Source of the DNA: Acinetobacter phage vB_AbaM_ME3
Sequence record: KU935715.1
DNA length: 64,000 nucleotides
Reading direction: 5' to 3' (one strand)
In this document: positions 1 to 64,000 of the stretch, one piece after another
How the letters are laid out: the number at the start of each line of letters is the position of its first letter
Numbering within the stretch: position 1 is the first letter of the stretch
The notes under the pieces: generated by a model
Told to the model about the DNA's origin: nothing
Databases searched by the model: none
What the model saw: only the letters and a program-made list of their open reading frames with translations
Position numbers and translations under genes: made by a program

Positions 1-9788: not shown

Positions 9789-10232
9789 TCAGGCAATAAT
9801 CCGTTCAATAGTATCTCTTAAGTTTATTTCAACATCAGGATAAAATTTTCTCATTTCTTGTCTTAATTTATATAATCGTCTTTTTGGATTAATACTTAAA
9901 CCATATTTATAATAAATACTATTATTAATTTTTATTTCAAATTCGTATAAAAAGATAGTTTCTAAAGGTCTACGTTGAACTGTAGTTTTATTTAAAAATC
10001 CACTTTGGTTATTTCTAGAGCATGTAGGACAATTACTTCTAGATTGTAAATAGTCATTAGTGCGTGGTGTCCATGTGTTAGAACATTTTTTGCATTCTAA
10101 TTTTATAAATTTAGCATACTCTTGATAACTTCTAGTTAATAAAATGTATAAATCATCTTGGATAACTTTAGAAAGAATTGTAGAATATTTTAATAAATTA
10201 TAAAAATTAGATTTTTGAACTAATGCGTACAT
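9789..10232 (-). CDS. T5orf172/GIY-YIG-like domain protein with Zn ribbon
   Basis: CKKCSNTW...CPTCSRN Cys pairs; YYKYGLSINPKRRLYKL resembles the T5orf172 (MUG113) GIY-YIG-like motif. Confidence 0.45.
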   Translation of the reverse strand: MYALVQKSNFYNLLKYSTILSKVIQDDLYILLTRSYQEYAKFIKLECKKCSNTWTPRTNDYLQSRSNCPTCSRNNQSGFLNKTTVQRRPLETIFLYEFEIKINNSIYYKYGLSINPKRRLYKLRQEMRKFYPDVEINLRDTIERIIA

Positions 10233-10630
10233 GAACTAACTCCCTTAACAAAATCATGAAATAAGGGAAAATAAATATTACCACATGTCTTATGAACTAG
10301 AGCTAATGATATTTTAGTAGTAATTTTAGATAAATCTTGATAGATATATTCATACTCTGAAAAAGTTGTATCAATATAAAGTTTTAAATCCTTTTCTGAT
10401 TTAAAACGTCTTGATTTTTCATTACAAACGCCTGACGTAAGTTTACAATCATTACAGAATTTAGGCTTATTATAAATCAAATTAAACCAATTACTTATAA
10501 CTTCTTTTTGACAAGTATTACAAATTACTAGTATTTTAGATTTGACATTTTTATAAGGTTCTACTTCTCTAATAAATGAAAAACAATTTTCACTTTGAAT
10601 AATCATTTTATATTTTTGAATTTGAAACAA
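10220..10630 (-). CDS. hypothetical Cys-rich (Zn-ribbon) protein
   Basis: CNTCQKE...CNDCK...CNEK...C motifs. Confidence 0.5.
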   Translation of the reverse strand: MFQIQKYKMIIQSENCFSFIREVEPYKNVKSKILVICNTCQKEVISNWFNLIYNKPKFCNDCKLTSGVCNEKSRRFKSEKDLKLYIDTTFSEYEYIYQDLSKITTKISLALVHKTCGNIYFPLFHDFVKGVSSCTH

Positions 10631-11453
10631 ATCTACTCCTCTATATTTCTATAGATGTTGAGACTATATCTTCATCCTATTAAATAGGAGTTTTATGTTT
10701 CCCTTTAATCCGTTCGGAACCACTTGGCGGTAGACCTAAATTTAATTTAGGAATTACTAGTCGTTGAACCTTCCTCTATATTACTAGAGGCTTGGCTGCT
10801 GATTGTCCATTACAAAGAATATATTAATATATTCATCTTCTTTATTTTCAAACATTCACGCTCATCTTTACAGATCACGTTGTAGTTAAAGAAGCTTTAG
10901 GAGTTTCCAGCAATTAATAAAATTTTGTCGACTACATTACTGTAGAAGGTGTCAATCTATTATTTAACACTACTGAAGAAAGCGCTCATATTGACGTGTG
11001 ACACCGTCATAATTGTTAACAAGAGTTTCTTTAATTATCTCTTTTCATTTCCTATCTAAAGTTTGGAAATAGTTCAGACTATCTAATCACCTTCAACAAC
11101 AAATATTTGCTTTGTTAAGGTGTTGGGCGCTCGTGGAGAGGTTATTGTTATCTTACTCACTCTCTAGTCGTTTAACGTTCTTGTCTCTTAATTAAGATAA
11201 GACAAGCTTCGCACAGTGTCGCCTACTAAGCTTCCACTGTTAGCTACAATATATAAATATAATAATGATACAGACTATTGGAATCTAACCAATTCATCCT
11301 AAGTTTACAAAGATGTTTCCCAACATTCTAAGCTCTTGGGGCGTTCACCTTTCACCAAGTCTGCATTACGAATTATCTCGGATTGGTAGGCCTTATGGGA
11401 TTCTAACCCATGATCTCACAAGTTATGAGCTTGGTGCTTTAGAACGCTAAGCT

Positions 11454-11540
11454 AAAGGCCTGTAATACCGAAAGAATTGGCATCGCCTGGAGGAATCGAA
11501 CCTCTCACGTCCTTCCTGCTTTTTACGTACCAGCTTAGAA
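11454..11540 (-). ncRNA. tRNA-like element: T-arm, an anticodon-like hairpin with loop CUUCUAA (UCU), encoded CCA, but no recognisable D-arm
   Basis: Minus-strand GAGG-TTCGATT-CCTC T-arm; CCAGC-CTTCTAA-GCTGG hairpin; ends ...AGGCGATGCCA. Confidence 0.35.
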
Positions 11541-11666
11541 GGCTGGTGCAGGGGCAAGCGACACAGATGATTAATTTCATTTTGTAAATTTATATAAGTA
11601 ACACCCTCTTTTGATCGAGGTTCACCCAATTATTCGATTACCATTTCTGATAAAAGCCACTCACAT

Positions 11667-12101
11667 TTAATGGATATCCATAACTACAACTAAATCTGGA
11701 CTTGAATAAATCTCAGGAGTATTAGTATAGTTAATGGTTGCTGCGCTTACTTCTTGTTTAGGTACATGAATGAAGAAATCTTTTTTAATTTTATCCCAAA
11801 CAATAGCACAATAGACTTCAGATTTAATTGTCTTACTAATATTACGATAAAGAACAATTACTTGTTGTAATAATCCAGTAGGAATTTTTGGAATTTCAGA
11901 ATGATCAGGAGTAAAAGAAGTTTCACATTCTTTTGTCAAACCTAAAGCTTTGAAATCTTTTAATTCAGTAGGGATTACAAATGTACCAATAGGAGACTTA
12001 CGTTGCTGAAAAATACCATTAGCAAAGATTGCATTATGGATATTCTTACCTGATTCTGTATCAAATTTTTCAACAGCAAAAGAGTTAAATAAATCAAACA
12101 T
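11667..12101 (-). CDS. hypothetical protein
   Basis: ORF track; tiled. Confidence 0.5.
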   Translation of the reverse strand: MFDLFNSFAVEKFDTESGKNIHNAIFANGIFQQRKSPIGTFVIPTELKDFKALGLTKECETSFTPDHSEIPKIPTGLLQQVIVLYRNISKTIKSEVYCAIVWDKIKKDFFIHVPKQEVSAATINYTNTPEIYSSPDLVVVMDIH

Positions 12102-12985
12102 TAGAAGTGTCTCCCAATATTAATAGCACCATCGCCACCATTAGGTTCAAAAATATCATCAAATTTGTAACCTAATACTGAACAGAAATAGTAAAGAGTA
12201 AAGATATTATGATACCAATCATGTTCACGCTCTGTAATAGAACGAATAAAGTAATTGATTGAATCTTCACTTTCTGCTAATACTTCTGTTAAAAATTCTT
12301 TAAAACCTTCACGATTTGAATTAACAAAAGAAGTTTTAACTTGATTACGAATACGTAAATCAGAGTTAAAATTAGAATTTAAGTAAGCATGAATAGTAGA
12401 TACTTGTTTATAACTATCTTTTGCTTTTAATAAATCACGATCAAAACTTCCATGCCAACAAACATTGTGATCAAAGTGATTACACAACATAGAAAGAAGT
12501 TGAGAATCATTACTTGGCATATTAATAATGTTAGTAGTAATAATTCCGTAGTTATGAGTTACATTACTAAATTCTGAATTATTTGTATTAACGATTAAGG
12601 CGCCATAATTTTTTAATTTAAAATTAGGGAAACGTACAAAATGATTTTCATCGCCATCTTCATCTTCTTCAGTAATATGGCAGATTCCGTATTTATTGCC
12701 TTCTTTGATATTTACACTACCACCAAATTGGAAAGTACCTGTAAAGGTTACTTCAGGAATCATGTATAAACGTTTTACTTGTCCATTCGCTACACATTCA
12801 CGAATTAAATAAGGACTAATAAAACCAGTATCAGCTTCTTTTAAACCATTAACAGAAGCTTTAGTAAAGAGTTCAGGAACAGATGCTACAGGAACACGTT
12901 TAATAACAGATTGACGTCGATCATTAGTTACACTAACCCGTGCATGTGGTTGTGAACTGTCTAACGTTACATTAATAATAGTCAT
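12101..12985 (-). CDS. hypothetical protein (294 aa)
   Basis: ORF track; ATGA junction. Confidence 0.55.
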   Translation of the reverse strand: MTIINVTLDSSQPHARVSVTNDRRQSVIKRVPVASVPELFTKASVNGLKEADTGFISPYLIRECVANGQVKRLYMIPEVTFTGTFQFGGSVNIKEGNKYGICHITEEDEDGDENHFVRFPNFKLKNYGALIVNTNNSEFSNVTHNYGIITTNIINMPSNDSQLLSMLCNHFDHNVCWHGSFDRDLLKAKDSYKQVSTIHAYLNSNFNSDLRIRNQVKTSFVNSNREGFKEFLTEVLAESEDSINYFIRSITEREHDWYHNIFTLYYFCSVLGYKFDDIFEPNGGDGAINIGRHF

Positions 12986-13320
12986 AGATATTTCGATTTA
13001 ATTGTAGGAGTAGAACTTAAGACCATAGTGAATTTACTGATGTAAGCATCCATCATTGATGTATCAGGAGCTTGTCGTCTAGTACGAGAAGATGGAAAAC
13101 GATCAACAATATTTCGAATAGTTCGTTCATCAACATCTGCATATCCATTAAGAATGCTTTCAACAAATTCAGGAATATTTAAATCTGGTCTACGTAATAA
13201 GGAGAGAACGTCAGTAGGAAGTTCTTGTGGGACTGTCCCATCAACTTCATTAGGAAACGTTTCAAATAAGGCTTCATTAATTAACAATTGTATGTACCTC
13301 ACGTCTGCTGAAGTAATCAT
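12982..13320 (-). CDS. hypothetical protein
   Basis: ORF track; overlapping start/stop. Confidence 0.5.
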   Translation of the reverse strand: MITSADVRYIQLLINEALFETFPNEVDGTVPQELPTDVLSLLRRPDLNIPEFVESILNGYADVDERTIRNIVDRFPSSRTRRQAPDTSMMDAYISKFTMVLSSTPTIKSKYL

Positions 13321-13717
13321 TTTCTCTTACAATACGACTTAAACGTTCTAGAGAATTTCCACGTCTTAATGATACAGGAACACGAGAATCAGAGATGTCT
13401 TTAGTAAGAAGATCTTTAATAACATTAAGTGTCATTGTTAAATGAGATTTCACTGTCAGTTTATTAGGAGGAGAACAATCATACAGATCTTTCATCACGC
13501 TATAAATAAAAGGACTATATGATAGATACATATACATAGTAGCTACAGTATCAATATCAGAATAAGGGATATCAAAAGCAGCTAAGGTTTCTTGAAGGGG
13601 ATTTTCACTAGTTCTATGTGTATTTAAATGATGTTCAAAAGTAGAAGCTTGTCTACTATTAAAACGAGTAAATATTGTAGCTAGTAAATATTTTTCAAAC
13701 GATTTATCAATAATCAT
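13277..13717 (-). CDS. hypothetical protein
   Basis: ORF track. Confidence 0.5.
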   Translation of the reverse strand: MIIDKSFEKYLLATIFTRFNSRQASTFEHHLNTHRTSENPLQETLAAFDIPYSDIDTVATMYMYLSYSPFIYSVMKDLYDCSPPNKLTVKSHLTMTLNVIKDLLTKDISDSRVPVSLRRGNSLERLSRIVRENDYFSRREVHTIVN

Positions 13718-13811
13718 TTTATGTATAACCAGAGAGAAGAAAAAACAAAATAGAAAAAGGAATATATACTAATTTAGTATATATTCCTTAAATACTTAAA
13801 CCTTAATAGGC

Positions 13812-14009
13812 TTACGCAGCTTTGTTACCATCTTTCAATTGGAAAGTAACTTCATCACCAGTCACAACAACTTCAGCTTTATCAAGCTCGTTGTACATTT
13901 GACGGAAGATCGCTAAGATCTCTTGTGGAGTTTTGTTTGGAACAGGTTGACGAGTGATACCAGCAGAAGCGTAAGTTACATAATAAGTAGTTGAAGTAGT
14001 CATGGACAT
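13812..14009 (-). CDS. small protein (65 aa) with atypically GC-rich, optimal-looking codon usage, possibly highly expressed
   Basis: ORF track; local composition differs from the neighbours; strong spacing to the next gene. Confidence 0.5.
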   Translation of the reverse strand: MSMTTSTTYYVTYASAGITRQPVPNKTPQEILAIFRQMYNELDKAEVVVTGDEVTFQLKDGNKAA

Positions 14010-14019
14010 TTCCTTTTAA

Positions 14020-15042
14020 TTAATTAAATAGAGAAAACTCATCTAACACAAGTTGATTAATTTGAGAAGGTGTTAGAGAGTATAAAGTTTTAGTTTCGTA
14101 TTTTTCTTTCAAAGCTTTCATAAATAAACCAAGTTCTTTAGTTTCAAGTTTAGTAATTTCTTGTACCACACGACCATTAAACTTTTGTTTAACAGCTTGG
14201 CTAATTCTAAACTCTTCTCTTAAGATATTTACTTTGTCTTCTAAGAAAGGAAATACAGTTTTTAAATGATCAAAATGATCATAGGGAAGTTTTAATGAGT
14301 CTTTCGATAAATCAGGACGGGAATCAATATACTCTAAGAACATATTATAAACCTTTCTCTTTTTATCTCGAACTCTATTAACATTATTCAAGTTTTCAAA
14401 TTTATACAAACCTGTATAAAAATAAGGACTAGATGTTAACCAATCGAACATCTGTATATAAGTGTCAAACCCTTTATTAAATTGTTTAACATCTAATTCT
14501 AATAAATTTAAAACATCTAAATAATTAGTTGATAACTCTACTTCACCAAGTAAGTTATCTTGTTGATCTAAAGGTCGTACTTCATATGTTAAACCATACA
14601 TACCATGTTTAACCTTAAAGACGCCTTTAGATAGCCTTCCAATTAGATTACCTAAATCATTCCAACTAAGATAATTCTGTGTGTACTCAATGTACTGATT
14701 TTGAACGAATATTAAATCTATTTGAAAGGTACCTAATAAGAAAGATATTACTGGTCCGTTACGGAGAGCAATAATATTTTGACTACGTAAGTGTAAAAGA
14801 GTTTCAGTGATGGTGTTATTATTTTCTAATTCTACGAGGATGTCTAAATCGCCATGTGATTCTTTTTCTCTTACTGAGTCTATACATCTATACTTCAAAC
14901 CATTAGCTTCTAACATACATTTAACTGCATATAAGACACTAGGGTAATCAGTAACATGTAATCTTTTTAAAACATTTTCAGGATCTTTACTCTGAATGTA
15001 GGACTTAAAAGCATTTCCACCCATAGTAAGGGCTCCTTTCAT
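14020..15042 (-). CDS. hypothetical protein (340 aa)
   Basis: ORF track. Confidence 0.55.
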   Translation of the reverse strand: MKGALTMGGNAFKSYIQSKDPENVLKRLHVTDYPSVLYAVKCMLEANGLKYRCIDSVREKESHGDLDILVELENNNTITETLLHLRSQNIIALRNGPVISFLLGTFQIDLIFVQNQYIEYTQNYLSWNDLGNLIGRLSKGVFKVKHGMYGLTYEVRPLDQQDNLLGEVELSTNYLDVLNLLELDVKQFNKGFDTYIQMFDWLTSSPYFYTGLYKFENLNNVNRVRDKKRKVYNMFLEYIDSRPDLSKDSLKLPYDHFDHLKTVFPFLEDKVNILREEFRISQAVKQKFNGRVVQEITKLETKELGLFMKALKEKYETKTLYSLTPSQINQLVLDEFSLFN

Positions 15043-15064
15043 ATTTCTTATTAAATTCTATATC

Positions 15065-15832
15065 TTACATGATTTCGTGCTTAACAAAAGCTTTAACCCA
15101 GAGTTTACAATCTTCTGATCTAACAATATCTTCAAAGTCATCAAAATCAATAACTCCTACTTTACGTTGTAGTTCAGGACTCTTACTAATAACATTTAAT
15201 AAAAGAGGAAGACCAGATTCTCTGTTTAACACTTTTTGACGTAAATCACCACAAAGTACCATCTTACCACCACCTTGACGGGTTACAGTAGAGATAGCAA
15301 TAGTTGTAGACATATCTTCAGCTTCATCAAAGATTACAAAATCTCGATTAGTAAATGACATGCCTTTAATAAATTCAGGTGCAAAACATAATATCTGTTC
15401 ACGTTTAATCAGGTATTCAACTAGTGTTGGAGTTAACTGTTTATTGAGAGTATCAATAATAGGCATCAACCAATACTTAGTTTTTTCAACTACATCACCA
15501 GGAAGTAATCCAATAGATTCTTCATCTGAAGTAGGTGTTCTAATTAAGATGATACGATCTATTTGCTTAGCACGTAACATCATTGCAGCCATCATAGTAG
15601 GAATATAAGTTTTACTTGTACCAGCTAAACCTGTAGCAATAGTTAAATTGCAATTTTCAATCATATGCATATATTGACGTTGTTTAGGATTACGTGGTGT
15701 TAGAGTGATCTTACGTTCTTGTAAAAACTTCTCAGAAATTACAGGATCATATTCTTTCTCTTCTAAAACTTTTCTACTATATTGGCTACTGCCACGTTCT
15801 GAATTTTTACCTTTAGAGTATCTTTTACTCAT
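15065..15832 (-). CDS. phoH: PhoH-like ATPase
   Basis: Walker A GLAGTSKTY, Walker B VIFDEAED, PhoH-like length and layout. Confidence 0.8.
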   Translation of the reverse strand: MSKRYSKGKNSERGSSQYSRKVLEEKEYDPVISEKFLQERKITLTPRNPKQRQYMHMIENCNLTIATGLAGTSKTYIPTMMAAMMLRAKQIDRIILIRTPTSDEESIGLLPGDVVEKTKYWLMPIIDTLNKQLTPTLVEYLIKREQILCFAPEFIKGMSFTNRDFVIFDEAEDMSTTIAISTVTRQGGGKMVLCGDLRQKVLNRESGLPLLLNVISKSPELQRKVGVIDFDDFEDIVRSEDCKLWVKAFVKHEIM

Positions 15833-15962
15833 TATTTAAACCTCGTGATTAGATTTAATTTTAGTTGTTGTAAACACACTGTTAATATGTATAGAGTACT
15901 AACACACCATACATAACTCTTGAGGCTATATAGAATTTGATAAGGAATAATAAAATAAAGAC

Positions 15963-16020
15963 AGACTACCATAAGGTTACTTAATCAATAGTATATAATA
16001 AGGGTTTGCTGAGGTAGTCT
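15963..16020 (-). terminator. putative intrinsic terminator (8-bp stem, large loop) followed by a T-rich tract on the minus strand
   Basis: agactacc...ggtagtct inverted repeat, then GTCTTTATTTTATTATT on the transcribed strand. Confidence 0.3.
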
Positions 16021-16144
16021 TTAAAAGAAGGGTCATACTACAATTTTTTCAAAAGGTTTTAAAATATATAAACTTAGAGTATATATGAGTTTTTCTAAAA
16101 TAAATTGAAATTTTTTGCTGTGTGTAGTATTTAAAATTTGATAA

Positions 16145-16387
16145 CTAATCTTCTTTATTCAAATTAGACTTAATAAAATCTAAGAATTCAGAAGGAGTAG
16201 TAATAAGAAGTAAATGTTCGCAAAGAAGTTTTAATGAGTCTTTGCGAAAAGCTTCAACAGATTGATCAGATCTTCTATTATATACTAATCCAGTCTTCTT
16301 AGACTCTAAAGGTCGTACTTCATAAGATGTATATGTAAGTTTAATCTGATCTTCTGTTATATCAATATTGATATTTTCGTAAAGCAT
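16145..16387 (-). CDS. hypothetical protein
   Basis: ORF track. Confidence 0.5.
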   Translation of the reverse strand: MLYENINIDITEDQIKLTYTSYEVRPLESKKTGLVYNRRSDQSVEAFRKDSLKLLCEHLLLITTPSEFLDFIKSNLNKED

Positions 16388-16388
16388 T

Positions 16389-16787
16389 TTATTCAGCTGA
16401 GAAATGAGACGTCACTTGAGAACGAATTAAGTCTGCTAATTCATTTTGAGCAGGAGCTTTACGTACTTTAAGATCTGTTCCTAAAGCTCCTAAACGGATT
16501 TCAACTGCACGAGGACTACGTTTAACTTTTAAAGCCACATTACGGAAGATTAATTTCCGTTCATCAGGAGTACTTAAATTAAAAGCTCCTGAAGGGGCTA
16601 AAGCAACAGCTGCATTGAAAGCTGCTACAACTTCTGCATCTTCAGCAGCAGTCCAACGACGACTAGAACGGTTATGAACTAAACGTGAGATAGCATTTGA
16701 TGATGCTGATACATTCCGTAGATCAGTCCAAAGTTGACGAGCAACTGCTGAAGAAGGACGTTCATTTTCTAAGATTTGTAAATACAT
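16389..16787 (-). CDS. Ala/Arg-rich putative HTH (Myb/SANT-like) DNA-binding protein; local GC higher than the rest of the window
   Basis: RRWTAAEDAEVV and RSPRAVEIRLGALG resemble Myb/HTH helices; compositional outlier. Confidence 0.45.
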   Translation of the reverse strand: MYLQILENERPSSAVARQLWTDLRNVSASSNAISRLVHNRSSRRWTAAEDAEVVAAFNAAVALAPSGAFNLSTPDERKLIFRNVALKVKRSPRAVEIRLGALGTDLKVRKAPAQNELADLIRSQVTSHFSAE

Positions 16788-16789
16788 AA

Positions 16790-17107
16790 TTAATAGATTT
16801 CCAATTTTGATGGGGAATAATTTTCTTCAACATAAGATAAACTAGAGGTTTTAATTCTTAACCTACATTTAGTTTCTTTATCAAAGATCCAGACAAAGCG
16901 AGTCCAACTATGAGTCTTTAATACTCGTAGAGTTAAAGAGGATTCATAAACAAATAATATATATCTTTCAGGGTAATCAATAATTGTTTCTTTTAAAGAA
17001 TAGTCTCTAGAAAAATAATCAATGATTTGTGGTTCAATAGTTGAACTTGAATATAATATATTAGAAGAGGTTAAGCTTCGTTTAAAGTTTGCTAATTGTT
17101 TCTGCAT
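16790..17107 (-). CDS. hypothetical protein
   Basis: ORF track. Confidence 0.5.
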   Translation of the reverse strand: MQKQLANFKRSLTSSNILYSSSTIEPQIIDYFSRDYSLKETIIDYPERYILFVYESSLTLRVLKTHSWTRFVWIFDKETKCRLRIKTSSLSYVEENYSPSKLEIY

Positions 17108-17588
17108 TTATTTCAGGTTCAATTTGTGCACATAAAAGAGTTTTATAGGACAGATTCAATTCTTCTGTTAAATACTTAAATAAAGTAGAACCGATAGGTC
17201 TAAGTTTTAATAAGTCATTTAAATCATAACCTAATAAAACTAATACATTAGTTATTACATCAAAGCAATGTAATCTTTCATTTGTATTGATTCCCCACAA
17301 CCATGAAATATAAGCTAATAAATCATAAGGTTTATTTAATGATTTCTGTATAAAATTTTCAATCAACTGAACATCATAATCAATTAAATCTAGTTTGAAT
17401 AAATAACATTTCCTATTAGGATTTTCTTCTAGTACAGAGGAAATATTAAATCCATTTCGATATAAGTTAGTATCATAATTCAAACCATTAAAATGAATAG
17501 ATGCATGTGTTATATTTGATTGTGTTAAGAAAGCAACTGATTGGCTTGCTAAGCTACTTTCTTCTAATTGATAGAGAATTATATACAT
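17082..17588 (-). CDS. hypothetical protein
   Basis: ORF track. Confidence 0.5.
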   Translation of the reverse strand: MYIILYQLEESSLASQSVAFLTQSNITHASIHFNGLNYDTNLYRNGFNISSVLEENPNRKCYLFKLDLIDYDVQLIENFIQKSLNKPYDLLAYISWLWGINTNERLHCFDVITNVLVLLGYDLNDLLKLRPIGSTLFKYLTEELNLSYKTLLCAQIEPEINAETISKL

Positions 17589-17650
17589 TAATAAGATTAA
17601 CCACTGATAGTTAATTTATGAGGTTTTATTTAAACCATCAGAATTGTTTT

Positions 17651-17851
17651 TTAAAATTCACTGAATGGTTCAGGATCTTCTTCATCTGTTGAAACTTGTT
17701 TAAAGTACTTACCATTGTACCAGCCTTCAACGTCTTTTAACTTATAAAAAGTTTCAAATACTTTTATATCTTTTGCAATAACTTCATATTCAACATTCTC
17801 TTTTATTTGAGAACATTCAAGTGAAACTCCAGCTTTAAGGATTACAATCAT
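17651..17851 (-). CDS. hypothetical protein
   Basis: ORF track; overlaps the next gene by 4 nt. Confidence 0.5.
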   Translation of the reverse strand: MIVILKAGVSLECSQIKENVEYEVIAKDIKVFETFYKLKDVEGWYNGKYFKQVSTDEEDPEPFSEF

Positions 17852-18222
17852 TTTAAATCATCCTGATTCTTTAATAGGTGGCATTTAATTTGAGATAGGC
17901 TTTCTTTAATATCTTCTTGTTCCTCATGAGTAAATTCATTTCTATTCTTAATTAAAGCAGCTAGGATATGACTAATGACAGAAGGTATGATAAAGAAAAT
18001 CCAAAAATGACCACAGACAATAGCTAAAATCTTTCCTGCGATAGTGTGAGGAGAGTAGTCACCATAACCAATAGTAAGAGATGTAACACAAGCCCAATAT
18101 AAAGAGTCTAGATATGAAACACCTTCCAATAAAGAAAACAGTAAAGATGCTATAACTAAACTTAATAGATAAGCAAGAAATACATATCTAATATTATTTG
18201 CAATTAATAGAAAATAAGCCAT
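17848..18222 (-). CDS. minimal 2-TM potassium channel (Kcv/KcsA-like)
   Basis: TM1, then pore helix and selectivity filter YWACVTSLTIGYGDYSP (TxGYGD), then TM2; 124 aa. Confidence 0.75.
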   Translation of the reverse strand: MAYFLLIANNIRYVFLAYLLSLVIASLLFSLLEGVSYLDSLYWACVTSLTIGYGDYSPHTIAGKILAIVCGHFWIFFIIPSVISHILAALIKNRNEFTHEEQEDIKESLSQIKCHLLKNQDDLK

Positions 18223-18362
18223 GAAATTCTCAAATATAAATAATTAAGAAGATATATGTAGTCCCTAAGGCACGACATCCACTTGTTTAAATTAGAGAGA
18301 TCGTCACCTCTCCCAAGCCGCTCTACTACATTGGCGTATACATATATCTTATTAATTATTCA

Positions 18363-18794
18363 CTAAACAATAATATAAACACAGTCTTCATTTACATAAG
18401 GATGTAATAATCTAATTGTACGTTTAACTAATTTAGCATAGTTATCTTTTAACAACCCACCAGCACCAATATCAATAAAGACTCTAGTGATATTTGAAAC
18501 TCCAGGTTTTCCTCTAATAGAAGAGGAATCAGTACAATTAATAGAAAAGAAATATCCACCTGTACTTTTAGTAAACTCTCTAGCAGCTGGAATCTTATTA
18601 GCTACATATAAGTCTGTTGACGGATTAAAAATTTCTTTAACTTCAGTTGTAGTTCCAAAGCCACGAGGAACAGAATGAATTAACACTCGATGCTCTAATG
18701 CTTGATAAACATCTTTTGTATCAATATTATGTTGTAAATTATATTGATGTATTCTTGGAATTTGAATTCCTAGGAATTCTTTTAAGTGGTTCAT
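18363..18794 (-). CDS. hypothetical protein
   Basis: ORF track. Confidence 0.5.
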   Translation of the reverse strand: MNHLKEFLGIQIPRIHQYNLQHNIDTKDVYQALEHRVLIHSVPRGFGTTTEVKEIFNPSTDLYVANKIPAAREFTKSTGGYFFSINCTDSSSIRGKPGVSNITRVFIDIGAGGLLKDNYAKLVKRTIRLLHPYVNEDCVYIIV

Positions 18795-19033
18795 TAGTAT
18801 CTCCTAATGTACAGCTCTTCAGCAATATTTTAAAATTGGATCCTAGATCATTCACCTTACAATATAGACAAATCTAGGAAAATCTATATCAGGGTGCTAA
18901 TGAGAGGGCTTGCAAGCAGTGGTCACATCTCTAGCTGCTTATACTCCGCAGAATATAAGTACCGCGACTCAACTGGTGATCAATGCGAGAAATTTATTAC
19001 ATTGTCATTATTCCAGGAGTAATCTTTTAAATT

Positions 19034-19261
19034 TTAAAATAATTCAATAATATTCTCAGATAAGAGTTTACTAAGATCTTCATCTAATGGTTTGATTGTT
19101 TTAGCTCTTTCTTTAAGTGATTTTAAAATTTCTGGATAAAGAGCAAATGAATCATTATAAATAGAGAAGAAATCAAAAGTTGGTTTAGATATTGTTTGAG
19201 TAGAATCTGGATAACATTTAATATAAGGAACTCTATACATAATTACCAATTCCAGCACCAA
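19034..19261 (-). CDS. hypothetical protein
   Basis: ORF track. Confidence 0.45.
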   Translation of the reverse strand: MVLELVIMYRVPYIKCYPDSTQTISKPTFDFFSIYNDSFALYPEILKSLKERAKTIKPLDEDLSKLLSENIIELF

Positions 19262-19337
19262 GGCTTATGCATTGTTGTAGGTCCATGACAAACAGGACAA
19301 TATTTTATTTCTTCTGTTGTAAAGCCTAAAATCTTTT

Positions 19338-19712
19338 TCATGTTTGTAGAGTTTCCTCTAAAACCACTCTAATATATTTTTGTCTATAATGAGATTCTAT
19401 ACGAAATTCTAAAGGAACTGATACTTTAAATCCTTGAGGTATCACAACTGAGTCTTTAACAAAATTTAAGAAATCTACATCACTAGGAAATATTTGTCTA
19501 TATTTTAACTTAAGAGGAACAGATACAATCCAATAATTATGATTAGGATGTAATTTAATTTCATCAATTAGTTTCTGATTAATATAATCCTCTAATTCAT
19601 TCTTAAGCTTATTAAAATATTGTTTTTTATAGTCATCATAGGTTACATAACTAGTGTTTTCTATGACTTTAGATCTTAGTTCTTTAAGAGTTTCTAATGC
19701 AGTTTTCATAGT
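19338..19712 (-). CDS. hypothetical protein, paralog of 34621..34956; start moved to the internal Met
   Basis: Both proteins begin MKTALE(T/V)LKE and share a WIV-(V/L)PLK...P-GF core; the track's 5' extension (to 19847) runs into a GC-rich noncoding-like segment. Confidence 0.5.
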   Translation of the reverse strand, partial: TMKTALETLKELRSKVIENTSYVTYDDYKKQYFNKLKNELEDYINQKLIDEIKLHPNHNYWIVSVPLKLKYRQIFPSDVDFLNFVKDSVVIPQGFKVSVPLEFRIESHYRQKYIRVVLEETLQT

Positions 19713-19824
19713 ATACTCGGAGAATATGGCGGAAAAGGAGGAAGTCGAATCCTCAAGGCACTTATTCAGTACTCGACGCATTTCAAGTGCGCTGCCATCG
19801 CCAGTTGGCTTGCTTTTCCATGTA

Positions 19825-19962
19825 TTATTTTTTCTTTTCGTTATCATTATTACAAGCTGCGTTGCTTAAAGAACTGCACTTACTTTTAGGACCATCGAAA
19901 AACAAAGCATTTGTAATAGTAGGAGTAATAGAAAGAATAATTATAAATATAACATTTTTCAT
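19825..19962 (-). CDS. possible small secreted Cys-containing peptide (45 aa), below the ORF-track size cutoff
   Basis: Hand translation: MKNVIFIIILSITPTITNA (signal-peptide-like) then LFFDGPKSKCSSLSNAACNNDNEKKK; lies in an otherwise empty intergenic gap. Confidence 0.3.
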   Translation of the reverse strand: MKNVIFIIILSITPTITNALFFDGPKSKCSSLSNAACNNDNEKKK

Positions 19963-20009
19963 GATATACCTTAATATGGTGTAATCAATAGTTACCTTAC
20001 ATACATAAT

Positions 20010-20336
20010 TTATTGCTTCTTAGGATCAAATTCAATACCATGTTCGATCCAAGCAGTATTCATAGTTTCGATTTGAACATCAGCATAATACTTATCTAAG
20101 TCATCTGTTTTCAATGTAACACATTGGACACCAGGTTTATATGTATCTGTATAATACATCTTATTGGTAACTGCAAAAATTCTAATCCAAGCATACCTTA
20201 TAGTTCTTCCATCTTTTGTTGGAGGAGCAGGTGGGTCAACTTGAATATCAGCTTTACTTTTCTTTATTTTAAAAAGAACAACTATAAGTAAAATATTAAG
20301 AGCAACAAGAAAACCAATAATATGATAAGGAGTCAT
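20010..20336 (-). CDS. N-terminally membrane-anchored protein
   Basis: N-terminal TM helix IIGFLVALNILLIVVLF. Confidence 0.5.
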   Translation of the reverse strand: MTPYHIIGFLVALNILLIVVLFKIKKSKADIQVDPPAPPTKDGRTIRYAWIRIFAVTNKMYYTDTYKPGVQCVTLKTDDLDKYYADVQIETMNTAWIEHGIEFDPKKQ

Positions 20337-20346
20337 AGTAAAACCT

Positions 20347-20565
20347 TTAAGGAGTGTTCTTAGATTTTAATTCTTTAGATAATATTTTTGCTTTCTCTAA
20401 AGCTTCATGCAAACGTTTTCTAATATCTTCTCTAGTAAGATTTTCATTTACATTAAACAAGGTAGTACCAGAATTAGGAAAAGCTTGATTCCACTTATTT
20501 CCTAATTCAACTAAATCAATAATTTCAGGATTAAGGGTTTCTTCATTAAGATTATTTGAACTCAA
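20347..20565 (-). CDS. hypothetical protein
   Basis: ORF track. Confidence 0.5.
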   Translation of the reverse strand: MSSNNLNEETLNPEIIDLVELGNKWNQAFPNSGTTLFNVNENLTREDIRKRLHEALEKAKILSKELKSKNTP

Positions 20566-20851
20566 TTTTAAAATTTCCTAATAACTTAGAAATTATTTTA
20601 CTTATTTCTGGAGTAATCCTTGTAGTTAAAACTCCAGATGCCAATGATCTAATAGTAACCATATTATCATTTTTAGCATTAATGGTAATATTTAGAAGTC
20701 TTGTATTACTAATTGATATGACTTTATAAGGAATAGCTTCTTGCATATCATATGGAAGTTCAGGGACTTCACATAGATATGAAGTTTTAATTGAGACATC
20801 ATAGTTATTAATATCAATTTTATTTAAATAATCAATTACATCTTGATTCAT
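20552..20851 (-). CDS. hypothetical protein
   Basis: ORF track. Confidence 0.5.
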   Translation of the reverse strand: MNQDVIDYLNKIDINNYDVSIKTSYLCEVPELPYDMQEAIPYKVISISNTRLLNITINAKNDNMVTIRSLASGVLTTRITPEISKIISKLLGNFKIEFK

Positions 20852-20879
20852 TTCTGTTTATCCTACAATAAAGTCTAAT

Positions 20880-21080
20880 TTATAATGCACTTAAAGTGAT
20901 ATTAAACTCTGGTAAAGGTACAATTATTCTATAATGAATATAAACTATATATACATAATTTTTAATATCTGTATAAATCGCTGTAATTTCAATTCCTTTT
21001 GACTCTTCAAGCCAATCATTTAGCTCTGTTTCTAATAATGCTTTACAAGATGCTTCAAATATTTTAATTCGATCATTCAT
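20880..21080 (-). CDS. hypothetical protein
   Basis: ORF track. Confidence 0.45.
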   Translation of the reverse strand: MNDRIKIFEASCKALLETELNDWLEESKGIEITAIYTDIKNYVYIVYIHYRIIVPLPEFNITLSAL

Positions 21081-21281
21081 TATCTAAGCCTTTATGTATA
21101 GCAGGGTTAGTTTTTCTTGAGTTATTATATCTCTATCTTATAATGAAGAGTTATATACAATCTGCCTGATTCGCAACTTTGCGACATATTTATAATATAA
21201 AATGTAGGATTAGCGATTAACCAACTATTTACATATTTTTCTAAATCCATTGCGTTTAAAGCAGAAAACATTTTTATTTGA

Positions 21282-21539
21282 TTAATCATTACTAGAATTT
21301 TTAATTATCTCAGGATTTAGTTTAGTTCTAATAAACTCAACAAGACGTGCATCTTGAGAATCAGAACATACATTACAAATATTATCTACTACAGCATAAC
21401 ATCCAGTTTTATTTTCTCTCTCATTATACTCTTCAACTGTTAATTCTTTAACACCAGTTGTTCTTCTTTTACTTATATCAACATATTTTAATATTGTATA
21501 TAAGTATTCACCTGTGCAATTTTCTACTTGACATTTCAT
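21282..21539 (-). CDS. hypothetical Cys-rich protein
   Basis: CQVENCTG...CNVCSDS. Confidence 0.5.
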   Translation of the reverse strand: MKCQVENCTGEYLYTILKYVDISKRRTTGVKELTVEEYNERENKTGCYAVVDNICNVCSDSQDARLVEFIRTKLNPEIIKNSSND

Positions 21540-21865
21540 TTAGGACTTACACCAATAATAGTTTTAGTTGTAGGATTAACATATTTGTATTTAATACTAA
21601 ACAAGAAAGAATCACCTACAGATCTGCAACCACGATAACAAGCCCAAAAATCATTTGAATAGATTTTAAATGTACCTAATGAAGTTCCATAAGAGTCTAC
21701 TAAATCTACATTGTGAGTAGTACGATCTAATTTAGCAATAGTTAGATATTGATTTTTATAACAAATGGGATTAGTTTGAGAGCATTCAGGAGAATTTTCT
21801 TTATAAACACAAGCTGAACTAATTAATAAAAAGAAAGAGCATAAGAGAAGTTTAAAAAGATTCAT
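21536..21865 (-). CDS. secreted protein or lipoprotein
   Basis: Signal peptide MNLFKLLLCSFFLLISSAC. Confidence 0.55.
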   Translation of the reverse strand: MNLFKLLLCSFFLLISSACVYKENSPECSQTNPICYKNQYLTIAKLDRTTHNVDLVDSYGTSLGTFKIYSNDFWACYRGCRSVGDSFLFSIKYKYVNPTTKTIIGVSPK

Positions 21866-21868
21866 ATC

Positions 21869-22345
21869 TTATCTAACTCTATTAAAGAAAGTAATAGAGC
21901 CTTCATGAGGTATTGCAACTATTTCTAAAATTGAATGAATAGGATAATCAAAAGTACCAGGAACAAATTCATTCAATTCTTCTTTTAAACTATCAATATC
22001 TAATACATCAGAAATATTTAAAAGTTCTAAAGTATACTGTAATACTTCATTTTTATATGAGTAATATTCATCATCTTGCCAATTATATCTAAGGTTAGAA
22101 TTTTTATATTTAGTTCCTAATTCTTGTAAGGCTTTTCCAAATGCTTCGAAGAGTTCTCTATAAGTTGTCTGAAGTTTATTATAGGGCTCTCCCCAACCTT
22201 CGAAAACTTTTTTATTAAAATCAATAATATTGGTTTCAGTTACATAGTCAGCATCATTTTGATCAGCTTTAATTGAAACTACATATTTAGTCATTGAAGA
22301 ATACCTATTAATTATTATAATTATAAAATCTGGGACATGGAGCAA
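21869..22345 (-). CDS. hypothetical protein
   Basis: ORF track. Confidence 0.5.
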   Translation of the reverse strand: MLHVPDFIIIIINRYSSMTKYVVSIKADQNDADYVTETNIIDFNKKVFEGWGEPYNKLQTTYRELFEAFGKALQELGTKYKNSNLRYNWQDDEYYSYKNEVLQYTLELLNISDVLDIDSLKEELNEFVPGTFDYPIHSILEIVAIPHEGSITFFNRVR

Positions 22346-22593
22346 CCATTTTTATATAACTTATGCATCTGCATTTGATATCTAAATCAAAGTTATATAC
22401 AGCATGTCAGAACTGGCTGTTATTTTAAGAGGCACAACTATCTCTAATAATCTCACGTTATTATCACCGACCTTCTTTATGGTAAGATTATCCACTTAGC
22501 ACAGGCTTGCTAAGAAGCAGTAATACTTCAGGTCTATTACTCAACCCTGATACGTCTAGTGTATCACTCTATTCTCTTTTGCGACAGAGAAAT

Positions 22594-22908
22594 TTAGTTT
22601 GAAGTTTTCACTTCTAATTCTTTTTGATATGTTTCAACAGTCTTTTTAAAATTATCTTTACGAAGAACATCTTCTTTATTATTATAATCTGTATCTATAA
22701 ATGAACATAATTTTGTTGTTTTAATAACTGTATGATATCGTCTAGGTTCTTCTTCTCTTTTAATCTCTTTACAGATAACATCATCTGCATGTAAATTATA
22801 ATCATACTCTTTAGGATCAGAGGTACATGCAATTAAAAGAGAAGATAAACTTAAAATATAAATATACTTCATAATATTTACTCTAAAAAGAGATGGGATA
22901 GTTGTCAA
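22594..22908 (-). CDS. lipoprotein
   Basis: Lipobox LLIAC after an N-terminal hydrophobic segment. Confidence 0.55.
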   Translation of the reverse strand: MTTIPSLFRVNIMKYIYILSLSSLLIACTSDPKEYDYNLHADDVICKEIKREEEPRRYHTVIKTTKLCSFIDTDYNNKEDVLRKDNFKKTVETYQKELEVKTSN

Positions 22909-22945
22909 ATTTAAAAAATTGCCTATCCCATCTATTAATTGAAAA

Positions 22946-23320
22946 TTAGTTAGTATTTACTACAGGTGTTTCAACAATATACCTGCCAACTCTTTCTTCT
23001 ATTTGAGTAATACTCTTATTGGGGCAAGTCCAAAAATTATCATTGTAGTAATTATACTTAACACAACCTATGCTATTTGTTGTTATTTTAATAGGCCCAT
23101 TTTTATATTTATTATAAAGTTTTTGTTTTTCTTCTTGTATTCTTTTTGGTTCATAATATTTCTTATCAATTTTAATTTCAATAGGAACTAATATGAGGAA
23201 ACTTAAACTTATAATGAAAGTCTTTTTAGCATTTTTTGAATCATTATCTATAATAAACAACAGTGAGAAGAACAATAATAAAAGAAATGTAAACAATGTT
23301 AAACAAACAATAAGTATCAC
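22946..23320 (-). CDS. membrane-anchored protein, paralog of 24824..25132
   Basis: N-terminal TM; shared KNGPIKI...C-KYNYYNDNFWTC...I-QIEE core. Confidence 0.55.
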   Translation of the reverse strand: MILIVCLTLFTFLLLLFFSLLFIIDNDSKNAKKTFIISLSFLILVPIEIKIDKKYYEPKRIQEEKQKLYNKYKNGPIKITTNSIGCVKYNYYNDNFWTCPNKSITQIEERVGRYIVETPVVNTN

Positions 23321-23391
23321 AGTAGCAAACCTTCTTTATCAGGAAACAATTTTAGTATTAACCAACGAAAGAAATTTTGCATAATACTTCT

Positions 23392-23691
23392 CTATTGACG
23401 TTTAGTAGCTATGTAATCAACACCATCAATAGTAACAACAGTTTGGAGACGAGTTGTCTTACCTTCTGTTACAGATTGATTTGTAGATACTGTTGAATTA
23501 GGACATCGAATAATATTTAATTCGTGATCCATAGTGTCAGCTTGAAATTTATAAAGTTTACAATCTTCTAGCCCTTTAGTCATTGCAAGAGCTTTGCCCG
23601 CTACATATTCTTGACCTGGAGTTGTTGTATTGGGTTTATTACAAGCAGTTAATAATAAAGCTGTTACAGTAATAATAAATAGTTTATTCAT
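23392..23691 (-). CDS. lipoprotein
   Basis: Lipobox LLTAC. Confidence 0.55.
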   Translation of the reverse strand: MNKLFIITVTALLLTACNKPNTTTPGQEYVAGKALAMTKGLEDCKLYKFQADTMDHELNIIRCPNSTVSTNQSVTEGKTTRLQTVVTIDGVDYIATKRQ

Positions 23692-24214
23692 AAGATAAAA
23701 ATTCTTTTAAGGTTTTAGCGACATTTAAAGAAAGATGAGTACCAACTAGCTGTAAAGGACATACTTTATCTTCAATTATAATTTGACGGATATCAGTTGC
23801 ATTTAAAGTATAATGACTGTGATCAATTATTACTTGAGTTGAATTATAAAGATTTTGTAGTAAGTTATTACTTTGAGTAGTAGCCGAATCTTTATTAAAG
23901 CAAACATTACAAAGTGTTGAAGACCCTACAATAGATTTTAATTCATTTTCAATAAATACTTTCCAATCTAAGTCCTTTACAAAATCAGGCAAAGCAACAA
24001 AAGTGAATCGATGTATATCATCTTTAAATGCTTGATAAAACAAATACTTCCTTTGATCTACAGAAAAAGGATTCTTTTGTGTTTTTGATTCTTGAGAAGA
24101 TCCAAGAAATACAATTACATTTTCTGCTTGATTTAAAGCTTCTTTTATTAGTTGTTCATGAGCTAAATGTAATGGTTGGAATCTTCCTACAACAAAAGCA
24201 TACTTAAACATCAT
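23684..24214 (-). CDS. nicotinamide/nicotinate mononucleotide adenylyltransferase (NMNAT, NadM/NadR-type cytidylyltransferase fold)
   Basis: N-terminal GRFQPLHLAHEQLI (HxGH nucleotidyltransferase motif as in NadM-type NMNATs); 176 aa. Confidence 0.65.
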   Translation of the reverse strand: MMFKYAFVVGRFQPLHLAHEQLIKEALNQAENVIVFLGSSQESKTQKNPFSVDQRKYLFYQAFKDDIHRFTFVALPDFVKDLDWKVFIENELKSIVGSSTLCNVCFNKDSATTQSNNLLQNLYNSTQVIIDHSHYTLNATDIRQIIIEDKVCPLQLVGTHLSLNVAKTLKEFLSYE

Positions 24215-24512
24215 TAAATCTCTTTTTCAAAGATAGGTATAATTCGTAATCTTCTTTTTTCTTTTGTTCAAGCCTTTCACGAATTTTATCTTCTTCTTCA
24301 TAAATGAATTGAACTAGATCTACACTTCCACGCACAGAATCAAATGTAGTTTCAGATAAAGGAATATTATTTGAATTACAAAAATTAAATACATCTATGA
24401 CAGACATATTTGTTATAGAATGACGTTTTGTATCTATAACACGAGATGTAGTTACAACATTACTTCCATCTTTTAACTTAATAGTTACATGTTTGTAAAT
24501 ACCATAAAGCAT
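24204..24512 (-). CDS. hypothetical protein
   Basis: ORF track. Confidence 0.5.
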   Translation of the reverse strand: MLYGIYKHVTIKLKDGSNVVTTSRVIDTKRHSITNMSVIDVFNFCNSNNIPLSETTFDSVRGSVDLVQFIYEEEDKIRERLEQKKKEDYELYLSLKKRFNDV

Positions 24513-24515
24513 AGA

Positions 24516-24824
24516 TTAAGAACCATTAAGAAATTGTCTAGTTAACTCTCGCTCTTGCAAGACAGTTATATAATTTTTAGCAATCATTACACCTTGAACA
24601 TATCCTAACCAACGATGTTTCTTCGTTATAGATTGTTCTTGATTTAATAGTAATTCCTTTAACATCCATAAGAGATGAACATCATTTGTTTCATCACCCT
24701 CTAAAGGACGAATAACTAACGAAGGTGACTCAGTTTTATAAACTTCTAAATTAAGAATAGTTATATAACGATTAATAATGTTTTCACATTGAAGTTTAAA
24801 TTCTTCTATTACACTTATTGACAT
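24516..24824 (-). CDS. hypothetical protein
   Basis: ORF track. Confidence 0.5.
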   Translation of the reverse strand: MSISVIEEFKLQCENIINRYITILNLEVYKTESPSLVIRPLEGDETNDVHLLWMLKELLLNQEQSITKKHRWLGYVQGVMIAKNYITVLQERELTRQFLNGS

Positions 24825-25132
24825 TATTTAATTACCTTTCTTAGCACTGTTTTACATTCATCACTTTTAGTAAGAATAGAATATGAACAAACTTTCTCTT
24901 CTATATAAGAGATAGATGCATCATCACATTTCCAATAAAAATCATCATAGTATTGATATCGGTAACAATTCTGTCTGTGTTCTATAACTATTGGACCATC
25001 TTTGTATTTAATATCTTGTTTCTTTCTATATTCTTCTTTAGAAGGTATCATATAAATAAAGAAACTAATTAATAAAATATTAAGTAGAACAAATCCACAA
25101 ATAATTTGAGTAAGAGAGTATTTAGAAGTCAT
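24824..25132 (-). CDS. membrane-anchored protein, paralog of 22946..23320
   Basis: TM helix plus KDGPIVIEHRQNCYRYQYYDDFYWKC...ISYIEE. Confidence 0.55.
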   Translation of the reverse strand: MTSKYSLTQIICGFVLLNILLISFFIYMIPSKEEYRKKQDIKYKDGPIVIEHRQNCYRYQYYDDFYWKCDDASISYIEEKVCSYSILTKSDECKTVLRKVIK

Positions 25133-25147
25133 CAGGAGTTACAATAC

Positions 25148-25528
25148 TTATTTAGTTTTTTCGACAAGTTCATAATCAGAAGAGGAATCTTCAATTAAAT
25201 TCAAGTCATTTAAATGTTCATACAATGCAGCTTGAAATGCTGAAATAAATATGGAGTTTTTACTTTGAGAATGCTTACTCGCATCTTCAAACTCTTCCCA
25301 AAATTTATCAATAGTTGCTTGAGATGGTTTAATCTGATGCCAATTAGTTAACTTTATTAAAGACTCTTGTACATCTCTTAAATAAGGTAAAGCGAATTGC
25401 TTAATTAGATAATTATCACCTAATTGTTTTTGAGATAATTCTAAGTTTGCAATAATAGTTTTTATTCTAGACTTTATAGATGGTTTTTTAGAATCATCTA
25501 ATATAAATAAACCCATATTAATAGTCAC
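25148..25528 (-). CDS. hypothetical protein
   Basis: ORF track. Confidence 0.5.
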   Translation of the reverse strand: MTINMGLFILDDSKKPSIKSRIKTIIANLELSQKQLGDNYLIKQFALPYLRDVQESLIKLTNWHQIKPSQATIDKFWEEFEDASKHSQSKNSIFISAFQAALYEHLNDLNLIEDSSSDYELVEKTK

Positions 25529-25757
25529 TTAAATTAATAATTACACCAGTATTGTATTGATTACAAAATTCCTTAACTACATTTGATACTTCATCAGACC
25601 ATCCATAATCTTTTCCAATACTTGGGTATAATTCTAGTAAAGAATTTTCATAATAAGGAATAACTTTATCTTTTTCTAATAACGTAATAAAACCATTCCA
25701 AGAATGATTGCATTCTTTCTCTGCAAATGATATGAAATCACCTAAAGAAACTATCAT
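25518..25757 (-). CDS. hypothetical protein
   Basis: ORF track. Confidence 0.5.
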   Translation of the reverse strand: MIVSLGDFISFAEKECNHSWNGFITLLEKDKVIPYYENSLLELYPSIGKDYGWSDEVSNVVKEFCNQYNTGVIINLSDY

Positions 25758-25783
25758 TTAATAATCCTTATTGAAATTATAGT

Positions 25784-26074
25784 TTACTCAAAACAAGATT
25801 TAATTTTATTTTGTATACTATTAGCAATTACAGATCGAGCACTTAAATAAGCTTTTAAAATACGATTACCTTGTTCTTCTGAAAACACTACATGTGCTGT
25901 AACACCATCCCATAATTCTCTAATAGGTGTAATGTCTGTAGCACACCAATACTTAACATCAGGATGTTCTTTTAAATGAAATGTTACCGTATCGAAATGC
26001 CAATCATGAGGCTTAGTATATAAACTAGTACAAATTTTCTCTACAGTATTTTCCATTGTGTCAAATTGACTCAT
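25784..26074 (-). CDS. hypothetical protein
   Basis: ORF track. Confidence 0.5.
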   Translation of the reverse strand: MSQFDTMENTVEKICTSLYTKPHDWHFDTVTFHLKEHPDVKYWCATDITPIRELWDGVTAHVVFSEEQGNRILKAYLSARSVIANSIQNKIKSCFE

Positions 26075-26085
26075 TTTAACTCTCT

Positions 26086-26796
26086 TTATCCGATATGGAG
26101 TATTCCTATACCACCATTAGCAATCCAAGGATCAACAGATTTCTCTCTATCATCAATTAAAATGTGATTTTGATAATCTGGATATAACTTAGTGACTTCA
26201 AATTTATTTTCAGTTTTATTTACAAAATGGGCATCAATCTTTCCAACATGCTCTTCTAACCAATCACGTTTAGCTTGTTCAATGTCTTTTGTATGACTAG
26301 TAGTACCAACAGCAGATAAAATTACAACATGATCGTACTTAGCTCTACAATACTTTAAAAGTTCAATACCTTTTGAAAGTGGCCACATATGCCTAAAGAA
26401 ATCATAAGTAAACAAATCTTCTTTAATTTGATCTTTTTCTTCTTTTGGTAATTTAGAGAAGTCATGAAGAGAAGGATAACTACCTTTAATATAAGACTGT
26501 TTTATATAACGAGTATTGAAGTCTGCAAGAACTCCATCCATATCAAAGTATATAATTGTCTTAGGTTTTAATGGATCAATATGAATAGGAACAATAGTAA
26601 ATCGAATATTGATATCTAAATCAAGGGAAGTATTAACTTCACAAATATAGAAACCTGAACTTACTATTAAATCTGTAATTAACTTTCGACTTGGTAGAAC
26701 GCCTTTTCTAAAACGACCACACCATGTATCATGATACCAAACACAAACTTGTTCAGTAGATTTAATAGGAGTTCTAATTAGTTCACTATATTTCAT
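26086..26796 (-). CDS. HAD-superfamily 5'(3')-deoxyribonucleotidase (NT5C-like) with an N-terminal extension
   Basis: HAD motif I IIYFDMDGVLADFN, typical of 5'-deoxynucleotidases. Confidence 0.65.
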   Translation of the reverse strand: MKYSELIRTPIKSTEQVCVWYHDTWCGRFRKGVLPSRKLITDLIVSSGFYICEVNTSLDLDINIRFTIVPIHIDPLKPKTIIYFDMDGVLADFNTRYIKQSYIKGSYPSLHDFSKLPKEEKDQIKEDLFTYDFFRHMWPLSKGIELLKYCRAKYDHVVILSAVGTTSHTKDIEQAKRDWLEEHVGKIDAHFVNKTENKFEVTKLYPDYQNHILIDDREKSVDPWIANGGIGILHIG

Positions 26797-26802
26797 TTAA
26801 TA

Positions 26803-27102
26803 TTATCCATATTTCTTTTTAAGTCTTTCGTATTCTTGTTTTTCACGATCAGCTACTGATAGTCTATAAGCTTGTTCTTCTTTAATACGTTTTTCGTATT
26901 CTTCATCGGTTTCAAGTTCTAAGTATTCAGCTACAGCTATTTTATATTCTTCGAAATATTCAGATACTGCTTTTGTTGTAATATTAACATCATTAACAGA
27001 TAAGCCTAAACTCTCCACATGATTTATAATGCGAGCTAGAGACCAATCTTCAACATCAATAGTACGAGTTACACGTTGTTTAGTCATTAATTTATCCAAC
27101 AT
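26803..27102 (-). CDS. hypothetical protein
   Basis: ORF track. Confidence 0.5.
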   Translation of the reverse strand: MLDKLMTKQRVTRTIDVEDWSLARIINHVESLGLSVNDVNITTKAVSEYFEEYKIAVAEYLELETDEEYEKRIKEEQAYRLSVADREKQEYERLKKKYG

Positions 27103-27551
27103 TGATTCTTTTCAAAATATTCTAATACATCATAAAAATCATCTGTATCTTCAAATAGATTTTGAGATGAAGCTTCAATAAGTTCACATAGGAATTCATT
27201 ACACTCAGTAAGCGAAGAGAATCTCCAAACTTTTGAACCATCATCACAACCCTTAGTTTCTATAATATAAGGGTACTTAATGATATTATTTATGTCTGCA
27301 TAATCTTCTTCGACAAAGAACATATTATCTGGAGATCTATGAATAAAGATAAAAGGAGTACAAGCAATATAGCTATCCGAAGGCTCTTTAATATCTAATA
27401 GGTAATAGTTTCTTACAGATGAATACAACCAAAATAAAAGTTTACCATTATTTCTAATAAATGAATCTTTAATACAATCTTGAAAATAATCACTAACTTT
27501 ATCTATAGCACATTCATCAATAGCTATTTTTAATTGCACATTAATTACCAA
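27087..27551 (-). CDS. hypothetical protein
   Basis: ORF track. Confidence 0.5.
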   Translation of the reverse strand: MVINVQLKIAIDECAIDKVSDYFQDCIKDSFIRNNGKLLFWLYSSVRNYYLLDIKEPSDSYIACTPFIFIHRSPDNMFFVEEDYADINNIIKYPYIIETKGCDDGSKVWRFSSLTECNEFLCELIEASSQNLFEDTDDFYDVLEYFEKNQCWIN

Positions 27552-27873
27552 TATATTCTAGGTGAGTAGTAGATTCAATATATCTTTCTAAAAGAAGATT
27601 ATGAAATTCTTCATTAGAAGGAGTTACAAATCTTCCAAAAGAATTATTAATCCACGATTTAATTACTCTATCATTCTTCACTTTAAATGCGTAACAAGGA
27701 ATATGATAATGAAACCCATGATAATCTTCTTCACTCATCGTAGCAAAGTTTTTACCTTGCTCTACAATTAAATAAAATAATTTCTTCTTTCCTAATGGAA
27801 TACCTAAAAACTTTCTTTCTTTACTAAGCTTGTATAAGCCATTAGGCAATGTTAGTAATTTACTTACATTCAT
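27541..27873 (-). CDS. hypothetical protein
   Basis: ORF track. Confidence 0.5.
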   Translation of the reverse strand: MNVSKLLTLPNGLYKLSKERKFLGIPLGKKKLFYLIVEQGKNFATMSEEDYHGFHYHIPCYAFKVKNDRVIKSWINNSFGRFVTPSNEEFHNLLLERYIESTTHLEYIGN

Positions 27874-27885
27874 CTTTTGAGTCTC

Positions 27886-27987
27886 GTAAATTATTTAAGA
27901 TTGTAATCATACAATATTCTAATACAGATATTTTCAAGGCTAAGAGTTTTTTAAAACAGAATATGATTACAATCTTAAATAATTTAT
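27886..27987 (-). promoter_or_regulatory. perfect ~24-bp inverted repeat with 52-nt loop immediately upstream of the start of gene 27541..27873
   Basis: aaattatttaagattgtaatcat (27888-27910) is the exact reverse complement of 27963-27985. Confidence 0.4.
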
Positions 27988-28268
27988 AGCTTTTAAGAGA
28001 GGTACTTAAATATACCTCTCATGGTAGCTCACACCTACATCACATTCTAGAATAATTATATAATTGCCTAGGTAATATAATTATCAGCCTTGATGATTTT
28101 TAAGGCTCAGTACCAACTTCTATAGTCTATCCGAAGAGGGATATATAAAATTATTAGTACCCGAATTCTTTATTTCCAGATTGGCATTACAAAATACCAC
28201 AATACATACAAGGATAATTTAAGATTCTAGAATTACAATCTTCACAATCCTCATAAAAATAAAAAGTT

Positions 28269-28535
28269 CTAACACGATTCATAATTAAATTCTAAGAAAT
28301 AAGGAGAAACGTCATATTTTAAATGAGTTAATTTGAAACCTTCTTTATTTAAAGCTTTATCGAAAATATCAAAAAAGTGTTCTTTCCAAAACTCTACATC
28401 AATGTGCTGTGAGTTACTTTCATCCTTACCGAAAGTGAAAGTAGAAACTTGATTAAGATTTCGTTTAGGATGACCACTAATTAACCACTTAGCTATTTGT
28501 TCTAGGTAAGGAATACTATTGATATTTTCAGACAT
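28269..28535 (-). CDS. hypothetical protein
   Basis: ORF track. Confidence 0.5.
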   Translation of the reverse strand: MSENINSIPYLEQIAKWLISGHPKRNLNQVSTFTFGKDESNSQHIDVEFWKEHFFDIFDKALNKEGFKLTHLKYDVSPYFLEFNYESC

Positions 28536-28545
28536 AATATTTTAT

Positions 28546-29499
28546 TTACGAAGTAGAAGATTGAGCACCAGTAATAAGGTCTAATGATCCTTTAGGAATA
28601 CCAGACAAAGCACTTTCAATAATTTCTTGGAAATTAAATGTACGAATAGTTTCTGCAAATGCTACAGTTAACATAGCATCATTAATAGCTGTAATACGAG
28701 GATCTGATACACTTAATTGGCTTACTACTACATTAGCTAAATTAGCAACAGCAATTTTAACTAAAGGGCTTTGACCAACAAGTACTTGCATAGGTTCAGG
28801 AAGAGCTTTTACTAATTGCTTAGTTACTAAATCAAGAGCGATATTACCAACTTCTAATTTAGTTGCCGTAATTAAAGCTTCTTTATTTTTATCAAGAGTA
28901 GTAGATACAATAGAAGACATAAGAGTATTCTCTTTAGATGGATTAGAGGAGTTAATAGGTTCAACATGAATTAAATTGTGTATAGGATCATACACACCTT
29001 TATATTCAATAGGATTAGTGATTTTATCATAAAGATCACTTACATCATTAACTAGATCTAGTGATGTAAAAGGATAAGCTTCAGACTGAGCTCTAAAGAC
29101 TTTAAGCATGATACCAGTATCCTTCTTAAAGTCTAAATCTCTTGAAGATTTAGCTGTTTGAACACTGATTATATCGTCTTTAATAGTTAGACTAGCTCTA
29201 TCAGTATTAGAACGAGAATAACGATGTGAAAAACTTTTAACAGGATCAAATAAAGCAAGATCAATAAAACATAGGTCTCTAATATCTGTTTCAGACATAC
29301 GAGACCTATCAGTATCGTTAGGTCTTGAGTCAGTCATATCATAACAAAAATATTCGCTGTCACGTCTATAAATAACTCGACCATACTCTGTTATAACAGG
29401 AAATGGAACAGTAGAGAGATTAAAATACTGCTCTAAACTAATATTAAAAAATTTTAAAAAAATAGAGACTCTAATAATCTCACTACGATTAATTGCCAT
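28546..29499 (-). CDS. hypothetical protein (317 aa)
   Basis: ORF track. Confidence 0.55.
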   Translation of the reverse strand: MAINRSEIIRVSIFLKFFNISLEQYFNLSTVPFPVITEYGRVIYRRDSEYFCYDMTDSRPNDTDRSRMSETDIRDLCFIDLALFDPVKSFSHRYSRSNTDRASLTIKDDIISVQTAKSSRDLDFKKDTGIMLKVFRAQSEAYPFTSLDLVNDVSDLYDKITNPIEYKGVYDPIHNLIHVEPINSSNPSKENTLMSSIVSTTLDKNKEALITATKLEVGNIALDLVTKQLVKALPEPMQVLVGQSPLVKIAVANLANVVVSQLSVSDPRITAINDAMLTVAFAETIRTFNFQEIIESALSGIPKGSLDLITGAQSSTS

Positions 29500-29511
29500 T
29501 TAGATTACCTT

Positions 29512-29736
29512 CTAACAATTAAACTCTTGAAGTAATTGCTTAAATTCAGGATTAATAGAATAAGTACTAGTTTTAGAATTCCAACTAGTTACTAACGACC
29601 ACATCATATTACTATTTAATGAAGGATGTTTAATCATTATTTGATACAGTTTTAAAACTTCTAAATGCTCAGGAAGATTTCCATCACGTTTAATTTGATA
29701 ATTGATACTATCTAATACTTTACTCATGAGATTCAC
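29512..29736 (-). CDS. small protein, paralog of 38979..39197
   Basis: Shared MSKVL...I-KDG-LPEH-EVLKLY...M core. Confidence 0.55.
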   Translation of the reverse strand: MNLMSKVLDSINYQIKRDGNLPEHLEVLKLYQIMIKHPSLNSNMMWSLVTSWNSKTSTYSINPEFKQLLQEFNC

Positions 29737-29769
29737 TCTATAAATTAAAATGTGATATAACTACTACAT

Positions 29770-30078
29770 TTAGTTTTCAGAATAAAAGTAATGTAGATAA
29801 AGATGAAAACGATATGTATACGTAAGATGTCTTAATTGACAATAACATAAACTACAACCTTTCGGACCACCCATACAACCACACGGTGAAGAATAGGGTT
29901 GATCACAGGATAAGTTATGTTGGGCTTCTGAAGCTGTTTTTACACTAAATTCAATTAGTTCTTTTAAAACTTTATCTTTGTTTTCATAACGTTCAGGATT
30001 AAGTAACTCAACAGCATCTAACCAAGAAGTAACTTGTTCTTTTGAATATAGAGGAACTAAGGACATACAGGACTCCAT
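29770..30078 (-). CDS. Cys-rich hypothetical protein
   Basis: CDQPYSSPCGCMGGPKGCSLCYC. Confidence 0.5.
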   Translation of the reverse strand: MESCMSLVPLYSKEQVTSWLDAVELLNPERYENKDKVLKELIEFSVKTASEAQHNLSCDQPYSSPCGCMGGPKGCSLCYCQLRHLTYTYRFHLYLHYFYSEN

Positions 30079-30833
30079 AATTTAGCAAATTTTAAAACAT
30101 TAGGAACATTATCAGAACTTACAGGGTGAACAACAGCACATGATTTTTCACCATTTAATGTTTTATTTTCATGCCCTAAATATACTTGCATAGGGAGTTT
30201 AATAATCTTATCAAATTCTCTACGATTTACACGTATTACACATTTACGAAAAGAGTGTTCTAACCATTCATTATAAGTAACTTTAGATTTAAAATTACCA
30301 ACACCTAGTTCTTCAAATTTTAAATGAGCTCCTAATACACTATGAGCTACTAAAGTAGGTACAATAAAATCAGGGACATCGTCAAGAACAGCAATGTACA
30401 TTTTTAAATATGAAGTTGGTTTTGTTTCAATAGGTGTAGTTTTATACTGAGGATCTTCTACAAATTCACGAACAATATCAATAACTTCTTGAGGGATGTT
30501 TTTATGAATTGTTGCTCCACCATATTTATTAAATTTCAAAGTATGATTATCACAGTTAAACTCAATTACTGGTATTCGATCATAGTCTTGAGCTGCATCT
30601 AAATCAGATTGTTTATAAAGAATATAATCTGATGTATCACTTGGACGTGTATGGAAATAACGAAGTACCCAACCATTCTTACAAATGAATATTGGTTTAT
30701 CTGAAGGATTATGCTTGAAATGGATAGCTGTTCGAGAATGACCAAATATTGAATCAATTTCTTTTTCAGCTTCTCGTAATTGAGCTATTTGTTCTAGAGC
30801 TGCCTTAGCAGAAGGAATTGTTCTTTTAAGCAT
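30057..30833 (-). CDS. hypothetical protein (258 aa)
   Basis: ORF track. Confidence 0.55.
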   Translation of the reverse strand: MLKRTIPSAKAALEQIAQLREAEKEIDSIFGHSRTAIHFKHNPSDKPIFICKNGWVLRYFHTRPSDTSDYILYKQSDLDAAQDYDRIPVIEFNCDNHTLKFNKYGGATIHKNIPQEVIDIVREFVEDPQYKTTPIETKPTSYLKMYIAVLDDVPDFIVPTLVAHSVLGAHLKFEELGVGNFKSKVTYNEWLEHSFRKCVIRVNRREFDKIIKLPMQVYLGHENKTLNGEKSCAVVHPVSSDNVPNVLKFAKLWSPVCP

Positions 30834-30850
30834 TATGGGACGCTACCATT

Positions 30851-31213
30851 TTATTTACAATACTCTCTAATGATATTATCTAATTTATATTTAAACTTAA
30901 TATAATTAGGTTGAGTAACTCTTTGATAATATTTCATTAAAATTTTTCTATCACGAATAATAGAGATTCGTACATCAACATATCTTGAAAATACTATAAA
31001 TTCATCTTCAGAAGATGCCTCTACATCAATAACACATTTACTAGTATTTGAATACATAATAGCTTCATTATAGATAGATTCTATAATAGCTCTTTGCTGT
31101 CTAGCATTATTATAATGATATTGAGGGGTATTAGCATAAACTGTAAATGCAATTAAGCTTAAAAGAAAGGCTAAGAAAGTCTTTTTAACAAATATAAGCA
31201 TTAGTTTTTCCAT
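30851..31213 (-). CDS. secreted protein
   Basis: Signal peptide LAFLLSLIAFTVYA. Confidence 0.5.
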   Translation of the reverse strand: MEKLMLIFVKKTFLAFLLSLIAFTVYANTPQYHYNNARQQRAIIESIYNEAIMYSNTSKCVIDVEASSEDEFIVFSRYVDVRISIIRDRKILMKYYQRVTQPNYIKFKYKLDNIIREYCK

Positions 31214-31449
31214 TCAGCATAAATAATAGGTATCTTCTTAATTGAATACTCAGGATACACTTTTTCTTGAAACCTTCTAGCAAGTTCTTTATTACTATTA
31301 CATTGCCAAGTTCGATCTAAATATTTCAATACATTATTTTCATTATCAACAACCCAATAATGATCAATATATATTTGGAACAATCCATTCTTAGGTTTAA
31401 CTAAATCATCAATTTTATATCTAGTAACCTGGTCTGCTCGAAAAGACAT
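31201..31449 (-). CDS. hypothetical protein
   Basis: ORF track. Confidence 0.5.
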   Translation of the reverse strand: MSFRADQVTRYKIDDLVKPKNGLFQIYIDHYWVVDNENNVLKYLDRTWQCNSNKELARRFQEKVYPEYSIKKIPIIYAEWKN

Positions 31450-31451
31450 AA

Positions 31452-31673
31452 CTATTCCTTATTATGTTTAAATGGTACTAAAGTAACAGGAACGAGTCTT
31501 TCTACATATTTACCTAATGGTTCTTTATTAGCCTTGATGATTTTACTTGCAAATTGGCCAGCAAGAGTATTTAAACCATAAACTTCAATAACTCTTTCAG
31601 CTTCTTCAATTAATTTACTATTGACAACCATATTCTTAAACCTTGGAGAAAGGGTCTCCATAACGTGTATCAA
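31452..31673 (-). CDS. hypothetical protein
   Basis: ORF track. Confidence 0.45.
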   Translation of the reverse strand: MIHVMETLSPRFKNMVVNSKLIEEAERVIEVYGLNTLAGQFASKIIKANKEPLGKYVERLVPVTLVPFKHNKE

Positions 31674-31851
31674 TCCATTTGATATGATTACAAGTAGAGC
31701 ATTGATACTTACGTTTACTATACATTAAATTTCTATGTTCATCATAACATGCTCTATAATCACGATAGATCATTACATGCTGGCAAGATTTTACTTTTAA
31801 TAAAATAATAAAGAGTATAATAAAAGCAAATATTGCCATTACCACCACCAA
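31636..31851 (-). CDS. small membrane protein with a Cys cluster
   Basis: TM helix MVVVMAIFAFIILFIILL; C-x-H...C-x2-C. Confidence 0.45.
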   Translation of the reverse strand: MVVVMAIFAFIILFIILLKVKSCQHVMIYRDYRACYDEHRNLMYSKRKYQCSTCNHIKWIDTRYGDPFSKV

Positions 31852-32534
31852 TGTATCATTACACGCTCACCTTCTTTAACACCTTTGTGTTCTAACCAAA
31901 GATAAATACGAGGGTAGCGTTCATACAACTCGGAATTAAGAGTAGACTTATAGAAGTAGTTATCATTTCCTAACTCATAATCAGCCCACAATTGTCTAAC
32001 TTCATCTTCAATAAAGGTAGGACAATCAGACCACTGAGCATCGAAAAACCAAACCTTTTCTACAGATTCTTGTTCAGTAACATTACAGCTACTACCAGTT
32101 GTAGAAGTGGAGTCATTAAGGCATTTATAGAATGTATCCTTCCCTTCTTCAATTGTTGTATATTTATCTTCAATTGGAGGAGCATCTCGAAGCTCTTCTA
32201 ATAAGTGAATATTATCTTTCCAAGATTTAATGTTTTCAATTTCATCTGAAGTAATAAGAATACAATCTATTAAATATTGAACTGCTTCTTTAAATCCTTT
32301 ATTAACACATCCTGCTAGTGTCATATGAGCATTAATATGATTAACAGGATAAATCCAAACTAAAGGTTCTACATTTTCAGGTATAATAAATTCAGCATCT
32401 TTATACCCTTCGATATAACCTTTAAGATTTAAATGAATGCCATTACCTAGAGTACAAAATAAATAACTAAGAAAAGCTTTCTTTGTTTTAAAAGAAGAAC
32501 TAAACATCAGTTTATAATCTAAATAGTCCATCAT
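31839..32534 (-). CDS. hypothetical protein (231 aa)
   Basis: ORF track. Confidence 0.55.
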   Translation of the reverse strand: MMDYLDYKLMFSSSFKTKKAFLSYLFCTLGNGIHLNLKGYIEGYKDAEFIIPENVEPLVWIYPVNHINAHMTLAGCVNKGFKEAVQYLIDCILITSDEIENIKSWKDNIHLLEELRDAPPIEDKYTTIEEGKDTFYKCLNDSTSTTGSSCNVTEQESVEKVWFFDAQWSDCPTFIEDEVRQLWADYELGNDNYFYKSTLNSELYERYPRIYLWLEHKGVKEGERVMIHWWW

Positions 32535-32541
32535 GAATACC

Positions 32542-32808
32542 TTAAGGGTTATAGTAAGGACTCGTAATAATATGTGCTAAGACTCTATTATGTTGGTCTA
32601 CATCTAAGAAAGTATTAAATTTTTGATAATCACTATTACAACGAATTTTAAAATGTTCAAATAATTTTGAACCAAATTCAGTTCCAAAGATTTCATCAAA
32701 AATCATAGGAGTTGCTTTATTTTGAAATTGAATAACACGTTTTTGAACTCTTGACCATATTTGAAGATCAAGCACTTCACTGTTTGTTAAACCATAATTA
32801 TTTGACAT
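32542..32808 (-). CDS. hypothetical protein
   Basis: ORF track. Confidence 0.5.
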   Translation of the reverse strand: MSNNYGLTNSEVLDLQIWSRVQKRVIQFQNKATPMIFDEIFGTEFGSKLFEHFKIRCNSDYQKFNTFLDVDQHNRVLAHIITSPYYNP

Positions 32809-32915
32809 CTGGAATTTCCTTTATATTCAATTTCAAAATAAAACTGAATAACTAACTAAGAGCCACGCTTAAATACAGAGTTAAAGATAACTCAAAAACG
32901 GACTACGTGGATTTT

Positions 32916-32988
32916 ATAAACTATAAACTATCAACTGTAAACTATATTTAAACTGTGAACTTTGAACTGTAATCTATAAACTGTAAAT
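32916..32988. repeat. array of ~8-10 degenerate tandem heptamers (A/G)TAAACT / AACTGT(A/G)
   Basis: Read directly: ataaact ataaact atcaact gtaaact ... aactgtg aactttg aactgta ... aactgta. Confidence 0.6.
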
Positions 32989-32994
32989 GCAAGA

Positions 32995-33066
32995 TTGAGA
33001 AAATCAGATTCGAACTGATCACGGCCAGAAATTATTCTAGTGCTCTACCAACTGAGCTATTTCACA
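32995..33066 (-). tRNA. tRNA-like gene with canonical D-arm and T-arm but a 6-nt anticodon loop (possible pseudo- or noncanonical tRNA)
   Basis: Minus strand: TGTGAAA-TA-GCTC-AGTTGGTA-GAGC-A-CTAGA-ATAATT-TCTGG-CCGTG-ATCAG-TTCGAAT-CTGAT-TTTCTCA-A; no encoded CCA. Confidence 0.5.
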
Positions 33067-33191
33067 TGTGCAATGTTTTATCTATTTAGATACCAATATT
33101 CATTCATCATTTTTAAATACGTTGATGGTCGTATATCTTTATTAAGTATTTGCCTTAGTTAATTATTCAATCATAATGACTACCTAAGTAA

Positions 33192-33797
33192 TCAGTATTC
33201 GATCATTGTACTTAAATTGATTTCACTTAATGTAATATCAATTTCATTTTCTAAAAAGTCGATACGCTCTTGTAAGTTTTTAACAGTTTCTGTGATAGTC
33301 TTGGAGCTACCTGTTACAATACTTACGCCTAAAGTGTCTTGAAGTTGCTTATATACTTCTTCTTTTTGAGTAGCTTCAACATTAGATAGCTGACCTACAA
33401 TTGCTTGTTCTTGACGTTCTACTTCATTTTGAGCAGTAGATTGTTGACTTTTTAGAACACGCACATATTTCTTTTGAAGACTTAATGTTGATTTAATAGC
33501 TAGTAATTCAGTAATACTTACTTTACTTCCATTGAAATCAACTAAAGTTTCTAAATTCTTTTGAGCAATCTTAGTTTTAAGAGTACTAATTAATTTTAAG
33601 TTGCTTTCAACTGTATCAGTATCTGACTGGATATTAGTTAAAAGTTCTTGTTCGGTTTTGAAAGAACGATCTAAAGGACGTTTAGTTAAACCTTGAATAG
33701 TACTAACAAATTTACCATTAGAAAGTTTTTCATTAATAACGTTCTCAGCTTTTTTAATTAAAGTAAGAGCACGATGAATTGAAATTGTTTGAGTCAT
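33192..33797 (-). CDS. coiled-coil hypothetical protein
   Basis: ORF track; heptad-rich, charged. Confidence 0.5.
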   Translation of the reverse strand: MTQTISIHRALTLIKKAENVINEKLSNGKFVSTIQGLTKRPLDRSFKTEQELLTNIQSDTDTVESNLKLISTLKTKIAQKNLETLVDFNGSKVSITELLAIKSTLSLQKKYVRVLKSQQSTAQNEVERQEQAIVGQLSNVEATQKEEVYKQLQDTLGVSIVTGSSKTITETVKNLQERIDFLENEIDITLSEINLSTMIEY

Positions 33798-33831
33798 TTT
33801 AATATCTCATTAAAGTGTAATAATTAAAAAT

Positions 33832-33948
33832 AAATCACATAAGGATGCTAATAGAAATCAGGAACGGTACAATCTAAGAACAACATTACATATAAGGACA
33901 AAATAATGAATTTTTTTTTGAAATTCTATTAGCATCCTTATGTGATTT
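33832..33948 (-). terminator. 25-bp perfect inverted repeat with 67-nt loop, followed by a T-rich tract on the minus strand; terminator-like, 34 nt upstream of the next gene start
   Basis: aaatcacataaggatgctaatagaa (33832-33856) is the exact reverse complement of 33924-33948; then TATTTTTAATTATT on the transcribed strand. Confidence 0.4.
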
Positions 33949-34326
33949 AAAAAGGTTAAAAATATATGGAAGACAGATAGTGTGTTGTTACACCAAATGC
34001 TCTAAGGGTCTGTATATGCGTCTCTAGATACTTTATTTCCACGTTGTTTCTCTAGATTAAGTGTAAGGCTTCGCCCATCATACACGTTGCTCCAGCATAA
34101 CTTCTAGAGGTGTCGGGAGCGCAATCTAACATTCATGCCTTTACCTAACCGCCCATATTACTTTCTGCATTACATATACAACTGTACTGGTCCTTCCCCT
34201 GAGTTTCTACGTTTAGACATCTTTTGGAATTAGATACTTATTACGGATCACTCTTGCAACTCTTTAAAAGATGGCTACCTTCAGGCCAACTTCCTAACTG
34301 CCTTTCATATATTTTCAATCACACTG

Positions 34327-34554
34327 TTATTGAGTTTGTTGCCAAGAAACTACTTTAGGGTAAGTTTTTAAATCATCAAGAGCTTCATCGATAGTATTAA
34401 ATCTACATGGACATATATGACCTTTAGTAAGATTTATATACGAGTAAGTATTATCATTTTTATTTCGTAATATCATTACTTCAACAATACCATCTGTTCG
34501 TGTAATTTCTAATTTCAAAAGAATCCACCTTGATGTAATGTAACTAAGAAACAA
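34327..34554 (-). CDS. hypothetical protein
   Basis: ORF track. Confidence 0.5.
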   Translation of the reverse strand: MFLSYITSRWILLKLEITRTDGIVEVMILRNKNDNTYSYINLTKGHICPCRFNTIDEALDDLKTYPKVVSWQQTQ

Positions 34555-34620
34555 ACTATTGCAACAACAATAAGTATTATGAAGATAACTCCTAATACCA
34601 TTAAAATAGTTGAAATCATA

Positions 34621-34956
34621 TTAAACTATTTCCTTAAAACGGATCCCAATTTCATTGTAGGCTTCTATATACGTTACAGCACCATCAATTTCAAAACCAA
34701 CTGGTTTTTCTACAATTTCAGTAATGAATCGAAGAAGCGTTCTAACATCAGTAATAGTAGTTAAATAAAAACCTTTTAATGGTAAACGAACTATCCATGT
34801 ATCAATAGAAGGGCATTTTTTGATACCTTGAATTAAGGTAACATTAATATCTTCTTCAATCATATTTTTTAAATTTACTAAACTAGCATTCATAGTAAAA
34901 GGTCTAGAAACTAATTGTTCTCTACATTCTTTTAAAACTTCTAAAGCTGTTTTCAT
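34621..34956 (-). CDS. hypothetical protein, paralog of 19338..19712
   Basis: MKTALEVLKECR N-terminus and TWIVRLPLKGFY...PVGFEI core. Confidence 0.55.
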   Translation of the reverse strand: MKTALEVLKECREQLVSRPFTMNASLVNLKNMIEEDINVTLIQGIKKCPSIDTWIVRLPLKGFYLTTITDVRTLLRFITEIVEKPVGFEIDGAVTYIEAYNEIGIRFKEIV

Positions 34957-34958
34957 AG

Positions 34959-35201
34959 TTACTCTTCAATATCTTGATATGGATGTAATACGTAATCTTC
35001 TAAAAAAGAATCTATTGAGTCCCATTCAAAGAAACAACATTGGTCACCTTCAGGACAAGTTGCAAAGATTTGATTTTTATACATACGAGCAATTAAAGAT
35101 GCATTAGCTACATCAAAATCCTCATCAGGGTATTTTAAAATAATCTCTTTACATTTAGATTTAATTATTTCTTTAGAATCAGATTCTTCATATATTTTCA
35201 T
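34959..35201 (-). CDS. hypothetical Cys-containing acidic protein
   Basis: ORF track. Confidence 0.5.
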   Translation of the reverse strand: MKIYEESDSKEIIKSKCKEIILKYPDEDFDVANASLIARMYKNQIFATCPEGDQCCFFEWDSIDSFLEDYVLHPYQDIEE

Positions 35202-35452
35202 AATTAAATCTCAATTAATTTATAAAATTACATTTACTGTTGGTTCTTTCGACAACACTTTTCGGATTTTATATGAAGATCGTATCAAAGGTTCTAGCTT
35301 CGATCCTCTGTTGTCATGCACCTCTAAACATTTGTGTGGTAACCCACTCACTGAACCTTATCAGCTTGAACTCAATGTGCCACCCAGAGATTACTCTGAC
35401 CTCATTTATGTTGTAAATGTAATTTTATATTTAAATAATAAGAGCCAAGTCT

Positions 35453-35535
35453 TCACAAGAGGATGGATTCGAACCACCGACAACAGTAGGGATTTTACTG
35501 CCTACAATACTCTACCGACTGAGCTACTCTGCAAT
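35453..35535 (-). tRNA. tRNA-like element with canonical D-arm (GTAGCTCAGTCGGTAGAG) and T-arm (GGTGG-TTCGAAT-CCATC) but an expanded anticodon region and a weak acceptor stem
   Basis: Hand parse of the minus strand; GTAGG...CCTAC stem encloses a 10-nt loop; acceptor pairs at only ~4 of 7 positions. Confidence 0.4.
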
Positions 35536-36905
35536 TTCCACTCTCTTATTATTTAGATGGTAAGAATATAAGTTAGTGTTAAGACGTTGATACATTAGGT
35601 ATTACCCTAACGCCAAGAGTTGAACTTGTTAAAAACCTTCTGTAACCCAACAACTATCTTTATTACTGGACAGTAATCATCTGAGATTATTAACCTATAC
35701 CGTATTCTTACCTCTAAATAATAATTAAAAGACATCTAATAACCTAACTTCAGATAAGGGTACTTACTCGATTATCATGAGACTCTACTAAATGTCTTTT
35801 AATTATTATTTAAAAGGTGTGAGGTACAACTCTCACAATGAACCATGTAGCCATTTTGGTTAGCGTCAAGCTGTATACAGCTTAGTTTCTCTAGTCAGCC
35901 CGCTTTAGGTTGTCCCTAATTGTGTGATATCAACACTACCATTTTTCTATCTTACGATAACACCAATGATCAAGTGCTTGTGGTACTAGAAGTCATTAAG
36001 GTGAATATGCCTTTATAGATCATACCAAATCTACAGGCCCATCACTCCCTTCAAATTTTATTACGCCACATCCTGTTTGGACTTACACCGTGTTGGATGT
36101 TATTTATCGGTAGAATTTGAGCCATTAACCAGAGCGCATTTATTAACTTATACTTTCATATAAGATTAGACCTTTTAGAGTGTCCTGATTTCTCAAGCTG
36201 AACTCTATTACCATCTCATATAAGTTGTCAGACTTATACTAACTACTTTTAGAATTACTCCTAATTTCGAGTGTCTCTACTATACAAAGGATAAATCCTT
36301 CTTAGCTATTATAACCATATGAAATAGAACCTCACTTAGAATTATAATATTTAGGTAATTGAGGAAAAACATGAGAATATAAAAGCATACTGCCATAATA
36401 TACGAGCCGTTAAGCCATCAGAATCGAACTGAGTCCTCTTTTATACCTCGATGCCCTTCATTATCGAAAAAGGGCTTTGGCACAATTGTGTTGTGCATCT
36501 CGTATCACTTGAGGTAATAACTCTTGGAATCTAGCAGAGGAGCGACCTCTCTTATTTTATATACCGATTGGATTCTTGTCTCGGTTTGTGGGTCTATTAC
36601 ATGTCATCGTTTCTCAGTTGACAGTGAGGGATCTACAAAAATTGGAATAGACTGACAATGGAGGTAATCATTAATCCCCTATTACAGAGATTAATCCTAT
36701 AGAATGCCTAAGAATTTCAGTTGCAATCTTACATTCAAAAGGACTTATATCAATTAGTATATTGGACAATATGTTCTGGAGACGGATTAGGCGTCTCACT
36801 CTTTTACTAAAAATTAGTAAACGCTTTTAGCCTCGGATTAAGAGACATTCCACTACATTTTAAGCTACAGACCTCAATACTTCCAATCATACTAAATTCT
36901 ATACA

Positions 36906-37346
36906 TTATATAGAAACTGTTTTACAAACTTTTGATAAAATAACATCATCAAAAGAATTCTTTGTTATTTGTTGCCACTTAATAGAAGAGGAATTTGCAT
37001 CTCTTACATATTTAGCATCTTTTGTAAATTGTACATACCTGACTATAGCAGATTTTCTTAAAACACAACTATAAATATTATAGATCAGTAATACATCACC
37101 ATCACTAGCAAAGTCATTAGTTGATGATTGTATATGCACAATAGCAGGAACTGAGTAAACTAAAGGACGAATTTCAACAATAGCTTTAGGATTTACATAG
37201 TACTTATCTGTACTTGTTTCTCCAACTTTATACCATGACTTTTCAGCTGTCATTAATTCGATATCACTTTGTACTAATTCTGCATTAGCTTGGATTGTTG
37301 TAAATAAGGAACAAGCCATTAAAGCTAAAATATAAAAATATTTCAT
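36906..37346 (-). CDS. secreted protein
   Basis: Signal peptide MKYFYILALMACSLFTTIQANA. Confidence 0.55.
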   Translation of the reverse strand: MKYFYILALMACSLFTTIQANAELVQSDIELMTAEKSWYKVGETSTDKYYVNPKAIVEIRPLVYSVPAIVHIQSSTNDFASDGDVLLIYNIYSCVLRKSAIVRYVQFTKDAKYVRDANSSSIKWQQITKNSFDDVILSKVCKTVSI

Positions 37347-37882
37347 TATTTTAAATCCTTCTCTTCTATTAAGGTTATTCGTCTACATAATCCTTGAGAT
37401 TTATCTTTAGCATAAGTTTTAACTAATTTAAAATAAGATTTATTAGGAATCTTTGTAACTATAAATTCAAAGATTTTATTAAACCATATAGCTAAATATG
37501 CACATAAGATAAATATAAATATAATAGCTGAAAGAGTACCTACTACAAATTTAAATAAAAAACCCATTAATAAAAATGGATTAAAACTAGTTAATTCTCT
37601 TGTATCAAAGATTGTTATTGTTTTAACAGCATAAACTAAGATTACACTACATAAGAATAAATAAAGAATAGCTTTCAGTAGTGTAGAAAATAATGTACAA
37701 ACTGATCTTAAGCAACAAAGAGGAGACTTTGGGTTTTCTGGATCAAAACGAGTAACAATCCAACTTGTTAAGAAAAAGTTAGAACAAAAACAAAGAAATT
37801 TGTATGTCTTGCTATTAGCACTTAATTCAAAATTATCATTCATTATGGATGACCTCTTCCTACGATAGTTAAGAGAATCCAT
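37346..37882 (-). CDS. multi-pass membrane protein
   Basis: Several hydrophobic helices; ATGA junction. Confidence 0.55.
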   Translation of the reverse strand: MDSLNYRRKRSSIMNDNFELSANSKTYKFLCFCSNFFLTSWIVTRFDPENPKSPLCCLRSVCTLFSTLLKAILYLFLCSVILVYAVKTITIFDTRELTSFNPFLLMGFLFKFVVGTLSAIIFIFILCAYLAIWFNKIFEFIVTKIPNKSYFKLVKTYAKDKSQGLCRRITLIEEKDLK

Positions 37883-38049
37883 GCAAAGAAGCCTAAAGCA
37901 CCACTTAGTACAAAACTTGCTATAATGATAAATTTGATAACACCTAACACATCTGATTTTGTCATGGAGTTTATCCTTAAAGGGAATATATGTTTAAAGG
38001 ATAGAAAGGAAACTGGAGCGAGAATCCTTTCTATCCTTTAAACATACAC

Positions 38050-38613
38050 TTAAAAATATTTAATAAATTTACTTAAGTGTTTCTTTTTTATTTTAAAAGA
38101 AGTACTTTCAATTCCACCAAACATTTGACAATTAGCTAGTATCTCTGCCCAAGCAGTTAAATACAAACTAAATCCTATCTCTGATTGAATTAGTTCTTGT
38201 GCTTTTTCATCACTTGCTTTTAATATATGGAAATCCATATCATGTTTAACAAGATCATGACCTATTAAGAGATGAGGAAAGAGTTGTTTATATATCTCAT
38301 ATGACACTTGTGCATGATTGGGAAACTGTTGTTTACCTTCTTCATTTACAATTCTACAATAAGGCTTTCCTAAATCATGATAGATTTGATAATGCTTCAT
38401 TGTTTCATAATCTAAGAGAGTAATCCAATTCTTTTTATATACTTCTATAAGGGATTCAGGAACACCTTCAGGTACTACTCCTTTTTCTAAAGAAAGTAAT
38501 AGCTTTAAATATTCATTATTAACCATTAAACCATGTTGATACATATTGACATTTTCAAACTGATAACAGTTCTTCATATCTTTAAGTACCTTATCAAAAG
38601 TTAAGATCTCCAT
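38050..38613 (-). CDS. HD-domain phosphohydrolase
   Basis: H...HD motif: QIYHDLGKPY. Confidence 0.6.
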   Translation of the reverse strand: MEILTFDKVLKDMKNCYQFENVNMYQHGLMVNNEYLKLLLSLEKGVVPEGVPESLIEVYKKNWITLLDYETMKHYQIYHDLGKPYCRIVNEEGKQQFPNHAQVSYEIYKQLFPHLLIGHDLVKHDMDFHILKASDEKAQELIQSEIGFSLYLTAWAEILANCQMFGGIESTSFKIKKKHLSKFIKYF

Positions 38614-38900
38614 AACTGATATCTCCTCAATAATATTCTTTGGTCTTGAGTAAGAGGTTCAGTTCCGAACGCTGTGAGACCATAGTCCCAAGAAGGTTCG
38701 AAGAAAGATATAGTTTTGATACCTTTAGTTTCTAAATCTTTTATAGCTTTCTCTAATTGATATTGATTTTTAACACCAATCACTACTAAAGAACTAGGTT
38801 CAGATTGATCTCTGTCACCTAAATATATTCCTGCTTCTAAAGCAGCATGGCCAGCTTGAACTATTTGTTGTTCAACTGGAATATCTCTTCTAACAAACAC
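38601..38900 (-). CDS. hypothetical protein
   Basis: ORF track. Confidence 0.5.
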   Translation of the reverse strand: MFVRRDIPVEQQIVQAGHAALEAGIYLGDRDQSEPSSLVVIGVKNQYQLEKAIKDLETKGIKTISFFEPSWDYGLTAFGTEPLTQDQRILLRRYQLWRS

Positions 38901-38978
38901 ATAAGTATGTTTTTTATTTTCATGAATCTAAGTCATTAATTTTTCTCTATAAGTTAATATAAATTTTTGTGAGTTTAA

Positions 38979-39197
38979 TTACTTATTCCAAGTCTTAAAC
39001 AGTTTCAACACTTGAGGTTTAACTGAGTAAACAAAAGTACCATTAACAAACTTAGCATTAGTTAATTCATTCCAAAGCATAGTACTACTAAGATTATTAT
39101 TAACCATAAAATTATATAATTTTAAAACTTCCATATGTTCAGGAAGTTCACCATCTTTTTTAATTTGAGCTTTAATTCTGTTTAATACTTTACTCAT
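38979..39197 (-). CDS. small protein, paralog of 29512..29736
   Basis: Shared MSKVLNRIKAQIKKDGELPEHMEVLKLYNFM core. Confidence 0.55.
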   Translation of the reverse strand: MSKVLNRIKAQIKKDGELPEHMEVLKLYNFMVNNNLSSTMLWNELTNAKFVNGTFVYSVKPQVLKLFKTWNK

Positions 39198-39347
39198 GGT
39201 ACCTCCTGTTTAAGATACTGGCGTTGCCAACTGGGAGTCTAACCCTAATAGAACTTCAATATTATAACCATGTCTAGAATATTATAATATCGTCTACAGC
39301 CTTTCTCCTTCGAATGGAGCTGTGCTACGTACACTATGACAACATTG

Positions 39348-39421
39348 TGGTCCAAAATCTGAGATTCGAACTCAGACGCAGGGTTTTAGGGACCCCTGTG
39401 CTACCATTACACCAATTCTGG
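39348..39421 (-). tRNA. tRNA with encoded 3' CCA; anticodon loop CCCUAAA gives a predicted CUA (amber-reading) anticodon with unusual C33
   Basis: Minus strand: CCAGAAT-TG-GTGT-AATGGTA-GCAC-A-GGGGT-CCCTAAA-ACCCT-GCGT-CTGAG-TTCGAAT-CTCAG-ATTTTGG-A-CCA (74 nt, every stem pairs). Confidence 0.65.
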
Positions 39422-39426
39422 AAAGG

Positions 39427-39639
39427 TTACTTCTCAGATGCAGCTAATATACCACAACAAAGAATTAAAGCTACAAACAAACTACCACCAAATTGGTAGA
39501 ATGGTGTAGCATAAGAAGGAGTAAAATAGTTCGTAAAAGCAATAGCAACAATAGCACTAATAACTACTAGTAAAACCATAGCTATGATTATGCCTACACC
39601 TATTAACATACCTTTAAGAAATTTCAATATGATTTTCAT
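39427..39639 (-). CDS. small 2-TM membrane protein (holin-like topology)
   Basis: Two hydrophobic helices in 70 aa. Confidence 0.45.
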   Translation of the reverse strand: MKIILKFLKGMLIGVGIIIAMVLLVVISAIVAIAFTNYFTPSYATPFYQFGGSLFVALILCCGILAASEK

Positions 39640-39782
39640 TTTGTTTTATCTGATCTAAAGTATCTTCTTCAGCTTGCATGTTTACAAATAATTTAATCTG
39701 TTTTTGAAATATATCTTTCATATCATTTGAAACATTTTTAAAGTTAGGAATTGCTACAGGTTCATCATTCCAAATAGAATTT

Positions 39783-40013
39783 TTATTTGACATAAGCTAA
39801 AGCCTTAGTGATTGTAGATAAATGCATCTCTTCTACTTTTAATTTTAATTGTTTAATATCTTTTATTTCGTTAAAGAATTTAGAACGAATACCAGTAAAA
39901 CTAAAAAGAGTTGTATCTTTAGTTGTTTTATCAATATGTACAAATCCAAAAGATGTTTGAGCTGTAAAACTTAAAGGAGATTCAATCCACTTTATTTTAA
40001 TAACTTGAGCCAT
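39783..40013 (-). CDS. hypothetical protein
   Basis: ORF track. Confidence 0.5.
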   Translation of the reverse strand: MAQVIKIKWIESPLSFTAQTSFGFVHIDKTTKDTTLFSFTGIRSKFFNEIKDIKQLKLKVEEMHLSTITKALAYVK

Positions 40014-40024
40014 ATAACACCTAA

Positions 40025-40462
40025 TTAACGATAGCTTATCATACCTAAAGATTTTAATTTTGAAATAATTGCACCTGAAGATCTTTTATGTAATCGAGCA
40101 ATTTCTTCGATACTAAGTTTTTTATTAACCCATTCATCTCTTAAGGCTTTAACTTCTATAGTAGTCCATTCTGAGTATCCTCTATAATCAAAGTAATGAT
40201 TATATTGAGTAACTTCTCTATCTCTTTTTCGAGTTTGCTCTGGACTAGAATACATAGTTGGATAGTAATGTATTTCAGTTTTAATTGGATCAGGTAATCT
40301 ATTTACTTTTCTATCTAATTCTTTTTTCAGCTCTTCTTTAAGTCTTTCTTCTGTTTCTAATAAGAGTTTTTTAAAGTTACATATAGTAATACTGAGGACT
40401 AGGAGGAAAATAGCTGTCATACCTACAACAGTAGCTATTAAATCATTCATACTTGATTCCAA
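40025..40462 (-). CDS. membrane-anchored protein with C-terminal HTH-like domain
   Basis: N-terminal TM; C-terminal WTTIEVKALRDEW...IARLHKRSSGAIISKLKSLG, similar to the RS-A-LG helix of 16389..16787. Confidence 0.5.
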   Translation of the reverse strand: MESSMNDLIATVVGMTAIFLLVLSITICNFKKLLLETEERLKEELKKELDRKVNRLPDPIKTEIHYYPTMYSSPEQTRKRDREVTQYNHYFDYRGYSEWTTIEVKALRDEWVNKKLSIEEIARLHKRSSGAIISKLKSLGMISYR

Positions 40463-40900
40463 AACAATAAGAAAGAAATATTAAAAAGACAAGGTAAAAA
40501 CCTATATTACATATAATTAATTGAATTATTAATGAGAAGTTAATCTTAGGAGCAGAATTAATCATACCTAGTGTACAAACACAACAACCTAGTAATGATA
40601 GATAATGAATTACTTCATACATATAAATTCTCTTTAAAGATGGATAGGACAGAAGGAAAGGTAAAACACGAAAAACAACAACACAGGAGATATGTAATCC
40701 TATCCATCTTTAAAGAGAACGTAAAGGAGTTTTAATGAGACTATTAATATTCTTCACCATCATCATTACTCTCCTTTAAATTTTCTTCTAATTCTTGAAT
40801 ACCTTCATTGATATGCTCTTCATCATCTAATTCATAATCTTTCTTAGAATTAGAATGAATCGAAGATTTATTAAAGGTATTCATATGCTTTGCTATAAAG

Positions 40901-41167
40901 TTATTTTTCATAAGGAATAAATTTCCAACGATCTAACTTTCCATAATATTGCAACTGATGATTCTCTAGAATATAGACAAAGCCAGAATCTTCTTTTTCA
41001 CATTTATTTAAAAAAGATTGAATAGTTTTTGAACTTATAACTTTAGAAGGAATCTTACAATAATGAGCATTGTCATAATAACGATAGAAATGTAATTGTG
41101 GTTTTGAATAAATAACTTCATCATAAACACAATCTAACATTTCACTAAATAAGACAAATTTAAACAT
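40901..41167 (-). CDS. hypothetical protein
   Basis: ORF track. Confidence 0.5.
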   Translation of the reverse strand: MFKFVLFSEMLDCVYDEVIYSKPQLHFYRYYDNAHYCKIPSKVISSKTIQSFLNKCEKEDSGFVYILENHQLQYYGKLDRWKFIPYEK

Positions 41168-41822
41168 TTACATTACTCAGTTTTTCTATTTCATTCATAA
41201 CTCTACTAGGTGGAAGAGTTAGTACTAATTTAAAGTATTTTCTACAAGCTTTTAAAGTTTTAGGATGAATACTAAAATTCAATCTAGAAGCGAACCTATA
41301 GACTCTAAGAATTCTAAGATGATCTTCCAAAACCCTCTCTTCTGCTTTGCCATTAAAACGTATTACCTTATTGTTAAGATCATTCAACCCTTGTTTAGTT
41401 GGATCAAGTAATGTATTAGAAAATGGATCATAGTAGAGAGAATTAATAGTAATATCACGTCTAATAGAATCTGTTTCAATTGTTCCTATTGAAACAGTTT
41501 CAGGTCTTCTTCCGTCTGTATAAGTACCATCTTTACGGAACAAAGCAACTTCATATTGCTTTCCATGTTTAGAAGCAATTAACACTAAGAAAGACTTTCC
41601 AGCTTCATTAATATCCCAACCATTTTCTAGTAAAGATGATTCAATATTATCCAAGTTTCCATCTGTTACTAAATCAAAATCGTTAGGAATATCACCTAAT
41701 AATAAATCTCTAACACAACCACCAACTAAATATGTATTAGTGGAATGATTATTAATAATGAGAAAAAGTTGAAGAAGAGTTAAATCAGAGACAATAGGAC
41801 GAGTATTCATATTATTGACCAA
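41160..41822 (-). CDS. Pol-beta-superfamily nucleotidyltransferase, CCA-adding enzyme/poly(A) polymerase head-domain-like (220 aa, no body/tail domains)
   Basis: LVGGCVRDLLLG...DFDLVT (the GGxVRD...DxD motif of class II CCA-adding enzymes). Confidence 0.6.
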   Translation of the reverse strand: MVNNMNTRPIVSDLTLLQLFLIINNHSTNTYLVGGCVRDLLLGDIPNDFDLVTDGNLDNIESSLLENGWDINEAGKSFLVLIASKHGKQYEVALFRKDGTYTDGRRPETVSIGTIETDSIRRDITINSLYYDPFSNTLLDPTKQGLNDLNNKVIRFNGKAEERVLEDHLRILRVYRFASRLNFSIHPKTLKACRKYFKLVLTLPPSRVMNEIEKLSNVNV

Positions 41823-41891
41823 AAATTCCTAAGAGGGTATTACAAATACATAGTACTACTACAATAATACAGATATACTTTGCTGGCATTC

Positions 41892-42533
41892 TTAAACCTT
41901 TATGAAAAAACGTATAGTGCTATTACCTTGAGGATCTGGAGTCATCCAAAAATCTGCTTTTATATCAGGAAATAACTTAACAATTGCTTCTAAAATAGAT
42001 TTTGCTTTTTGATTACGAGCTTCAATATTTCTTATTTGAGAATCAGATGAAATACGTACATCCCACATGTTATATACATTATTCCAAACTAATTTAATCA
42101 GTCGTTCCGTATCTAAACCATAAAGATGAAATAGACTTACTAATTGATAACGAGTTACTTTTGCAAATTTATCTTCTTCTTGGTAAGTCCAAGGAGTAAC
42201 TGGAGAGAAAAATTGATAATGTTGTTTCTCACTAATACGATAATTACATTTAGATACATCTTTAACTAAAGTTAGTAGATTTTCAATGTCAATTGTATCG
42301 TAGTTAACTCTTTGTCGTAGTACTATTGGTTTAGACCGAACTTGTTCAATTTCAACAATTTTATAATAATTATCAAACATATGATAAAGTTTACATACAA
42401 ATTCAACATCGCCAATAGTAATAACATTAAGTTCAGATGTATTAATTACATATGAAGCTTTAATAATCCAAGTACCATCTTCACATTTAATTACACTTGA
42501 CATGCATTTAGAAGAGTATGAAAGACTACTCAT
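41892..42533 (-). CDS. hypothetical protein
   Basis: ORF track. Confidence 0.5.
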   Translation of the reverse strand: MSSLSYSSKCMSSVIKCEDGTWIIKASYVINTSELNVITIGDVEFVCKLYHMFDNYYKIVEIEQVRSKPIVLRQRVNYDTIDIENLLTLVKDVSKCNYRISEKQHYQFFSPVTPWTYQEEDKFAKVTRYQLVSLFHLYGLDTERLIKLVWNNVYNMWDVRISSDSQIRNIEARNQKAKSILEAIVKLFPDIKADFWMTPDPQGNSTIRFFIKV

Positions 42534-42852
42534 AAATTGATCCTGACTCTATTACAGTATAGAAGTTAATATACGTATATAAGTTAAAGTTTGGAGGGAA
42601 AGACTTGTAAGAATCAAAAAATTCAGATCCACCATTCCCCTCTACTTTAACTCTAAATTTATTTAACAAAGTATGTAATCTTTTTTCAATAATTGAAACT
42701 TCTTTACGTTTTGCATAAACCCACCAACCACCTGATATCACTTTTCCATGTATACGAGACAATTGTTTAACCCGTTTATCCAGATTCTTTGTAATACCAA
42801 TCTTAGTTAATTCTGGGTATTTTTCAAACATTAAGAAGTATAAAGTATACAT
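42526..42852 (-). CDS. T5orf172/GIY-YIG-like domain protein
   Basis: LYFLMFEKYPELTKIGITKNLDKRVKQL. Confidence 0.45.
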   Translation of the reverse strand: MYTLYFLMFEKYPELTKIGITKNLDKRVKQLSRIHGKVISGGWWVYAKRKEVSIIEKRLHTLLNKFRVKVEGNGGSEFFDSYKSFPPNFNLYTYINFYTVIESGSIYE

Positions 42853-42853
42853 A

Positions 42854-43273
42854 TTAATAACCTAAGTCTTTAAATATTTTTCCTGAATCATAATCTTGAG
42901 CATCAAAATATTGTTTGCACTCTTTATGAAACTCTTTAAAATTTTGAAGAGTAGTATGTATTGGATTAAGTACAGTAAGAAGAGAAAGAACTGTTTGAAA
43001 TTTAATTGTTTTAAAATTTAAAAGAGAGAGAAGTTGATTCACTTTCTTAAGGTCTTTCTCTTCACCATTCATTAAATCTTCAACAAACAGAATAATTAAA
43101 TATATTACTTGATCAGTTGTATATACTTCTTCTAATTGATTTAAAAGTGATGATCTTTTTCTTACAGATTTATTATCGTAATACAGTGAGTCCATATACA
43201 TAGCTTCACTGTACGTTAACTCTATAGGAATATGAGAAAATTTACTCATACAGTTACTCACTATCTGAAACAA
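42854..43273 (-). CDS. hypothetical protein
   Basis: ORF track. Confidence 0.5.
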   Translation of the reverse strand: MFQIVSNCMSKFSHIPIELTYSEAMYMDSLYYDNKSVRKRSSLLNQLEEVYTTDQVIYLIILFVEDLMNGEEKDLKKVNQLLSLLNFKTIKFQTVLSLLTVLNPIHTTLQNFKEFHKECKQYFDAQDYDSGKIFKDLGY

Positions 43274-43448
43274 TACCTATTAAAAATTCTATAGGAATTT
43301 GTTCAATGGTTTTTGAACGATTTTTTAAAACTACTAAAGCTTTTTCTTGATTAGCTGTTATAAGCAAACCTTGTAAACCCTTATGTAAGCCATTATAAGG
43401 ACGAACTAAAGCAACTAATTGATGCCCATAAATATCTTTTAATTTCAT
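43254..43448 (-). CDS. hypothetical protein
   Basis: ORF track. Confidence 0.45.
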   Translation of the reverse strand: MKLKDIYGHQLVALVRPYNGLHKGLQGLLITANQEKALVVLKNRSKTIEQIPIEFLIGIVSDSE

Positions 43449-43663
43449 TTAATAGATTGATACCACTTAGCTATTTTACCAGTGTGCCATAAATAATAAA
43501 TGATTAAAGATAGAATGCCTGCACCACATAAAGTACAAATCATTCCTACAGTAACAACACTATACAATAAATATGTATGTTCTTGAGATACTGGGGCTTT
43601 CTTATCAGCAAGAATAAATCCAATTGAAAGTAAGCTTACAACAAGAAGAAATAATATAAACAT
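43445..43663 (-). CDS. small 2-TM membrane protein
   Basis: Two hydrophobic helices. Confidence 0.5.
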   Translation of the reverse strand: MFILFLLVVSLLSIGFILADKKAPVSQEHTYLLYSVVTVGMICTLCGAGILSLIIYYLWHTGKIAKWYQSIK

Positions 43664-44010
43664 TATTCAACTCCTTTAAATATTTTAAAACTATCTAGAA
43701 TTAACAAAGATTCTGAAGGAATACTAAATTCAGTAAACTCAATTCGATTTTCTTTGAAATATTCATAAGTGGACATGAAATTGTTTAAGACAATCCAAGC
43801 AGAGTAAAAACTATCTGCACTTCCAAAATGATCAACATAATGCTGAAAGTAATGAAAGAAAAACTTATTATCATCAACAGTTAATGGAAGCTTTAAAGTA
43901 TTTAAAGGTACTTGAAGATTGTTTAAAGATTCGTATAAAGACGTATAGACATCAATAAGTTGTCTATACGTCTTATCTACGACTAATACACTTAAAGTGA
44001 CATTAATCAT
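43663..44010 (-). CDS. hypothetical protein
   Basis: ORF track. Confidence 0.5.
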   Translation of the reverse strand: MINVTLSVLVVDKTYRQLIDVYTSLYESLNNLQVPLNTLKLPLTVDDNKFFFHYFQHYVDHFGSADSFYSAWIVLNNFMSTYEYFKENRIEFTEFSIPSESLLILDSFKIFKGVE

Positions 44011-44506
44011 CTACAGCCTTTTTCTTTTTACACTTACCTGTAAAGTTATTAAGCTTACTATCATGAACATATTCAAGTGCAACTTCACCACCTTTATGTA
44101 CAAAGGTAGCAACTTTACGGAATGGAGCTACTTTTTCAAACTTCTTGATACGTGCGTAAGCTTTAGCAGCTGAACGAGTAACAGGAATTGGTTGAGAATA
44201 AGTATTAGCTACTTGTGAAAAATGTTCTACAGATTTAATAACAATTACTTGACCTTTACTATTTAAGTAAGGAACAAAAGTCATTGCATTACGTAACGAC
44301 TCTTTAACCCAGCCAAGTTTTGCTACAGGTTTAGTACGAATTTTACGAGAAGCAACACCAGCTAATGCTGTTACTGCTTGTTGATCGTTAGGGTGAGCCT
44401 TAAGATGCTTGGCTAATTTACGCTTAGCATTCTTAGAGAAATTACCTTTCATTGCATATGAAGTAAATTTTGCTTTACGGCCAGCACCAGGCTTAAGTTT
44501 AGACAT
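44003..44506 (-). CDS. highly basic (Lys/Arg/Ala-rich) protein, candidate nucleic-acid-binding protein
   Basis: MSKLKPGAGRKAKF...KRKLAKHLKAHP and a basic C-terminus. Confidence 0.5.
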   Translation of the reverse strand: MSKLKPGAGRKAKFTSYAMKGNFSKNAKRKLAKHLKAHPNDQQAVTALAGVASRKIRTKPVAKLGWVKESLRNAMTFVPYLNSKGQVIVIKSVEHFSQVANTYSQPIPVTRSAAKAYARIKKFEKVAPFRKVATFVHKGGEVALEYVHDSKLNNFTGKCKKKKAVDD

Positions 44507-44667
44507 TTCTTTAATCCTTTTTTGGAAATTAATTGAAATAAAAAGAGAAATACACAGAGAAGTTTTAATTAGTCTTCAGAATTATCAATCACAATTGAAG
44601 CATAGTAATCTAAGCGACTATTGATCTCACTAATACTTTGAGCTAATACAGTTAATTTAAACATTAG

Positions 44668-45069
44668 TTATCCTTTAATAACACTTGTCATTTTTACATT
44701 TAATTCTACTTCAACCACATCATGATTTTCATAATAATGTACTAGTTGACGTAGAACAGGTTCAGGGATTGTTTCAAATACTCGTTCCTTAAATGTAGGA
44801 ACTTGAGGAGTATATGTTTGATCTTTTGTTTTAGGAATTTCTTTAATAGGTGTCTTAGTTTTCTTAGCAAAAACATCTTTTGAAGAAAGCAACTCTTTAG
44901 TCAATGGAACAATTCCATTGATATGATCTTTATAACGTTCCCAGCGACCTTTATTATAAAGTTCATAACTATCTTTTTCTCTTTGACGAAAAATAGTTAC
45001 AGTGTTCTTCTTTTGATTAAAGCGAACATGTGTAGAAGTCTCAGGAATAAATGTGTTACTTAAATTCAT
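44668..45069 (-). CDS. hypothetical protein
   Basis: ORF track. Confidence 0.5.
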   Translation of the reverse strand: MNLSNTFIPETSTHVRFNQKKNTVTIFRQREKDSYELYNKGRWERYKDHINGIVPLTKELLSSKDVFAKKTKTPIKEIPKTKDQTYTPQVPTFKERVFETIPEPVLRQLVHYYENHDVVEVELNVKMTSVIKG

Positions 45070-45076
45070 TTTAGAA

Positions 45077-46522
45077 TTACTCTTTAACTAATGCATAACG
45101 ATCTACTAATAGCGTTTCTTTCATAATAGCTTCAGGTGAAAACTCATCTAAAGTATTAGAACAAACTGCTTTTAATAGAGAAGGAGAAAAGCTAGATAAT
45201 AAACAAGCACCTGATTCATCATATTTAACAGGAAAGTTATTATTAGAAGGAGTGTTAAGAACCCAAAAGATTAATTTAGGACATTTTAATCCTGCTTCTT
45301 TAAACTTAACTTGAGCATCAACATATGCTGAGCTTTCACGAGAATTAAAATTAAACTGAGTGTCACTGAAGAAAACTAAATATTCAGGTAATTGATCTGA
45401 AGAAATATTATTAGAAACTACTAGATCTAATAGTAGTTTAAAGACACCTTCAACATTTGTACTATAACCAACTTGACTTTGAGCAATAAGATCATAACGC
45501 TCTTTTAAAGTTTTACAATCTTTGAGATCAACAAAAGAAGGATGATCTGCAAATGTAGTTACAAGGTTTTTAAATGGACCTTCAATACGTTCACTGATGT
45601 AAGCACCTAAAGTAATTGCAATATGTTTATATGTTGCATTACCTACAGCAGGAGCTTCCATTGAACCACTTAAATCAACTACAGGAAGAATCGATAAACC
45701 TTCTTTAATTAAATTAGGAAAGCTATTCCACTGAGCTTCTACAACAGGATTAGGTTCGAAATAAGGAGAATAACGAGACCCTAATATTGAATAAACTTCA
45801 GAAATTTCATGAAGAAATAATGTAGACGAATTTAAAGTTGCAGTTCCCTCACTCACTTTATTAATAAAATCATTAAAACGATCTGAGTCTTTAGACAAGA
45901 ATGTATTTTTATAACGATTAAAAGCTTTAGAAGGAACTGTACTATAATCTATTTCAGCGATACGATGCTCACACAATAAACGTTCAGTAACTTTAGCTCG
46001 TAAAGGGACAATTAACTGTCTTAATTCTTTAGGAGTGACCTTAAGATAAGAACGTAACATAGATGCAACATTGCCTTTCAAAGGTAACCACTTTGCAACT
46101 AATATCTGAGTTTCAGGATTTTTCAAATGTTCAGCTAATAGTCGAATAATCTTTTTCTTAATACGAAGATCAACATCACATTCTACTAAATTAAATAAAT
46201 CAGGATAATACCCTAACTCTACAATTTTAGATAAAAGATTAGTTTTTAAAAATACATCAATATCTATATGAGCTAAATGAATCATACAGAGATTAAATGA
46301 ATTACGAATACCTTTACCTTGTCTAATATCACGAGAATTCAAAAGATTACGAATTGCTAAATCTTTGTCTTCTAGATAAGCTTTTCGAAAATCTAAAATA
46401 GCTTCTTGAGAATAGTTAGGATCACCTAATTTAACAAAGAAATCTAAATTATGAGAAGCAGTACTAGAATAAGCTACTGCCCCATTAGTGGTTTGTGTTT
46501 TTAAAGCTGTTGCTGCAAACAT
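45077..46522 (-). CDS. vWA-domain protein, possibly a Ro60/TROVE-like RNA-binding protein
   Basis: C-terminal-half MIDAS-like motif VVDLSGSMEAP; 481 aa with a long N-terminal domain, matching the Ro60 TROVE+vWA layout. Confidence 0.4.
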   Translation of the reverse strand: MFAATALKTQTTNGAVAYSSTASHNLDFFVKLGDPNYSQEAILDFRKAYLEDKDLAIRNLLNSRDIRQGKGIRNSFNLCMIHLAHIDIDVFLKTNLLSKIVELGYYPDLFNLVECDVDLRIKKKIIRLLAEHLKNPETQILVAKWLPLKGNVASMLRSYLKVTPKELRQLIVPLRAKVTERLLCEHRIAEIDYSTVPSKAFNRYKNTFLSKDSDRFNDFINKVSEGTATLNSSTLFLHEISEVYSILGSRYSPYFEPNPVVEAQWNSFPNLIKEGLSILPVVDLSGSMEAPAVGNATYKHIAITLGAYISERIEGPFKNLVTTFADHPSFVDLKDCKTLKERYDLIAQSQVGYSTNVEGVFKLLLDLVVSNNISSDQLPEYLVFFSDTQFNFNSRESSAYVDAQVKFKEAGLKCPKLIFWVLNTPSNNNFPVKYDESGACLLSSFSPSLLKAVCSNTLDEFSPEAIMKETLLVDRYALVKE

Positions 46523-46537
46523 TATGTTATTACCTAA

Positions 46538-46978
46538 TTATCGAATACGTTTATGAAAAGATATAAAATCAGGATCATCTATAAAACGTTTAAACATTTT
46601 TAGATTATATTCTGAAAAAGGAGAAGAGGAAGGGTTGGTTAATTGTTCAGGAGTTACATACTCTACCTTAGCTCCTTCTTTATTCACAAAAGGAAGTTTT
46701 GGTAAGTCTTTAACAACACCATCATATACATAAGTTAATGTATCATACTCACCATCCCAATCTTGGAATAGAAACATTAATTTTGTAGGATCTAACTCAA
46801 TACCTACTTCTTCACGAACTTCACGAACAAGTCCTTGAATTAATGTTTCTTCTTCCTCTGCCTTACCACCTGGAAGTCCTAATAAATTATGATTGTCTTT
46901 ACGTGATACTGATAACACCTTAGAACCAGTTTCTGGATCAGGGTAGAGTAAGAGTATAGCTTGTTTTAAATCTTTCAT
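46538..46978 (-). CDS. Nudix hydrolase
   Basis: Nudix box GGKAEEEETLIQGLVREVREEVGIEL. Confidence 0.75.
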   Translation of the reverse strand: MKDLKQAILLLYPDPETGSKVLSVSRKDNHNLLGLPGGKAEEEETLIQGLVREVREEVGIELDPTKLMFLFQDWDGEYDTLTYVYDGVVKDLPKLPFVNKEGAKVEYVTPEQLTNPSSSPFSEYNLKMFKRFIDDPDFISFHKRIR

Positions 46979-46996
46979 TACGAGCTTCCTATAAGC

Positions 46997-48097
46997 TTAG
47001 AGAGCATATGCTGATTGGTTTGTTAAAAAACTTTTATACATTGGTTGAATAAGGAATTTAAGTCCTTGATGAATAATTGTAATTTCACGTGTCATTGGAT
47101 TTTGACTAATTTCACTATTCATGTGAGTAATATATACATCAAATGCTTGATCACCTAATTCTTCATCAGTTGAGTATGGGTTCCATTCATTACGATGTTT
47201 ATTTAAAAACTCTAATAAACATGAAGAATTAGCTACAAAATCAGCAGGATCATATTCAGAATTAGTATTAAGATTAAACGCTCGAATATTAAATTCAATA
47301 GTGTCATTATTCAATTGAGTTTTAATATTAAGAATTTCAGTTAAACTTGCAATTGACTCTTCAGGATACTGATTCATTTCTTTAATTAATACAGATAACA
47401 TATCAATATTAAATTTAGAGAACTTTCCTACAAATTCCAATACTTCACTAGTACGTGATTGATCTTCTAAGTTATCTTTCATGTACTCTTTAAGTAGTTC
47501 AATATCTAATGATTTGAACTCAATATTAAAATAAACACGACCAGGACGATTGCTAAAGTACTCTAAATGGTGACCATATAAAGTTGTATTAGCAGTCATT
47601 AAGAATAAAGTATGTTGAGGCCATGTACCATCTAATAAGCTTAACATAGAATTACGAGGTTCAGCTTCCATGTATACTTTTTCAAATTCATCAATCACTA
47701 CAATTTTATCTTGAGTAATACTTTGAAGGAATTGATTAAATGTAGAACCAGCATAAGGTTGATCAACAATTAAGACAATTCCTTGATGAGATTCTACAAA
47801 GTTAATACAAATACGTTTAAGTAATAAGCTCTTACCACTTCCTTTTTCACCTACAAAGGCAGCAGATGTAGCTTTGTCTTGACGTTCAAAGTATGTATCT
47901 AAGATACGACCAGCCCAACGATCTGATTTTCCATATACTTTATGGTAAATAGTAAAAGGATTTGTAGGGCTTAAGAAGAATTGTTTAACTTGGTCATCCC
48001 ATTGAACAGAATAATAACCAGCTGGAATAACAGGTACAATAAACTTTGCTAGATTTTCAGCAACATAATAACCATTAGGTTTATTTAAATAAGACAT
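46997..48097 (-). CDS. P-loop NTPase (366 aa)
   Basis: Walker A GEKGSGKSLL; Walker B-like VVIDEFEK. Confidence 0.6.
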   Translation of the reverse strand: MSYLNKPNGYYVAENLAKFIVPVIPAGYYSVQWDDQVKQFFLSPTNPFTIYHKVYGKSDRWAGRILDTYFERQDKATSAAFVGEKGSGKSLLLKRICINFVESHQGIVLIVDQPYAGSTFNQFLQSITQDKIVVIDEFEKVYMEAEPRNSMLSLLDGTWPQHTLFLMTANTTLYGHHLEYFSNRPGRVYFNIEFKSLDIELLKEYMKDNLEDQSRTSEVLEFVGKFSKFNIDMLSVLIKEMNQYPEESIASLTEILNIKTQLNNDTIEFNIRAFNLNTNSEYDPADFVANSSCLLEFLNKHRNEWNPYSTDEELGDQAFDVYITHMNSEISQNPMTREITIIHQGLKFLIQPMYKSFLTNQSAYAL

Positions 48098-48597
48098 TAT
48101 AAAAGTCCTTGTCTGATTTCATTTCGAATTTGCATTAATACTTCACCAAGAAGATTACGACCATTCCATTGAGAAGGATCTGTAGCTCTTGGATCATCTT
48201 CTTCTAAACCAACGCCCCAAATCTTATCATTAGGATTACATTCAACTAAGGTTAGTTCTTTAGTTGCTAATAAGTAGTCACGATACTTAGGAATAGTATA
48301 TTTTTGACGATTAATTTCTAGCATATAGTTATAACGAACTTGTTCCCAAGATGCATCATTATAATTAGATACTTTACGACCGAGTTGCTTAGCTTGGATT
48401 GGCTGTAACTGAGTATTTTCTAAAAGCTTCATTGTAGCTTTATCATTAAAATGAAGAGCTTTAGCATACATAAAAGCATTTTCTGTATATAAAAATGTAA
48501 CACCTTTATATTCAAAACCAGCAAAAGCAAAATTACTAAATGGGCCTCTTAAAAAGAGTAAGTAATTATCTTTAATTGTACATTGAGGAATATTCAT
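48097..48597 (-). CDS. NADAR/YbiA (DUF1768) domain protein
   Basis: FLRGPFSNFAFAGFEYKGVTFLYTENAFMYAKA is typical of NADAR/RibX-like N-glycosidase/ADP-ribose-processing enzymes. Confidence 0.65.
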   Translation of the reverse strand: MNIPQCTIKDNYLLFLRGPFSNFAFAGFEYKGVTFLYTENAFMYAKALHFNDKATMKLLENTQLQPIQAKQLGRKVSNYNDASWEQVRYNYMLEINRQKYTIPKYRDYLLATKELTLVECNPNDKIWGVGLEEDDPRATDPSQWNGRNLLGEVLMQIRNEIRQGLL

Positions 48598-48971
48598 TAC
48601 ATTATCCTAGGATTAATAATTTGAAGATATACAGCATTTTTATTAGGACCATTACTAAACTTAAAGTAAGAGTCAGAATTGGGTAAGAGCATTATTAAAT
48701 CATTGTAAACTTGCTTAGTGAAAATAAAAGTAATACCTTCATTTTCAATTAAGATGTTTTCAAAGTTACTGGGATCTTTACTCCCAAAAGCTAGTGCAAA
48801 AAGATCAGAATAACCAATTTGAGGAATAAAAGTAACAACTTCTAATTCAGGAGCTTTCCTATAAACTGAGAAGAAATTTTTCCACATTCGAAGTGTATTC
48901 TGATGAATATTTCCAGGATGTATTCGAATCTCAGGTACATAAAATTTATTTAACTTTGGCATGTTAAGCAT
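48597..48971 (-). CDS. tandem-array family member (divergent), contains KLNKF
   Basis: ORF track; N-terminal PKLNKF motif as in the downstream array. Confidence 0.45.
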   Translation of the reverse strand: MLNMPKLNKFYVPEIRIHPGNIHQNTLRMWKNFFSVYRKAPELEVVTFIPQIGYSDLFALAFGSKDPSNFENILIENEGITFIFTKQVYNDLIMLLPNSDSYFKFSNGPNKNAVYLQIINPRIM

Positions 48972-49242
48972 TAACTGTTAATTCAAATGTAATCACACTT
49001 GGTTCTGATAAAAATATTAAGCCTGTAGCATTTGAAGTTAATATAAAATATGAATCAGCTCTTGATAACTTATTATTTATATTCTCACGCATAGTGGCAC
49101 TGAATCCAAATACTAACCCATTGGACTCAATAAAGAGCATATCTTGAGATGTATAATGTTCTTTATCTCTAGGTAATACTCTTACTATGTATAATCCTTG
49201 TACGAATATGTTCGATATCATATACATAGAGAAAATCAACAT
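48964..49242 (-). CDS. hypothetical protein inside the array region (divergent)
   Basis: ORF track. Confidence 0.4.
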   Translation of the reverse strand: MLIFSMYMISNIFVQGLYIVRVLPRDKEHYTSQDMLFIESNGLVFGFSATMRENINNKLSRADSYFILTSNATGLIFLSEPSVITFELTVNA

Positions 49243-49344
49243 TATCTCTAGAATTTAAAAAAGTTCTATACGAATCTGCTGTTTCCTGAATGATATGTCC
49301 ACCTACAATATTACATGGACTTACATTAAATTTTAAAAGGGGTT

Positions 49345-49686
49345 TCATCTTTCTTTAAACTCAAATCTGGAGTTTTGAGAATTATAATCCAGAACAAAAT
49401 CTAGTCCTCTAAATTTAGAAAATATTGACTGAATTACATAGAATACATTGTTATCAATATAGAAGGACTTCAGATTAGTTTTAAATATAATCTTTAATGA
49501 ATTTTCAGTTGGTATATAAACAGGTGAAACTAATACAGATTGATTTGAAAGCTGAGATATTAAAAATTTAGAAACACCAGCTTCTCTATAAAGGGCTAAA
49601 GCTGCTTTAGCTGAATCAGATATATATAGTGAGTACTGAGATAAGTCAACAAATTGATTAAGTTTATTCATGAGGTTTGCAATCAA
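49345..49686 (-). CDS. tandem-array family member
   Basis: MNKLNQF N-terminus; ~113 aa. Confidence 0.5.
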   Translation of the reverse strand: MIANLMNKLNQFVDLSQYSLYISDSAKAALALYREAGVSKFLISQLSNQSVLVSPVYIPTENSLKIIFKTNLKSFYIDNNVFYVIQSIFSKFRGLDFVLDYNSQNSRFEFKER

Positions 49687-50011
49687 TAATTTTATAAGGT
49701 TCTTTAAAATCTATTAAAGGTAATAATCCATATCTAATGCTTTTAGGTCCAAATACATAATCTGTTTCAAATGATTTACGCATAACTTGACCATCTATAT
49801 AAATAATGCATTGATTGATTTTAAACCATACAGAATCTTTTAAATCATATTTTGAAGGAGGAACTCGATAGAATCCTAAACAATCCTCAGCGTATGTACT
49901 ATCACTAATATAGACACTTTTATAGATATCCTTTATTTTTAATAATCTACTATACATATCTAAACACATTCGTATAGAATGATTTATCTTAAACCGAGAT
50001 AAAGTGTTCAT
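49664..50011 (-). CDS. tandem-array family member
   Basis: LSRFKINHSIRM N-terminus; ~115 aa. Confidence 0.5.
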   Translation of the reverse strand: MNTLSRFKINHSIRMCLDMYSRLLKIKDIYKSVYISDSTYAEDCLGFYRVPPSKYDLKDSVWFKINQCIIYIDGQVMRKSFETDYVFGPKSIRYGLLPLIDFKEPYKIIDCKPHE

Positions 50012-50013
50012 AA

Positions 50014-50355
50014 TTATAAGACCTCAACGTCAATATATGCTGATGATGGGTTATCAATCATACGAAATGAATAACTAGCAAAAGAGTCTCTAAGCATAAC
50101 ATGCCCAGAGATAAAGAAATCAGTTAAGTCCCCACTAATTGAAACAATTTGTTGATTACTCAATCGTATTTTTATCTCATTATATGATTCATATAAGGCA
50201 GGTTTGATTCCACCTAAATGTACCTGATCGATCCCTTTTGAATAACGAGCAATATGTAGATGACCAAATTTTCCTGTATACTTAATAAGCTCCTCTACAC
50301 AACTTGAGTGTACTTTTATAGTAGTTAATTTTTTAAATTTAAGAAGAGTTGCCAT
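50014..50355 (-). CDS. tandem-array family member
   Basis: MATLLKFKKLTTIKV...VSISGDLTDFF. Confidence 0.55.
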   Translation of the reverse strand: MATLLKFKKLTTIKVHSSCVEELIKYTGKFGHLHIARYSKGIDQVHLGGIKPALYESYNEIKIRLSNQQIVSISGDLTDFFISGHVMLRDSFASYSFRMIDNPSSAYIDVEVL

Positions 50356-50702
50356 TAAATCACATCCACTGGTAAATACTCATTATTTATATTAAAAGGA
50401 ACAGCACAATAAGACAACAATGAACTTCCAAGTTGTTTCTCTAAACAAAAACCATTTGATAGTAAATGAGCTATATCACCACTTATATAAATAGGACAAT
50501 TAATACCTATTCTAATTGCAAAAGAGCCTTCATCAATAAACTGTTTTGGTTTTATTGTCTGCAACAGATTTGCTGAAATATGTTCACTAATTTTGCTAAT
50601 ATATAATCTCATTTGGTATTTAGAATAAATTCGTAAATCATTAAAACAATCTTGACTTAATTTTATAGTTGTTGGAAGTTTAAATTTATTCAATTTTTGC
50701 AT
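50355..50702 (-). CDS. tandem-array family member
   Basis: MQKLNKFKLPTTIKL...IYISGDIAHLL. Confidence 0.55.
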   Translation of the reverse strand: MQKLNKFKLPTTIKLSQDCFNDLRIYSKYQMRLYISKISEHISANLLQTIKPKQFIDEGSFAIRIGINCPIYISGDIAHLLSNGFCLEKQLGSSLLSYCAVPFNINNEYLPVDVI

Positions 50703-50718
50703 ATTAATCCTTTATATA

Positions 50719-51042
50719 TTAAGTAATCACTTCATCTAATGTTTTATAAAGGATATTTGATTCTTCTTTTTTACAAAATAATCCTTCTCCAGGAATTCGA
50801 TAAATTACCTTTTGAAGATCATAGTCTTTCTCAACTAAAATAGTAAGATAACCGTCACTATATATATTCATATTATTAATAACAGATTGAGCACAATGAC
50901 GTTTATAATAAACATGAAGTCGTGATCTACGTGTAGTATCTAAAGTTAATACAATAGAATCATTAACTCCTGATAATAATTCATATAGTTCATATTCTAA
51001 TTTTAAACCTTGAAAAGACTTAAACTTTTGTAAACTATTCAT
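50719..51042 (-). CDS. tandem-array family member
   Basis: MNSLQKFKSF... Confidence 0.55.
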   Translation of the reverse strand: MNSLQKFKSFQGLKLEYELYELLSGVNDSIVLTLDTTRRSRLHVYYKRHCAQSVINNMNIYSDGYLTILVEKDYDLQKVIYRIPGEGLFCKKEESNILYKTLDEVIT

Positions 51043-51406
51043 ATACTTCTATAAACTCTTCTTCTCGTATATCTCTAATAATACATCCTCTACCTGGATA
51101 TTCATCATATTTACGAGACATAACTTTGCTATCATTTTGAAGTAATTTAACTATGTCACCTGACATATGTAAGGTACAATTATTTTTAAAAGGAATTTTT
51201 AAAGAATCTTCTTCACAGTAATTCCTGTTGGTTTGAGTATAAAAACTAATAGCTTCTTTAAACTCAGGAACATCTTCTCTAGACATGTATTGTATATAGA
51301 TATTTTTATAAGTTCTTGAATGTTCTAATACACTGTTATAGACATCTTTAGTAAATTTAATAGAAGGTGGTAATTTGAATTTAGATAGTTTCATATTGAT
51401 CCTCAA
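51035..51406 (-). CDS. tandem-array family member
   Basis: KLSKFKLPPSIKF...LHMSGDIVKLL. Confidence 0.55.
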   Translation of the reverse strand: MRINMKLSKFKLPPSIKFTKDVYNSVLEHSRTYKNIYIQYMSREDVPEFKEAISFYTQTNRNYCEEDSLKIPFKNNCTLHMSGDIVKLLQNDSKVMSRKYDEYPGRGCIIRDIREEEFIEVYE

Positions 51407-51740
51407 GATTTATTTCAATTACTTCATCTAAGTCACTTAAGTCATCAATTGAACTAATTATATAATCACCTGTAACTCCTCTAGCCATACATGCATTAGA
51501 GTTCAATTTATCTATAATGCTTCCGCATATAACTAAAGTATTATTTTGAAAAAGTTTAATTATACCTTTTGTATCTAATTGCATTCGTTTCCGAGGTATG
51601 GAATACAAAGAAAATTCATCTCGATCAAACCAGCAAGCATACATAATATTATGAGCTTTAGAATAGTTTATAAAGGTATCATAGAGGTCTTTAGTTATTT
51701 TTATAGATTTTGTATCTATAAATTTTTGTAATTTATTCAT
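51381..51740 (-). CDS. tandem-array family member
   Basis: MNKLQKFIDTKSIKI...VICGSIIDKL. Confidence 0.55.
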   Translation of the reverse strand: MNKLQKFIDTKSIKITKDLYDTFINYSKAHNIMYACWFDRDEFSLYSIPRKRMQLDTKGIIKLFQNNTLVICGSIIDKLNSNACMARGVTGDYIISSIDDLSDLDEVIEINLEDQYETI

Positions 51741-52071
51741 AATATATTTCTATTAATTCATCTTGAGATACTAATTCTTTATCAATTATTTCATACACAT
51801 TTTTAGATATTCTAGATAAACATACAGACTCATTTAATTGTTGAGCAACTGTACCACATATAAATAATAAAAAGTTATTTTCAAATCTTAAACATATATC
51901 ATTTACAGCTTGATAATTTGGAAGAGCTTTACTATACAGCACAATAGTACTACTACCTTGCTGTTGTATAACTAGTACCTTCTGCATAGCAAAATTATGA
52001 GAGAGATCAAGTGCTACTCTATGTGTTATGAATACACTTTTACGAATTTTAAATTTACTCAATTGCATCAT
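51733..52071 (-). CDS. tandem-array family member
   Basis: MMQLSKFKIRKSVFI...FICGTVAQQL...ELIEIYYE. Confidence 0.55.
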   Translation of the reverse strand: MMQLSKFKIRKSVFITHRVALDLSHNFAMQKVLVIQQQGSSTIVLYSKALPNYQAVNDICLRFENNFLLFICGTVAQQLNESVCLSRISKNVYEIIDKELVSQDELIEIYYE

Positions 52072-52375
52072 AACAGTCTATTTCTATAACTTCTTCAAAA
52101 GTACTATTAAGAAAAACATAAACCCCTGGTTCTTTTCTATATAAATATTTTCCTTCTTCTATATCTAAACTATTTAAATAGAAGCGGGTTTGATCTATAT
52201 AGAAAATTACATATCTATCTAAAGAAAATTTTTTTGGACGACGAGTTCCTAAATATAATCCTTCATCATTAGAATAAAAATAAAAATCTCTTGAATTAAA
52301 TTTAGTCAAAAATTGGTAAAAAGAATGTGTAATTAATAGGGTAGTTTTAATTTTAAAAGACTTAAGAAAAGCCAT
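52055..52375 (-). CDS. tandem-array family member
   Basis: MAFLKSFKIKTTLLI...EEVIEID. Confidence 0.55.
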   Translation of the reverse strand: MAFLKSFKIKTTLLITHSFYQFLTKFNSRDFYFYSNDEGLYLGTRRPKKFSLDRYVIFYIDQTRFYLNSLDIEEGKYLYRKEPGVYVFLNSTFEEVIEIDCYDAIE

Positions 52376-52685
52376 AAATTTCTATCTCCATAATTTCTTC
52401 GTCTACATTATGAAGAAATTGATAATCAGCAGCACCTAATCTATGTAAAATTTTTCCTTGAAGAATACTTTCAAAATGTTCGGGATTTAATAACATATTA
52501 GAAGTTCCAATTCTAAATCTAATATAATTTATTCTTGAAACAGGTCGAATCATTTGAAGTCGCATACCACTATCACGATTGTTAACAAAAGTTAAAGGAC
52601 TTAACTCTATATCATTTATAAATTTATATGTTGACTTCGATATACGTATTACAGAAATTGTTTTGAATTTATTAAGCTTCTTCAT
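52362..52685 (-). CDS. tandem-array family member (start trimmed to the internal MKKLNKFKT)
   Basis: Track ORF 52362..52772 carries a 29-aa out-of-family N-terminal extension that overlaps the upstream paralog by 100 nt; the internal Met gives a family-typical ~107 aa. Confidence 0.5.
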   Translation of the reverse strand: MKKLNKFKTISVIRISKSTYKFINDIELSPLTFVNNRDSGMRLQMIRPVSRINYIRFRIGTSNMLLNPEHFESILQGKILHRLGAADYQFLHNVDEEIMEIEIYGFS

Positions 52686-53013
52686 CAATGATTTCAAAAC
52701 TCCTAAAAGGTATATCAGTTTTAATAAACTTAGATACAATTCCATCCTTAACCAAAGCAGTACCTTCTTCAATACTATTTAAATGCCTTCTTGTTATATA
52801 GCATTTAATATTATCAATATAAAAATGTACATAAGGTCCTAAATCATAATGCCTTGCTAGATACATAACCCAACGATCAGCATCCATATGATAATATGTA
52901 AGGACAATCTCAGTTTCTTCATATCCTTCAAGATGATGTTTTAGTTCAGTAATCAAACTATCTGTTATGTTAATAACTTTAGAAAAAGTTTTAAACTTAT
53001 TAAATTTTTTCAT
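52672..53013 (-). CDS. tandem-array family member
   Basis: MKKFNKFKTFSKVINI... Confidence 0.55.
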   Translation of the reverse strand: MKKFNKFKTFSKVINITDSLITELKHHLEGYEETEIVLTYYHMDADRWVMYLARHYDLGPYVHFYIDNIKCYITRRHLNSIEEGTALVKDGIVSKFIKTDIPFRSFEIIDEEA

Positions 53014-53575
53014 CTTCTATATCCTGATGATATTTTTCGATAATGTCATCTAAAGAAAATACTTTGTGTTCTACGTCAAGACCAACATCATATTGGAACT
53101 TCTTACGATCTTTATAAGTACCGTGACAATGACCAAATAAATTAATTGATCCTCGATGAGACTGATCCCAAGAACCTAATGGATAATGACTCATAGTAAT
53201 ACGAGTAGTTAAAGAATCTGAAATTTTAACATCTCTTAAACAGAAGTAATGATTTATATATTTATGAGGATTTAGTTTATAGACTTGTTGAAAAGCTTGC
53301 ATAATCATATTAGCAAATTTTTCATCATGATTACCTAAAGCGATATAAACCAAAACACCCTTATCTTTAAAATATGTAAAGAACTTAATAAACTCTTGCA
53401 ACTTAATCCTAAAATTACAAGAGATATCTCCTAATAAGTAGAGAATATCTCCTGATTTTAAATGATCAAATTTAGACATGATCCATTGATTATGCTCTTC
53501 TTCAGTACATGGACGATTACAATATTTAATGATATTTTTGTGCGACAGGTGCAAATCCGATGAGAAATGGATCAT
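53000..53575 (-). CDS. calcineurin-like metallophosphoesterase (Ser/Thr phosphatase-like)
   Basis: SSDLHLSH, LYLLGDISCNF, IALGNHDE. Confidence 0.7.
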   Translation of the reverse strand: MIHFSSDLHLSHKNIIKYCNRPCTEEEHNQWIMSKFDHLKSGDILYLLGDISCNFRIKLQEFIKFFTYFKDKGVLVYIALGNHDEKFANMIMQAFQQVYKLNPHKYINHYFCLRDVKISDSLTTRITMSHYPLGSWDQSHRGSINLFGHCHGTYKDRKKFQYDVGLDVEHKVFSLDDIIEKYHQDIEDEKI

Positions 53576-53584
53576 TTTTTTAAA

Positions 53585-53899
53585 TCACTCTTCTTCAATT
53601 TCTAAATCTAGGGATGGAGTATCTCCACGAGAATCACTTCCAAATAATGATTCAATAGTTTTAGCTTCTTCGTCTGTTAATTCTTTAATTTTGAGAGTAC
53701 TGAATACATCATCATAATTACGATAATAGATTTCTTCATTAGTACCAACCCAATGAATAAGGGGCTCACCACCATTTTTAAAATATTTTTCAATATCTTT
53801 TAAATAATTGTCAAGCCAATCTTTATCACAAATAGTCCATCCGTAGATGTCCATTTCATCAGCCCAGTTATCATTAACTTGTACTAACACTTGGGTCAT
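53585..53899 (-). CDS. acidic hypothetical protein
   Basis: ORF track. Confidence 0.5.
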   Translation of the reverse strand: MTQVLVQVNDNWADEMDIYGWTICDKDWLDNYLKDIEKYFKNGGEPLIHWVGTNEEIYYRNYDDVFSTLKIKELTDEEAKTIESLFGSDSRGDTPSLDLEIEEE

Positions 53900-53902
53900 T
53901 TA

Positions 53903-54223
53903 TTACACTCCTAAACGTTCTTTAAGAACAGCTAAAGGAGCCATACCACGAACAGTATTAGTAACTACACCATTTTCATAAACTAACATAGTAGGTACGG
54001 TAGTAATATTTAATTCTTTAGCTAAATTTTGTAAATCGTCTGTTTCAGGAGTCAAAGAAAAGAAAGACACACCTTCTGTTTCTTGTGAAAGTTTATTAAA
54101 TAAAGGAGCTAAAGCTTTACATGGAGCACAAGTACTTGTACTAATTTTAACAATACTTTTTTGTGTATTTGTAAGCACATCAGATTTATATTGTTCTGAT
54201 GATTGAATTTCAATAATTGACAT
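53903..54223 (-). CDS. thioredoxin
   Basis: CxxC active site STCAPCK in a ~106-aa thioredoxin-sized protein. Confidence 0.7.
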   Translation of the reverse strand: MSIIEIQSSEQYKSDVLTNTQKSIVKISTSTCAPCKALAPLFNKLSQETEGVSFFSLTPETDDLQNLAKELNITTVPTMLVYENGVVTNTVRGMAPLAVLKERLGV

Positions 54224-54232
54224 ATATTCTTC

Positions 54233-54646
54233 TTATTTTTTATTAACTAATTGTGAAATTGTTTTAGCATCGTATTGAGATACATGGTAATTAGCTTTAA
54301 ACCAGTTCATAACAAATGCAGTTTTATTACCTTTATCTTCAGACCAATTTCCACACACTCTTTCAACAATTTCAATTGTTTTTTCAGGAGATAATGGTTG
54401 AGGTAATAAACTATTTAAAATTTCTAATTCTTCACGTGCAACTTCATTTAAAGGAGAGACACTTAATACTTGTAAAGCTGAATCACGAAACTTTTTTAAA
54501 GTATCTAAAGTAATAGTATTTCTATCTGCTTTTACTTTCTTTTCGGCTTGTTGAACTTCACCTAAAATAGTTGTAAACAGATTTGTATGAACTTTATTCT
54601 TATTTTTACGAGCTTCTAATGATTTTTCAGTAATTGTTTGAAACAT
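54233..54646 (-). CDS. GatB/YqeY-domain protein
   Basis: EELEILNSLLPQPLSPEKTIEIV and the C-terminal FVMNWFKANY...AKTISQLV match the YqeY pattern. Confidence 0.6.
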   Translation of the reverse strand: MFQTITEKSLEARKNKNKVHTNLFTTILGEVQQAEKKVKADRNTITLDTLKKFRDSALQVLSVSPLNEVAREELEILNSLLPQPLSPEKTIEIVERVCGNWSEDKGNKTAFVMNWFKANYHVSQYDAKTISQLVNKK

Positions 54647-54696
54647 TTTATATCCAATAAAAAAGCCTCTACTATAATTTAGTAGAGGCTTTTATT

Positions 54697-55320
54697 TTAA
54701 GTTAAAGGAAGTATAACTGATCTTACAACATCATCTGATCCACGTACAGAGATCTTTAAATTGAAATCATCTATAACACTTAAAGATATATTAGAAGGTA
54801 ATCTAGCAGAATCTACTTTAGTACTCAAACCACTTGTTATTGTGGAATTTAAAGTAGATTCAAGAGTAGATACCTTAGAATCAACATATGGCTTAATAGA
54901 ATGAGGATCTTCTGAAGTTGTATGTTCTTCAATCTTTCTATCTAGTTCCATATCAACATAGTCGACATTATTATTAGAGATTTTGTTTAACATCTCATTT
55001 TGAATATCAACCATATTAACAGTAATAGAGTGGGGATCTAACATAGTAATAGGTAATTGACTAAGAGAGATCATCCCATTAACTAAATCTGCTTTAGTGT
55101 TATTAAGATTTTGAATAGCAGGATTGAATGTATCTCTCACTGCTTGTTCTCTCAAATCTATATACTGTTTTTGACTAATAGATAATGGTTTATCTATATC
55201 ACTAGTATTATCTACTTTATCGAGATCTAAAATTTGAGGAACATCAAGTAGTACCCAATTCTTTAATTTCTGAGTAGTTAGATGATATTTACCACGTCCG
55301 AGCAATAGGTATTTGTTCAA
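54697..55320 (-). CDS. hypothetical Ser/Thr/Asn-rich protein
   Basis: ORF track. Confidence 0.5.
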   Translation of the reverse strand: MNKYLLLGRGKYHLTTQKLKNWVLLDVPQILDLDKVDNTSDIDKPLSISQKQYIDLREQAVRDTFNPAIQNLNNTKADLVNGMISLSQLPITMLDPHSITVNMVDIQNEMLNKISNNNVDYVDMELDRKIEEHTTSEDPHSIKPYVDSKVSTLESTLNSTITSGLSTKVDSARLPSNISLSVIDDFNLKISVRGSDDVVRSVILPLT

Positions 55321-55399
55321 TACCTACTAACTCATGAGGAAATTCTGGTACTTGACTTATTGTTTGCCCAAGATAAGCATCAGCCATTATAATTCTTCC

Positions 55400-56845
55400 T
55401 TATGTTCTTTGTTGAAAACCAAAACCAGTATTTACTAATTCTGTGCTTTCATTTTCACGTCTACCTGCTAATAAAGCAAATAGATTAGCTAAAGTAATAC
55501 GATCTGGAAGACTTTCTTCTAAGTCTAAACGATCACAACGATTTAGTACTTTAACTGCTTGTTCTTTATGCAATGCATCTACATGAATAGCTTTATAGCA
55601 ACGGCCTTCACGTAATAGAGCTTCATCAACATCTGCTAAATTATTTAAGTTAGAAGTAAAGATAACTTTCTTTTCTTTCTTAGCTGTTAATCCATCAGTG
55701 ATGTTAAGAAGTTTTTTCATCACTTCATTACCATCTTTCTGACGACTATTAATATAAGTATCAGCATCTTCAATAATTAAGAATCGTTCATCACTATCAT
55801 AGAAATGAGAGAATAACGAATCCATATTAGCAATATCTTTATTGTATGTGATTAAACAAGATTCATTAGCATAATGTAAAATTTGCTTTAATAAACTTGT
55901 TTTACCAGTACCTGGAGCTCCATACAATAATAACACAGCTGAATCAGATTCTAAATAGCCATTAATAAAATCTTGAAGATTAATATCATTTAAGAAAGGA
56001 TAAGCTTCTTCAATAAAAGTCTTATTACGAGGAATTGGAATAGTTTTAATATTCAAATCACCTGACTGTGTAATACGATCAACCCATTGAACTTCAACTG
56101 TCTTAGGTTTTAATTCTAATAAAGGGTGAAGTTCTTCAGCTAATGTAGTAGGCATGATTGCATTATTAATAAAGTAATCAGCAGGAACCTTATGAGTATG
56201 TTCAATAGATATAAAACCACCATCCATTAAAATCTCATAATGCTTTTGAAGCTTTTCACCATAATGAGTAAATACTGTTAAAGCTTTTGATTTAGCAAAT
56301 TCTAAAATAGCTTCAAATGATGCTTTTGTAATTTCAGTATATGTATAAGTAGATAAAGGAATTCCTTTATCTAAAGAATTTTGTTGAATATTAACTAGGT
56401 ACTGCATACCGAATGAAGCAGTAACAATACTAGGACTTAAATTATTTTGAGAAGTCATTGGAGGGCTCATAGGAATATTATATACAGGTACTTTAGTATA
56501 AGCTGGATTTACATCTGGTGAATGATAATAGTTAGGACCACTTACTGCGTAGACATGCTTGCCTGTATAAGATACTTGAAGATCATATGAATCTCTGGGG
56601 TTAGCATTGTACTGTGGACCAACCCCTGTAAGAGTATTATAAATAGACTTATTAAAACTTGAAGCAGTAATTTGTCTTAAAAAAGTTCTATAATACATAG
56701 ATACGTAACTAATACGATCATATGAATTTAACTCTCCAAACTCATTATTAACAGTTGGAGAAACACCTTCAACAATTTTAAAAGCGTTTCTAAATATAGA
56801 CATTATTTGAAATGGTCTATGTCTTCGAAGAGTTACTCTTGCCAT
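55400..56845 (-). CDS. classic AAA-family ATPase with a ~300-aa N-terminal domain of unknown function (BCS1-like layout)
   Basis: Walker A LLYGAPGTGKTS, Walker B FLIIEDAD, SRH FTSNLNNLADVDEALLREGRCYKAIHV. Confidence 0.75.
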   Translation of the reverse strand: MARVTLRRHRPFQIMSIFRNAFKIVEGVSPTVNNEFGELNSYDRISYVSMYYRTFLRQITASSFNKSIYNTLTGVGPQYNANPRDSYDLQVSYTGKHVYAVSGPNYYHSPDVNPAYTKVPVYNIPMSPPMTSQNNLSPSIVTASFGMQYLVNIQQNSLDKGIPLSTYTYTEITKASFEAILEFAKSKALTVFTHYGEKLQKHYEILMDGGFISIEHTHKVPADYFINNAIMPTTLAEELHPLLELKPKTVEVQWVDRITQSGDLNIKTIPIPRNKTFIEEAYPFLNDINLQDFINGYLESDSAVLLLYGAPGTGKTSLLKQILHYANESCLITYNKDIANMDSLFSHFYDSDERFLIIEDADTYINSRQKDGNEVMKKLLNITDGLTAKKEKKVIFTSNLNNLADVDEALLREGRCYKAIHVDALHKEQAVKVLNRCDRLDLEESLPDRITLANLFALLAGRRENESTELVNTGFGFQQRT

Positions 56846-56851
56846 ATTATA

Positions 56852-57040
56852 CTATTCACTTTTAAATTGCTTAATCATGTATGTGTTATGTTCATTCAAG
56901 AAATCATTCATAATTTGTAGTGTTTCTACATCTTGAGTTAACTTTTGATTTTCTTTAGTTAACTCGTCACATTTTTGATTAAGAACATAAATCGCTGCTA
57001 ATAATAAAAGAATAACAGAGATAACAAGACTAACCAGCAT
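56852..57040 (-). CDS. single-pass membrane peptide with a coiled-coil tail
   Basis: MLVSLVISVILLLLAAIYVL TM. Confidence 0.5.
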   Translation of the reverse strand: MLVSLVISVILLLLAAIYVLNQKCDELTKENQKLTQDVETLQIMNDFLNEHNTYMIKQFKSE

Positions 57041-57041
57041 A

Positions 57042-57731
57042 TTAATTCTCTTCTACAGAAGGCGCTACTGTAGCGCCTTTAAGAGCAGCTAAACGTTCTT
57101 GAGCTGATTTTTGAGTAGTATTGTATTTCTTAACTACTTCTTGACCAACTGGTTTAGTCTTCTCTTTTACACGTTTAATACCCTTATAACGAGAAGACAT
57201 TTCATCAGCATCGCGACGAACTTGTTCAATTTGGGCACGTAATCCATTAGGAATACTATCAGAGTGAAGTTCAATTAATGCTTTAGCAGCATCATAACGT
57301 ACTTCAGCTAATGTAAGCGTTTGCTGTGCTTGAACAATGTCTTCATCAATTGTTTTAAGCTCTTCTTCTAGATCTTTAGAATGTTCTACAAAAAGATCTA
57401 AAGTAGATTGTAATACTTCTAGTTCTCTTTCAGCAGCATCTAATTCACTTGCAATTATTTCTACATCTGAAGTATTACCTTCAGCATCAGCTTGTAATAA
57501 AGCTGAATTTAAAGCTTCAATTTGTTTTTGAGCTTCTACTACTTTACCTTCATATAAAGCCGCTTTACCTTCTGTAGTTTCAAAAGTTTTAACTACAGCA
57601 CAACGAGCTTCATTATATTGCTTTAAAATACGATGACTACGATTTTTAATTGAATCTAATTCATCTAATGTACGATCTAATTTAGATCCAAAAATTAAGA
57701 AGAATTTTTTGAGTAACTTAAAAAAGTTCAT
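57042..57731 (-). CDS. PspA/IM30/Vipp1-like (ESCRT-III superfamily) coiled-coil protein
   Basis: 229 aa; N-terminal amphipathic MNFFKLLKKFFLIFGSKL then long heptad coiled coils, matching PspA size and pattern. Confidence 0.45.
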   Translation of the reverse strand: MNFFKLLKKFFLIFGSKLDRTLDELDSIKNRSHRILKQYNEARCAVVKTFETTEGKAALYEGKVVEAQKQIEALNSALLQADAEGNTSDVEIIASELDAAERELEVLQSTLDLFVEHSKDLEEELKTIDEDIVQAQQTLTLAEVRYDAAKALIELHSDSIPNGLRAQIEQVRRDADEMSSRYKGIKRVKEKTKPVGQEVVKKYNTTQKSAQERLAALKGATVAPSVEEN

Positions 57732-57733
57732 GA

Positions 57734-58144
57734 TTATTCCTTTGTATATCTACGAATTAGTTGTTCACGTCTTGAACCAGTAGTTGACGTATTTAAGAGA
57801 GAAGCTAAAGTTTCAGGATTAAATATCACAGCTGTCTTTTCTCCTCCCATTATCTTATTACGATTAATAGTATCGAATAGAACATGAACTGCTTTAGGAC
57901 AAGTTTTTGGATAATTACTCTTTTGTTTTTCAAGCTTATTATACAACTTAGTAATAGTTGGAAATTCATAAGGATTGAAACCTAACAAACGAGTAACTGT
58001 ATCTGTATATGATTCAATTGTCTCTTCTACTGGTGCAGGAATTCTTTTTAATTTTTTATAACGTTTAAATAAAAATACAATTACAAAAAATAGACATTGT
58101 GCTAGAAGAAGTCCTAGACAAAATGCAGCAATTTTCTCACCCAT
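57734..58144 (-). CDS. N-terminally membrane-anchored protein
   Basis: TM AAFCLGLLLAQCLFFVIVFLF. Confidence 0.5.
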   Translation of the reverse strand: MGEKIAAFCLGLLLAQCLFFVIVFLFKRYKKLKRIPAPVEETIESYTDTVTRLLGFNPYEFPTITKLYNKLEKQKSNYPKTCPKAVHVLFDTINRNKIMGGEKTAVIFNPETLASLLNTSTTGSRREQLIRRYTKE

Positions 58145-58676
58145 GTAAATTTACCTTTTTATATTTCTTAATTGAAAAAGAGACCCCAGAAGAAGAGACT
58201 TTATCTTCTTGTTCTACTAACTGGAATTCAGAAGTATCTAAGTTATGATTATAGAACTTATTACCATTTTCAATTTCAATACCTACTACTGTAGCTATTA
58301 CTTCATCTGGCGGGTAAGACTCATATACTTTTTCACCACCTACTATAAGAATCTCTTCATTAGGATTAGCTTTAATATAATGATCCAATATTGGTTTAGT
58401 CCAATAAGAAATATTATTAGAATCTAATCCATAATCATCAATTAATTGTTGGGCTTTAATTGGATTTTGAGTAATAACTACAATATTACGCCCAGGAAGA
58501 ACTTCATGACTTTTTGCATAACCCACTACACTACGAAAAGTATTACTTCCCATATAAATAGTTTTTCCTAAAGTTAATTCTTTAAAGAGTTTTAAGTCTT
58601 CAGGTAAATGCCAAGGAAGACCATTGTCAATTCCAATTACATCATTTAAAGATTTAGCTACAATATGTTTAATCAT
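58137..58676 (-). CDS. dihydrofolate reductase
   Basis: IGIDNGLPWHLPEDLKLFKELTLGKTIYMGSNTF plus the C-terminal ILIVGGEKVY (GG motif). Confidence 0.8.
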   Translation of the reverse strand: MIKHIVAKSLNDVIGIDNGLPWHLPEDLKLFKELTLGKTIYMGSNTFRSVVGYAKSHEVLPGRNIVVITQNPIKAQQLIDDYGLDSNNISYWTKPILDHYIKANPNEEILIVGGEKVYESYPPDEVIATVVGIEIENGNKFYNHNLDTSEFQLVEQEDKVSSSGVSFSIKKYKKVNLHG

Positions 58677-58678
58677 GG

Positions 58679-59017
58679 TTAATCCTCTAGAAGATCTCTA
58701 AAAATTTGTTCTCTTGTTCGTCCTGTCGTTAAATTAGGAACACGTCCATATTCAGAAAAATCAGAAGGTATTACCCTTGAATTCCTAAGTCTTGTACGAC
58801 TTTCTTCTCGGACATAATACTCATTAAATAGACGAGCATCAGTAGGAGGTAGACAACTAACAGAGCCTATTTCAGTCATAGTTGCCAGTAGTTCTTGAAT
58901 TTCTTTTGCCCATAAAGGATCATCTCTAACAATTTTCTTAAATTTAAGAAATGTTCCTTTTTTCTTCGATGGAGGATAGAAAAAAGGAAACCCTATAGTT
59001 GTAATATCATCCATCAT
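58679..59017 (-). CDS. hypothetical protein
   Basis: ORF track. Confidence 0.5.
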   Translation of the reverse strand: MMDDITTIGFPFFYPPSKKKGTFLKFKKIVRDDPLWAKEIQELLATMTEIGSVSCLPPTDARLFNEYYVREESRTRLRNSRVIPSDFSEYGRVPNLTTGRTREQIFRDLLED

Positions 59018-59417
59018 TTAGATAAGTCTCCAAGCAAGGATTAATACCTTCAGTAGTACCTGTAATTAACGTAGGTTGTCTTATAGGATAAGATGCTGAA
59101 GTTAATGTAAACATTGGAGGACTATAAGCTGTATTTAATTCAGCTCTTTGTGGTCTATACCTATCAGATAACATATATCCATAAAGTTGATCAAGTAAAA
59201 GATCATTTATTAATTTGGAAGTTTCATTCCAAGAACCTTCATACACACCATCTAGCCAACATTTAGAATCTTCTTCTATTAAAGGATTAGTATGAACAGT
59301 AGTCTTAAATTTATTAAGTTTTTGACCTTTATCTTTTTGTTCTTCAGGCTTGGTATATTTATAATATTTAATTTGAATAGGAGTTTCTAGTCTCCAATTT
59401 GAATAATCTCTTCTCAT
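59007..59417 (-). CDS. hypothetical protein
   Basis: ORF track. Confidence 0.5.
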   Translation of the reverse strand: MRRDYSNWRLETPIQIKYYKYTKPEEQKDKGQKLNKFKTTVHTNPLIEEDSKCWLDGVYEGSWNETSKLINDLLLDQLYGYMLSDRYRPQRAELNTAYSPPMFTLTSASYPIRQPTLITGTTEGINPCLETYLNDG

Positions 59418-59425
59418 GAATTCCT

Positions 59426-59638
59426 TTAATATGTAATTGTTTTATGTTTTATATTACCACATTTTTTACATTGTTTAATAAAGGAAACACCATAAGGAAT
59501 AGATTCATCTTTTTCGACTAAACTAATTTCTTTAACAACAACGTATTCATGTTTACAACTTAAAAATCTTGAGTACACTATAAACATACATAACGAGAAA
59601 AAGAAGCCAATAAATAATCCAATTATTTCATTAATCAT
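59426..59638 (-). CDS. small membrane protein with C-terminal Zn ribbon
   Basis: TM plus CKHEY...CKKCGN. Confidence 0.45.
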   Translation of the reverse strand: MINEIIGLFIGFFFSLCMFIVYSRFLSCKHEYVVVKEISLVEKDESIPYGVSFIKQCKKCGNIKHKTITY

Positions 59639-59647
59639 ATTAACTCC

Positions 59648-60139
59648 TTAATAAGAGTTAAACACATCTACACTACCATCTGGCTTAATGTGGTATGTCT
59701 CTTTTTTATTTTTTATTGAGTAATTTAATGTATACCATGTCCCACTTAATTTAGGAGATGGGTCTTCGTTTTCTAAAGTAATAGCAATCATAATAGAAGA
59801 TTCATTAACAATATCTCTATTACGAGCAAAGTAAGTTTTATCTTCTCTTACTTGATCACTTTTAAAATCACCTACCAATTTCTTACTGACTGGTGGATGA
59901 GCAACAACAGTAAAGTCATAAAGATCTTTTACTAGTTTTGCAGCTTGAGTATCAACTCCAATACAATCTCCTTGATGAAAGGTATCAAGCATTGGATATC
60001 GTTCTAGTAGTTTAGCTACAACAGAGAGGAAAGCCTTCTGTTGTAGCTTATTCATACCTTGACGAGTACCTGTGATACCTAAATCAGTAATCTTCACCTT
60101 GGATACCATAAGTAACTCCATTGATATTTGAAACACCAT
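59648..60139 (-). CDS. hypothetical protein, possibly SLOG/DprA-like Rossmann fold
   Basis: GITGTRQG...HQGDCIGVD; weak. Confidence 0.4.
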   Translation of the reverse strand: MVFQISMELLMVSKVKITDLGITGTRQGMNKLQQKAFLSVVAKLLERYPMLDTFHQGDCIGVDTQAAKLVKDLYDFTVVAHPPVSKKLVGDFKSDQVREDKTYFARNRDIVNESSIMIAITLENEDPSPKLSGTWYTLNYSIKNKKETYHIKPDGSVDVFNSY

Positions 60140-60737
60140 ACATTTTAAGTTCTTTTTTATTTAACTGACGATCATAGTGTTGGACTACAGGATAATATTC
60201 GTAATTATAACAACGAAGTTCTGGATTCCAAATTCTTTTAGATGCAGTAAACCAATAAAACATATATGGTGAAGGTTTATAAAAATACCCATCTTTTAAA
60301 ATTAATTTAACACCTTTTACATTTATTTCAAAGCGACCTTTCTCTTTCAATTTAGAAGGAGACCAACGACAAGAAGGATAACGAGATCGTACTAAGATTC
60401 CATTTTCAATTTTAAAATCAAATGGTCGATAACTAATAACACCTTTTTCAAGATCTTTTAAGTAATGTAATGACCAATTCTTGAAAAATTTATTATGTTT
60501 AAACTTAGAATTATTAATAACCTTATATCTAACTTCAGAGAAAGGTTTATTCTCATATTTAGCTAAAAGTCTTTCAAAGTAGTTTCTAACTTGATCAAAA
60601 TTATTGTGTTCAATACGAGCTACTTTGAAATCAATATAATCCCAATAGTTTTGTTTCTTGTGTTGTAATGTAAAACTTTCTTTTGTATAGATAGGTAGTT
60701 TAGATAGCTTTTCAGCTTTTTGATAGCAATTATTCAT
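60084..60737 (-). CDS. hypothetical protein (217 aa)
   Basis: ORF track; overlaps the downstream gene by 56 nt. Confidence 0.5.
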   Translation of the reverse strand: MNNCYQKAEKLSKLPIYTKESFTLQHKKQNYWDYIDFKVARIEHNNFDQVRNYFERLLAKYENKPFSEVRYKVINNSKFKHNKFFKNWSLHYLKDLEKGVISYRPFDFKIENGILVRSRYPSCRWSPSKLKEKGRFEINVKGVKLILKDGYFYKPSPYMFYWFTASKRIWNPELRCYNYEYYPVVQHYDRQLNKKELKMYGVSNINGVTYGIQGEDY

Positions 60738-60801
60738 TTACACCTCCGTTAGTAATTGCACTAATGAGGGTGTAAACTCCTATGATTAAATAAAATCATA
60801 A

Positions 60802-61395
60802 TTAACGACGAGAGGAACGACTACTACTTCGAGTACTATATGACTTAGTTTTTGATAAGGTTGTATAAGACTTTTTAGTAGTAATATTAATAGGTTTCCT
60901 ACTAACTGTTTGAGGAGCTTTTTTAAGACTCACAGTCGAGGGAATAGAGCTAATAGTGGAAGGTTTATTAGCGGGCAAAGAAGTTTTAGATGGACTATCA
61001 GTAGAAGTAGTCTTTACTGGTTGACTATTGTAATTGTTAACTACAACAGTCTTTTTAACCACAGTTTGTTTAGGTTGTCTAACATAATTCTTACGATCAT
61101 AATCATTAGAATTATTAGCAATCATATGACCAGCTACAGCACCTGCAATACCAGAAAGTAAAACATCACTACCAGTATAACCACTCTGAGAAGCTACAGC
61201 TTGAGCTTGCTGAGGGTTTTGTTGGTATTGGGTAGTAAGAGCAACCCATTCATCTAACGTGCCTGTATATCCATCTGATTGAGCTTGCTTGTACGTAGTA
61301 ACAATTTTACTACTTTCATAACTCTCTGGAGCTTTTGTACAACCAACAAAAGACATAGATATAGCAATTACAGAACAAAGAAAAAACTTTTTCAT
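60802..61395 (-). CDS. lipoprotein with Ser/Thr/Lys-rich C-terminal tail
   Basis: Lipobox SFVGC; low-complexity STS-rich tail. Confidence 0.55.
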   Translation of the reverse strand: MKKFFLCSVIAISMSFVGCTKAPESYESSKIVTTYKQAQSDGYTGTLDEWVALTTQYQQNPQQAQAVASQSGYTGSDVLLSGIAGAVAGHMIANNSNDYDRKNYVRQPKQTVVKKTVVVNNYNSQPVKTTSTDSPSKTSLPANKPSTISSIPSTVSLKKAPQTVSRKPINITTKKSYTTLSKTKSYSTRSSSRSSRR

Positions 61396-61438
61396 TTCAA
61401 TTTCCTTAAAAAATAAAATTTAATACAACAGTAAGTAT

Positions 61439-61750
61439 TCATTTAATAACAACTATATCTATTTCAGTTGTAATTTGAATTGTTAAAGGGGTAAAAGAAT
61501 TAATAATAGAATCTATTCCAATATTAGAATATTCTTTAAAATCTAATTTGTGATTTAAAGGAAAACGAGTAGCATGATTAATACTATCTGTATAAGTAAT
61601 GTAGTGATGTAGCTGATTAAAAGCTTCTCGAAATTCAATTACTTTTAAATAACGACCTTTTAAATCTTTATATATTTGGTGTTGAACTACTTCTTTAGTT
61701 TTTAAACCATTAGGAAGTTCACCACTACCATACCCATCCCACATTTCCAT
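61439..61750 (-). CDS. hypothetical protein
   Basis: ORF track. Confidence 0.5.
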   Translation of the reverse strand: MEMWDGYGSGELPNGLKTKEVVQHQIYKDLKGRYLKVIEFREAFNQLHHYITYTDSINHATRFPLNHKLDFKEYSNIGIDSIINSFTPLTIQITTEIDIVVIK

Positions 61751-61762
61751 GCTATACCTCGT

Positions 61763-62254
61763 TTAACGAACATAAAAGAAAGCTATAAGAAGACAAATAC
61801 AAATAACTAATATAACTGCTAGAATATTTGTATAGTCTTTAGGCTTATCTTTTTCCATTTTAAGTTTAGCTTTAGCCTGACACTTATTCCAAATTTCTTG
61901 ATCTCTCACATGACAATCATATACATAATCAAAGAAATTACGGTTGTTTGTAAAAGCTTGAGAAAGATTTCTAAAAAGGTTTTCTTCTGTGTATCCCGTT
62001 TGAACTGTTGTAGTTAAAGCTTGATTAACAGATACTACAAGAGAATCAGGAATTTTATGGTCATTATAATATGAAGCAAATCCATATTTATAACGTAACC
62101 ACCAATATCCCATATGTCTAACTTGTAAAGCATTTAATTGTTTAAAAACTTTTGTATGACATGCAACTATAGTTTTAGCTGAAGGATTTGTTTTGCAGTA
62201 ATGTAAATACTGTTCATGCCAGCTATCTCTTAATTCTTCTTCAGTTAGCATCAT
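61763..62254 (-). CDS. C-terminally membrane-anchored protein
   Basis: C-terminal TM ILAVILVICICLLIAFFYV. Confidence 0.5.
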   Translation of the reverse strand: MMLTEEELRDSWHEQYLHYCKTNPSAKTIVACHTKVFKQLNALQVRHMGYWWLRYKYGFASYYNDHKIPDSLVVSVNQALTTTVQTGYTEENLFRNLSQAFTNNRNFFDYVYDCHVRDQEIWNKCQAKAKLKMEKDKPKDYTNILAVILVICICLLIAFFYVR

Positions 62255-62453
62255 CTTCTAATATCTCAATAAAAGGGTGTTGATTTCCAGAGGAATCAAT
62301 AAGCGTAACACCTACATGATTCCCATCATCCCCTTTAAAACCAACATATACAGCTGTAAAGCTAATAACTTTATTAACTACAGTGTAAGGCTTATTGATA
62401 GAAACTTTTCCACCAAATGTAAGATAAGGTTGTTCAGTAAATTGAATAATCAT
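62241..62453 (-). CDS. hypothetical protein
   Basis: ORF track. Confidence 0.5.
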   Translation of the reverse strand: MIIQFTEQPYLTFGGKVSINKPYTVVNKVISFTAVYVGFKGDDGNHVGVTLIDSSGNQHPFIEILEDDAN

Positions 62454-62851
62454 GTATAAATTCCAACTCGTAATTTCTCTGAAAGTTTTAAATCATAGTC
62501 ATTGAAAGCACCAGCTCCATAAAGAACATGAGTTCTTTCTTCTAAACTTTGAAGAATTTTATAACGAAGAGTAGAAGCGTATTCAATATCTTGATGAATT
62601 CCAGGTCGAACAAAGTTACACCAATTAATGTACATTGTAAAAAACTCTGAATTATCAATTGGCTCTTTTATTCTTAAGAACTGTTCTACTTCTTCAACTT
62701 TAAATATTTGCTCAGTCTTAGAGTAAGTATTAAAGAATGTATAAGAAACAATTTCACCTTTTTCATTCTTTGTTATCTTACGACATACAAATCGAATCCA
62801 ATGCTTAGCTTCTACTTGAATTATGTATTCACGTTCTTTTCTGAAATTCAT
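62450..62851 (-). CDS. hypothetical protein
   Basis: ORF track. Confidence 0.5.
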   Translation of the reverse strand: MNFRKEREYIIQVEAKHWIRFVCRKITKNEKGEIVSYTFFNTYSKTEQIFKVEEVEQFLRIKEPIDNSEFFTMYINWCNFVRPGIHQDIEYASTLRYKILQSLEERTHVLYGAGAFNDYDLKLSEKLRVGIYT

Positions 62852-62854
62852 AAC

Positions 62855-63112
62855 TTAACCTTTATAGTTTTTTAAAACTACTAAACATTTATCCCAATTC
62901 TCTTGAGCACCATTCCAAAAGCCAACTGATGTATCAAATATTTTACTTAACTTCTTACAATCTTTGTCAGTTAATTTTCTTCCACTTGTAACTAATGTTA
63001 CAAGATAATTGATGTGCTTTTTACGAATATTGCCAACTTGTAATTGCATACAAAGCATTTTTAAAATTGCTTCATAAGGATTATCAGGTTTAAGTGGAGT
63101 AATAAGACTCAC
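62855..63112 (-). CDS. hypothetical protein
   Basis: ORF track. Confidence 0.5.
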   Translation of the reverse strand: MSLITPLKPDNPYEAILKMLCMQLQVGNIRKKHINYLVTLVTSGRKLTDKDCKKLSKIFDTSVGFWNGAQENWDKCLVVLKNYKG

Positions 63113-63525
63113 GAGATTTCCTTAAAACTTAAGTCGTTATTAAATAAAACAACTCGGATAGCGACAATATGAGGAACTGCACCCATTGAATTTGAATTGC
63201 AAAGGTCTGTATCAACATCCCACAATCCTGTTAATCCTTTCGTATCAAGGATCTCTTGATAACGATTAATTAAACTACGATCAATTAGATTACATTCTTC
63301 ATCAATAGTAGGATGATACTCAATTGTAATTTCTTCTAAAATCTTAGAGTACACATCTGAAGGTTGCCAAGTTCCATCTATATAGACATGCTGTTGTTCA
63401 TTTTCCTTGGCAATGAAGATTGTTCCATACTTATCAGCACATAAACAATGAGTTGCATATTTCCAAGGCTTTTTATTCATGTCATCAGTGATAAGCATAA
63501 TGCACCTATTGAGATTTAGGAACAT
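63109..63525 (-). CDS. hypothetical protein
   Basis: ORF track. Confidence 0.5.
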   Translation of the reverse strand: MFLNLNRCIMLITDDMNKKPWKYATHCLCADKYGTIFIAKENEQQHVYIDGTWQPSDVYSKILEEITIEYHPTIDEECNLIDRSLINRYQEILDTKGLTGLWDVDTDLCNSNSMGAVPHIVAIRVVLFNNDLSFKEIS

Positions 63526-63937
63526 CCGTTAAGTCGACTTTTACATCAACATCAGGAATAATTGATTGAGGTTTAAAGATAACGCGATAATGGTATGCAC
63601 TTACATTAGCACTATTCAATTGTTCACTAAAGTAAGTAACATTATCAGATAAGCCTAATGAATGTTTTTTATATTCATTAGGCCCAGTCTTACACATTAC
63701 ATCAACTTTACGTCCATTTTCATTAGGAGTAAAAGAACACTTACCTTCAATACTGAGAATGTAATCACTCGTAATCCCATTATAGAACACAATACGACGA
63801 TCAATTTCAAAGTTATCAGCAGCTGTAGCTATATTTTGTGATACTGTTTGAGCATCATTTTGTCCACAAGCTGTTAACGCTAAAGCGGACATAGCAATGC
63901 CAAGTCCAAGAGTTAATTTTTTCATTATACCATCCAA
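63506..63937 (-). CDS. lipoprotein
   Basis: Lipobox LALTAC. Confidence 0.55.
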   Translation of the reverse strand: MDGIMKKLTLGLGIAMSALALTACGQNDAQTVSQNIATAADNFEIDRRIVFYNGITSDYILSIEGKCSFTPNENGRKVDVMCKTGPNEYKKHSLGLSDNVTYFSEQLNSANVSAYHYRVIFKPQSIIPDVDVKVDLTDVPKSQ

Positions 63938-64000
63938 GGTTTAAACCAATGTAAAGAAATTAAATACATAATAAAAAGTATTAACCAAATGCTTAAAGTA

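Follow-up and report, generated by a model that had tools for sequence, protein, structure and literature searches.

A predicted potassium channel gene and a conserved upstream hairpin element in Acinetobacter phage vB_AbaM_ME3

The channel gene and its genomic neighbourhood

Acinetobacter phage vB_AbaM_ME3 (hereafter ME3) is a jumbo myovirus of 234,900 bp, from which a stretch of 64,000 nucleotides, referred to here as the window, was analyzed. All of the window is transcribed from its minus strand, along which small ORFs, tRNAs, and genes related to replication and nucleotides are densely packed; among the products are a Pif1/Dda-like helicase, PhoH, phosphoesterases, and ThiF-like, AAA and DUF2828 proteins. 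Embedded in this block is an ORF that begins with an ATG codon and specifies a protein of 124 amino acids containing YWACVTSLTIGYGDYSP, which is annotated here as the subunit of a potassium channel (Table 1). The gene is preceded by a spacer of 140 nt that separates it from gp313, and that spacer is nearly filled by a hairpin element located directly upstream of the channel gene.

Table 1. Coordinates of the channel gene, the predicted elements of its product, and adjoining features (positions are those of the window; residue numbers are those of the channel protein)
Feature	Position	Strand	Basis or remark
66-aa ORF downstream of channel gene	17651..17851	minus	ATG overlaps the channel stop codon (ATGA)
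CDS of 124-aa K+ channel subunit (YP_009595979.1 / AND75308.1)	17848..18222	minus	ORF list, exact-sequence look-up, PF07885, PHROG 14690
Predicted cytoplasmic C-terminal helix, residues 99-123	17854..17928	minus	Model helix; E101 and Q102 invariant
F97-T-H-x-E101-Q102 motif, starting two residues upstream of the C-terminal helix	17917-17934	minus	Family alignment
Predicted TM2 (inner helix), residues 61-95, with family-specific G71-H72-F73-W74 and P80	17938..18042	minus	Hydropathy 2.37, model helix, alignment
Predicted selectivity filter, T50-I-G-Y-G-D55	18058..18075	minus	Sequence, family alignment
Predicted pore helix, residues 37-48, YLDSLYWACVTS	18079..18114	minus	Model helix; aligns to NaK2K and TOK1 pore helices
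Predicted TM1 (outer helix), residues 11-33, ending in invariant E33	18124..18192	minus	Hydropathy 2.57, model helix, family alignment
Conserved hairpin element, ~130 nt	18232..18365	minus	From the gp313 stop codon to ~10 nt before the channel ATG

The overlap of start and stop codons indicates that the channel gene and the 66-aa ORF that follows it are probably co-translated. This small ORF is conserved solely among close ME3-like contigs and has no match in Pfam, PHROGs or PADLOC. The immediate neighbours of the channel gene likewise gave no informative family matches in these three collections, the channel and three of its neighbours matched none of the PADLOC defence models, and neither lysis genes (holin, endolysin) nor structural genes were found among the neighbouring ORFs scanned in the same way. 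There is also no conserved partner gene, as the neighbours in phages ventosus and LAh_8 are unrelated; in the Aeromonas phage LAh_8, a DUF1190 gene overlaps that of the channel and is followed by glutathionylspermidine-synthase-like genes. Lacking lysis genes, structural genes and informative neighbours, the neighbourhood thus does not reveal the role of the channel, and it offers no support for depolarization, lysis timing or superinfection exclusion, the three uses put forward in the original prediction. A scan for sigma-70 promoters and terminators around the channel gene performed no better than it did on shuffled sequence. Recoding of TAG, an idea suggested by a tRNA with a CUA anticodon, was rejected, as standard-code ORFs cover ~80% of the window and only one pair of ORFs would be joined by reading through TAG.

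Prior record and naming

The ME3 channel gene is not new. It is annotated, is included in PHROGs, and was published as a prediction by Greiner et al. 2018 (Viruses 10:456, PMC6163359), who gave the ME3 accession as that of a phage K+ channel gene, described it as "124 aa, 2 TMs", and reported 41% identity to a protein of Rheinheimera. The same survey lists K+ channel genes from phages ventosus (Pseudomonas), BillNye (Streptomyces), Myrna and Phabba (Mycobacterium), PLE (Lactobacillus), and nine vibriophages, and the existence of the gene in ME3 accordingly adds nothing beyond it. No functional work on any phage K+ channel was found in the searchable literature, including a 2025 review of viral K+ channels. 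The question of what use a tailed phage makes of a K+ channel is a real one, and it can be tested in ME3, whose host A. baumannii DSM 30007 is culturable.

The protein has been given several names. UniProt lists it as "Ion transport integral membrane protein", and RefSeq and PHROGs as "cAMP-dependent Kef-type K+ transporter". The latter is a misnomer, because the protein consists of a pore domain only, with no CPA2 or nucleotide-binding domain. Assignment to the Kef-type (CPA2) transporters was rejected on the grounds that the 124-aa chain contains no CPA2, cyclic-nucleotide-binding or KTN/RCK domain and that its Pfam matches are to Ion_trans_2 and, below threshold, to Ion_trans; a scan of NCBIfam returned nothing near the cut-offs. 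The designation K2P, carried by the homologues in Aeromonas phages, was set aside as well, since each chain has a single filter motif and a single Ion_trans_2 stretch.

Sequence similarity and predicted fold

The ME3 protein matches the Pfam family Ion_trans_2 (PF07885) over residues 20-79 with a score of 53.8 bits (gathering score 22.5; E 1.8e-14), and PHROG 14690, a profile of 122 positions, over residues 1-121 (E 2.3e-57). Searched with phmmer, the PDB yielded 217 distinct sequences of K+ channels with E<=0.01; TOK1, NaK2K, the MthK pore, KvLm, K2P and Kv pores ranked highest. Judged from these searches, the resemblance to K+ channels is much greater than chance would produce.

The translation of the ORF is identical to the sequence quoted in the original prediction, which described a 124-aa protein with a first transmembrane helix, a pore helix, a K+ selectivity filter and a second transmembrane helix, and the ORF, the Pfam match and an AlphaFold2 model agree on this arrangement. 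The Kyte-Doolittle profile (19-residue window) has maxima of 2.57 at residues 14-32 and 2.37 at residues 65-83, with the filter as a less hydrophobic stretch between the two peaks and the last 30 residues strongly hydrophilic. The AlphaFold2 model, a monomer built as a single chain from a 75-sequence alignment (mean pLDDT 90.1), has helices at residues 2-9, 11-33, 37-48, 61-95 and 99-123. The second transmembrane helix is therefore present by both approaches, and the filter falls within the modelled loop at residues 49-60, between the pore helix and TM2, as it does in solved channels. Basic residues (R12, K92, R94) are found at the cytoplasmic ends of the predicted transmembrane helices and acidic ones (E33, D39, D55) on the outer side, a charge pattern consistent with the usual topology, in which the N and C termini are both inside.

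Among the 50 PDB matches listed by Foldseek, only cation-channel pores were found, nearly all of them K+ channels or NaK derivatives. The model superimposes on closed MthK with an rmsd of 1.1 Å over 80 residues, on closed NaK with 1.4 Å over 80 residues, and on the KvLm pore module 4h33 with 1.8 Å over 90 residues (target-normalised TM-score 0.83). In the matches to full-length KcsA and to the NaK-NavSulP coiled-coil chimera the C-terminal helix is aligned as well, and the phmmer/Foldseek match to the chimera reaches residue 117. Hydrophobic residues of this helix are spaced in a heptad-like manner (I106, L110, I113, L117), which, together with the match to the chimera, is suggestive of a homotetramer.

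The reading of the protein as a minimal K+ channel is thus supported at the level of sequence and of predicted fold. With regard to molecular identity, as distinct from role, the gene product is very probably a subunit of a K+-selective 2TM/P-loop channel.

A family of short channels in phages and bacteria

A protein-cluster search recovered 113 homologues of the ME3 channel at E<1e-5. The closest of these (57-95% identity) are encoded on metagenomic contigs of up to 201 kb that resemble relatives of ME3, and next come chromosomal proteins of 127 aa from Rheinheimera and other Proteobacteria, with ~41-43% identity. Over a wider range of 54-95% identity the nearest relatives are on phage or phage-like contigs, as against 41-43% for bacterial proteins. 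A profile search of 1.84 billion cluster representatives yielded 2,605 matches at E<=1e-10, and the best 150 of these are mostly single-pore proteins of 115-190 aa that align along the entire profile. Among the short representatives, 84 have a canonical filter, and in 68 of these the C-tail also carries the motif F-[TS]-x-x-E-Q. These matches, together with the shared motif, place the ME3 protein in a sizeable and mostly cellular family that combines a 2TM pore with a conserved C-terminal helix.

The filter motif T[IV]GYGD occurs in all 117 channel sequences retrieved (the query included), and none of the 75 aligned homologues departs from T50, G52, Y53, G54 or D55. The same alignment has further invariant residues at Y18, E33, T47, L49, H72, P80, E101 and Q102, and W43, W74 and F97 are conserved in at least 90% of the sequences. 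The phmmer alignment brings W74, with no gaps, opposite the hinge position of NaK2K, a residue that we take to be the glycine gating hinge of NaK (G87 in NaK numbering). By numbering, the invariant Pro80, which is six residues past W74, would lie near the position of the Kv PVP kink. On the evidence of these alignments, the TM2 of the family differs from that of textbook pores by a Trp at the hinge and an invariant Pro. Given a Trp at the canonical position of the glycine hinge, the ME3 channel could be mostly closed or could need some stimulus to open.

Relatives of the ME3 channel are rare in phages, in keeping with the original prediction: tblastn against a phage collection found them in 33 of 50,697 records. 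Megablast with the 4 kb around the gene returned no match from the phage collection, from which ME3 itself seems to be absent. Identity is highest for the homologue of ventosus (54%), followed by those of phiPsa397, phiPsa347 and phiK7A1 (47%), of the Aeromonas LAh phages (43%), of Streptomyces phages (42-44%), and of Myrna and Phabba (37-38%). Such a sporadic distribution suggests an accessory rather than an essential function. Orthologues are also present in four diverged ME3-like contigs (L008, L009/L010, L011 and L001), three of which keep the gene order of ME3: the homologue of gp313 comes first, the channel and the small ORF follow, and PhoH lies further along. For these orthologues, dN/dS values estimated by the Nei-Gojobori method are 0.09-0.32 with synonymous sites near saturation (pS about 0.6), which indicates purifying selection and not a decaying passenger.

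Relationship to characterized channels

The closest cellular counterparts are small bacterial proteins of ~127 aa annotated as "potassium channel family protein" (Rheinheimera sp. F8 ALZ75942.1 and relatives; P0072, P0077), which belong to the same family and share 41-43% identity with the ME3 protein over their full length. Like the ME3 protein they have the 2TM/P layout, the TIGYGD filter, GHFWIF...P in TM2, and the F-T/S-x-x-E-Q motif in the C-terminal helix. Unlike the ME3 gene, the Rheinheimera gene (~41% identity) is cellular and is located on the chromosome in ordinary surroundings, between genes for a PfkB kinase and PhoD, and not in a prophage context. The phage members of PHROG 14690 (ventosus ATW58311.1; phiPsa397/347/K7A1; Aeromonas phages LAh_6/8/9 and 4_4572; Streptomyces phages BillNye, Wakanda, Muntaha and Circinus; Mycobacterium phages Myrna and Phabba) are also single-pore proteins, with 117-124 aa and 37-54% identity to ME3, and are annotated as ion transport proteins or K+ transporters; they differ in coming from other phage lineages and hosts and in sharing no common neighbourhood, as far as ventosus and LAh_8 were compared. 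This prokaryotic family of ~120 aa appears to be experimentally uncharacterized. It is a large family, and to channel biophysicists it could be of interest as a naturally occurring pore module with a tail, marked by distinctive motifs in TM2 and the C-tail.

Among solved structures, the ME3 channel is best likened to the pore modules of the KcsA, MthK and NaK type, and on sequence and model evidence it can be classed as a member of Ion_trans_2 and of PHROG 14690. The MthK pore, NaK/NaK2K, KvLm (4h33) and KcsA have the same predicted fold (closed forms superimpose with an rmsd of 1.1-1.8 Å over 80-90 residues, at 28-34% identity) and position the pore helix and filter as in the ME3 model, and the helix that follows TM2 can be likened to that of full-length KcsA and of the NaK-NavSulP chimera. 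The ME3 protein differs from the solved pores in having no RCK or voltage-sensor domain, in the Trp that replaces the hinge glycine, and in its invariant His72 and Pro80; its FTxxEQ tail has no counterpart in the structures of MthK, NaK, KvLm and KcsA.

The chlorovirus Kcv proteins are shorter than 100 aa and have no cytoplasmic tail. Membership of the Kcv-type class was rejected on this size criterion, as the ME3 protein has 124 aa with ~30 predicted cytoplasmic residues past TM2, including a 25-residue helix. Kcv, Kesv and the algal-virus channels are also virus-encoded minimal 2TM/P proteins, but their fold similarity to ME3 is weak (BFVD E 6e-3 to 5e-2), their hosts are eukaryotic algae, and their proposed location is the internal membrane of the virion. 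There is no specific sequence relationship between the ME3 channel and Kcv, and the former groups with bacterial and phage proteins; an origin from Kcv was likewise rejected, as the algal-virus matches are weak fold matches only and the nearest relatives are phage and bacterial. The KcsA/Kcv layout proposed in the original prediction therefore holds with respect to the KcsA/MthK/NaK pore plan, and its Kcv half is limited to overall layout, given the extra 30-residue cytoplasmic helix and the phage and bacterial affinities of the protein. Proteins of the Kcv type range from 79 to 156 aa (PMC6163359).

Possible roles of the channel in infection

By analogy with established K+ channels, four subunits would assemble in the inner membrane of the host with their termini in the cytoplasm, the TIGYGD loops of the four subunits would form the K+ filter, and the C-terminal helices would bundle below the gate. 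Gating may depend on a kink at the invariant Pro80 and not on the usual glycine hinge, where Trp74 is found here. The channel would be made in the infected cell along with the surrounding block of small genes on the same strand.

In an energised cell, a selective K+ pore passes K+ inward when the membrane potential is more negative than the K+ equilibrium potential, and K+-selective pores can stand in for K+ uptake systems, as in complementation assays with strain LB2003. The added K+ conductance could thus let K+ lost in association with DNA injection re-enter the cell down the membrane potential. The channel might also hold the membrane potential near the K+ equilibrium potential, and so keep conditions favourable for phage translation and replication. 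We infer, tentatively and at something short of an even chance, that K+ re-uptake and clamping of the membrane potential during infection are the role of the channel, and we favour this reading over the alternatives that follow.

Alternatively, the channel could be a device that collapses or shifts the membrane potential and in this way excludes the DNA of superinfecting phages or times holin triggering and lysis. Membrane potential affects both the entry of phage DNA and the triggering of holins, and a K+ conductance pulls the potential toward the K+ equilibrium potential, which is depolarizing at high external K+. External K+ is typically low, however, so that the equilibrium potential is strongly negative and a K+-selective pore would clamp rather than collapse the potential. 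Moreover, a simple membrane-damaging protein has no need of a strictly conserved selective filter, no holin or endolysin was detected among the neighbouring ORFs (PHROGs, Pfam and PADLOC scans), and the published lysozyme of ME3 is ME3_8, which is far from the channel gene (about gp312). Greiner et al. (PMC6163359) discuss K+ conductance as the DNA of T4 and T5 enters the cell, which is in favour of such a device; on balance we regard it as unlikely.

The channel gene might instead be a passenger of bacterial origin that contributes nothing to infection, or that is in decay. The sporadic phage distribution and the existence of cellular homologues of the same length are in line with this idea, and Greiner et al. 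(PMC6163359) argue that sporadic phage channels may be non-essential. The gene is nonetheless kept in syntenic position in at least four diverged ME3-like contigs at a dN/dS of 0.09-0.21 over nearly saturated synonymous sites, every hallmark of a channel is intact, and it is phage or phage-like contigs that carry the nearest relatives (54-95% identity), and not bacteria (41-43%), making a mere passenger quite improbable.

We give similarly little credence to a pore that is not K+-selective (a cation leak resembling NaK), or to a non-conducting protein that binds and poisons the K+ channels or transporters of the host. NaK derivatives are among the best PDB sequence matches, and the hinge Trp and the invariant His72 in TM2 are absent from textbook channels. 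The filter, however, is the K+-selective TIGYGD and not the TVGDGN of NaK, and the top-scoring NaK entries are engineered, K+-selective NaK2K mutants. As the TM2 features are kept throughout the family, chromosomal bacterial members included, they would not be a phage-specific adaptation for poisoning.

Finally, a channel carried in the virion and inserted at infection to depolarize the host and aid DNA ejection, as proposed for Kcv of PBCV-1, shares with ME3 the 2TM/P layout and BFVD fold matches that include EsV-1 Kesv (E 6e-3) and a Tetraselmis virus channel, but is very unlikely for a tailed myovirus, which has no internal lipid membrane to hold an integral tetramer, whose channel gene is placed among small non-structural genes, tRNAs, and PhoH and helicase genes and not among structural ones, and whose channel is much nearer to bacterial and phage channels than to Kcv.

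The conserved hairpin element upstream of the channel gene

The hairpin element is probably the less expected object of the locus than the channel gene. Its predicted fold is rod-like, with an AT-rich outer stem of 23 bp and a core that is richer in GC, and has a minimum free energy of -40.7 kcal/mol (z -5.3). The conserved strands of the core are GCCAAUGUAGUAGAGCGGCU and GUGGAUGUCGUGCCUUAGGGAC. Between ME3 and contig L009, 116 of 133 positions of the element are common to both, and for the same pair the pS of the channel gene is 0.65; the hairpin is far more conserved than the adjoining coding sequence.

The core recurs elsewhere with outer stems that are different but complementary and with different apical hairpins. 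In an alignment of 10 hairpin sequences, 97% of the cells pair, compared with 31-42% when the partners are slid. Double compensatory changes are found at 7 of 20 outer-stem pairs and at one inner pair, in covariation statistics that are thin because the sequences represent only about three independent lineages. Several of the pairs are G·U, which favours the transcribed (gene-sense) strand.

The element is not part of the channel and is not strictly linked to the channel gene. In contig L001 the copy immediately precedes a tRNA-Tyr gene and lies 6 kb away from that of the channel. Copies are also present in at least 14 IMG/VR contigs that represent TRS1-like prophages of Acinetobacter baumannii, where they start a few nucleotides from the 3′ end of tRNA-Arg. 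The element was compared with Rfam in both modes, and nothing matched even at E<=1; blastn against phages and plasmids found nothing. A 16-mer scan of the GTDB genomes (596 Gb) gave 120 loci, with ~280 expected by chance, and none of them has the second half of the element. A lone metagenome match (L154) looks like chance and was discarded, and inspection by eye gave no support to the idea that the hairpin is tRNA-like, a known ribozyme or a mimic of a CRISPR repeat.

The element may represent a structured RNA, a site of RNase III processing, or a mobile insertion borne by a hairpin. Two more far-reaching readings can be put forward, one in which the channel family is an uncharacterized gating class that serves as a takeover tool, and one in which the hairpin is a new class of structured RNA or a mobile element; we consider both speculative and somewhat unlikely. 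As a gating class, the family might be defined by the His in TM2, the Trp at the hinge, the Pro kink and the FTxxEQ cytoplasmic helix. As a takeover tool, the channel might have been captured by several unrelated phage lineages for control over host K+ and membrane potential, for example in withstanding defence effectors that depolarize the membrane. The hairpin, for its part, might pass between jumbo phages and temperate prophages of Acinetobacter, often at sites beside tRNA genes. Phage TRS1 itself has the same outer stem as the hairpin, enclosing a different and shorter core.

A conserved hairpin upstream of the channel gene

The region directly upstream of the potassium channel gene forms a conserved rod-like hairpin, which ME3-like jumbo phages share with TRS1-like prophages of Acinetobacter and which is far more conserved than the adjacent coding sequence. 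The core strands of the hairpin are invariant, and the outer and apical stems covary. In the TRS1-like prophages the hairpin is adjoined by tRNA genes. No match to the hairpin was found in Rfam, and it could be a structured RNA, a processing site or a mobile hairpin insert.

Features of the ME3 window and of other contigs (prefix L)
Feature	Position	Strand	Remarks
Rod-like hairpin, ~130 nt	18232-18365	minus	directly upstream of channel gene
Further hairpin copies	L001:14182-14312; L008:5858-5991; L009:5856-5988; L011:1190-1317; L012:4193-4321		
66-aa ORF, acidic tail	17651-17851	minus	start codon overlaps channel stop codon (ATGA)
169-aa ORF	19338-19847	minus	
tRNA-Ser(UGA)	19727-19819	minus	ARAGORN prediction; within 5′ part of 169-aa ORF
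Group I intron, full-length	10639-10975	minus	Rfam RF00028, 81 bits, E 5e-19
Two Cys-rich ORFs	10220-10630; 9789-10232	minus	just downstream of group I intron
tRNA, anticodon CUA (amber-suppressor-type)	39348-39421	minus	ARAGORN label 'Pyl'; Rfam tRNA, 54.7 bits
tRNAs, anticodon UUA (ochre-type), in ME3 relatives	L001:12851-12931; L008:4050-4130		
DUF2828+DUF7788 protein	45077-46522	minus	PHROG 'RNA-binding protein'
ThiF/E1-like protein	7964-9046	minus	
PcfJ-like protein	6090-7739	minus	

Neighbours and product names of the channel gene

The 66-aa ORF that overlaps the channel gene has no family match; it is conserved in three diverged ME3-like contigs (L008, L009 and L011), but not in a fourth (L001) or in the Pseudomonas phage ventosus. 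A different arrangement is seen in the Aeromonas LAh phages and not in ME3: the channel gene shares a 4-nt overlap with a DUF1190 gene, after which come glutathionylspermidine-synthase-like genes (positions 4977-7110 of L004, Aeromonas phage LAh_8), and these genes may constitute a functional module with the channel.

The RefSeq product name of the ME3 channel, 'cAMP-dependent Kef-type K+ transporter' (YP_009595979.1, PHROG 14690; window 17848-18222), is a misnomer because the protein is without a CPA2 or a cyclic-nucleotide-binding domain, and many phage RefSeq records now bear this name. The Aeromonas phage homologues are likewise misnamed: they are called 'Two pore domain potassium channel' but have one pore domain.

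Group I intron and tRNA genes

The two Cys-rich ORFs that follow the group I intron could encode an intron-associated endonuclease. Approximately 300 nt upstream of the intron are a tRNA-Met and a 99-nt 'tRNA-Leu' call.

The PHROG match of the 169-aa ORF begins only at residue 47, so the ORF has probably been called too long at its 5′ end, and the true gene probably starts downstream of the predicted tRNA-Ser(UGA).

With regard to the tRNAs with stop-type anticodons, a quick test in the window gave no indication that TAG is recoded genome-wide; the window is already ~80% coding under the standard code, and TAG read-through merges only one pair of ORFs (55403-57166). An RNA repair pair, Hen1 plus Pnkp-type, is encoded by the related 198-kb contig L001 (L001:1-2880), close to the tRNA cluster of this contig.

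Base composition

The window has a G+C content of 28-31% along its whole length, whereas the ME3 genome announcement gives an overall value of 40% (PMC5000817). Unless this published value is wrong, the remainder of the genome must be very different in composition.

Follow-up and report, generated by a model that had tools for sequence, protein, structure and literature searches.

Acinetobacter phage vB_AbaM_ME3 (KU935715.1) carries an ORF-free block that we read, with a probability of roughly 0.55, as a predicted array of Y-RNA-like and tRNA-mimic RNAs serving an RNA repair and quality-control island of the phage. One module of the block is a tRNA mimic in circularly permuted order, built like the effector domain of the YrlA Y RNA, and the product of a gene elsewhere in the same DNA models as a Ro60/TROVE and vWA fold. 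All positions refer to the window, i.e., the stretch of 64,000 nt that was analyzed.

An ORF-free block conserved among strain variants

The original prediction had described 35560–36900 as a block of raised GC without any ORF of 60 aa or more on either strand. Both features are real. The longest ORF there has 43 aa, a length that is not exceeded anywhere in 35557–36905, and the GC content is 0.33–0.39 compared with 0.27–0.30 in the flanks and 0.296 in the whole window. Stop-codon reassignment was ruled out as the cause of the gap because TAA, TAG, and TGA each occur many times in every one of the six frames. In full, the ORF-free tract is larger and extends over 35202–36905. Its sole ORF, 35311–35556, is on the plus strand and overlaps the tRNA-like gene in antisense direction, and the segment with this ORF is missing from the relatives L005 and L008.

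An ORF-free gap of 1.65–1.8 kb is found at the equivalent position in four other strain variants, in which the flanking 146-aa protein is 76–100% identical. Across the five strain variants, the block is conserved as well as the neighboring genes: between the window and L008, the modules share 78–96% identity and the flanking genes 75–89%. The block is also rich in indels and strain-specific insertions. Among GenBank phages, no close relatives of the block were found, and only its 77-nt element was matched, in three Klebsiella phages. An IMG/VR search for loci related to the flanking 146-aa protein gave no match.

The Rfam scan proposed for the block detected a weak tRNA and no other family above its cut-off; at E ≤ 10, the remaining matches were chance-level ones to miRNA, CRISPR-DR, icd-II, and snoRNA models. 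A group I intron-like RNA, one of the suggested identities, was not found, as Intron_gpI (RF00028) matches nowhere in the block, also at the relaxed limit of E ≤ 10. Its sole match in the window (10639–10975, 81 bits) lies in another ORF-free block. Two similar blocks had been pointed out besides the present one; all three are indeed ORF-free and contain RNA elements, and a comparison between them revealed no common motif.

Modules and their conservation

Structured ncRNA had been proposed for the block, and the covariation check agrees with this: helices in five modules are kept by compensatory changes, with 35 compensatory pairs overall (Table 1; RNAalifold on five variants for domains A, B, and D). 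The helices in the array are under selection for pairing. Single-sequence folding energies set apart just domain I and the 88-nt hairpin and, to a weak degree, domain A; several other modules fold no better than shuffles. Thermodynamics gives no strand assignment. T-loop motifs and covariance models score on the minus strand only, which is the direction of the flanking genes.

Table 1 Modules of the array in minus-strand order, the non-canonical tRNA, and the Ro60-like protein gene. Pairs are given as compensatory/predicted
Feature	Position	Strand	Structure or content	Pairs
Domain A	36750..36897	-	Multi-branch, closed by 13-bp long-range helix UAU[G]AUUGGA / UCCAAUAUA	6/41
Module X	36698..36752	-	Movable segment of ~55 nt, AUAAGUCCUUUUGAAUGUAAGAUUGCAACUGAAAUUCUUAGGC	
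Domain B	36563..36697	-	10-bp hairpin; long-range helix GUCUAUUCCA / UGGAAUAGAC around nested hairpins; ACCGA...UCGGU hairpin	5/39
Domain C, 5' part	36451..36562	-	Hairpins 36536-36550 (AGAGG UCGCU CCUCU), 36480-36496, 36453-36475	
Permuted tRNA mimic	36373..36449	-	Closed by anticodon-like stem of 13 bp; variable loop of 4 nt	10/25
Mimic, T arm	36417-36433	-	CUCAG UUCGAUU CUGA	
Mimic, capped acceptor-like hairpin	36406-36415	-	Followed by 2 linker nt (UC in window, UA in relatives)	
Mimic, D arm	36387-36403	-	GUAU AUUAUGGCA GUAU	
Domain D	36150..36372	-	Closing helix AUUACC / GGUAAU, four internal helices	9/54
77-nt three-way junction	36061..36139	-	P1 CGCU/GGCG; P2 GGU-AAU[GGCUCAA]AUU-ACC	5/19
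Segment F	35986..36060	-	Variable	
Domain G	35813..35985	-	Ends in terminator-like hairpin 35818-35837, then CCUUUU (consensus scan)	
88-nt hairpin	35725..35812	-	Strain-specific insertion; 27-nt arms, 93% complementary	
Domain I	35546..35724	-	Near-continuous closing helix of ~28 bp, UUAUUAUUUAGAGGUAAGAAUA / UAUUCUUACCAUCUAAAUAAUAA	
Non-canonical tRNA	35454..35532	-	Cloverleaf, standard D and T arms, bulged acceptor stem	
Module K	35210..35440	-	Stem-closed segment, 24-nt arms 35214-35237 / 35413-35436	
Ro60-like protein gene	45077..46522	-	DUF2828 + DUF7788 (Pfam); 8.6 kb upstream, same strand	

The array is modular, as strains differ by the insertion or deletion of entire hairpin modules. 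At the module borders, short inverted repeats of AT-rich sequence (UAAAUAAUAA / UUAUUAUUUA) are found repeatedly. The frequency of the border motif CUCUUAUUAUUUA is not above chance. A promoter consensus scan returned 15 sites versus 11.4 expected, which is no better than shuffles, and gave no convincing promoter. On the minus strand, the consensus scan found just one terminator-like site inside the block.

Domain A: In L008, the pairing AUUGG/CCAAU is replaced by ACCAG/CUGGU. The folding z-score is −1.9. The icd-II motif (RF04189) scored 22.9 bits against this domain (E 0.81), below its cut-off of 99.

Module X: This segment follows domain A in the window, L004, and L005, precedes it in L008 and L009, and is absent from L011.

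Domain C, 5' part: A gccctt...aagggc hairpin had been predicted at 36443–36466; it is present, although at 36453–36475. Its stem and that of hairpin 36480–36496 are fully re-written between strain types with pairing retained (GCCCUU/AAGGGC vs. UUUAGU/ACUAAA and GCACAA/UUGUGC vs. GUGUAA/UUGCAC, respectively). L005 and L011 have an insertion of ~135 nt in this part.

Segment F: The ~66–75 nt of the window correspond to ~196 nt of unrelated, hairpin-rich sequence in L004, L005, and L008.

Domain G: Identity among the variants is 83–84%, and RNAalifold predicts 47 pairs, with too little variation for a covariation test.

88-nt hairpin: This module folds with a z-score of −3.15 and is missing from L004, L005, and L008. 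It occurs in a single copy in the window, which does not support a repeated MITE.

Domain I: The interior holds a T arm (CAAG UUCGAUU CUUG, 35615–35629) and an adjoining 8-bp hairpin. In the strain comparison, the window has the T-loop UUCAACU, and relatives have UUCGAAU or UUCGAUU. Domain I folds with a z-score of −5.2, which none of 200 shuffles equals. Covariation is uninformative here because the variants are 95–98% identical.

Module K: The window and L004 have this segment; L005 and L008 lack it.

Non-canonical tRNA: The tRNA-like element of the original prediction exists with slightly displaced coordinates. With 30.0 bits, it just reaches the gathering cut-off of the Rfam tRNA model (RF00005; 29 bits), and ARAGORN makes no call for it. 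It shares the cloverleaf with canonical tRNAs but differs by the bulged acceptor stem and by an anticodon loop, CAGUAAAAU, of 9 nt instead of 7, located between GUAGG and CCUAC. The anticodon arm is identical in four variants. In L005, acceptor pairs change from G-U to A-U and from C-G to U-G. A 16-nt inverted repeat (35429–35444 / 35543–35558) flanks the element.

The non-decoding tRNA-like genes of the window have a 9-nt anticodon loop, a 6-nt loop, or, in one case, no D arm. The phage also has a tRNA with a CTA anticodon (suppressor tRNA). A cluster of degenerate tRNAs had been considered for the block. The tRNA-like parts are there, but they are an ordered mimic, a T-arm module, and a non-canonical tRNA, not decayed genes. 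Apart from the element at 35454–35532, the tRNA-like modules are permuted or partial and not chargeable as they stand.

A circularly permuted tRNA mimic with YrlA architecture

The T-loop hairpin that had been placed at ~36390–36410 on the minus strand is present at 36417–36433, where it forms the T arm of the permuted tRNA mimic. Published YrlA shows an identical order of elements and is described as a tRNA that is circularly permuted and has its acceptor stem closed, and YrlA RNAs are found in phages too (10.1101/312249; PMC4201824). The mimic has in common with YrlA the order AC stem, V, T, AS, D, AC stem and the elbow nucleotides of the T-loop and D-loop. As read from its sequence, the window mimic contains U54, U55, C56, A58, A14, G18, G19, and A21. 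In the variant alignment, the T-loop UUCGAUU is invariant, and the D-loop AUUAUGG(C/A)A provides A14, GG, and the terminal A. YrlB carries a T arm, as does the second RNA of the cluster, domain I. The RNA quality-control protein Ro60/Rsr is the partner that binds YrlA-type Y RNAs, and TruB and DusA modify these RNAs.

With 60–65% identity between strains, the mimic is the most divergent module. Over the five variants, 91.9% of its cells are paired compared with 35–48% in slid controls, and none of 500 shuffles reaches the observed value. An independent homolog was detected in L070 (model R2, 45.9 bits, E 2e-8); the plus strand gave no match.

The mimic also differs from YrlA. Its acceptor-like hairpin has just 3–4 bp, it is one module of a structured-RNA array of 1.3–1.7 kb, and it matches no Rfam model. 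A scan with Rfam 15 of 33800–37100 and of 36340–36580 (241 nt) gave no Y RNA match at E ≤ 10, a result to be read with the possible absence of a YrlA-specific model from Rfam. The Ro60-binding motif of YrlA, GNCGAAN0-1G on the 5' strand (PMC4201824), is not conserved. The stem of the window and L008 only approximates it with AUCGAGG (CAUCGAGG beside a possible bulged C), and L004, L005, and L011 have the unrelated UUUAGAU or UAAAGAU.

A 77-nt RNA shared by tRNA arrays of unrelated phages

The 77-nt RNA is common to the tRNA arrays of unrelated phages. We collected 12 distinct copies, which come from the window lineage, Klebsiella Stephanstirmvirinae phages, a 381-kb IMG/VR contig, a Flavobacteriaceae MAG contig, and six metagenome contigs. 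Wherever tRNA genes are nearby, the RNA is co-oriented with them, and in other phages it stands alone between tRNAs. Its 35 nt at the 5' end are invariant, save for one variable or absent base after CGCUC. In P3, which follows the linker GAUAAAUA in our description and has the conserved loop GGUGnAAGnCCAAA, five of six pairs covary, and pairing is complete (100%). None of the 80 IMG/VR DUF2828 loci contains the RNA, which was not found in E. coli genomes either; on these grounds, it was rejected as a partner of the Ro60-like protein.

RNA C and RNA D of phage T4 are stable small RNAs inside the phage tRNA cluster. As a small structured RNA among co-oriented tRNA genes, the 77-nt RNA fits this pattern, a likeness of setting and not of compared sequences. 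We know of no description of an invariant 35-nt 5' half for the T4 RNAs, in which the 77-nt RNA would differ from them.

A Ro60-like protein and mimics beside DUF2828 genes

ORF 45077–46522 models as a Ro60/TROVE and vWA fold. The AlphaFold2 model has a pLDDT of 87 and a pTM of 0.85, and the top nine Foldseek matches in the PDB are full-length Ro60/TROVE proteins (E 8e-9 to 2e-7). Their TM values range from 0.39 to 0.61, eight being 0.54–0.61 and Deinococcus Rsr 0.39. This agrees with the Ro60 plan of a HEAT-repeat ring followed by a C-terminal vWA domain with a MIDAS motif, and D283, S285, and S287 are invariant in the protein alignment. A Ro60 profile matches the ORF weakly (E 0.4), the Pfam TROVE model does not match it, and its identity to solved Ro60 structures is just 13–15%. 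As in YrlA-type systems, a predicted Ro60-fold protein is encoded in the same genome, although bacterial Y RNAs usually adjoin rsr and the phage gene is 8.6 kb away. The product of ORF 45077–46522 is a candidate protein partner of the array RNAs.

Mimics near DUF2828 genes were found in at least 12 other phage loci, in all cases co-oriented with the gene and 0.3–9.4 kb away. Covariance-model hits of at least 25 bits were counted, and those overlapping tRNAs were excluded, as the T arm of one tRNA and the D arm of the next give false positives; these were removed by an ARAGORN overlap filter. The nearest mimics lie ~310 nt from the DUF2828 gene in Klebsiella phage KP13-26, which has the 77-nt RNA as well, and 0.6 kb from it in L054. 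Two of 80 control loci have a mimic with no DUF2828 gene in range. The enrichment at DUF2828 loci gives a Fisher p = 0.0098 per locus, but after normalization (p = 0.07 per base, 0.11 per tRNA) it is not significant. The co-location could reflect the tRNA array and not the protein because DUF2828 genes adjoin tRNA arrays anyway. The window also encodes a CCA-adding enzyme (Pfam), and in the more distant relatives L012 and L013, Hen1 and Pnkp adjoin DUF2828.

Discussion

In the reading that we favor, about ten independently folding, stem-closed ncRNA modules would lie in tandem on the minus strand and would be transcribed as one or a few precursors. These could be cut at the perfect closing duplexes of 23–28 bp, which resemble RNase III substrates, and RNase P or Z could make further cuts at the tRNA-like structures. 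The 45077–46522 protein would have the tRNA mimic as its Y-RNA-like partner, perhaps together with the second T-arm module. Such a partner RNA may gate the Ro60-like ring protein or link it to enzymes of RNA decay and repair. The setting would be an RNA-maintenance island with the CCA-adding enzyme, unusual tRNAs, and the suppressor tRNA, to which Hen1 and Pnkp would be added in the distant relatives.

The block, or most of it, could instead be one ornate RNA of the GOLLD/ROOL kind, i.e., a ~1.3-kb transcript that possibly forms a multimeric particle and has tRNA-like elements embedded. GOLLD and ROOL occur in phages near tRNAs, which are sometimes embedded in them (PMC12286853; PMC5737381), and the block has the same context, with phage-type genes and tRNAs present. 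Like these large, structured phage or prophage RNAs near tRNA islands, it is ORF-free; it is also continuous, with many multi-helix junctions and the single minus-strand terminator-like site. In L070, one of the loci with both a mimic and DUF2828, the closest homolog of the window mimic lies ~550 nt upstream of a true GOLLD (5995–6458, 203.5 bits), which embeds a tRNA-like gene, and both share one ORF-free block of 1.57 kb. This GOLLD is a positive control for the model, yet the GOLLD (RF02032, conserved 3' domain) and ROOL covariance models match nothing in the window, either at gathering threshold or at E ≤ 10, and the window block has no primary-sequence similarity to the GOLLD block of L070. 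Between close strains, the modules of the window are reordered, lost, or allele-swapped. They close on themselves, no supported helix between modules was found, and the 77-nt module stands alone elsewhere. No feature of the block points to a single transcript or a multimer. We regard one giant RNA as unlikely.

It is somewhat less probable still that the tRNA-like modules act without the Ro60-like protein, as decoys or sponges for host tRNA-directed nucleases or tRNA enzymes or as RNase P/Z punctuation. The several non-decoding tRNA-like genes of the window would suit such a role, as would the elbow nucleotides kept by the mimic, which tRNA-binding enzymes recognize, and the two mimics in control loci. 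But the mimic has no anticodon loop, the usual target of anticodon nucleases, no defense or nuclease target can be identified from sequence, and the co-orientation with and occasional tight adjacency to DUF2828 genes would not be accounted for. That the block has no RNA function and consists of decaying tRNA or protein gene remnants, or is a DNA element such as an origin or recombination hotspot, appears very improbable. The many indels and strain-specific insertions, the AT-rich inverted repeats at the borders, and the modules that fold like shuffled sequence would fit decay. Against it, the 35 helix positions are kept paired by compensatory double substitutions, the most divergent module is still 92% paired, the block is conserved at least as well as the flanking genes, and unrelated phages also carry the mimic and the 77-nt RNA. 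The origin region that had been put forward is likewise not borne out, as direct-repeat families have at most two copies, GC skew is negative on either side, and selection acts on RNA pairing.

A wider proposal, which we hold to be rather doubtful, is that the block represents a new class of phage RNA locus. Here, a Y-RNA-like mimic within a multi-domain RNA or co-processed set, analogous to GOLLD and in L070 physically joined to it, would recruit DUF2828, a very widespread Ro60 family not recognized before, to tRNA islands. A single pathway would then connect the orphan giant RNAs GOLLD and ROOL with quality control by Ro60 and Y RNAs and with the tRNA arrays of phages.

If the favored reading of a Y-RNA-like and tRNA-mimic array is true, the phage would offer a compact natural pairing of a Ro60-type protein with Y-RNA-like mimics in a tRNA and RNA-repair island. 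DUF2828, of which IMG/VR has more than 564 homologs, would then be a large hidden Ro60 family, out of reach for earlier surveys of Y RNAs because TROVE annotation was their starting point. Several covariation-supported RNA motifs without a family are added, including the 77-nt RNA with its invariant 5' half. The one locus in which GOLLD is directly preceded by a mimic may help to approach the function of giant ornate phage RNAs.

Conservation of the ORF-free locus

The predicted absence of genes from 35560 to 36900 proved correct: the longest ORF on either strand has 43 aa, and the true limits of the ORF-free tract are 35202 and 36905. Each of the six frames contains TAA, TAG, and TGA many times over. 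Hence, a gene hidden by stop-codon reassignment is ruled out as the cause of the gap, despite the phage's tRNA with a CTA anticodon. The raised GC content was likewise confirmed (0.33–0.39 in the block versus 0.27–0.30 alongside and 0.296 in the whole window). The two hairpins quoted in the original prediction exist, but had been placed 10–25 nt away from their actual positions, which the table gives.

Strain variants were retrieved from Logan assemblies by exact and homologous look-ups with the flanking 146-aa and DUF2828 proteins. We obtained four added variants (contigs L004; L005 with L006 and L007; L008 with L009; L011) and the short contig L010. Their flanking proteins are 76–100% identical, and an ORF-free gap of 1.65–1.8 kb lies at the same site in all variants. 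Between the window and L008, DNA identity is 78–96% in the block modules and 75–89% in the flanking genes. In the variant alignment, near-identical stretches are interspersed with patches in which stems are entirely re-written; modules are inserted or deleted whole, and one is relocated. With the locus conserved in strain variants and its helices carrying compensatory pairs, the reading as structured ncRNA was borne out, and the block is a real, conserved locus of structured RNA.

Features of the ORF-free block (numbered 5' to 3' on the minus strand) and of other parts of the window
Feature	Position	Strand	Remarks
1: domain A	36897-36750	-	
2: module X	36752-36698	-	movable
3: domain B	36697-36563	-	
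4: three hairpins	36562-36451	-	
5: permuted tRNA mimic	36449-36373	-	
6: domain D	36372-36150	-	
7: 77-nt three-way junction	36139-36061	-	
8: segment F	between 77-nt RNA and domain G	-	variable
9: domain G		-	terminator-like hairpin at its end, 35837-35818
10: 88-nt hairpin	35812-35725	-	this strain only
11: domain I	35724-35546	-	~28-bp closure, T arm inside
12: tRNA with 9-nt anticodon loop	35532-35454	-	16-nt inverted repeat on both flanks
13: module K	35440-35210	-	stem-closed; in window and L004 only
T-arm hairpin	36417-36433	-	quoted earlier; actual position
gccctt/aagggc hairpin	36453-36475		quoted earlier; actual position
CCA-adding enzyme gene	41160-41822		RNA island
DUF2828+DUF7788 protein gene	45077-46522	-	Pfam; RNA island
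tRNA, anticodon CTA	39348-39421	-	amber-suppressor type
Group I intron	10639-10975	-	Rfam, 81 bits; RNA island
tRNA-Leu(tag)	11267-11365		
tRNA-Met	11384-11461		

Structure of the block and its RNAs

Every module is self-closing, and no supported helix joining separate modules was found. Compensatory changes were counted at 10 of 25 predicted pairs in the tRNA mimic, 6 of 41 in domain A, 5 of 39 in domain B, and 9 of 54 in domain D (five sequences each), and at 5 of 19 in the 77-nt RNA (12 distinct sequences); the counts come from few, related sequences and are not formal probabilities. Among the variants, domains G and I are too uniform for this test; domain I folds far better than its shuffles (z = −5.2). 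Domain A also gives a full-length Rfam icd-II match (36754-36893, minus strand) that takes in GCUAAAAGCG; its score of 22.9 bits lies far below the cut-off of 99, and the match is probably due to chance.

tRNA mimic: The first part consists of a closing stem, 4–5 nt, a T arm (loop UUCGAUU), and a short capped hairpin; two linker nucleotides (UC in the window versus UA in relatives), a D arm (loop AUUAUGGCA), one nucleotide, and the closing stem follow. It is a tRNA closed at its acceptor end and opened at the anticodon loop. The bacterial Y RNA YrlA has been described as a tRNA in circularly permuted form whose acceptor stem is closed (PMC4201824; 10.1101/312249), and its effector domain is arranged like the mimic, which has no Rfam match. 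Paired cells amount to 91.9%, against 35–48% with slid partners, and none of 500 shuffles reached the observed value. Across strains, sequence identity is just 60–65% and pairing exceeds 90%, which is hard to explain otherwise.

77-nt RNA: In three Klebsiella Stephanstirmvirinae phages, the spacer that separates tRNA-Arg from tRNA-Phe is unannotated and matches this RNA at 87% identity. Further copies lie in six metagenome contigs, in an IMG/VR contig of 381 kb, and in a Flavobacteriaceae MAG contig that carries 20 tRNAs; wherever tRNA genes are nearby, the RNA shares their orientation. The 12 distinct copies agree throughout the 5' 35 nt, save for a single base following CGCUC that varies or is missing. 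In the P3 helix, five of six pairs covary, and pairing is 100%. None was found near DUF2828 genes in 80 IMG/VR loci.

Genome setting

The phage is large and AT-rich, nearly all genes in the window lie on the minus strand, and no close relative was found among 50,697 GenBank phage records. Also in its RNA island are the suppressor-type tRNA and tRNAs whose anticodon loops are unusual. The CTA tRNA is kept in all strain variants (L005 7190-7264, L008 4534-4608, L011 17038-17111), a hint that TAG may be read through or recoded in some of the phage genome.

The group I intron is located in a different stretch with few ORFs, and tRNA-Leu(tag) and tRNA-Met lie upstream of it. In a tRNA-like sequence at ~11475-11565 (minus strand), an anticodon arm (CCAGC CUUCUAA GCUGG), a T arm (AGAGG UUCGAUU CCUCC), and a 3' GCCA are present, the variable arm is long, and no D arm can be recognised; neither ARAGORN nor Rfam called this sequence. 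The tRNA at 32995-33066 (minus strand; Rfam, 45 bits) has a shortened anticodon loop, given by ARAGORN as a 2-nt "anticodon", and recurs in relatives (L005 14643-14714, L008 11032-11103). A third, conserved ORF-free block spans 33798-34326 (minus strand). In it, inverted-repeat arms of 26 nt (33831-33856 / 33924-33949) close a module that is apparently similar to the stem-closed modules of the main block. The 93–97% identical strain L004 lacks 34120-34573 (454 nt, bearing a 75-aa ORF at 34327-34554) and 31844-32437 (594 nt, within a 231-aa ORF at 31839-32534); both may be mobile insertions.

A Ro60-like protein and its possible association with mimics

The candidate protein partner is the product of ORF 45077-46522, whose AlphaFold2 model (pLDDT 87, pTM 0.85) shows a full-length Ro60/TROVE+vWA fold. 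Full-length Ro60/TROVE proteins, from Thermus phage phiLo, human, Xenopus, and Deinococcus, make up all nine of its top PDB matches (E 8e-9 to 2e-7; TM-score 0.39–0.61, with eight at 0.54–0.61 and the Deinococcus protein at 0.39); every match ranked below covers the vWA domain alone. Pfam recognises DUF2828 and DUF7788 only and makes no TROVE call; therefore, the modelled protein belongs to a cryptic Ro60-like family. Homologues are very common (>564 matches in IMG/VR), usually encoded directly downstream of co-oriented tRNA arrays. In two loci (L012, L013), Hen1 and Pnkp RNA-repair genes directly follow the DUF2828 gene. Phage-encoded tmRNAs occur in the DUF2828 loci L049 (7325-7685) and L035 (18900-19270), where beta_tmRNA matches (138–144 bits) are overlapped by permuted-tmRNA matches, and group I introns in L049 (6728-6955) and L037 (16963-17183).

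Searching with the covariance models R2 and R3, we found permuted mimics without tRNA-gene overlap in 12 of 84 DUF2828 loci, all oriented as the gene. They include L012, a distant relative of the window phage, L070 (72 bits), and the L050/L023/L059 family (58–63 bits). Many weaker matches were filtered out as artefacts joining the T arm of one tRNA to the D arm of the next, as already noted (PMC4201824). Among 80 control loci chosen with a generic D-arm pattern, two had such a mimic, both being the sequence matched by the selecting pattern itself. Counted by locus, the excess reaches significance (Fisher p = 0.0098), which it does not when counted by base (p = 0.07) or by tRNA (p = 0.11); therefore, the link between mimics and the DUF2828 protein is suggestive, not established.

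One RNA or several

GOLLD and ROOL are phage RNAs found near tRNA islands, with embedded tRNAs (PMC12286853; PMC5737381), and the block shares this context; neither model matches in the window. In the 364-kb viral contig L070, a 1.57-kb ORF-free block (5240-6810), 4.6 kb upstream of a DUF2828 gene, holds in order a sigma-70-like promoter (TTGACA-17-TACAAT), a permuted mimic with an 18-bp stem, and, ~550 nt further on, a true GOLLD (203.5 bits) that has within it a tRNA whose anticodon loop is 8 nt long. The modules of our block shuffle between strains, which argues for separate RNAs rather than one GOLLD/ROOL-type RNA.

Conservation, covariation, the layout of the mimic, and the fold of the protein are shown by the data. 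For how the block is transcribed and processed, for its binding to protein, and for what it does in the phage, we offer an inference. Most likely, it would be co-transcribed as an array that processing turns into several stable RNAs, among which at least one would be a Y-RNA-like tRNA mimic working with the phage Ro60-like protein. The cultivable Klebsiella phage KP13-26 (OP617743.1) carries both the 77-nt RNA and an unannotated permuted mimic (L001 5406-5467, minus strand) ~310 nt from the end of its DUF2828 gene, and could serve as an experimental model.

Follow-up and report, generated by a model that had tools for sequence, protein, structure and literature searches.

A C33-bearing tRNA with a CUA anticodon in Acinetobacter phage vB_AbaM_ME3: a putative amber suppressor from a family conserved in related large phages

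The tRNA gene and its genomic setting

The stretch of Acinetobacter phage vB_AbaM_ME3 (KU935715.1) analyzed here, 64,000 nucleotides long and hereafter called the window, has a GC content of about 30% and carries 131 of its 134 predicted genes on the minus strand. Its phage origin is evident from PHROG matches to a Dda-like helicase and a DNA polymerase and from Pfam matches to PhoH, T5orf172 and a CCA-adding enzyme. The polymerase gene is a fragment. Other genes code for DHFR, thioredoxin, a YqeY-domain protein, NADAR and several phosphoesterases, and the best matches in phage collections are to jumbo phages, with protein identities of 35% or less. This gene content and these matches mark the window as early/metabolic DNA from a large phage, one distantly related to the jumbo phages.

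Within it lies a tRNA gene with the anticodon CUA (Table 1). ARAGORN, run on the whole window, reported the anticodon as cta with exactly these ends, and Infernal agrees on the register: the Rfam model RF00005 matches 39351..39421 on the minus strand from its first position to its last (1-71 of 71) and scores 54.7 bits, where the gathering threshold is 29, with E=5e-9 for the 64-kb window. In RNA sense, the 5' half reads CCAGAAU-UG-GUGU-AAUGGUA-GCAC-A-GGGGU-CCCUAAA-ACCCU and the 3' half, after ACCCU, reads GCGU-CUGAG-UUCGAAU-CUCAG-AUUUUGG-A-CCA. All four stems of the cloverleaf are paired, with G4-U69, U13-G22 and G27-U43 as wobble pairs, and they enclose a 7-nt D-loop, a 4-nt variable loop and a UUCGAAU T-loop. 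The tertiary nucleotides U8, A14, G18-G19 and the TTC of the T-loop (54-56) are all present, and are invariant across the alignment of seven tRNAs considered below. Folding of the single sequence by minimum free energy did not recover the D-arm (z=-0.8), as is usual for tRNAs. As in an amber suppressor, the anticodon is CUA and sits in a 7-nt loop whose position 37 is a purine; in place of the U33 of RF00005-type tRNAs it has a C. A preliminary description of this DNA had already proposed a well-formed tRNA with a CUA anticodon, a C for the near-universal U33, a TTCGAAT T-loop and an encoded CCA, and this structural reading stands in full. It had missed the minus strand, the Gln-type body and the conserved family within which C33 is a derived, lineage-specific state. 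Its suggestion of a suppressor that acts on late genes elsewhere may still hold, but the one that the tRNA might signal stop-codon recoding fares poorly against the data presented below.

Other identities of this tRNA were considered and rejected. An AAA anticodon, with U35 as the U-turn base, was discarded on the basis of loop geometry. The name tRNA-Pyl is ARAGORN's default for every CUA anticodon; genuine tRNA-Pyl is marked by a short D-loop without G18-G19, a 3-nt variable loop, a non-canonical T-loop and accompanying pylS/pylBCD genes. This identity was rejected for the window tRNA on account of its G18-G19, its canonical D- and T-loops and the sizes of its D-loop (7 nt) and variable loop (4 nt); no pyl genes were detected among the window ORFs scanned against Pfam and PHROGs. 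An initiator-like role, which C1, C33 and an anticodon stem rich in G-C pairs had brought to mind, was likewise rejected, as the 1-72 pair is formed and the relatives lack the three G-C pairs.

Table 1. Features of the 64-kb window at and around the CUA tRNA, with other elements mentioned in the text
Feature	Position	Strand	Description	Basis or remark
tRNA gene, anticodon CUA	39348..39421	(-)	74 nt with encoded CCA	ARAGORN and Rfam
Anticodon loop	39385..39391	(-)	CCCUAAA, 7 nt (C32 C33 C34 U35 A36 A37 A38)	Sequence in Infernal and ARAGORN register
Anticodon	39387..39389	(-)	CUA, complementary to UAG	ARAGORN
C33	39390	(-)	G on the plus strand; in place of near-universal U33	Sequence
Discriminator A73 and encoded CCA 3' end	39348..39351	(-)	CCA itself at 39348..39350	Sequence
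Hydrophobic ORF	39427..39639	(-)	70 aa; ends 5 nt upstream of the tRNA	Gene call in Logan contig L084/L091
Terminator-like hairpin	39499..39482		Within the 70-aa ORF	
Spacer, tRNA to next gene	39198..39347	(-)	150 nt; two TTATAATATT (-10-like) boxes	
ORF downstream of the tRNA	38979..39197	(-)	72 aa	Query used for relatives
PTH2-like ORF	38601..38900	(-)		Pfam PTH2 E=0.048, below cut-off
HD-like ORF	38050..38613	(-)		Pfam HD E=0.016, below cut-off
tRNA nucleotidyltransferase (CCA-adding enzyme family)	41160..41822	(-)		Pfam PolyA_pol E=4e-31, PolyA_pol_RNAbd
Free-standing YqeY-domain protein	54236..54691	(-)	15 kb from the CUA tRNA	Pfam, 37 bits (cut-off 27)
Aberrant tRNA-like gene	11267..11365	(-)	99 nt, beside tRNA-Met	
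Aberrant tRNA-like gene	32995..33066	(-)	Good cloverleaf; 6-nt anticodon loop AUAAUU	Rfam, 45 bits; ARAGORN 'tRNA-???', 2-nt anticodon
Aberrant tRNA-like gene	35454..35532	(-)	D- and T-arms good; acceptor stem imperfect	Rfam only, 30 bits, barely over threshold; ARAGORN silent
Group I intron	10639..10975	(-)	Full length	Rfam RF00028, 81 bits
ORFs downstream of the intron	10220..10630, 9789..10232		Rich in Cys-X2-Cys	
Element shared with Klebsiella phages	36063..36139		77 nt	Megablast

The neighborhood of the tRNA is rich in genes for tRNA metabolism, among them that of the CCA-adding enzyme at a distance of 1.7 kb. In the contig L010, a single ORF of 297 aa takes the place of the PTH2-like and HD-like ORFs as a fusion of the two, and their homologs occur in many jumbo phages. 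Comparison with the relative L094 reveals that the spacer that separates the tRNA from the 72-aa ORF is 89% identical, including a perfect block of about 90 nt, whereas the tRNA reaches no more than 78%; the spacer, with its -10-like boxes, probably serves the downstream genes as a promoter or other regulatory region. The spacer also has a CUCC-AUUCGAA-GGAG hairpin. For a 481-aa ORF at 45077..46522 (PHROG 'RNA-binding protein'), an identity as an RtcB ligase was rejected, as its Pfam matches are to DUF7788/DUF2828.

Several elements elsewhere in the window deserve mention in their own right. Neither a host ORF nor tRNA halves are obvious in the flanks of the group I intron, and about 290 nt upstream of it are non-coding; a guess that the Cys-rich ORFs downstream of it are homing-endonuclease/T5orf172-like found no support in a Pfam scan of 10220..10606. 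The 77-nt element at 36063..36139, which is not a tRNA according to either ARAGORN or Rfam, is 87% identical to unannotated sequence in the Klebsiella jumbo-type phages KP13-26, KP2025 and FKP3, the sole megablast matches of the region. Finally, five independent Logan contigs of this phage lineage, from different samples, all break at one and the same point near 63471. This point lies some 1.2 kb upstream of the gene at 61763..62254, and a repeat, the end of the genome or a hypervariable junction may be located there.

The window holds five tRNA genes by ARAGORN's count. The canonical tRNA-Met and tRNA-Ser encode CCA, while three aberrant tRNA-like genes do not; canonical tRNAs are far fewer here than in the relative L087, which has 15. 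The first of the aberrant genes, beside tRNA-Met, has a copy in L094 (664..762) that is 84% identical, and ARAGORN assigns the two different 'anticodons', reading the window gene as Leu(tag) and the L094 copy as Gln(ttg). In both copies the better fold is a CCCAA/UUGGG stem with a 12-nt loop, and both lack CCA and fail Rfam; by these sequence features the element is a conserved, non-canonical tRNA-like one. A 6-nt anticodon loop, as in the second, recurs in three tRNAs with otherwise good cloverleaves in the tRNA cluster of L102, an IMG/VR phage contig unrelated to the window phage (11318..11393, 11398..11473 and 11707..11777, two of them with an encoded CCA), so that such tRNAs look like a recurring class and not a one-off defect. 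In the third, the anticodon arm is expanded to GUAGG, the 9-nt CAGUAAAAU and CCUAC.

The CUA tRNA family and its position 33

Relatives were reached via homologs of the genes that neighbor the tRNA. Four of them have a CUA tRNA at the syntenic locus (L086 8032..8105, L087 8481..8554, L093 1403..1476 and L094 1929..2002), and all of these have in common C1-G72, A73, an encoded CCA and loops of 7 nt in the D-arm and 4 nt in the variable region, with GGACCA as the 3' end common to the family. The CUA anticodon is retained in all four at overall tRNA identities to the window tRNA of 55-97%, and the stems of these syntenic homologs differ by compensatory changes. We aligned seven CUA tRNAs of identical architecture, with the caveat that they had been picked as tRNAs beforehand: 94.6% of the pair cells hold standard pairs, as opposed to 37-56% in slid controls, and double changes are seen at 17 of the 21 pairs. 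Throughout, C32, C34, U35, A36, A37 and A38 are invariant. Since the anticodon stays invariant amid compensatory change in the stems, it is under selection, and this argues for UAG decoding over a role as a tRNA-like decoy. The earlier suggestion of a nonfunctional or regulatory tRNA-like RNA is accordingly disfavored by the covariation within the family, by the invariant CUA-A37-A38 and by the purifying selection on the C33 form that is considered below.

The locus itself is variable. The HD-like proteins of L087 and L088/L089 are identical, yet L087 has a CUA tRNA, with an HNH endonuclease gene inserted alongside it, where the other two have an aberrant one. The latter is a 76-nt class-I tRNA (L088 9248..9323, L089 755..830) that ARAGORN calls Leu(aag) and in which Infernal leaves 12 unpaired nucleotides in the anticodon arm (UUCCCCUAAGUU), one too many; its anticodon loop may be the 8-nt CCCCUAAG, with CUA inside. 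In the more distant relatives L095-L098, no CUA tRNA was found within 10 kb. With the locus variable or empty among relatives, the suppressor looks dispensable.

With regard to the amino acid carried, U35 is the main anticodon determinant for GlnRS, and A36-A37-A38 is both the context of tRNAs that read codons starting with U and a MiaA substrate motif. A scan of genomes with the core of the D- and T-arms retrieved 30 bacterial tRNAs, 27 of them tRNA-Gln(UUG), from Bacteroidales, Opitutales and Victivallaceae, with the loop sizes and the A73 of the window tRNA. A corresponding scan of metagenomes, with the D-arm and then a C[C/U]CUAAA loop, yielded 42 stretches, of which ARAGORN called 37 as CUA tRNAs, all with Gln-type U1...A72 ends; the tRNA-Gln of the phage contig L102 has the same type of D-arm. 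By sequence, then, the body of the window tRNA is of the Gln type, and glutamine is most likely the amino acid that it would insert, because U35 is present in a body of this type. However, the weak first pair of tRNA-Gln (U1-A72 or A1-U72) is replaced by C1-G72 in the window tRNA and its family, which renders the glutamine identity uncertain. By the identity rules of E. coli, Pro or Lys would be possible. In L087 the C1-G72 pair is also that of the phage's tRNA-Arg and tRNA-Pro. Among recoded phages, glutamine is the sole amino acid on record for TAG (10.1101/2021.08.26.457843).

Two side observations concern Gln-type tRNAs. First, a class-II-like Gln-type CUA suppressor of 88-90 nt occurs at about 30 metagenome loci (L012-L052), mostly from rumen-type JGI samples and on contigs of up to 167 kb; these tRNAs have the Gln-type acceptor (U1...A72) and D-arm, a long stem-forming variable arm (AGCCCUCUGAAGGCGUAAG; for example, L017 2240..2327 and L014 5658..5747) and, in all cases, U33. 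Second, the window encodes a free-standing YqeY-domain protein. YqeY is of the type of tRNA-binding domain that forms the C-terminus of GatB, a subunit of the tRNA-Gln amidotransferase, and to find it in company with a Gln-type suppressor is intriguing, although the two genes are 15 kb apart.

Position 33 sets the window tRNA apart. U33 is found in 130 of the 135 distinct tRNAs from all the loci compared, which makes C33 rare. U33 is also the state of the CUA tRNAs of L086, L087, L094, L092 and L010, and of all 37 ARAGORN-called CUA tRNAs among the metagenome matches. That C33 is no assembly error follows from L084, an independent assembly with an identical tRNA, C33 included, in a 4.77-kb context of 99.35% identity (27 mismatches). 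As the family members outside this lineage carry U33, we regard C33 as a derived, lineage-specific state within the phage CUA tRNA family. It is kept in L093, where the tRNA is 72/74 identical, with both substitutions in loops, against flanks of about 86.5% identity: substitutions affect 29 of 223 positions in the adjoining 72-aa gene and 21.8% of those in the spacer, as opposed to 2 of 74 in the tRNA (Fisher p=0.014; binomial P(<=2)=0.0024). So few changes in the tRNA, set against such diverged flanks, point to the C33 form being maintained under constraint, that is, purifying selection, across this divergence.

C33 is without the N3-H that the canonical U-turn uses, and decoding could hence suffer badly. 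Reportedly, however, a study of 1983 described U33 as dispensable for amber suppression: in a yeast suppressor with U33 replaced, suppression is said to have been lowered but not lost. On the strength of that result, the decoder is expected to be weakened and not dead, and C33 probably lowers the efficiency of decoding without abolishing it.

Other work bears on what a C at this position might bring. C33 is an anti-determinant for both the bacterial and the yeast t6A enzymes (PMC8887486), and changes in the anticodon loops of phage tRNAs have been proposed to evade anticodon nucleases (PMC10264068). At least one tRNase cleaves between C32 and U33, and CdiA-CT(EC536) is reported to cleave tRNA-Ile(GAU) there (PMC11724271). 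We also observed C33 in a tRNA-Ile(GAU) of phage XacN1 (AP018399.1, 46609..46684; loop CCGAUAA) and in a tRNA of L088 (13974..14058) that has the same loop and GAU anticodon on an 85-nt class-II-like body. It is conceivable, but in our estimate unlikely, that C33 is adaptive in an elongator-type suppressor, either hiding the loop from a U33-dependent host nuclease or modification enzyme or setting UAG read-through at a low level. Were this true, the C33 of these two GAU tRNAs would speak for a general, previously undescribed phage strategy at position 33.

Stop codons and readings of the locus

Within the 64-kb window, and in the regions of the relatives that were read, TAG is an ordinary stop codon and the genetic code is the standard one. 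The 134 predicted genes end in TAA (98), TGA (22) or TAG (14), that is, mostly in TAA or TGA, as had been noted before; TAG is the stop of 10% of them. The coding fraction under code 11 is 0.89, ORFs gain less in length if TAG is read as sense than if TGA is, and no in-frame TAG was found in the window's genes. The one long same-frame ORF pair that is split by TAG (56852..56854) has TAA as its orthologous stop in L001, a relative at 82-88%, and the gene at 59648, with a TAA stop in the window, ends in TAG there. The relatives tell a similar story, in that those with canonical U33 suppressors likewise use TAG stops. A six-frame search of all related loci, dominated by off-frame matches of near-identical sequences, found TAG opposite a sense codon in no divergent homolog pair among the matches listed. 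Pfam and PHROG scans of about 48 window ORFs, which included the check for a release-factor gene proposed in the preliminary description, revealed neither a release factor (RF2) nor an aminoacyl-tRNA synthetase (GlnRS). None of the marks of code 15, namely in-frame TAG in conserved genes, depletion of TAG stops and RF2 or synthetase genes, was thus found in the window.

These observations bear most directly on a code switch, in which late genes for structural or lysis proteins, located beyond the window, would have in-frame TAG read as Gln, a partial code 15 enabled by the early tRNA. A model of early suppressors and late recoding, with precedents of TAG-to-Gln reassignment in crAss-like, Lak and other phages, has been put forward (10.1101/2021.08.26.457843; PMC13037316), and the position of our tRNA in an early region of standard code is just what this model (Borges et al.) predicts. 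The low GC content and the Gln-type body are also in keeping with it, as is the conservation of CUA across divergent relatives, which implies that UAG decoding is under selection. Nevertheless, we consider such a switch rather unlikely. TAG stops are not depleted, either in the window or in the suppressor-carrying L087 (6/38 genes) and L102 (5/19 long ORFs); TAG and TAA interchange at two orthologous stops in L001; and the read-through extensions past TAG are no shorter than those past other stops (MWU p=0.50). Neither RF2 nor GlnRS was found in the window, as stated above, the near-identical L087 and L088/L089 differ in possession of a CUA tRNA, and a suppressor with C33 would be an odd choice for an essential decoder. 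Further, the standard code holds in 40 kb around L010/L100/L101 and 17 kb of L102, stretches of suppressor-carrying IMG/VR contigs in which there are no structural genes.

On balance, we favor the reading that the gene encodes a functional phage amber suppressor, one that probably inserts glutamine, is probably attenuated and belongs to a family conserved at this locus in related large phages. The tRNA would be transcribed together with the early and middle genes, matured with its encoded CCA and then charged by a host synthetase, whereupon it would compete with RF1 at UAG codons. A single transition from U33 to C would have arisen in the lineage and since been kept by selection, leaving a weak suppressor. 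As UAG is an ordinary stop in the available 64 kb, the targets may lie outside the window, or they may be low-level read-through products. Against this reading stand the harm that C33 could do to decoding, the C1-G72 pair with regard to glutamine, the apparent dispensability of the suppressor among relatives, the absence from the window of any UAG found to need decoding and the three aberrant tRNA-like genes, which could mean that tRNAs are eroding in this phage.

Such erosion is the essence of the view that the tRNA is a relic, a suppressor from an ancestor in which U33C was the first step of inactivation and which now contributes nothing to translation. The C at a near-invariant position would fit this, as would the aberrant state of other tRNA-like genes in the window, the small complement of canonical tRNAs relative to L087, the variable or empty locus in other relatives and the lack of a target TAG in the window. 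A relic, however, would hardly be expected to persist in its C33 form across flank divergence of about 13-22% with just 2 loop substitutions per 74 nt, or to keep its stems, anticodon, A37, A38 and CCA all intact, and the 54.7-bit score and encoded CCA distinguish it from the aberrant tRNA-likes; we therefore think it quite unlikely that the tRNA is such a relic. Very improbable is an account of the locus in which C33 was adopted for resistance to a U33-requiring nuclease or modification enzyme, or to tune suppression down to what a phage with TAG stops in its own genes can tolerate: the nuclease-evasion proposal (PMC10264068), cleavage at C32/U33 (PMC11724271), the t6A anti-determinant (PMC8887486), the recurrence of C33 in the GAU tRNAs of XacN1 and L088, the constraint on the C33 form and the abundance of tRNA-metabolism genes nearby are all compatible with it, but the host has no equivalent of a suppressor whose loss the phage would have to make good, neither a nuclease nor a defense context was identified, the U33 relatives show similar usage of TAG stops, and the idea is wholly inferential.

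Suppressor tRNAs of phages are already known; what the putative weak suppressor described here adds is a conserved syntenic family and an uncommon, apparently maintained C33. Phage suppressors have been proposed as a switch for stop-codon recoding, and their presence in phages of standard code, such as XacN1, is still puzzling. In this respect the locus constitutes a natural experiment, with U33, C33 or an aberrant tRNA at one site in close relatives, and it poses the questions of how much decoding is left in a natural C33 tRNA and whether changes at position 33 of phage tRNAs are adaptive. If the late genes hold in-frame TAG, the window would document a recoded lineage beyond the gut phages. 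For practical annotation, the evidence at hand teaches that the presence of a CUA tRNA by itself is no ground for switching to code 15.

Comparison with known systems

Among known tRNAs with a CUA anticodon, tRNA-Pyl resembles the window tRNA in that anticodon only. Cytoplasmic initiator tRNA-Met of multicellular eukaryotes is the one well-known class to which C33 is natural (PMC8887486), and its loop CCCAUAA starts, like the CCCUAAA of the window, with C32-C33-C34; however, its anticodon is CAU, whereas the window tRNA is paired at 1-72 and its relatives lack the G-C triplet at 29-31/39-41. Other parallels are found in Gln-type tRNAs. The bacterial tRNA-Gln(UUG) equals the window tRNA in the D-arm (GGUGUAAUGGUAGCACA), the T-arm core, the 7-nt D-loop, the 4-nt variable loop and A73, but it has U1-A72 and the loop UUUUGGU, in contrast to the C1-G72, the unrelated acceptor stem and the CCCUAAA of the window tRNA. 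Similarly, E. coli supE (glnV) is a Gln-type tRNA with a UAG-reading anticodon; yet it is a host tRNA with a single point mutation in the anticodon, while the window tRNA, with its A37-A38, C1-G72 and C33, belongs to a diverged family carried by phages.

At the level of whole systems, the window shares with the code 15 phages (crAss-like, Lak; Borges et al.) a CUA tRNA, low GC, a location compatible with the standard code and the expectation of glutamine. Those phages have in-frame TAG in their structural and lysis genes and sometimes RF2; in the window TAG is a normal stop, no release factor was found and the tRNA has C33. The reassignments seen in phages are TAG-to-Gln and TGA-to-Trp only, and the acquisition of a suppressor can precede recoding (10.1101/2021.08.26.457843). 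XacN1, in turn, is a jumbo phage of standard code with two CUA tRNAs whose read-through targets were not identifiable (PMC5852040). Its tRNA-Sup(CUA) genes (AP018399.1, 36047..36122 and 36130..36205) differ from the window tRNA in having G1-C72, an 8-nt D-loop on a GCUC/GAGC stem, 5 nt in the variable loop and the canonical anticodon loop CUCUAAA, with U33. Although the two phages are only distantly related, both are large, both use the standard code (in the case of the window, in the region covered), neither yielded identifiable read-through targets, both have a CUA tRNA with an encoded CCA amid genes for tRNAs and tRNA processing, and XacN1 carries a homolog of the very HD-like gene that adjoins the window tRNA.

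Follow-up and report, generated by a model that had tools for sequence, protein, structure and literature searches.

The stretch of DNA analyzed in the present study (hereafter the window) covers 64,000 nucleotides of the Acinetobacter jumbo phage vB_AbaM_ME3 (KU935715.1, one strand) and contains, at positions 48597-53013, 13 successive minus-strand ORFs of 106-127 aa. The question raised by this locus is whether these small genes form a single family and, if so, what a phage gains from keeping so many versions of it. An earlier note, based on the sequence alone, had described them as a diverged tandem paralogue family that it did not recognize, and had regarded this pattern as typical of host-interaction, anti-defense, or exclusion loci under arms-race selection.

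Organization of the array and its neighborhood

The ORF list bore out the run of 13 minus-strand ORFs with overlapping starts and stops. Neighboring genes overlap by 1-17 nt at their start and stop codons or are separated by gaps of 16 nt or less, and the array is a co-oriented, translationally packed operon segment that corresponds roughly to ME3 gp232-gp244. The program-called starts of three ORFs were too far upstream; the starts conserved among orthologues are 52685, 51394, and 49671. A scan for promoters and terminators found sites within the array to be no more numerous than in shuffled sequences. The array genes (W13 to W01) and their flanks are as follows, with labels beginning with L referring to related loci.

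53000..53575, minus strand: calcineurin-like metallophosphoesterase, upstream flank (Pfam)
52672..53013, minus strand: W13, 113 aa, MKKFNKFK..., first gene of the array, whose start lies 14 nt inside the end of the metallophosphoesterase gene (HMM 81.9 bits; 66% identical to L001_01)
52362..52685, minus strand: W12, 107 aa, MKKLNKFK..., start refined to 52685 from the program-listed TTG at 52772 (BLASTP, HMM; 80% identical to L001_02)
52055..52375, minus strand: W11, 106 aa, MAFLKSFK... (BLASTP E 1e-10 to W12; HMM)
51733..52071, minus strand: W10, 112 aa, MMQLSKFK..., mid motif FICGTV (HMM 110 bits; BLASTP)
51381..51740, minus strand: W09, 119 aa, MNKLQKFI..., mid motif VICGSI (BLASTP, HMM)
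51035..51394, minus strand: W08, 119 aa, MKLSKFK... (BLASTP; structure modelled)
50719..51042, minus strand: W07, 107 aa, MNSLQKFK..., more divergent copy (HMM 61 bits)
50355..50702, minus strand: W06, 115 aa, ME3 gp239, MQKLNKFK... (BLASTP; P0002 100% identical)
50014..50355, minus strand: W05, 113 aa, MATLLKFK... (BLASTP E 2e-9 to W06; HMM)
49664..50011, minus strand: W04, 115 aa, ME3 gp241, MNTLSRFK... (BLASTP; matches P0001)
49345..49671, minus strand: W03, 108 aa, ME3 gp242, MNKLNQFV..., divergent copy (HMM 38 bits; P0023)
48964..49348, minus strand: W02, 127 aa once repaired, MKPLLKFN..., split by a 1-nt insertion at approximately 49201 (hhalign)
48597..48962, minus strand: W01, 121 aa, MPKLNKFY..., divergent copy, annotated from an ATG further upstream as gp244 of 124 aa (hhalign; structure modelled)
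48097..48597, minus strand: NADAR-domain protein, downstream flank (Pfam)
46997..48097, minus strand: P-loop ATPase, AAA/nSTAND-like, located after the array in every complete locus (Pfam)

Pfam confirmed the NADAR, Nudix, and metallophosphoesterase annotations previously assigned to the flanks. The left border of the array is conserved, being formed by the metallophosphoesterase gene in every related locus, and the NADAR gene is the right border in ME3, L001, and L009, while being absent in L008. The P-loop ATPase is itself fast-evolving, with 55% identity and a dN/dS of 0.40 between ME3 and L001. Other genes in this context encode NUDIX, thioredoxin, and DUF2828/DUF7788 proteins and ATPases (Pfam). 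In one relative, Hen1 and Pnkp are found near the array.

A diverged family with a common N-terminal peptide

Eleven of the 13 array genes are, judged by their sequences, clear paralogues. Pairwise BLASTP joined W04-W06 and W08-W12 with E-values of 1e-6 to 1e-12, the paralogues being 15-35% identical, and with a profile built from the 11 members, family members scored E 1e-31 to 1e-5 against 1.84 billion proteins. The shared N-terminal start that had been noticed in most copies also held up: a regular expression for this motif matched 14 times in the window, 12 of these matches being array genes, and 0-1 times in shuffled sequence.

The best-conserved specific residues in an alignment of 51 sequences are those of this N-terminal peptide, M-x-x-L-x-K-F-K, which contains all of the top columns (F in 49, L in 47, and the two K in 41 and 36 of the 51 sequences). 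Other conserved positions are I, L, V, Y, or F of the hydrophobic core. The peptide is basic, with a net charge of +2 to +4 in most copies, and the C-terminal strand is usually acidic. Since Leu, Lys, and Phe of the peptide are written with mixed synonymous codons, the constraint acts on the protein; however, the peptide and the acidic C terminus lie partly inside overlapping frames or inside purine runs that resemble a Shine-Dalgarno sequence for the following gene, and some of their conservation may therefore be translational. The peptide was present on no other protein in the window, which represents approximately 27% of the genome, and a general sorting signal is thus unsupported here. The mid-protein x-I-S/C-G-D-I motif that the earlier note regarded as shared by most copies was only found in approximately six of the 13 copies (W04-W06 and W08-W10), and its Gly is present in 51% of the aligned sequences.

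Several other readings of these sequences were rejected: a DNA mimic because of the spread in pI from 4.9 to 9.6 across the family, a signal peptide or lipoprotein because the sequences lack both a hydrophobic h-region and a Cys following the N-terminal peptide, and a beta-clamp-binding motif (QL[SD]LF) as well as a -1 frameshift slippery site at AAATTTA because the pattern or the phase did not fit the array sequences.

The two outermost genes, W01 and W02, had been singled out as the most divergent. They matched no other copy in pairwise BLAST. The 92-aa ORF at 48964-49242 is only the 3' part of the 127-aa gene W02. Compared with a metagenomic contig of otherwise identical sequence, this gene is interrupted by one inserted nucleotide; its reading frame is whole in the close relative L003 and also in L001 and L009, and its dN/dS is 0.24 after repair of the frame. 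Considering that the insertion is missing from the otherwise identical contig and that the ME3 genome was sequenced by 454 chemistry (PMC5000817), a programmed frameshift in W02 was rejected. For the outermost genes, hhalign gave a probability of 85% (E 5.9e-6, 80 columns), the structural model of W01 has its secondary-structure elements in the same order as that of W08, and the N-terminal peptide is present on both proteins although their bodies are barely alignable. Based on the peptide, hhalign, and the order of elements in a confident model, W01 and W02 are probably divergent members of the family.

Distribution and novelty

An exhaustive profile search of the 1.84 billion proteins yielded 22 cluster representatives and nothing more. 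Sequence comparisons with the translated arrays matched these representatives to the arrays of ME3, L001, L007, L008, and L009; P0015, P0022, P0026, P0008, and P0005 were also traced directly to contigs, and P0003, P0025, P0006, and P0007 have the appearance of close orthologues encoded on additional contigs. A wider 51-sequence profile gave no match outside the ME3-like clade, and no further family member was found elsewhere in the window. These searches show that the family is confined to ME3-like jumbo phages. A megablast search with positions 46000-56000 and a tblastn search with W06 gave no match in 50,697 phage records, from which the ME3 record is apparently absent, and a metallophosphoesterase query against IMG/VR returned no related locus.

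The absence of any recognizable family was borne out by scans of the members against Pfam, PHROGs, and PADLOC, which only gave scattered single-member noise, and by a search of PDB sequences with the family profile, which gave a single chance match (E 0.51). The family is mentioned neither in the ME3 genome note nor in a comparative paper on jumbo phages, and a literature search on tandem paralogue anti-defense arrays and HesB-like phage proteins returned nothing relevant. The array has the generic features of a tandem accessory family, namely, paralogy between adjacent genes, changes in copy number, and a rate of change above that of its flanks. It is an undescribed protein family, while the tandem amplification of accessory genes is itself of a known kind.

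Copy number and rate of evolution

A comparison of relatives at the same syntenic site revealed 13, 15, and 17 copies, approximately 4-5 in one relative, and at least eight on a truncated contig. A block duplication is present within the array of L009 and a broken copy in that of L008. The family follows a birth-and-death mode of evolution, with duplication, loss, and frameshift decay of its genes.

The rapid divergence ascribed to the array was apparent from the identity to the nearest relative, which is 50-80% for array genes versus 88-99% for most flanking genes. Gene-wide NG86 dN/dS values for the 13 array orthologue pairs with L001 were 0.21-0.69 (median approximately 0.31), those of the flanking genes being 0.02-0.40. 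Every orthologue pair was below 1, which identifies these ORFs as real genes, and the values exceeded those of most flanks; positive (arms-race) selection was not demonstrated. These comparisons show that array members diverge two- to threefold faster than their neighbors while still under purifying selection, and they point to evolution that is relaxed, or in part diversifying, against a purifying background.

Predicted structure

Structure prediction by AlphaFold gave two confident models, W08 (pLDDT 85.5) and W01 (pLDDT 85.1), with a pTM of 0.78. The N-terminal 8-10 residues are of low confidence and disordered in the models, and the remainder is modelled as a compact domain with the order beta-alpha-beta4-alpha-beta2-3. 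The sole recurrent fold match was HesB/IscA (Fe-S_biosyn family, PF01521); the resemblance is weak, with every score borderline. HesB/IscA/SufA proteins and their Cys-less relative DsrR share the size of the array proteins (approximately 100-125 aa) as well as the order of elements in the models.

Discussion

From the organization of the genes, we infer a possible role in host interaction, anti-defense, or exclusion. Since conservation in the domain is limited to the hydrophobic core and reveals no residues that might serve in catalysis or as ligands, we most likely deal with non-enzymatic binders. Each protein consists of a disordered basic N-terminal peptide, a compact domain, and a usually acidic C-terminal strand; the diversified surfaces may recognize different targets, probably host-encoded and variable, and the shared peptide may dock every copy on one common partner, which could be a machine of the phage or of the host. 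Host takeover or counter-defense would be the most probable role, beside NADAR, Nudix, and RNA-repair-type accessory genes, although the proximity of these NAD/ADP-ribose and RNA-repair genes is purely circumstantial. We tentatively assign this reading, non-enzymatic binders with a shared docking tag that act in host takeover or counter-defense, a probability of roughly 40%. A more specific version, which we consider doubtful, is that the array is a binder repertoire on a Cys-less IscA-like scaffold, in which each copy neutralizes a different host defense or takeover target and the common peptide connects every copy to a single delivery or effector machine, for instance one that loads the capsid for co-injection, or an ATPase or protease that all copies share.

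Precedents exist for such loci. The host-takeover module of SPO1 is a block of small accessory genes in a large phage. In Bacillus phage G, a zinc-ribbon family has expanded to roughly 35 copies (PMC7824862). The ME3 array is similar to these expansions in comprising a single block of many small same-strand genes, restricted to one lineage, with a presumed role in host takeover or conflict, but differs in family and fold, and in the present study orthology, changes in copy number, and the contrast in rate were documented.

The N-terminal peptide may instead be a capsid-targeting leader by which internal proteins are loaded into the prohead and ejected with the DNA. The T4 internal proteins (IPI, IPII, IPIII, and their T-even variable counterparts) are also small, diverse, and clustered, with a short conserved N-terminal leader, the capsid targeting sequence MKTYQEFIAE, and their loci are plastic between related phages, as is the ME3 array. 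An anti-restriction role has been reported for IPI* of T4-type phages (PMC3012670). The short leader is likewise the best-conserved specific feature of the otherwise very diverged array proteins, and its disorder in the models fits this explanation. However, the tag is unrelated to the T4 leader and is followed by no conserved Glu or protease-type cleavage site; the array proteins are paralogous over their whole length and share one fold, whereas the T4 proteins have a common leader on unrelated bodies. Moreover, the array lies in a non-structural region amid genes of nucleotide and RNA metabolism, whereas the ME3 structural genes are ME3_13-29 (PMC5000817). Packaging in the virion is, therefore, unlikely.

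It also appears improbable that the proteins are accessory subunits or adaptors of the P-loop ATPase, the NADAR/Nudix proteins, or the RNA-repair proteins, with the tag docking and the variable domain selecting substrates. The translational packing of the genes in one block, the order metallophosphoesterase-array-(NADAR)-ATPase-Nudix, which is kept in all complete loci, and the unusually fast evolution of the ATPase are consistent with such a partnership, but L008 keeps the array without NADAR, and ATPase homologues occur in 367 phage records of a collection in which W06, the sole family tblastn query, had no match, so that the ATPase apparently functions where the family is missing.

Immunity loci typically are tandem arrays of small, fast-diverging, non-enzymatic proteins, which the ME3 array resembles, also in its variable copy number, and the proteins may be a diversified set of antidotes directed at polymorphic toxins or at rival phages. 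This is distinctly improbable, given that no toxin or orphan toxin-tip fragment lies between the copies, that the only Imm-family match was a lone Imm64 hit at E 0.05 in one of 37 members, which is noise, and that sequence inspection revealed no signal peptide or transmembrane segment of the kind expected in an envelope exclusion protein.

The fold resemblance raises the further possibility of bona fide A-type Fe-S carriers acting in iron-sulfur handling. HesB/IscA carriers have three conserved Cys ligands, one mid-protein and two in a C-terminal C-G-C. No Cys column in the alignment exceeds 11/51, and Cys is entirely missing from W01, W03, and W12; the absence of the ligand cysteines largely refutes this explanation, which we regard as very improbable. 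Besides the borderline fold scores, member-by-member Pfam scans found neither Fe-S_biosyn (E up to 1-10) nor any other consistent family, a search of PDB sequences with the family profile (E up to 10) retrieved neither IscA nor SufA chains, and at least 13 paralogues of a housekeeping carrier would be biologically senseless. An artefact, in which unrelated AT-rich ORFs resemble each other by composition or the DNA is non-coding, might be suspected in a genome of approximately 30% G+C with many pairwise identities of merely 15-25%, but it is refuted by the lowest profile E-values and the motif count above shuffles, by the persistence of orthologues in at least four further lineages of phages (dN/dS below 1 in the comparison with L001), and by the confident models.

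The host of ME3-like jumbo phages is Acinetobacter baumannii, which is a priority pathogen in phage therapy. Since close relatives differ by gain, loss, and diversification of the 4-17 genes of this locus, it is a prime candidate for determining host range or the evasion of defenses. If the more specific version of our reading is true, the Cys-less scaffold repertoire would be a modular "one handle, many heads" anti-defense system, new in both fold and logic. The N-terminal peptide is a sharply defined and testable element, and identification of its partner would open a direct experimental way to learn what the array as a whole does.

Results

The ORF listing of the window bore out the run of 13 consecutive minus-strand genes described in the earlier note, and the gene context agreed with it in placing NADAR and Nudix genes on one side and a metallophosphoesterase gene on the other:

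53000-53575 (-), metallophosphoesterase gene
48597-53013 (-), array, W13 to W01
52672-53013 (-), W13, next to the metallophosphoesterase gene
52362-52685 (-), W12
51035-51394 (-), W08
49345-49671 (-), W03
48964-49348 (-), W02
48597-48962 (-), W01, next to the NADAR gene
48097-48597 (-), NADAR gene
46997-48097 (-), P-loop ATPase gene

With starts conserved in orthologues, the genes of ME3, a 234.9-kb jumbo myovirus, encode 106-127 aa, the ORF caller having set three starts too far upstream. Two of the proteins match gp241 and gp239 of ME3 at 100% identity, and others match its gp242 and gp244. Adjacent genes inside the array share 1-17 nt or leave gaps of 16 nt or less, and the array is joined in the same manner to both flanks (a 14-nt overlap with the metallophosphoesterase gene upstream and a 1-nt overlap with the NADAR gene downstream); it thus reads as a single translationally packed operon segment.

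A plus-strand 67-aa ORF (52579-52782) and a TTG-initiated 5' extension of W12 (52686-52772, minus strand) are most likely spurious; the orthologues begin at the methionine of MKKLNKFK or MKKFNKFK. A palindromic hairpin with a 14-bp stem (AAAAGCCTCTACTA...TAGTAGAGGCTTTT, 54661-54693) sits in the gap between a 207-aa gene and a YqeY-like gene; since A and T runs lie on either side, it could terminate transcription both ways, and the unit of transcription containing the array could begin there. The related metagenomic contigs L001, L002, L004, L008, and L009-L012 have a 32-aa ORF call between the gene for the 481-aa AAA ATPase and the 207-aa gene (its site is 5658-5756 in L001 and 55320-55400 in the window). 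G+C is 27-33% all along the window (1-64000), versus the 40% stated for the whole ME3 genome in its announcement (PMC5000817).

The proposal that the array is one protein family was supported. All-against-all BLASTP linked W04, W05, W06, W08, W09, W10, W11, and W12 at E values of 1e-6 to 1e-12 and attached W03, W07, and W13 weakly. In a search of 1.84 billion representative proteins that used no word index, an 11-member profile returned 22 proteins in all, with members at E values of 5e-31 to 9e-4. An HMM was also built, as had been advised; made from a 29-sequence alignment, it gave W03-W13 scores of 38-110 bits. The N-terminal motif, written as a regular expression, matched 14 ORFs across the 64-kb window (12 of which are array genes) and 0-1 in shuffled sequence; a scan of all window ORFs revealed no further member outside the array. 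The reading of this similarity as an artefact is essentially excluded.

Regarding the outermost genes, W01 and W02 are the most divergent, as previously noted, with only 2-8 bits on the HMM and no BLAST detection of family membership. Both carry the N-terminal tag M-x-x-L-x-K-F-K (MPKLNKF..., MKPLLKF...), and their orthologues in L009 match one another (27% identity over 117 residues). With hhalign, a joint W01+W02 profile was collinear with that of 51 family sequences (probability 85%, E 5.9e-6, 80 columns), GITFIFTKQVYNDL being aligned onto the CTLHMSGDIVKLL motif, and the W01 model (pLDDT 85.1) has the same element order as that of W08. W01 and W02 are probably divergent family members.

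The 92-aa ORF at 48964-49242 was correctly placed in the minus-strand array, but is not a gene of its own: it is the 3' part of the 127-aa W02, whose start at 49348 overlaps the stop of W03 (ATGA) and which, in the ME3 sequence, is broken into two ORFs by one extra A at approximately 49201 (cgtAcaagg). Since this base is missing from L003, which is otherwise identical to ME3 over W02, and from L001 (three-way alignment), an intact 118-aa orthologue is present in L009, and 454 chemistry was used to sequence ME3 (PMC5000817), the frameshift either arose very recently or is an error of sequencing. Compared with its L001 orthologue, W02 has a dN/dS of 0.24 once the extra base is deleted.

In the 51-sequence alignment, the tag provided the most informative columns (F in 49/51, L in 47/51, the initiator M, and K in 41/51 and 36/51), and all other well-conserved columns were aliphatic or aromatic core positions. 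The shared mid-protein motif reported earlier survives as an S-G-D turn, but as one of several weak polar preferences (Gly in 51%), alongside S/T after strand 1, D/N, a basic residue following helix 2, and Glu in the final strand. The tag Leu, Lys, and Phe are encoded by mixed synonymous codons (TTA, TTG, CTT, CTA, CTC; AAA, AAG; TTT, TTC), which indicates that the constraint acts on the peptide rather than the DNA. The tag is basic (net +2 to +4 over the first ten residues in most copies), the C-termini are usually acidic, as had been observed (-2 to -6 over the last 15 residues), and whole-protein pI ranges from 4.9 to 9.6. Since the acidic C-terminus partly overlaps the start of the next gene or its purine-rich Shine-Dalgarno-like region, some of its conservation may serve translational coupling.

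Comparisons of array members with Pfam, PHROGs, PADLOC, and PDB sequences yielded scattered noise and no real match, and the family is as unrecognized as it had seemed. Structure prediction and Foldseek, also suggested previously, were applied. The AlphaFold2 model of W08 from the 29-sequence alignment (pLDDT 85.5, pTM 0.78) has the order b1-a1-b2-b3-b4-b5-a2-b6-b7-b8, with low confidence in the first 10 residues (mean pLDDT 52). Its top PDB match was the Aquifex IscA-type protein 1nwb (E 0.047, probability 0.94, TM 0.48/0.54), and BFVD matches were led by an ME3 paralogue (E 6.6e-4), followed by giant-virus IscA-like proteins (TM approximately 0.42); the predicted fold thus bears, at most, a likeness to HesB/IscA. 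The array proteins fall short of the HesB/IscA family in its defining features, as the profile match and the conserved cysteine are both missing: Cys reaches a maximum of 11/51 sequences in any column, and three window members contain none. That the array proteins are true Fe-S carriers is essentially excluded.

Between ME3 and L001, array proteins are 50-80% identical and flank proteins 88-99%, except for the YqeY-like protein (73%) and the adjacent P-loop ATPase (55%). By the Nei-Gojobori method, dN/dS, a ratio that the earlier note had recommended among copies, ranged between these orthologues from 0.21 to 0.69 in the 13 array pairs (median approximately 0.31) and from 0.02 to 0.40 in ten flanks (median approximately 0.13). 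This shows that every array gene is under purifying selection, and hence real and functional, with constraint clearly weaker than on the neighbors. As to the suggested arms race, the comparison shows faster evolution than in the surroundings but does not demonstrate positive selection at the gene level. The ATPase (AAA/nSTAND_NTPase5-like), with a dN/dS of 0.40 against L001, is 74% identical between ME3 and L009, and these identities suggest exchange or accelerated evolution; 367 phage records contain its homologues.

The sequences of the 22 search representatives match array genes of ME3 or of syntenic metagenomic contigs. P0015, P0022, P0026, P0008, and P0005 were traced directly to their own contigs, and P0003 and P0025, together with two proteins of the first search (P0006 and P0007), appear to be close orthologues from additional contigs. 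The array always follows a 191-195-aa metallophosphoesterase gene, and (NADAR)-ATPase-Nudix comes after it in every complete locus. A comparison of related phages, as had been proposed, showed that copy number differs at this same site.

Array genes in ME3 and related loci
ME3: 13
L001: 15
L009, L010, L011: 17 each
L008: 4 intact and 1 frameshifted copy (split into ORFs of 30 aa and 63 aa); no NADAR
L007: at least 8; contig ends

All 13 ME3 genes have one-to-one orthologues in L001 (reciprocal best hits), where two additional genes sit between those of W07 and W06; since both have L009 relatives, ME3 probably lost them. L009 is missing W05 and W06 orthologues, and its array (10970-13457) contains a block duplication (B05/B06/B07 are 42-47% identical to B08/B10/B11). 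The broken L008 copy, the first in its array (5695-5944), is either in decay or misassembled. The array is undergoing birth-and-death evolution. Beside it, a Hen1 + Pnkp (AAA_33/Metallophos/PNKP_ligase) RNA-repair pair in L008 (8864-12524) stands where ME3 (45077-46522), L001, and L009 have a DUF2828/DUF7788 protein, as if RNA-repair-type modules had been swapped.

Discussion

In the present study, the array was shown to be a real, orphan, tandemly amplified family with a dynamic copy number, which evolves faster than the genes around it, lacks candidate catalytic or ligand residues, and possesses one specific conserved feature, a disordered N-terminal peptide. Conservation of the core, free surfaces, and a single invariant linear motif form the pattern expected of a set of binders or adaptors, and the array proteins may be such a set, in which the N-terminal peptide would be a shared docking handle and the globular heads would differ in what they recognize. 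The neighborhood (NADAR, Nudix, thioredoxin, DUF2828/DUF7788, a CCA-adding-type enzyme of the PolyA_pol family further along, and, in one relative, Hen1 plus Pnkp) is of an accessory, conflict-related type. Taken together with the binder-like pattern, this favors a role in host takeover or counter-defense, to which we tentatively assign a probability of approximately 0.4. A "one handle, many heads" anti-defense system, in particular, is a doubtful proposition.

Adaptors of the adjacent ATPase or of the NAD/RNA-repair enzymes are an unlikely rival reading of these proteins, and immunity or exclusion proteins are another. The closest functional analogy is with the T-even internal-protein loci, by which the array proteins would be packaged into the virion; however, the ME3 bodies are paralogous, the leader is unrelated to the T-even one and has no recognizable cleavage site after it, and the array lies far from the structural genes. 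Packaging is a separate, improbable rival.

Large phages are known for tandem expansions of small accessory genes within single lineages, such as the roughly 35-copy zinc-ribbon expansion of phage G (PMC7824862), and this kind of array is, therefore, already known. The family itself, unmentioned in the ME3 genome note (PMC5000817) and in the jumbo-phage comparative survey, has not been described before and is restricted to a few ME3-like phages. The tag is a well-defined experimental handle on this family.

Follow-up and report, generated by a model that had tools for sequence, protein, structure and literature searches.

A divergent PspA/IM30-family protein flanked by small membrane proteins in Acinetobacter phage vB_AbaM_ME3

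Described PspA systems and the phage locus

PspA and Vipp1, the ESCRT-III homologs of bacteria, protect and remodel membranes, and PspA was named for its induction by phage infection. The PspA/IM30 (Vipp1)/LiaH family (Pfam PF04012) is the bacterial branch of the ESCRT-III superfamily, and in its pspA-ydjGHI, LiaI-LiaH and PspB/C-PspA systems, as in the locus described here, the PspA-type gene is directly flanked by genes for small integral membrane proteins. ESCRT-III proteins and the AAA ATPase Vps4 (archaeal CdvB/CdvC, eukaryotic Snf7/Vps4) are a second point of comparison, since an ESCRT-III-superfamily gene lies near a classical-clade AAA gene in this phage genome. A third is Bcs1, a mitochondrial folded-protein translocase, together with YjoB of B. 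subtilis, a soluble chamber chaperone (PMC9565160). In B. subtilis, PspA is recruited by the membrane proteins YdjG/H and the SPFH protein YdjI (PMC8581546), and PspA-Band-7 links have been described (PMC11237479). Our literature search for phage-encoded PspA found no study of it, the sole mention being one line of an annotation table (PMC8504454).

The DNA that was analysed (hereafter the window) is a 64-kb stretch of Acinetobacter phage vB_AbaM_ME3 (KU935715.1), whose DNA polymerase shares only 35% identity with its best relatives (Xanthomonas phages X1 and BUDD). The genes considered here are the following:

55400..56845, minus strand: AAA ATPase, 481 aa, Bcs1/YjoB-like classical AAA
56852..57040, minus strand: TM peptide, 62 aa, starting 1 nt past the stop codon of the PspA-like gene
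57042..57731, minus strand: PspA-like ORF, 229 aa, divergent PspA/IM30-family (ESCRT-III superfamily) protein
57734..58144, minus strand: TM partner, 136 aa, bitopic membrane protein directly upstream of the PspA-like gene
58137..58676, minus strand: dihydrofolate reductase (DHFR; PF00186, E=1.5e-29), a context marker and not a proposed functional part

The three ORFs that a preliminary description of this DNA had singled out (those for the 229-aa protein, the 62-aa peptide and the 481-aa ATPase) are all present and all on the minus strand; the 136-aa TM protein adjoining the PspA-like gene went unmentioned there. From DHFR to AAA the genes are tightly packed: intergenic distances range from -8 to +6 nt, no terminator-like site separates any of them, and a promoter/terminator scan gave no difference from shuffled expectation. 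The order DHFR, ~130-aa TM protein, PspA-like protein is found throughout the related loci L001–L011. Regulators of the PspF or LiaRS kind are absent, and the Band_7, Ter and NAPRTase genes that lie near PspA-like loci in relatives are absent from the 64-kb window. The PspA-thioredoxin dyad (PMC11237479) was considered as context and set aside, as the thioredoxin gene is four genes off and its position is not conserved.

Relationship of the 229-aa protein to PspA/IM30

Taken as a single sequence, the 229-aa protein matched only generic coiled-coil/SMC models; it has no Pfam match to PspA_IM30 (PF04012) at E≤1 and none in NCBIfam, and it falls below the Pfam gathering threshold for PspA_IM30, which is 33.9 bits. 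It matches PHROG 26980 (E=7e-93), whose PHROG annotation is "function unknown". Such results could mean that the protein is simply a generic coiled coil (structural, scaffolding or SMC-like) and that its similarity to PspA is compositional. The profile comparisons make this unlikely. When the A1 family profile was run against 1.84 billion representatives, this exhaustive search found only proteins of ~220–250 aa aligned end to end (13 proteins, of which one is a 122-aa fragment and all others have 219–249 aa); long coiled-coil proteins were absent from the matches. The A1 profile reached protein P0142 at a library-wide E=5.9e-5, and P0142 is a full-length Pfam PspA_IM30 member (98 bits). The family member P0137 matches PspA_IM30 in register (E=5e-7, 30 bits) and also matches LiaH, and the independently built PHROG 26980 is matched by P0142 (5e-8) and P0157 (5e-10).

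Alignment of profile A3 with profile A4 by hhalign gave 97.6% and a score of 83 over 214 columns (columns 1–224 versus 1–222). A reversed profile, a control that preserves composition and heptad periodicity, brought the score from 83 down to 21, and 20 column shuffles scored 9–18 (all controls <2%). Reciprocally, the profile of the P0142 clade found the window protein at E=6.4e-9 with no off-family match among 1,724 sequences, so that this PspA profile matches no other ORF of ~1,700, other coiled-coil ORFs included, and jackhmmer started from Vipp1 recruits exactly the PspA-like family. Family profiles A1 and A3 run against PDB sequences gave coiled-coil noise only. A homolog search with P0142 returned close relatives only and no broad PspA alignment, and the Vipp1 comparison sequences were read from PDB alignments in place of one.

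The AF2 model predicts the 229-aa protein to be nearly all helix (residues 3–83, 87–154, 162–191, 195–202 and 210–221), with pLDDT of 80–90 across residues 20–180. Its layout matches that of PspA, a helical hairpin (alpha1 with alpha2/3) followed by alpha4 and alpha5. Fold searches were non-discriminating between PspA/Vipp1/ESCRT-III structures and other helical folds. The preliminary description had pointed to PspA size and an N-terminal amphipathic helix, and both hold up: 229 aa fits the length of PspA, and the first ~18 residues (2–19) form a predicted cationic amphipathic helix with a computed hydrophobic moment of 0.49, a value attained by 187 of 5000 shuffles, and a charge of +3. For comparison, helix alpha0 of Vipp1 has a hydrophobic moment of 0.54–0.57 and a charge of +1; the phage helix is the more hydrophobic and, at +3, the more cationic of the two. 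The predicted amphipathic N-terminal helix is conserved across the PspA-like family. At the C-terminus the protein carries ERLAALK, an instance of the motif [DE]-[RE]-L-A-A-L-K, which was compared with Vipp1 204–215. The N- and C-terminal motifs are common to the phage protein and PspA at equivalent positions, which also argues against a generic coiled coil.

The likeness to PspA/IM30 thus includes a length of ~220–230 aa, the N-terminal amphipathic helix, the long hairpin and the shorter C-terminal helices, a C-terminal [DE]-x-L-A-A-L-K and a collinear profile alignment over the whole length. The differences are that the 229-aa protein is only ~12–20% identical to canonical members and below Pfam/NCBIfam detection, that it has no "EDP" turn of the kind found after alpha0 in canonical PspA and P0142, and that it is encoded by a large phage. 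Collinear, full-length, profile-level homology to bona fide PspA_IM30 members was found, and the protein further agrees with PspA in size, in the arrangement of helices, in its amphipathic N-terminus and in its C-terminal motif; these comparisons support the 229-aa protein as a remote PspA/IM30 (ESCRT-III superfamily) homolog. Its PspA/IM30 likeness, asserted in the preliminary description, is borne out by the family profiles and not by the single sequence. The possibility raised there that it would hit only generic coiled-coil or SMC families is true of the single sequence and was overturned by the profile analysis.

Canonical PspA matched only 2 of 50,697 phage records, and neither megablast of the region nor tblastn of the 229-aa protein and P0142 gave any match in the same records. 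A back-translated pattern search of IMG/VR for the PspA-like protein yielded no confirmed relative, and PADLOC and NCBIfam gave generic SMC, JetC or P-loop matches only.

Membrane proteins flanking the PspA-like gene

The 136-aa protein has an N-terminal TM segment at about residues 5–27, followed by the basic stretch KRYKKLKR and a domain, probably cytoplasmic, in which the L-G-x-x-P-Y (LGFNPY) motif is invariant. It matches no Pfam, PHROG, NCBIfam or PADLOC family. A homolog lies directly upstream of the PspA-like gene in all loci L001–L011 and is also upstream in L016 (E=7e-23), though the PspA-like proteins there are only 27% identical; in L018 a marginal relative (E=1e-3, GINP motif) is found downstream instead. 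Downstream of the PspA-like gene, L017 and L018 encode a 2-TM protein and after it a membrane-anchored Band_7/SPFH protein, an order that mirrors pspA-ydjGHI and the PspA-Band-7 links mentioned above. The 64-kb window is without Band_7.

The preliminary description's single-pass membrane peptide directly downstream was confirmed, in that the 62-aa peptide has one N-terminal TM segment (residues 1–25), followed by a short leucine-zipper-like helix. Its position is conserved and its sequence is not (13–25% identity): a peptide of 41–136 aa with an N-terminal TM segment is encoded 3' of the PspA-like gene in L001, L002, L005, L007 and L008, the one in L007 being an uncalled 46-aa ORF. Neither the 136-aa nor the 62-aa protein belongs to the PspB, PspC, LiaI or YdjG/H families by Pfam, NCBIfam, PHROG or PADLOC, and neither has detectable sequence similarity to those proteins, although the architecture of an N-terminal TM segment with a cytoplasmic tail is analogous.

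The 62-aa peptide has weak matches to Rz-like i-spanins (phrog_739, E=2e-5) and to other TM-plus-coiled-coil families, and the 136-aa protein has a faint holin-family match (E=0.16). These matches lend something to a reading in which the locus would serve lysis control or host interference, with the TM protein, PspA-like protein and TM peptide as a holin/antiholin/spanin-type set, or with the PspA-like protein as a decoy that titrates PspF, PspB/C or a PspA-conjugated CBASS cyclase. We consider this very unlikely. Typical i-spanins are periplasmic coiled-coil proteins of ~130–150 aa whose gene is paired with an embedded or neighbouring gene for an o-spanin lipoprotein, and the peptide is far below that size; its sequence is not conserved; apart from the PspA-like and AAA genes, no ORF of 40 aa or more on the same strand overlaps or adjoins it, leaving no o-spanin candidate; and no endolysin is encoded nearby. 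A spanin identity for the peptide was rejected on its shortness, the absence of such a partner ORF and the weakness of the PHROG match. The decoy variant gains from the finding that a CBASS cyclase is kept inactive by conjugation to host PspA (PMC11153139); against it, the phage protein's identity with host PspA proteins is so low that mimicry of particular interfaces is not suggested.

The AAA ATPase and its linkage to the PspA-like gene

The 481-aa protein matches Pfam AAA (PF00004, E=1.5e-13) and PHROG 14322, and its motifs are Walker A GAPGTGKT (309–316), Walker B FLIIEDAD (355–362) and ALLREGR (409–415). It thus contains a classical AAA module with Walker A/B and a second region of homology (SRH) with arginine fingers, and the classic AAA module attributed earlier to its C-terminal part is a classical-clade AAA by motifs and PF00004. 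The AAA family profile matches Cdc48, AFG2, Bcs1 and Rpt proteins, Bcs1 as one contiguous stretch. In the predicted layout, residues 1–138 are low-confidence/disordered with no helices, 140–275 form an alpha/beta "middle" domain and 290–460 form the AAA domain. The top 15 Foldseek PDB matches of the model are all Bcs1 or YjoB (E=1.6e-13 to 6e-11), with ~354–402 aligned columns to targets of 334–419 residues, and they are ~4 orders of magnitude better than p97 or Rpt. By this predicted structure, the alpha/beta domain N-terminal to the AAA module is of the Bcs1/YjoB type, and the structured region 140–460 best matches full-length Bcs1/YjoB structures; Pfam BCS1_N has no sequence-level match in the protein. 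As read from the sequence, the two also share with it a classical AAA domain with SRH and no canonical aromatic pore loop between Walker A and B. The phage protein has no hydrophobic segment in its 481 aa that could be a TM segment, so it lacks the N-terminal TM anchor of Bcs1 and in that respect is like soluble YjoB; it differs from both in being phage-encoded and in its added, poorly conserved and unstructured 138-residue N-terminus. ORF 45077..46522, also 481 aa long, was considered as an AAA paralog and rejected, as the equal length is coincidental and it encodes a Ro/TROVE-like protein.

The preliminary description had proposed a PspA-AAA module analogous to ESCRT-III/Vps4, in which the PspA-like membrane polymer would be disassembled or remodelled by the adjoining AAA ATPase. 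The gene arrangement speaks for such a machine, since here and in close relatives the two genes are adjacent and co-directional, with only the 62-aa ORF between them, gaps of 1–6 nt and no terminator. In addition, the C-terminal ERLAALK resembles RLxxLK, the core of MIM1-type motifs. PspA/Vipp1 proteins generally carry this C-terminal motif in alpha5, however, and no MIT domain is available to bind it: an MIT-like N-terminus for the AAA protein, one of the options raised earlier, finds no counterpart in the structure prediction, which has no MIT-type helical bundle and in which residues 140–275 match the Bcs1 middle domain. Nor is the AAA protein of the Vps4/meiotic clade by best structural match; it is Bcs1/YjoB-like, and the preliminary description itself had named a BCS1-like family with no link to the neighbours as a result that would speak against its proposal.

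Conservation of the linkage, whose lack in related genomes the preliminary description had likewise listed against its proposal, points the same way. The AAA gene adjoins the PspA-like gene only in the window and L007 (a clade of ~80–90% identity). In relatives that are 52–57% identical the two genes are no longer neighbours: they stand 4–10 kb apart, and the AAA gene has NADAR beside it instead (4 kb and 9 genes off in L005, ~9.7 kb off in a 233-kb contig). No AAA gene was found in the DNA fetched for L002–L004, L008–L011 and L016–L018, and the remote PspA-like loci among these are without AAA and with Band_7. AAA-domain relatives occur in 190 sequenced phage genomes without any PspA-like gene, and the AAA family comprises at least 277 clusters, compared with 10 in the PspA-like family. 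In favour of a functional link, each of the three lineages with enough contig to assess (the window, L005 and the 233-kb contig) carries the AAA gene in the same genome region, and linkage to AAA+ ATPases is known for some PspA genes of bacteria (PMC11237479). Weighing these observations, we find a Vps4-like machine improbable and the analogy, with its evolutionarily unstable adjacency limited to a close clade, unsupported. The conserved partners of the PspA-like protein are the two flanking membrane proteins, not the ATPase, which is probably a neighbour in this clade and not a dedicated partner.

We lean towards the explanation that the divergent, phage-borne PspA/IM30/Vipp1 protein and its 136-aa bitopic partner make up a membrane-stabilising dyad, with the AAA probably acting on a separate substrate. 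The cytoplasmic domain of the 136-aa protein would recruit or nucleate the PspA-like protein at the inner membrane, where the latter would bind through its cationic amphipathic N-terminal helix and polymerise through its helical hairpin. The polymer might then stabilise or reseal the host membrane and keep the proton-motive force during phage replication, countering damage by, for example, phage membrane proteins, holins that act too early or host defences aimed at the membrane, and the pair would usually be joined by the small single-pass peptide encoded directly downstream. Such a dyad parallels PspA with PspB/C, LiaH with LiaI, and B. subtilis PspA with YdjG/H/I. The AAA protein would be a soluble Bcs1/YjoB-type chamber chaperone or translocase, placed beside the dyad by rearrangement in a sub-clade and most likely having its own substrate. 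There is a slight chance that this Bcs1/YjoB-like ATPase, once recruited beside the dyad in the sub-clade, acts on the polymer in disassembly, recycling or loading, a reading kept alive by the tight packing, the probable co-transcription and the co-occurrence of the AAA gene in every assessable lineage. If true, a virus would encode an ATP-driven means, other than Vps4, of remodelling an ESCRT-III protein of the bacterial type.

These comparisons move PHROG 26980 from "unknown function" to a PspA-like family, point to at least two separate PspA-like clades in large phage genomes, and identify a previously unnamed membrane partner (the LGFNPY protein), with a link to SPFH proteins in remote relatives. 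They correct an attractive ESCRT-III/Vps4 analogy as unsupported, and they offer in its place a concrete, testable case of a virus that may carry its own membrane-stress machinery.

Gene block around the PspA-like gene

The window is AT-rich (GC ~30%) and, as in a large phage, all its ORFs of 150 aa or more lie on the minus strand. The three ORFs named in the preliminary description (229, 62 and 481 aa) were all found as stated, and they lie in a packed run headed by a DHFR gene.

Packed gene run in the window, in gene order
58137..58676, minus strand, DHFR, first gene of the run
57734..58144, minus strand, 136-aa TM protein, N-terminal TM segment confirmed
57042..57731, minus strand, 229-aa PspA-like protein
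56852..57040, minus strand, 62-aa TM peptide, N-terminal TM segment confirmed
55400..56845, minus strand, 481-aa AAA protein with Walker motifs

Neighbouring genes in the DHFR-to-AAA run are spaced by −8 to +6 nt, and the first terminator-like site is a hairpin at 54661..54693. This strong hairpin (14-bp stem, T-rich sequence after it) lies between the YqeY gene and a 207-aa ORF; it was picked up on the plus strand and is the sole terminator-like site in 54500-59500.

Several smaller minus-strand genes lie nearby. Four tandem ORFs of 106–136 aa at 51733-53013, apparent paralogs, have a common N-terminal motif (KFNKFKT, LNKFKT or LSKFKI), and LNKFKT is also present inside a 136-aa ORF at 59007-59417. 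A 70-aa protein (59426-59638) has a TM segment and a zinc ribbon (Baculo_LEF5_C match, 1.2e-5), and in a 197-aa protein (60802-61395) a lipoprotein-type signal (…SFVGC) is combined with a long tail rich in Ser and Thr.

Homology of the 229-aa protein to PspA/IM30

Searched alone, the 229-aa protein showed no PspA similarity in Pfam, NCBIfam or PADLOC, where it matched only generic coiled-coil families (RasGAP_C, SMC, JetC and LmuB); in PHROGs it belongs to phrog_26980 (E=7e-93), annotated as function unknown. The family is very small, with 10 clusters in a 5.8-billion-protein collection, and an exhaustive family-profile search of 1.84 billion proteins gave 13 representatives, which are 219–249 aa long except for one 122-aa fragment and include no long coiled-coil proteins. 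One of these 13, P0142 (library-wide E=5.9e-5), is a full-length member of Pfam PspA_IM30 (98 bits, residues 3–221 against model positions 1–218 of 220) that further matches TIGR02977 PspA as well as Vipp1 chains of known structure. P0137, a nearer member that matches the family profile at E=1e-13, aligns in register with PspA_IM30 at 5e-7 and 30 bits, slightly below the 33.9-bit cut-off, and matches LiaH at 4.5e-4. The independent PHROG 26980 profile is matched by P0142 at 5e-8 and by P0157 at 5e-10.

An alignment of the window family minus P0142 and P0137 was compared by hhalign with one of the P0142 clade plus two Vipp1 sequences, giving 97.6% and a score of 83 over 214 columns (1–224 against 1–222). 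Reversal of the second alignment, which preserves composition and heptad periodicity, gave a score of 21 and 1.8%, and 20 column-shuffle controls scored 9–18. In the reciprocal direction, the P0142-clade profile found the window protein among 1,724 sequences at 6.4e-9 with zero off-family matches, and jackhmmer from Synechocystis Vipp1 settles on the P0142 clade and the entire window family, and on nothing else. The PspA link is transitive. With Vipp1 by itself the family is not reached (hhalign 9%; search without matches).

The helices of the 229-aa protein in its AF2 model (3–83, 87–154, 162–191, 195–202 and 210–221) have a predicted layout that agrees with PspA. Its N-terminal helix is amphipathic, cationic and kept across the family, and its C-terminal motif (residues 210–221, SAQERLAALKGA; SVEDRLKALQNK in relatives) is matched by Vipp1 204–215 (GVEDELAALKAS); all three, as independent features, agree with PspA. 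The PspA-like identity proposed earlier was right: homology to PspA/IM30 is present at the profile level, the controls are clean and the features concordant. The 229-aa protein is best classed as a divergent PspA/IM30-superfamily member carried by a phage, under curated family thresholds and with a new partner protein.

The genuine PspA_IM30 proteins of the P0142 clade, one of which JGI names 'phage shock protein A', make up a second clade and are also phage-borne. The Pfam-recognised gene at L013:8001-8669 (185-kb contig ERZ22160080 NODE_1) has a T4-like phage context of RNA ligase, endonuclease VII, HNH, NUMOD3 and NADAR genes, with Band_7 8 kb upstream. Phage-encoded PspA is nearly undocumented; a Vipp1 search of 50,697 phage records gave only two matches, unannotated metagenomic 'Bacteriophage sp.', and the sole literature mention found is of ORF54 of Ralstonia jumbo phage RsoM2USA, listed in a table (PMC8504454).

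The AAA protein and gene order in relatives

The classic AAA motifs of the 481-aa protein were confirmed (Walker A 309–316, Walker B 355–362, ALLREGR 409–415), and its family profile matches classical-clade AAA proteins, Bcs1 as a single contiguous stretch. Its AF2 model has a poorly conserved, unstructured N-terminus (residues 1–138), a confident alpha/beta domain (140–275) and the AAA module (290–460). The best 15 Foldseek matches in the PDB (E=1.6e-13 to 6e-11) are exclusively Bcs1 (yeast or mouse) or YjoB (B. subtilis), their alignments spanning almost the entire target, and p97 and Rpt proteins appear from 9e-10 onwards. These matches, the absence of an MIT-like helical bundle from the model and the absence of a TM anchor make it a soluble Bcs1/YjoB-type ATPase. 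Bcs1 translocates a folded protein. YjoB is a substrate-specific, chamber-forming chaperone (PMC9565160). Another 481-aa ORF (45077-46522, minus strand), a Ro/TROVE-like RNA-binding protein (phrog_850, E=1e-123), was rejected as an AAA relative; it is unrelated and the equal length coincidental.

Relatives of the AAA protein are spread far more widely than the PspA-like family: they form at least 277 clusters, many on 230–380 kb contigs, and 190 sequenced phages have AAA-domain matches (among them phiKZ gp208, Rak2-like phages and Campylobacter phages), whereas the PspA-like gene was undetected in all 50,697 phage records. Locus L007, whose PspA-like protein is 81% identical, keeps the window gene order, including an uncalled 46-aa TM peptide. 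Across L001–L011, in relatives at 52–57% identity, the block of DHFR, ~130-aa TM protein, PspA-like protein and N-terminal-TM peptide is invariant. The AAA gene lies 4 kb (nine genes) downstream in L005 and ~9.7 kb downstream in a 233-kb contig, adjoining a NADAR gene in both; the flanks retrieved for L002–L004 and L008–L011 showed no AAA gene.

NADAR genes
48097-48597, minus strand, window, 7 kb from the AAA gene
L005:14012-14500, directly after the Bcs1-like AAA gene
L012:7434-7940, directly after the Bcs1-like AAA gene

Because NADAR is beside the AAA gene in distant relatives and 7 kb away in the window, its position marks the rearrangement that created the PspA–AAA adjacency in the window sub-clade; the adjacency is not conserved. 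Bacterial PspA–AAA+ links exist (PMC11237479), but their ATPases differ from that of the window. The neighbour in the preliminary description therefore stands as a classic AAA protein but not as a Vps4-type partner, being Bcs1/YjoB-like and MIT-free with a non-conserved linkage, and the proposed ESCRT-III/Vps4-like module is not supported.

The dyad with a bitopic membrane protein is conserved, and the single-pass peptide recurs. In L016, at 27% identity, the PspA-like gene again has the TM partner directly upstream (E=7e-23). In L017 (gene set at 867-2711) and L018 (1906-4204), both at 22–27% identity, the gene directly downstream encodes a 2-TM protein that has a GINP motif and marginal homology to the TM partner (E=1e-3, L018), and directly after it comes a Band_7/SPFH protein with a membrane anchor (452+ and 524 aa; PF01145 E~1e-16). 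This SPFH linkage in remote relatives recalls B. subtilis pspA-ydjGHI, and PspA–Band-7 associations were catalogued by Ravi et al. (PMC11237479).

In relatives the DHFR/TM/PspA-like block is also closely preceded by a Ter-type stress cluster (L001:1237-5692, L002:1210-6170, L005:1-5916 and L008:182-4429; two TerD, TerC/DUF475, a vWA-TerF-like gene, PRTase_2 and StiP/PELOTA_1) and often closely followed by a NAPRTase gene; neither occurs in window 1-64000. A membrane-/metal-stress gene set beside the PspA-like gene may be meaningful. The Hen1, Tpt1-like PTS_2-RNA, NADAR and YqeY genes of relatives suggest an RNA-repair gene set.

Possible role of the PspA-like protein

Basic residues directly follow the TM segment of the 136-aa protein, implying that its C-terminal domain is probably cytoplasmic. 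At the inner membrane this domain would act as an anchor or nucleation site for the PspA-like protein, which would attach through its amphipathic helix and then polymerise. Known analogues of such a dyad are PspB/C with PspA, LiaI with LiaH and, in B. subtilis, YdjG/H/I with PspA (PMC8581546). More speculatively, the protein might be a decoy for host partners of PspA, since a CBASS cyclase is kept inactive by host PspA (PMC11153139). As a membrane-bound polymer, the PspA-like protein would stabilise the membrane and preserve the proton-motive force through a long infection cycle, and might serve, for instance, to protect against membrane proteins of the phage itself, to delay lysis or to counter membrane-targeting defences.
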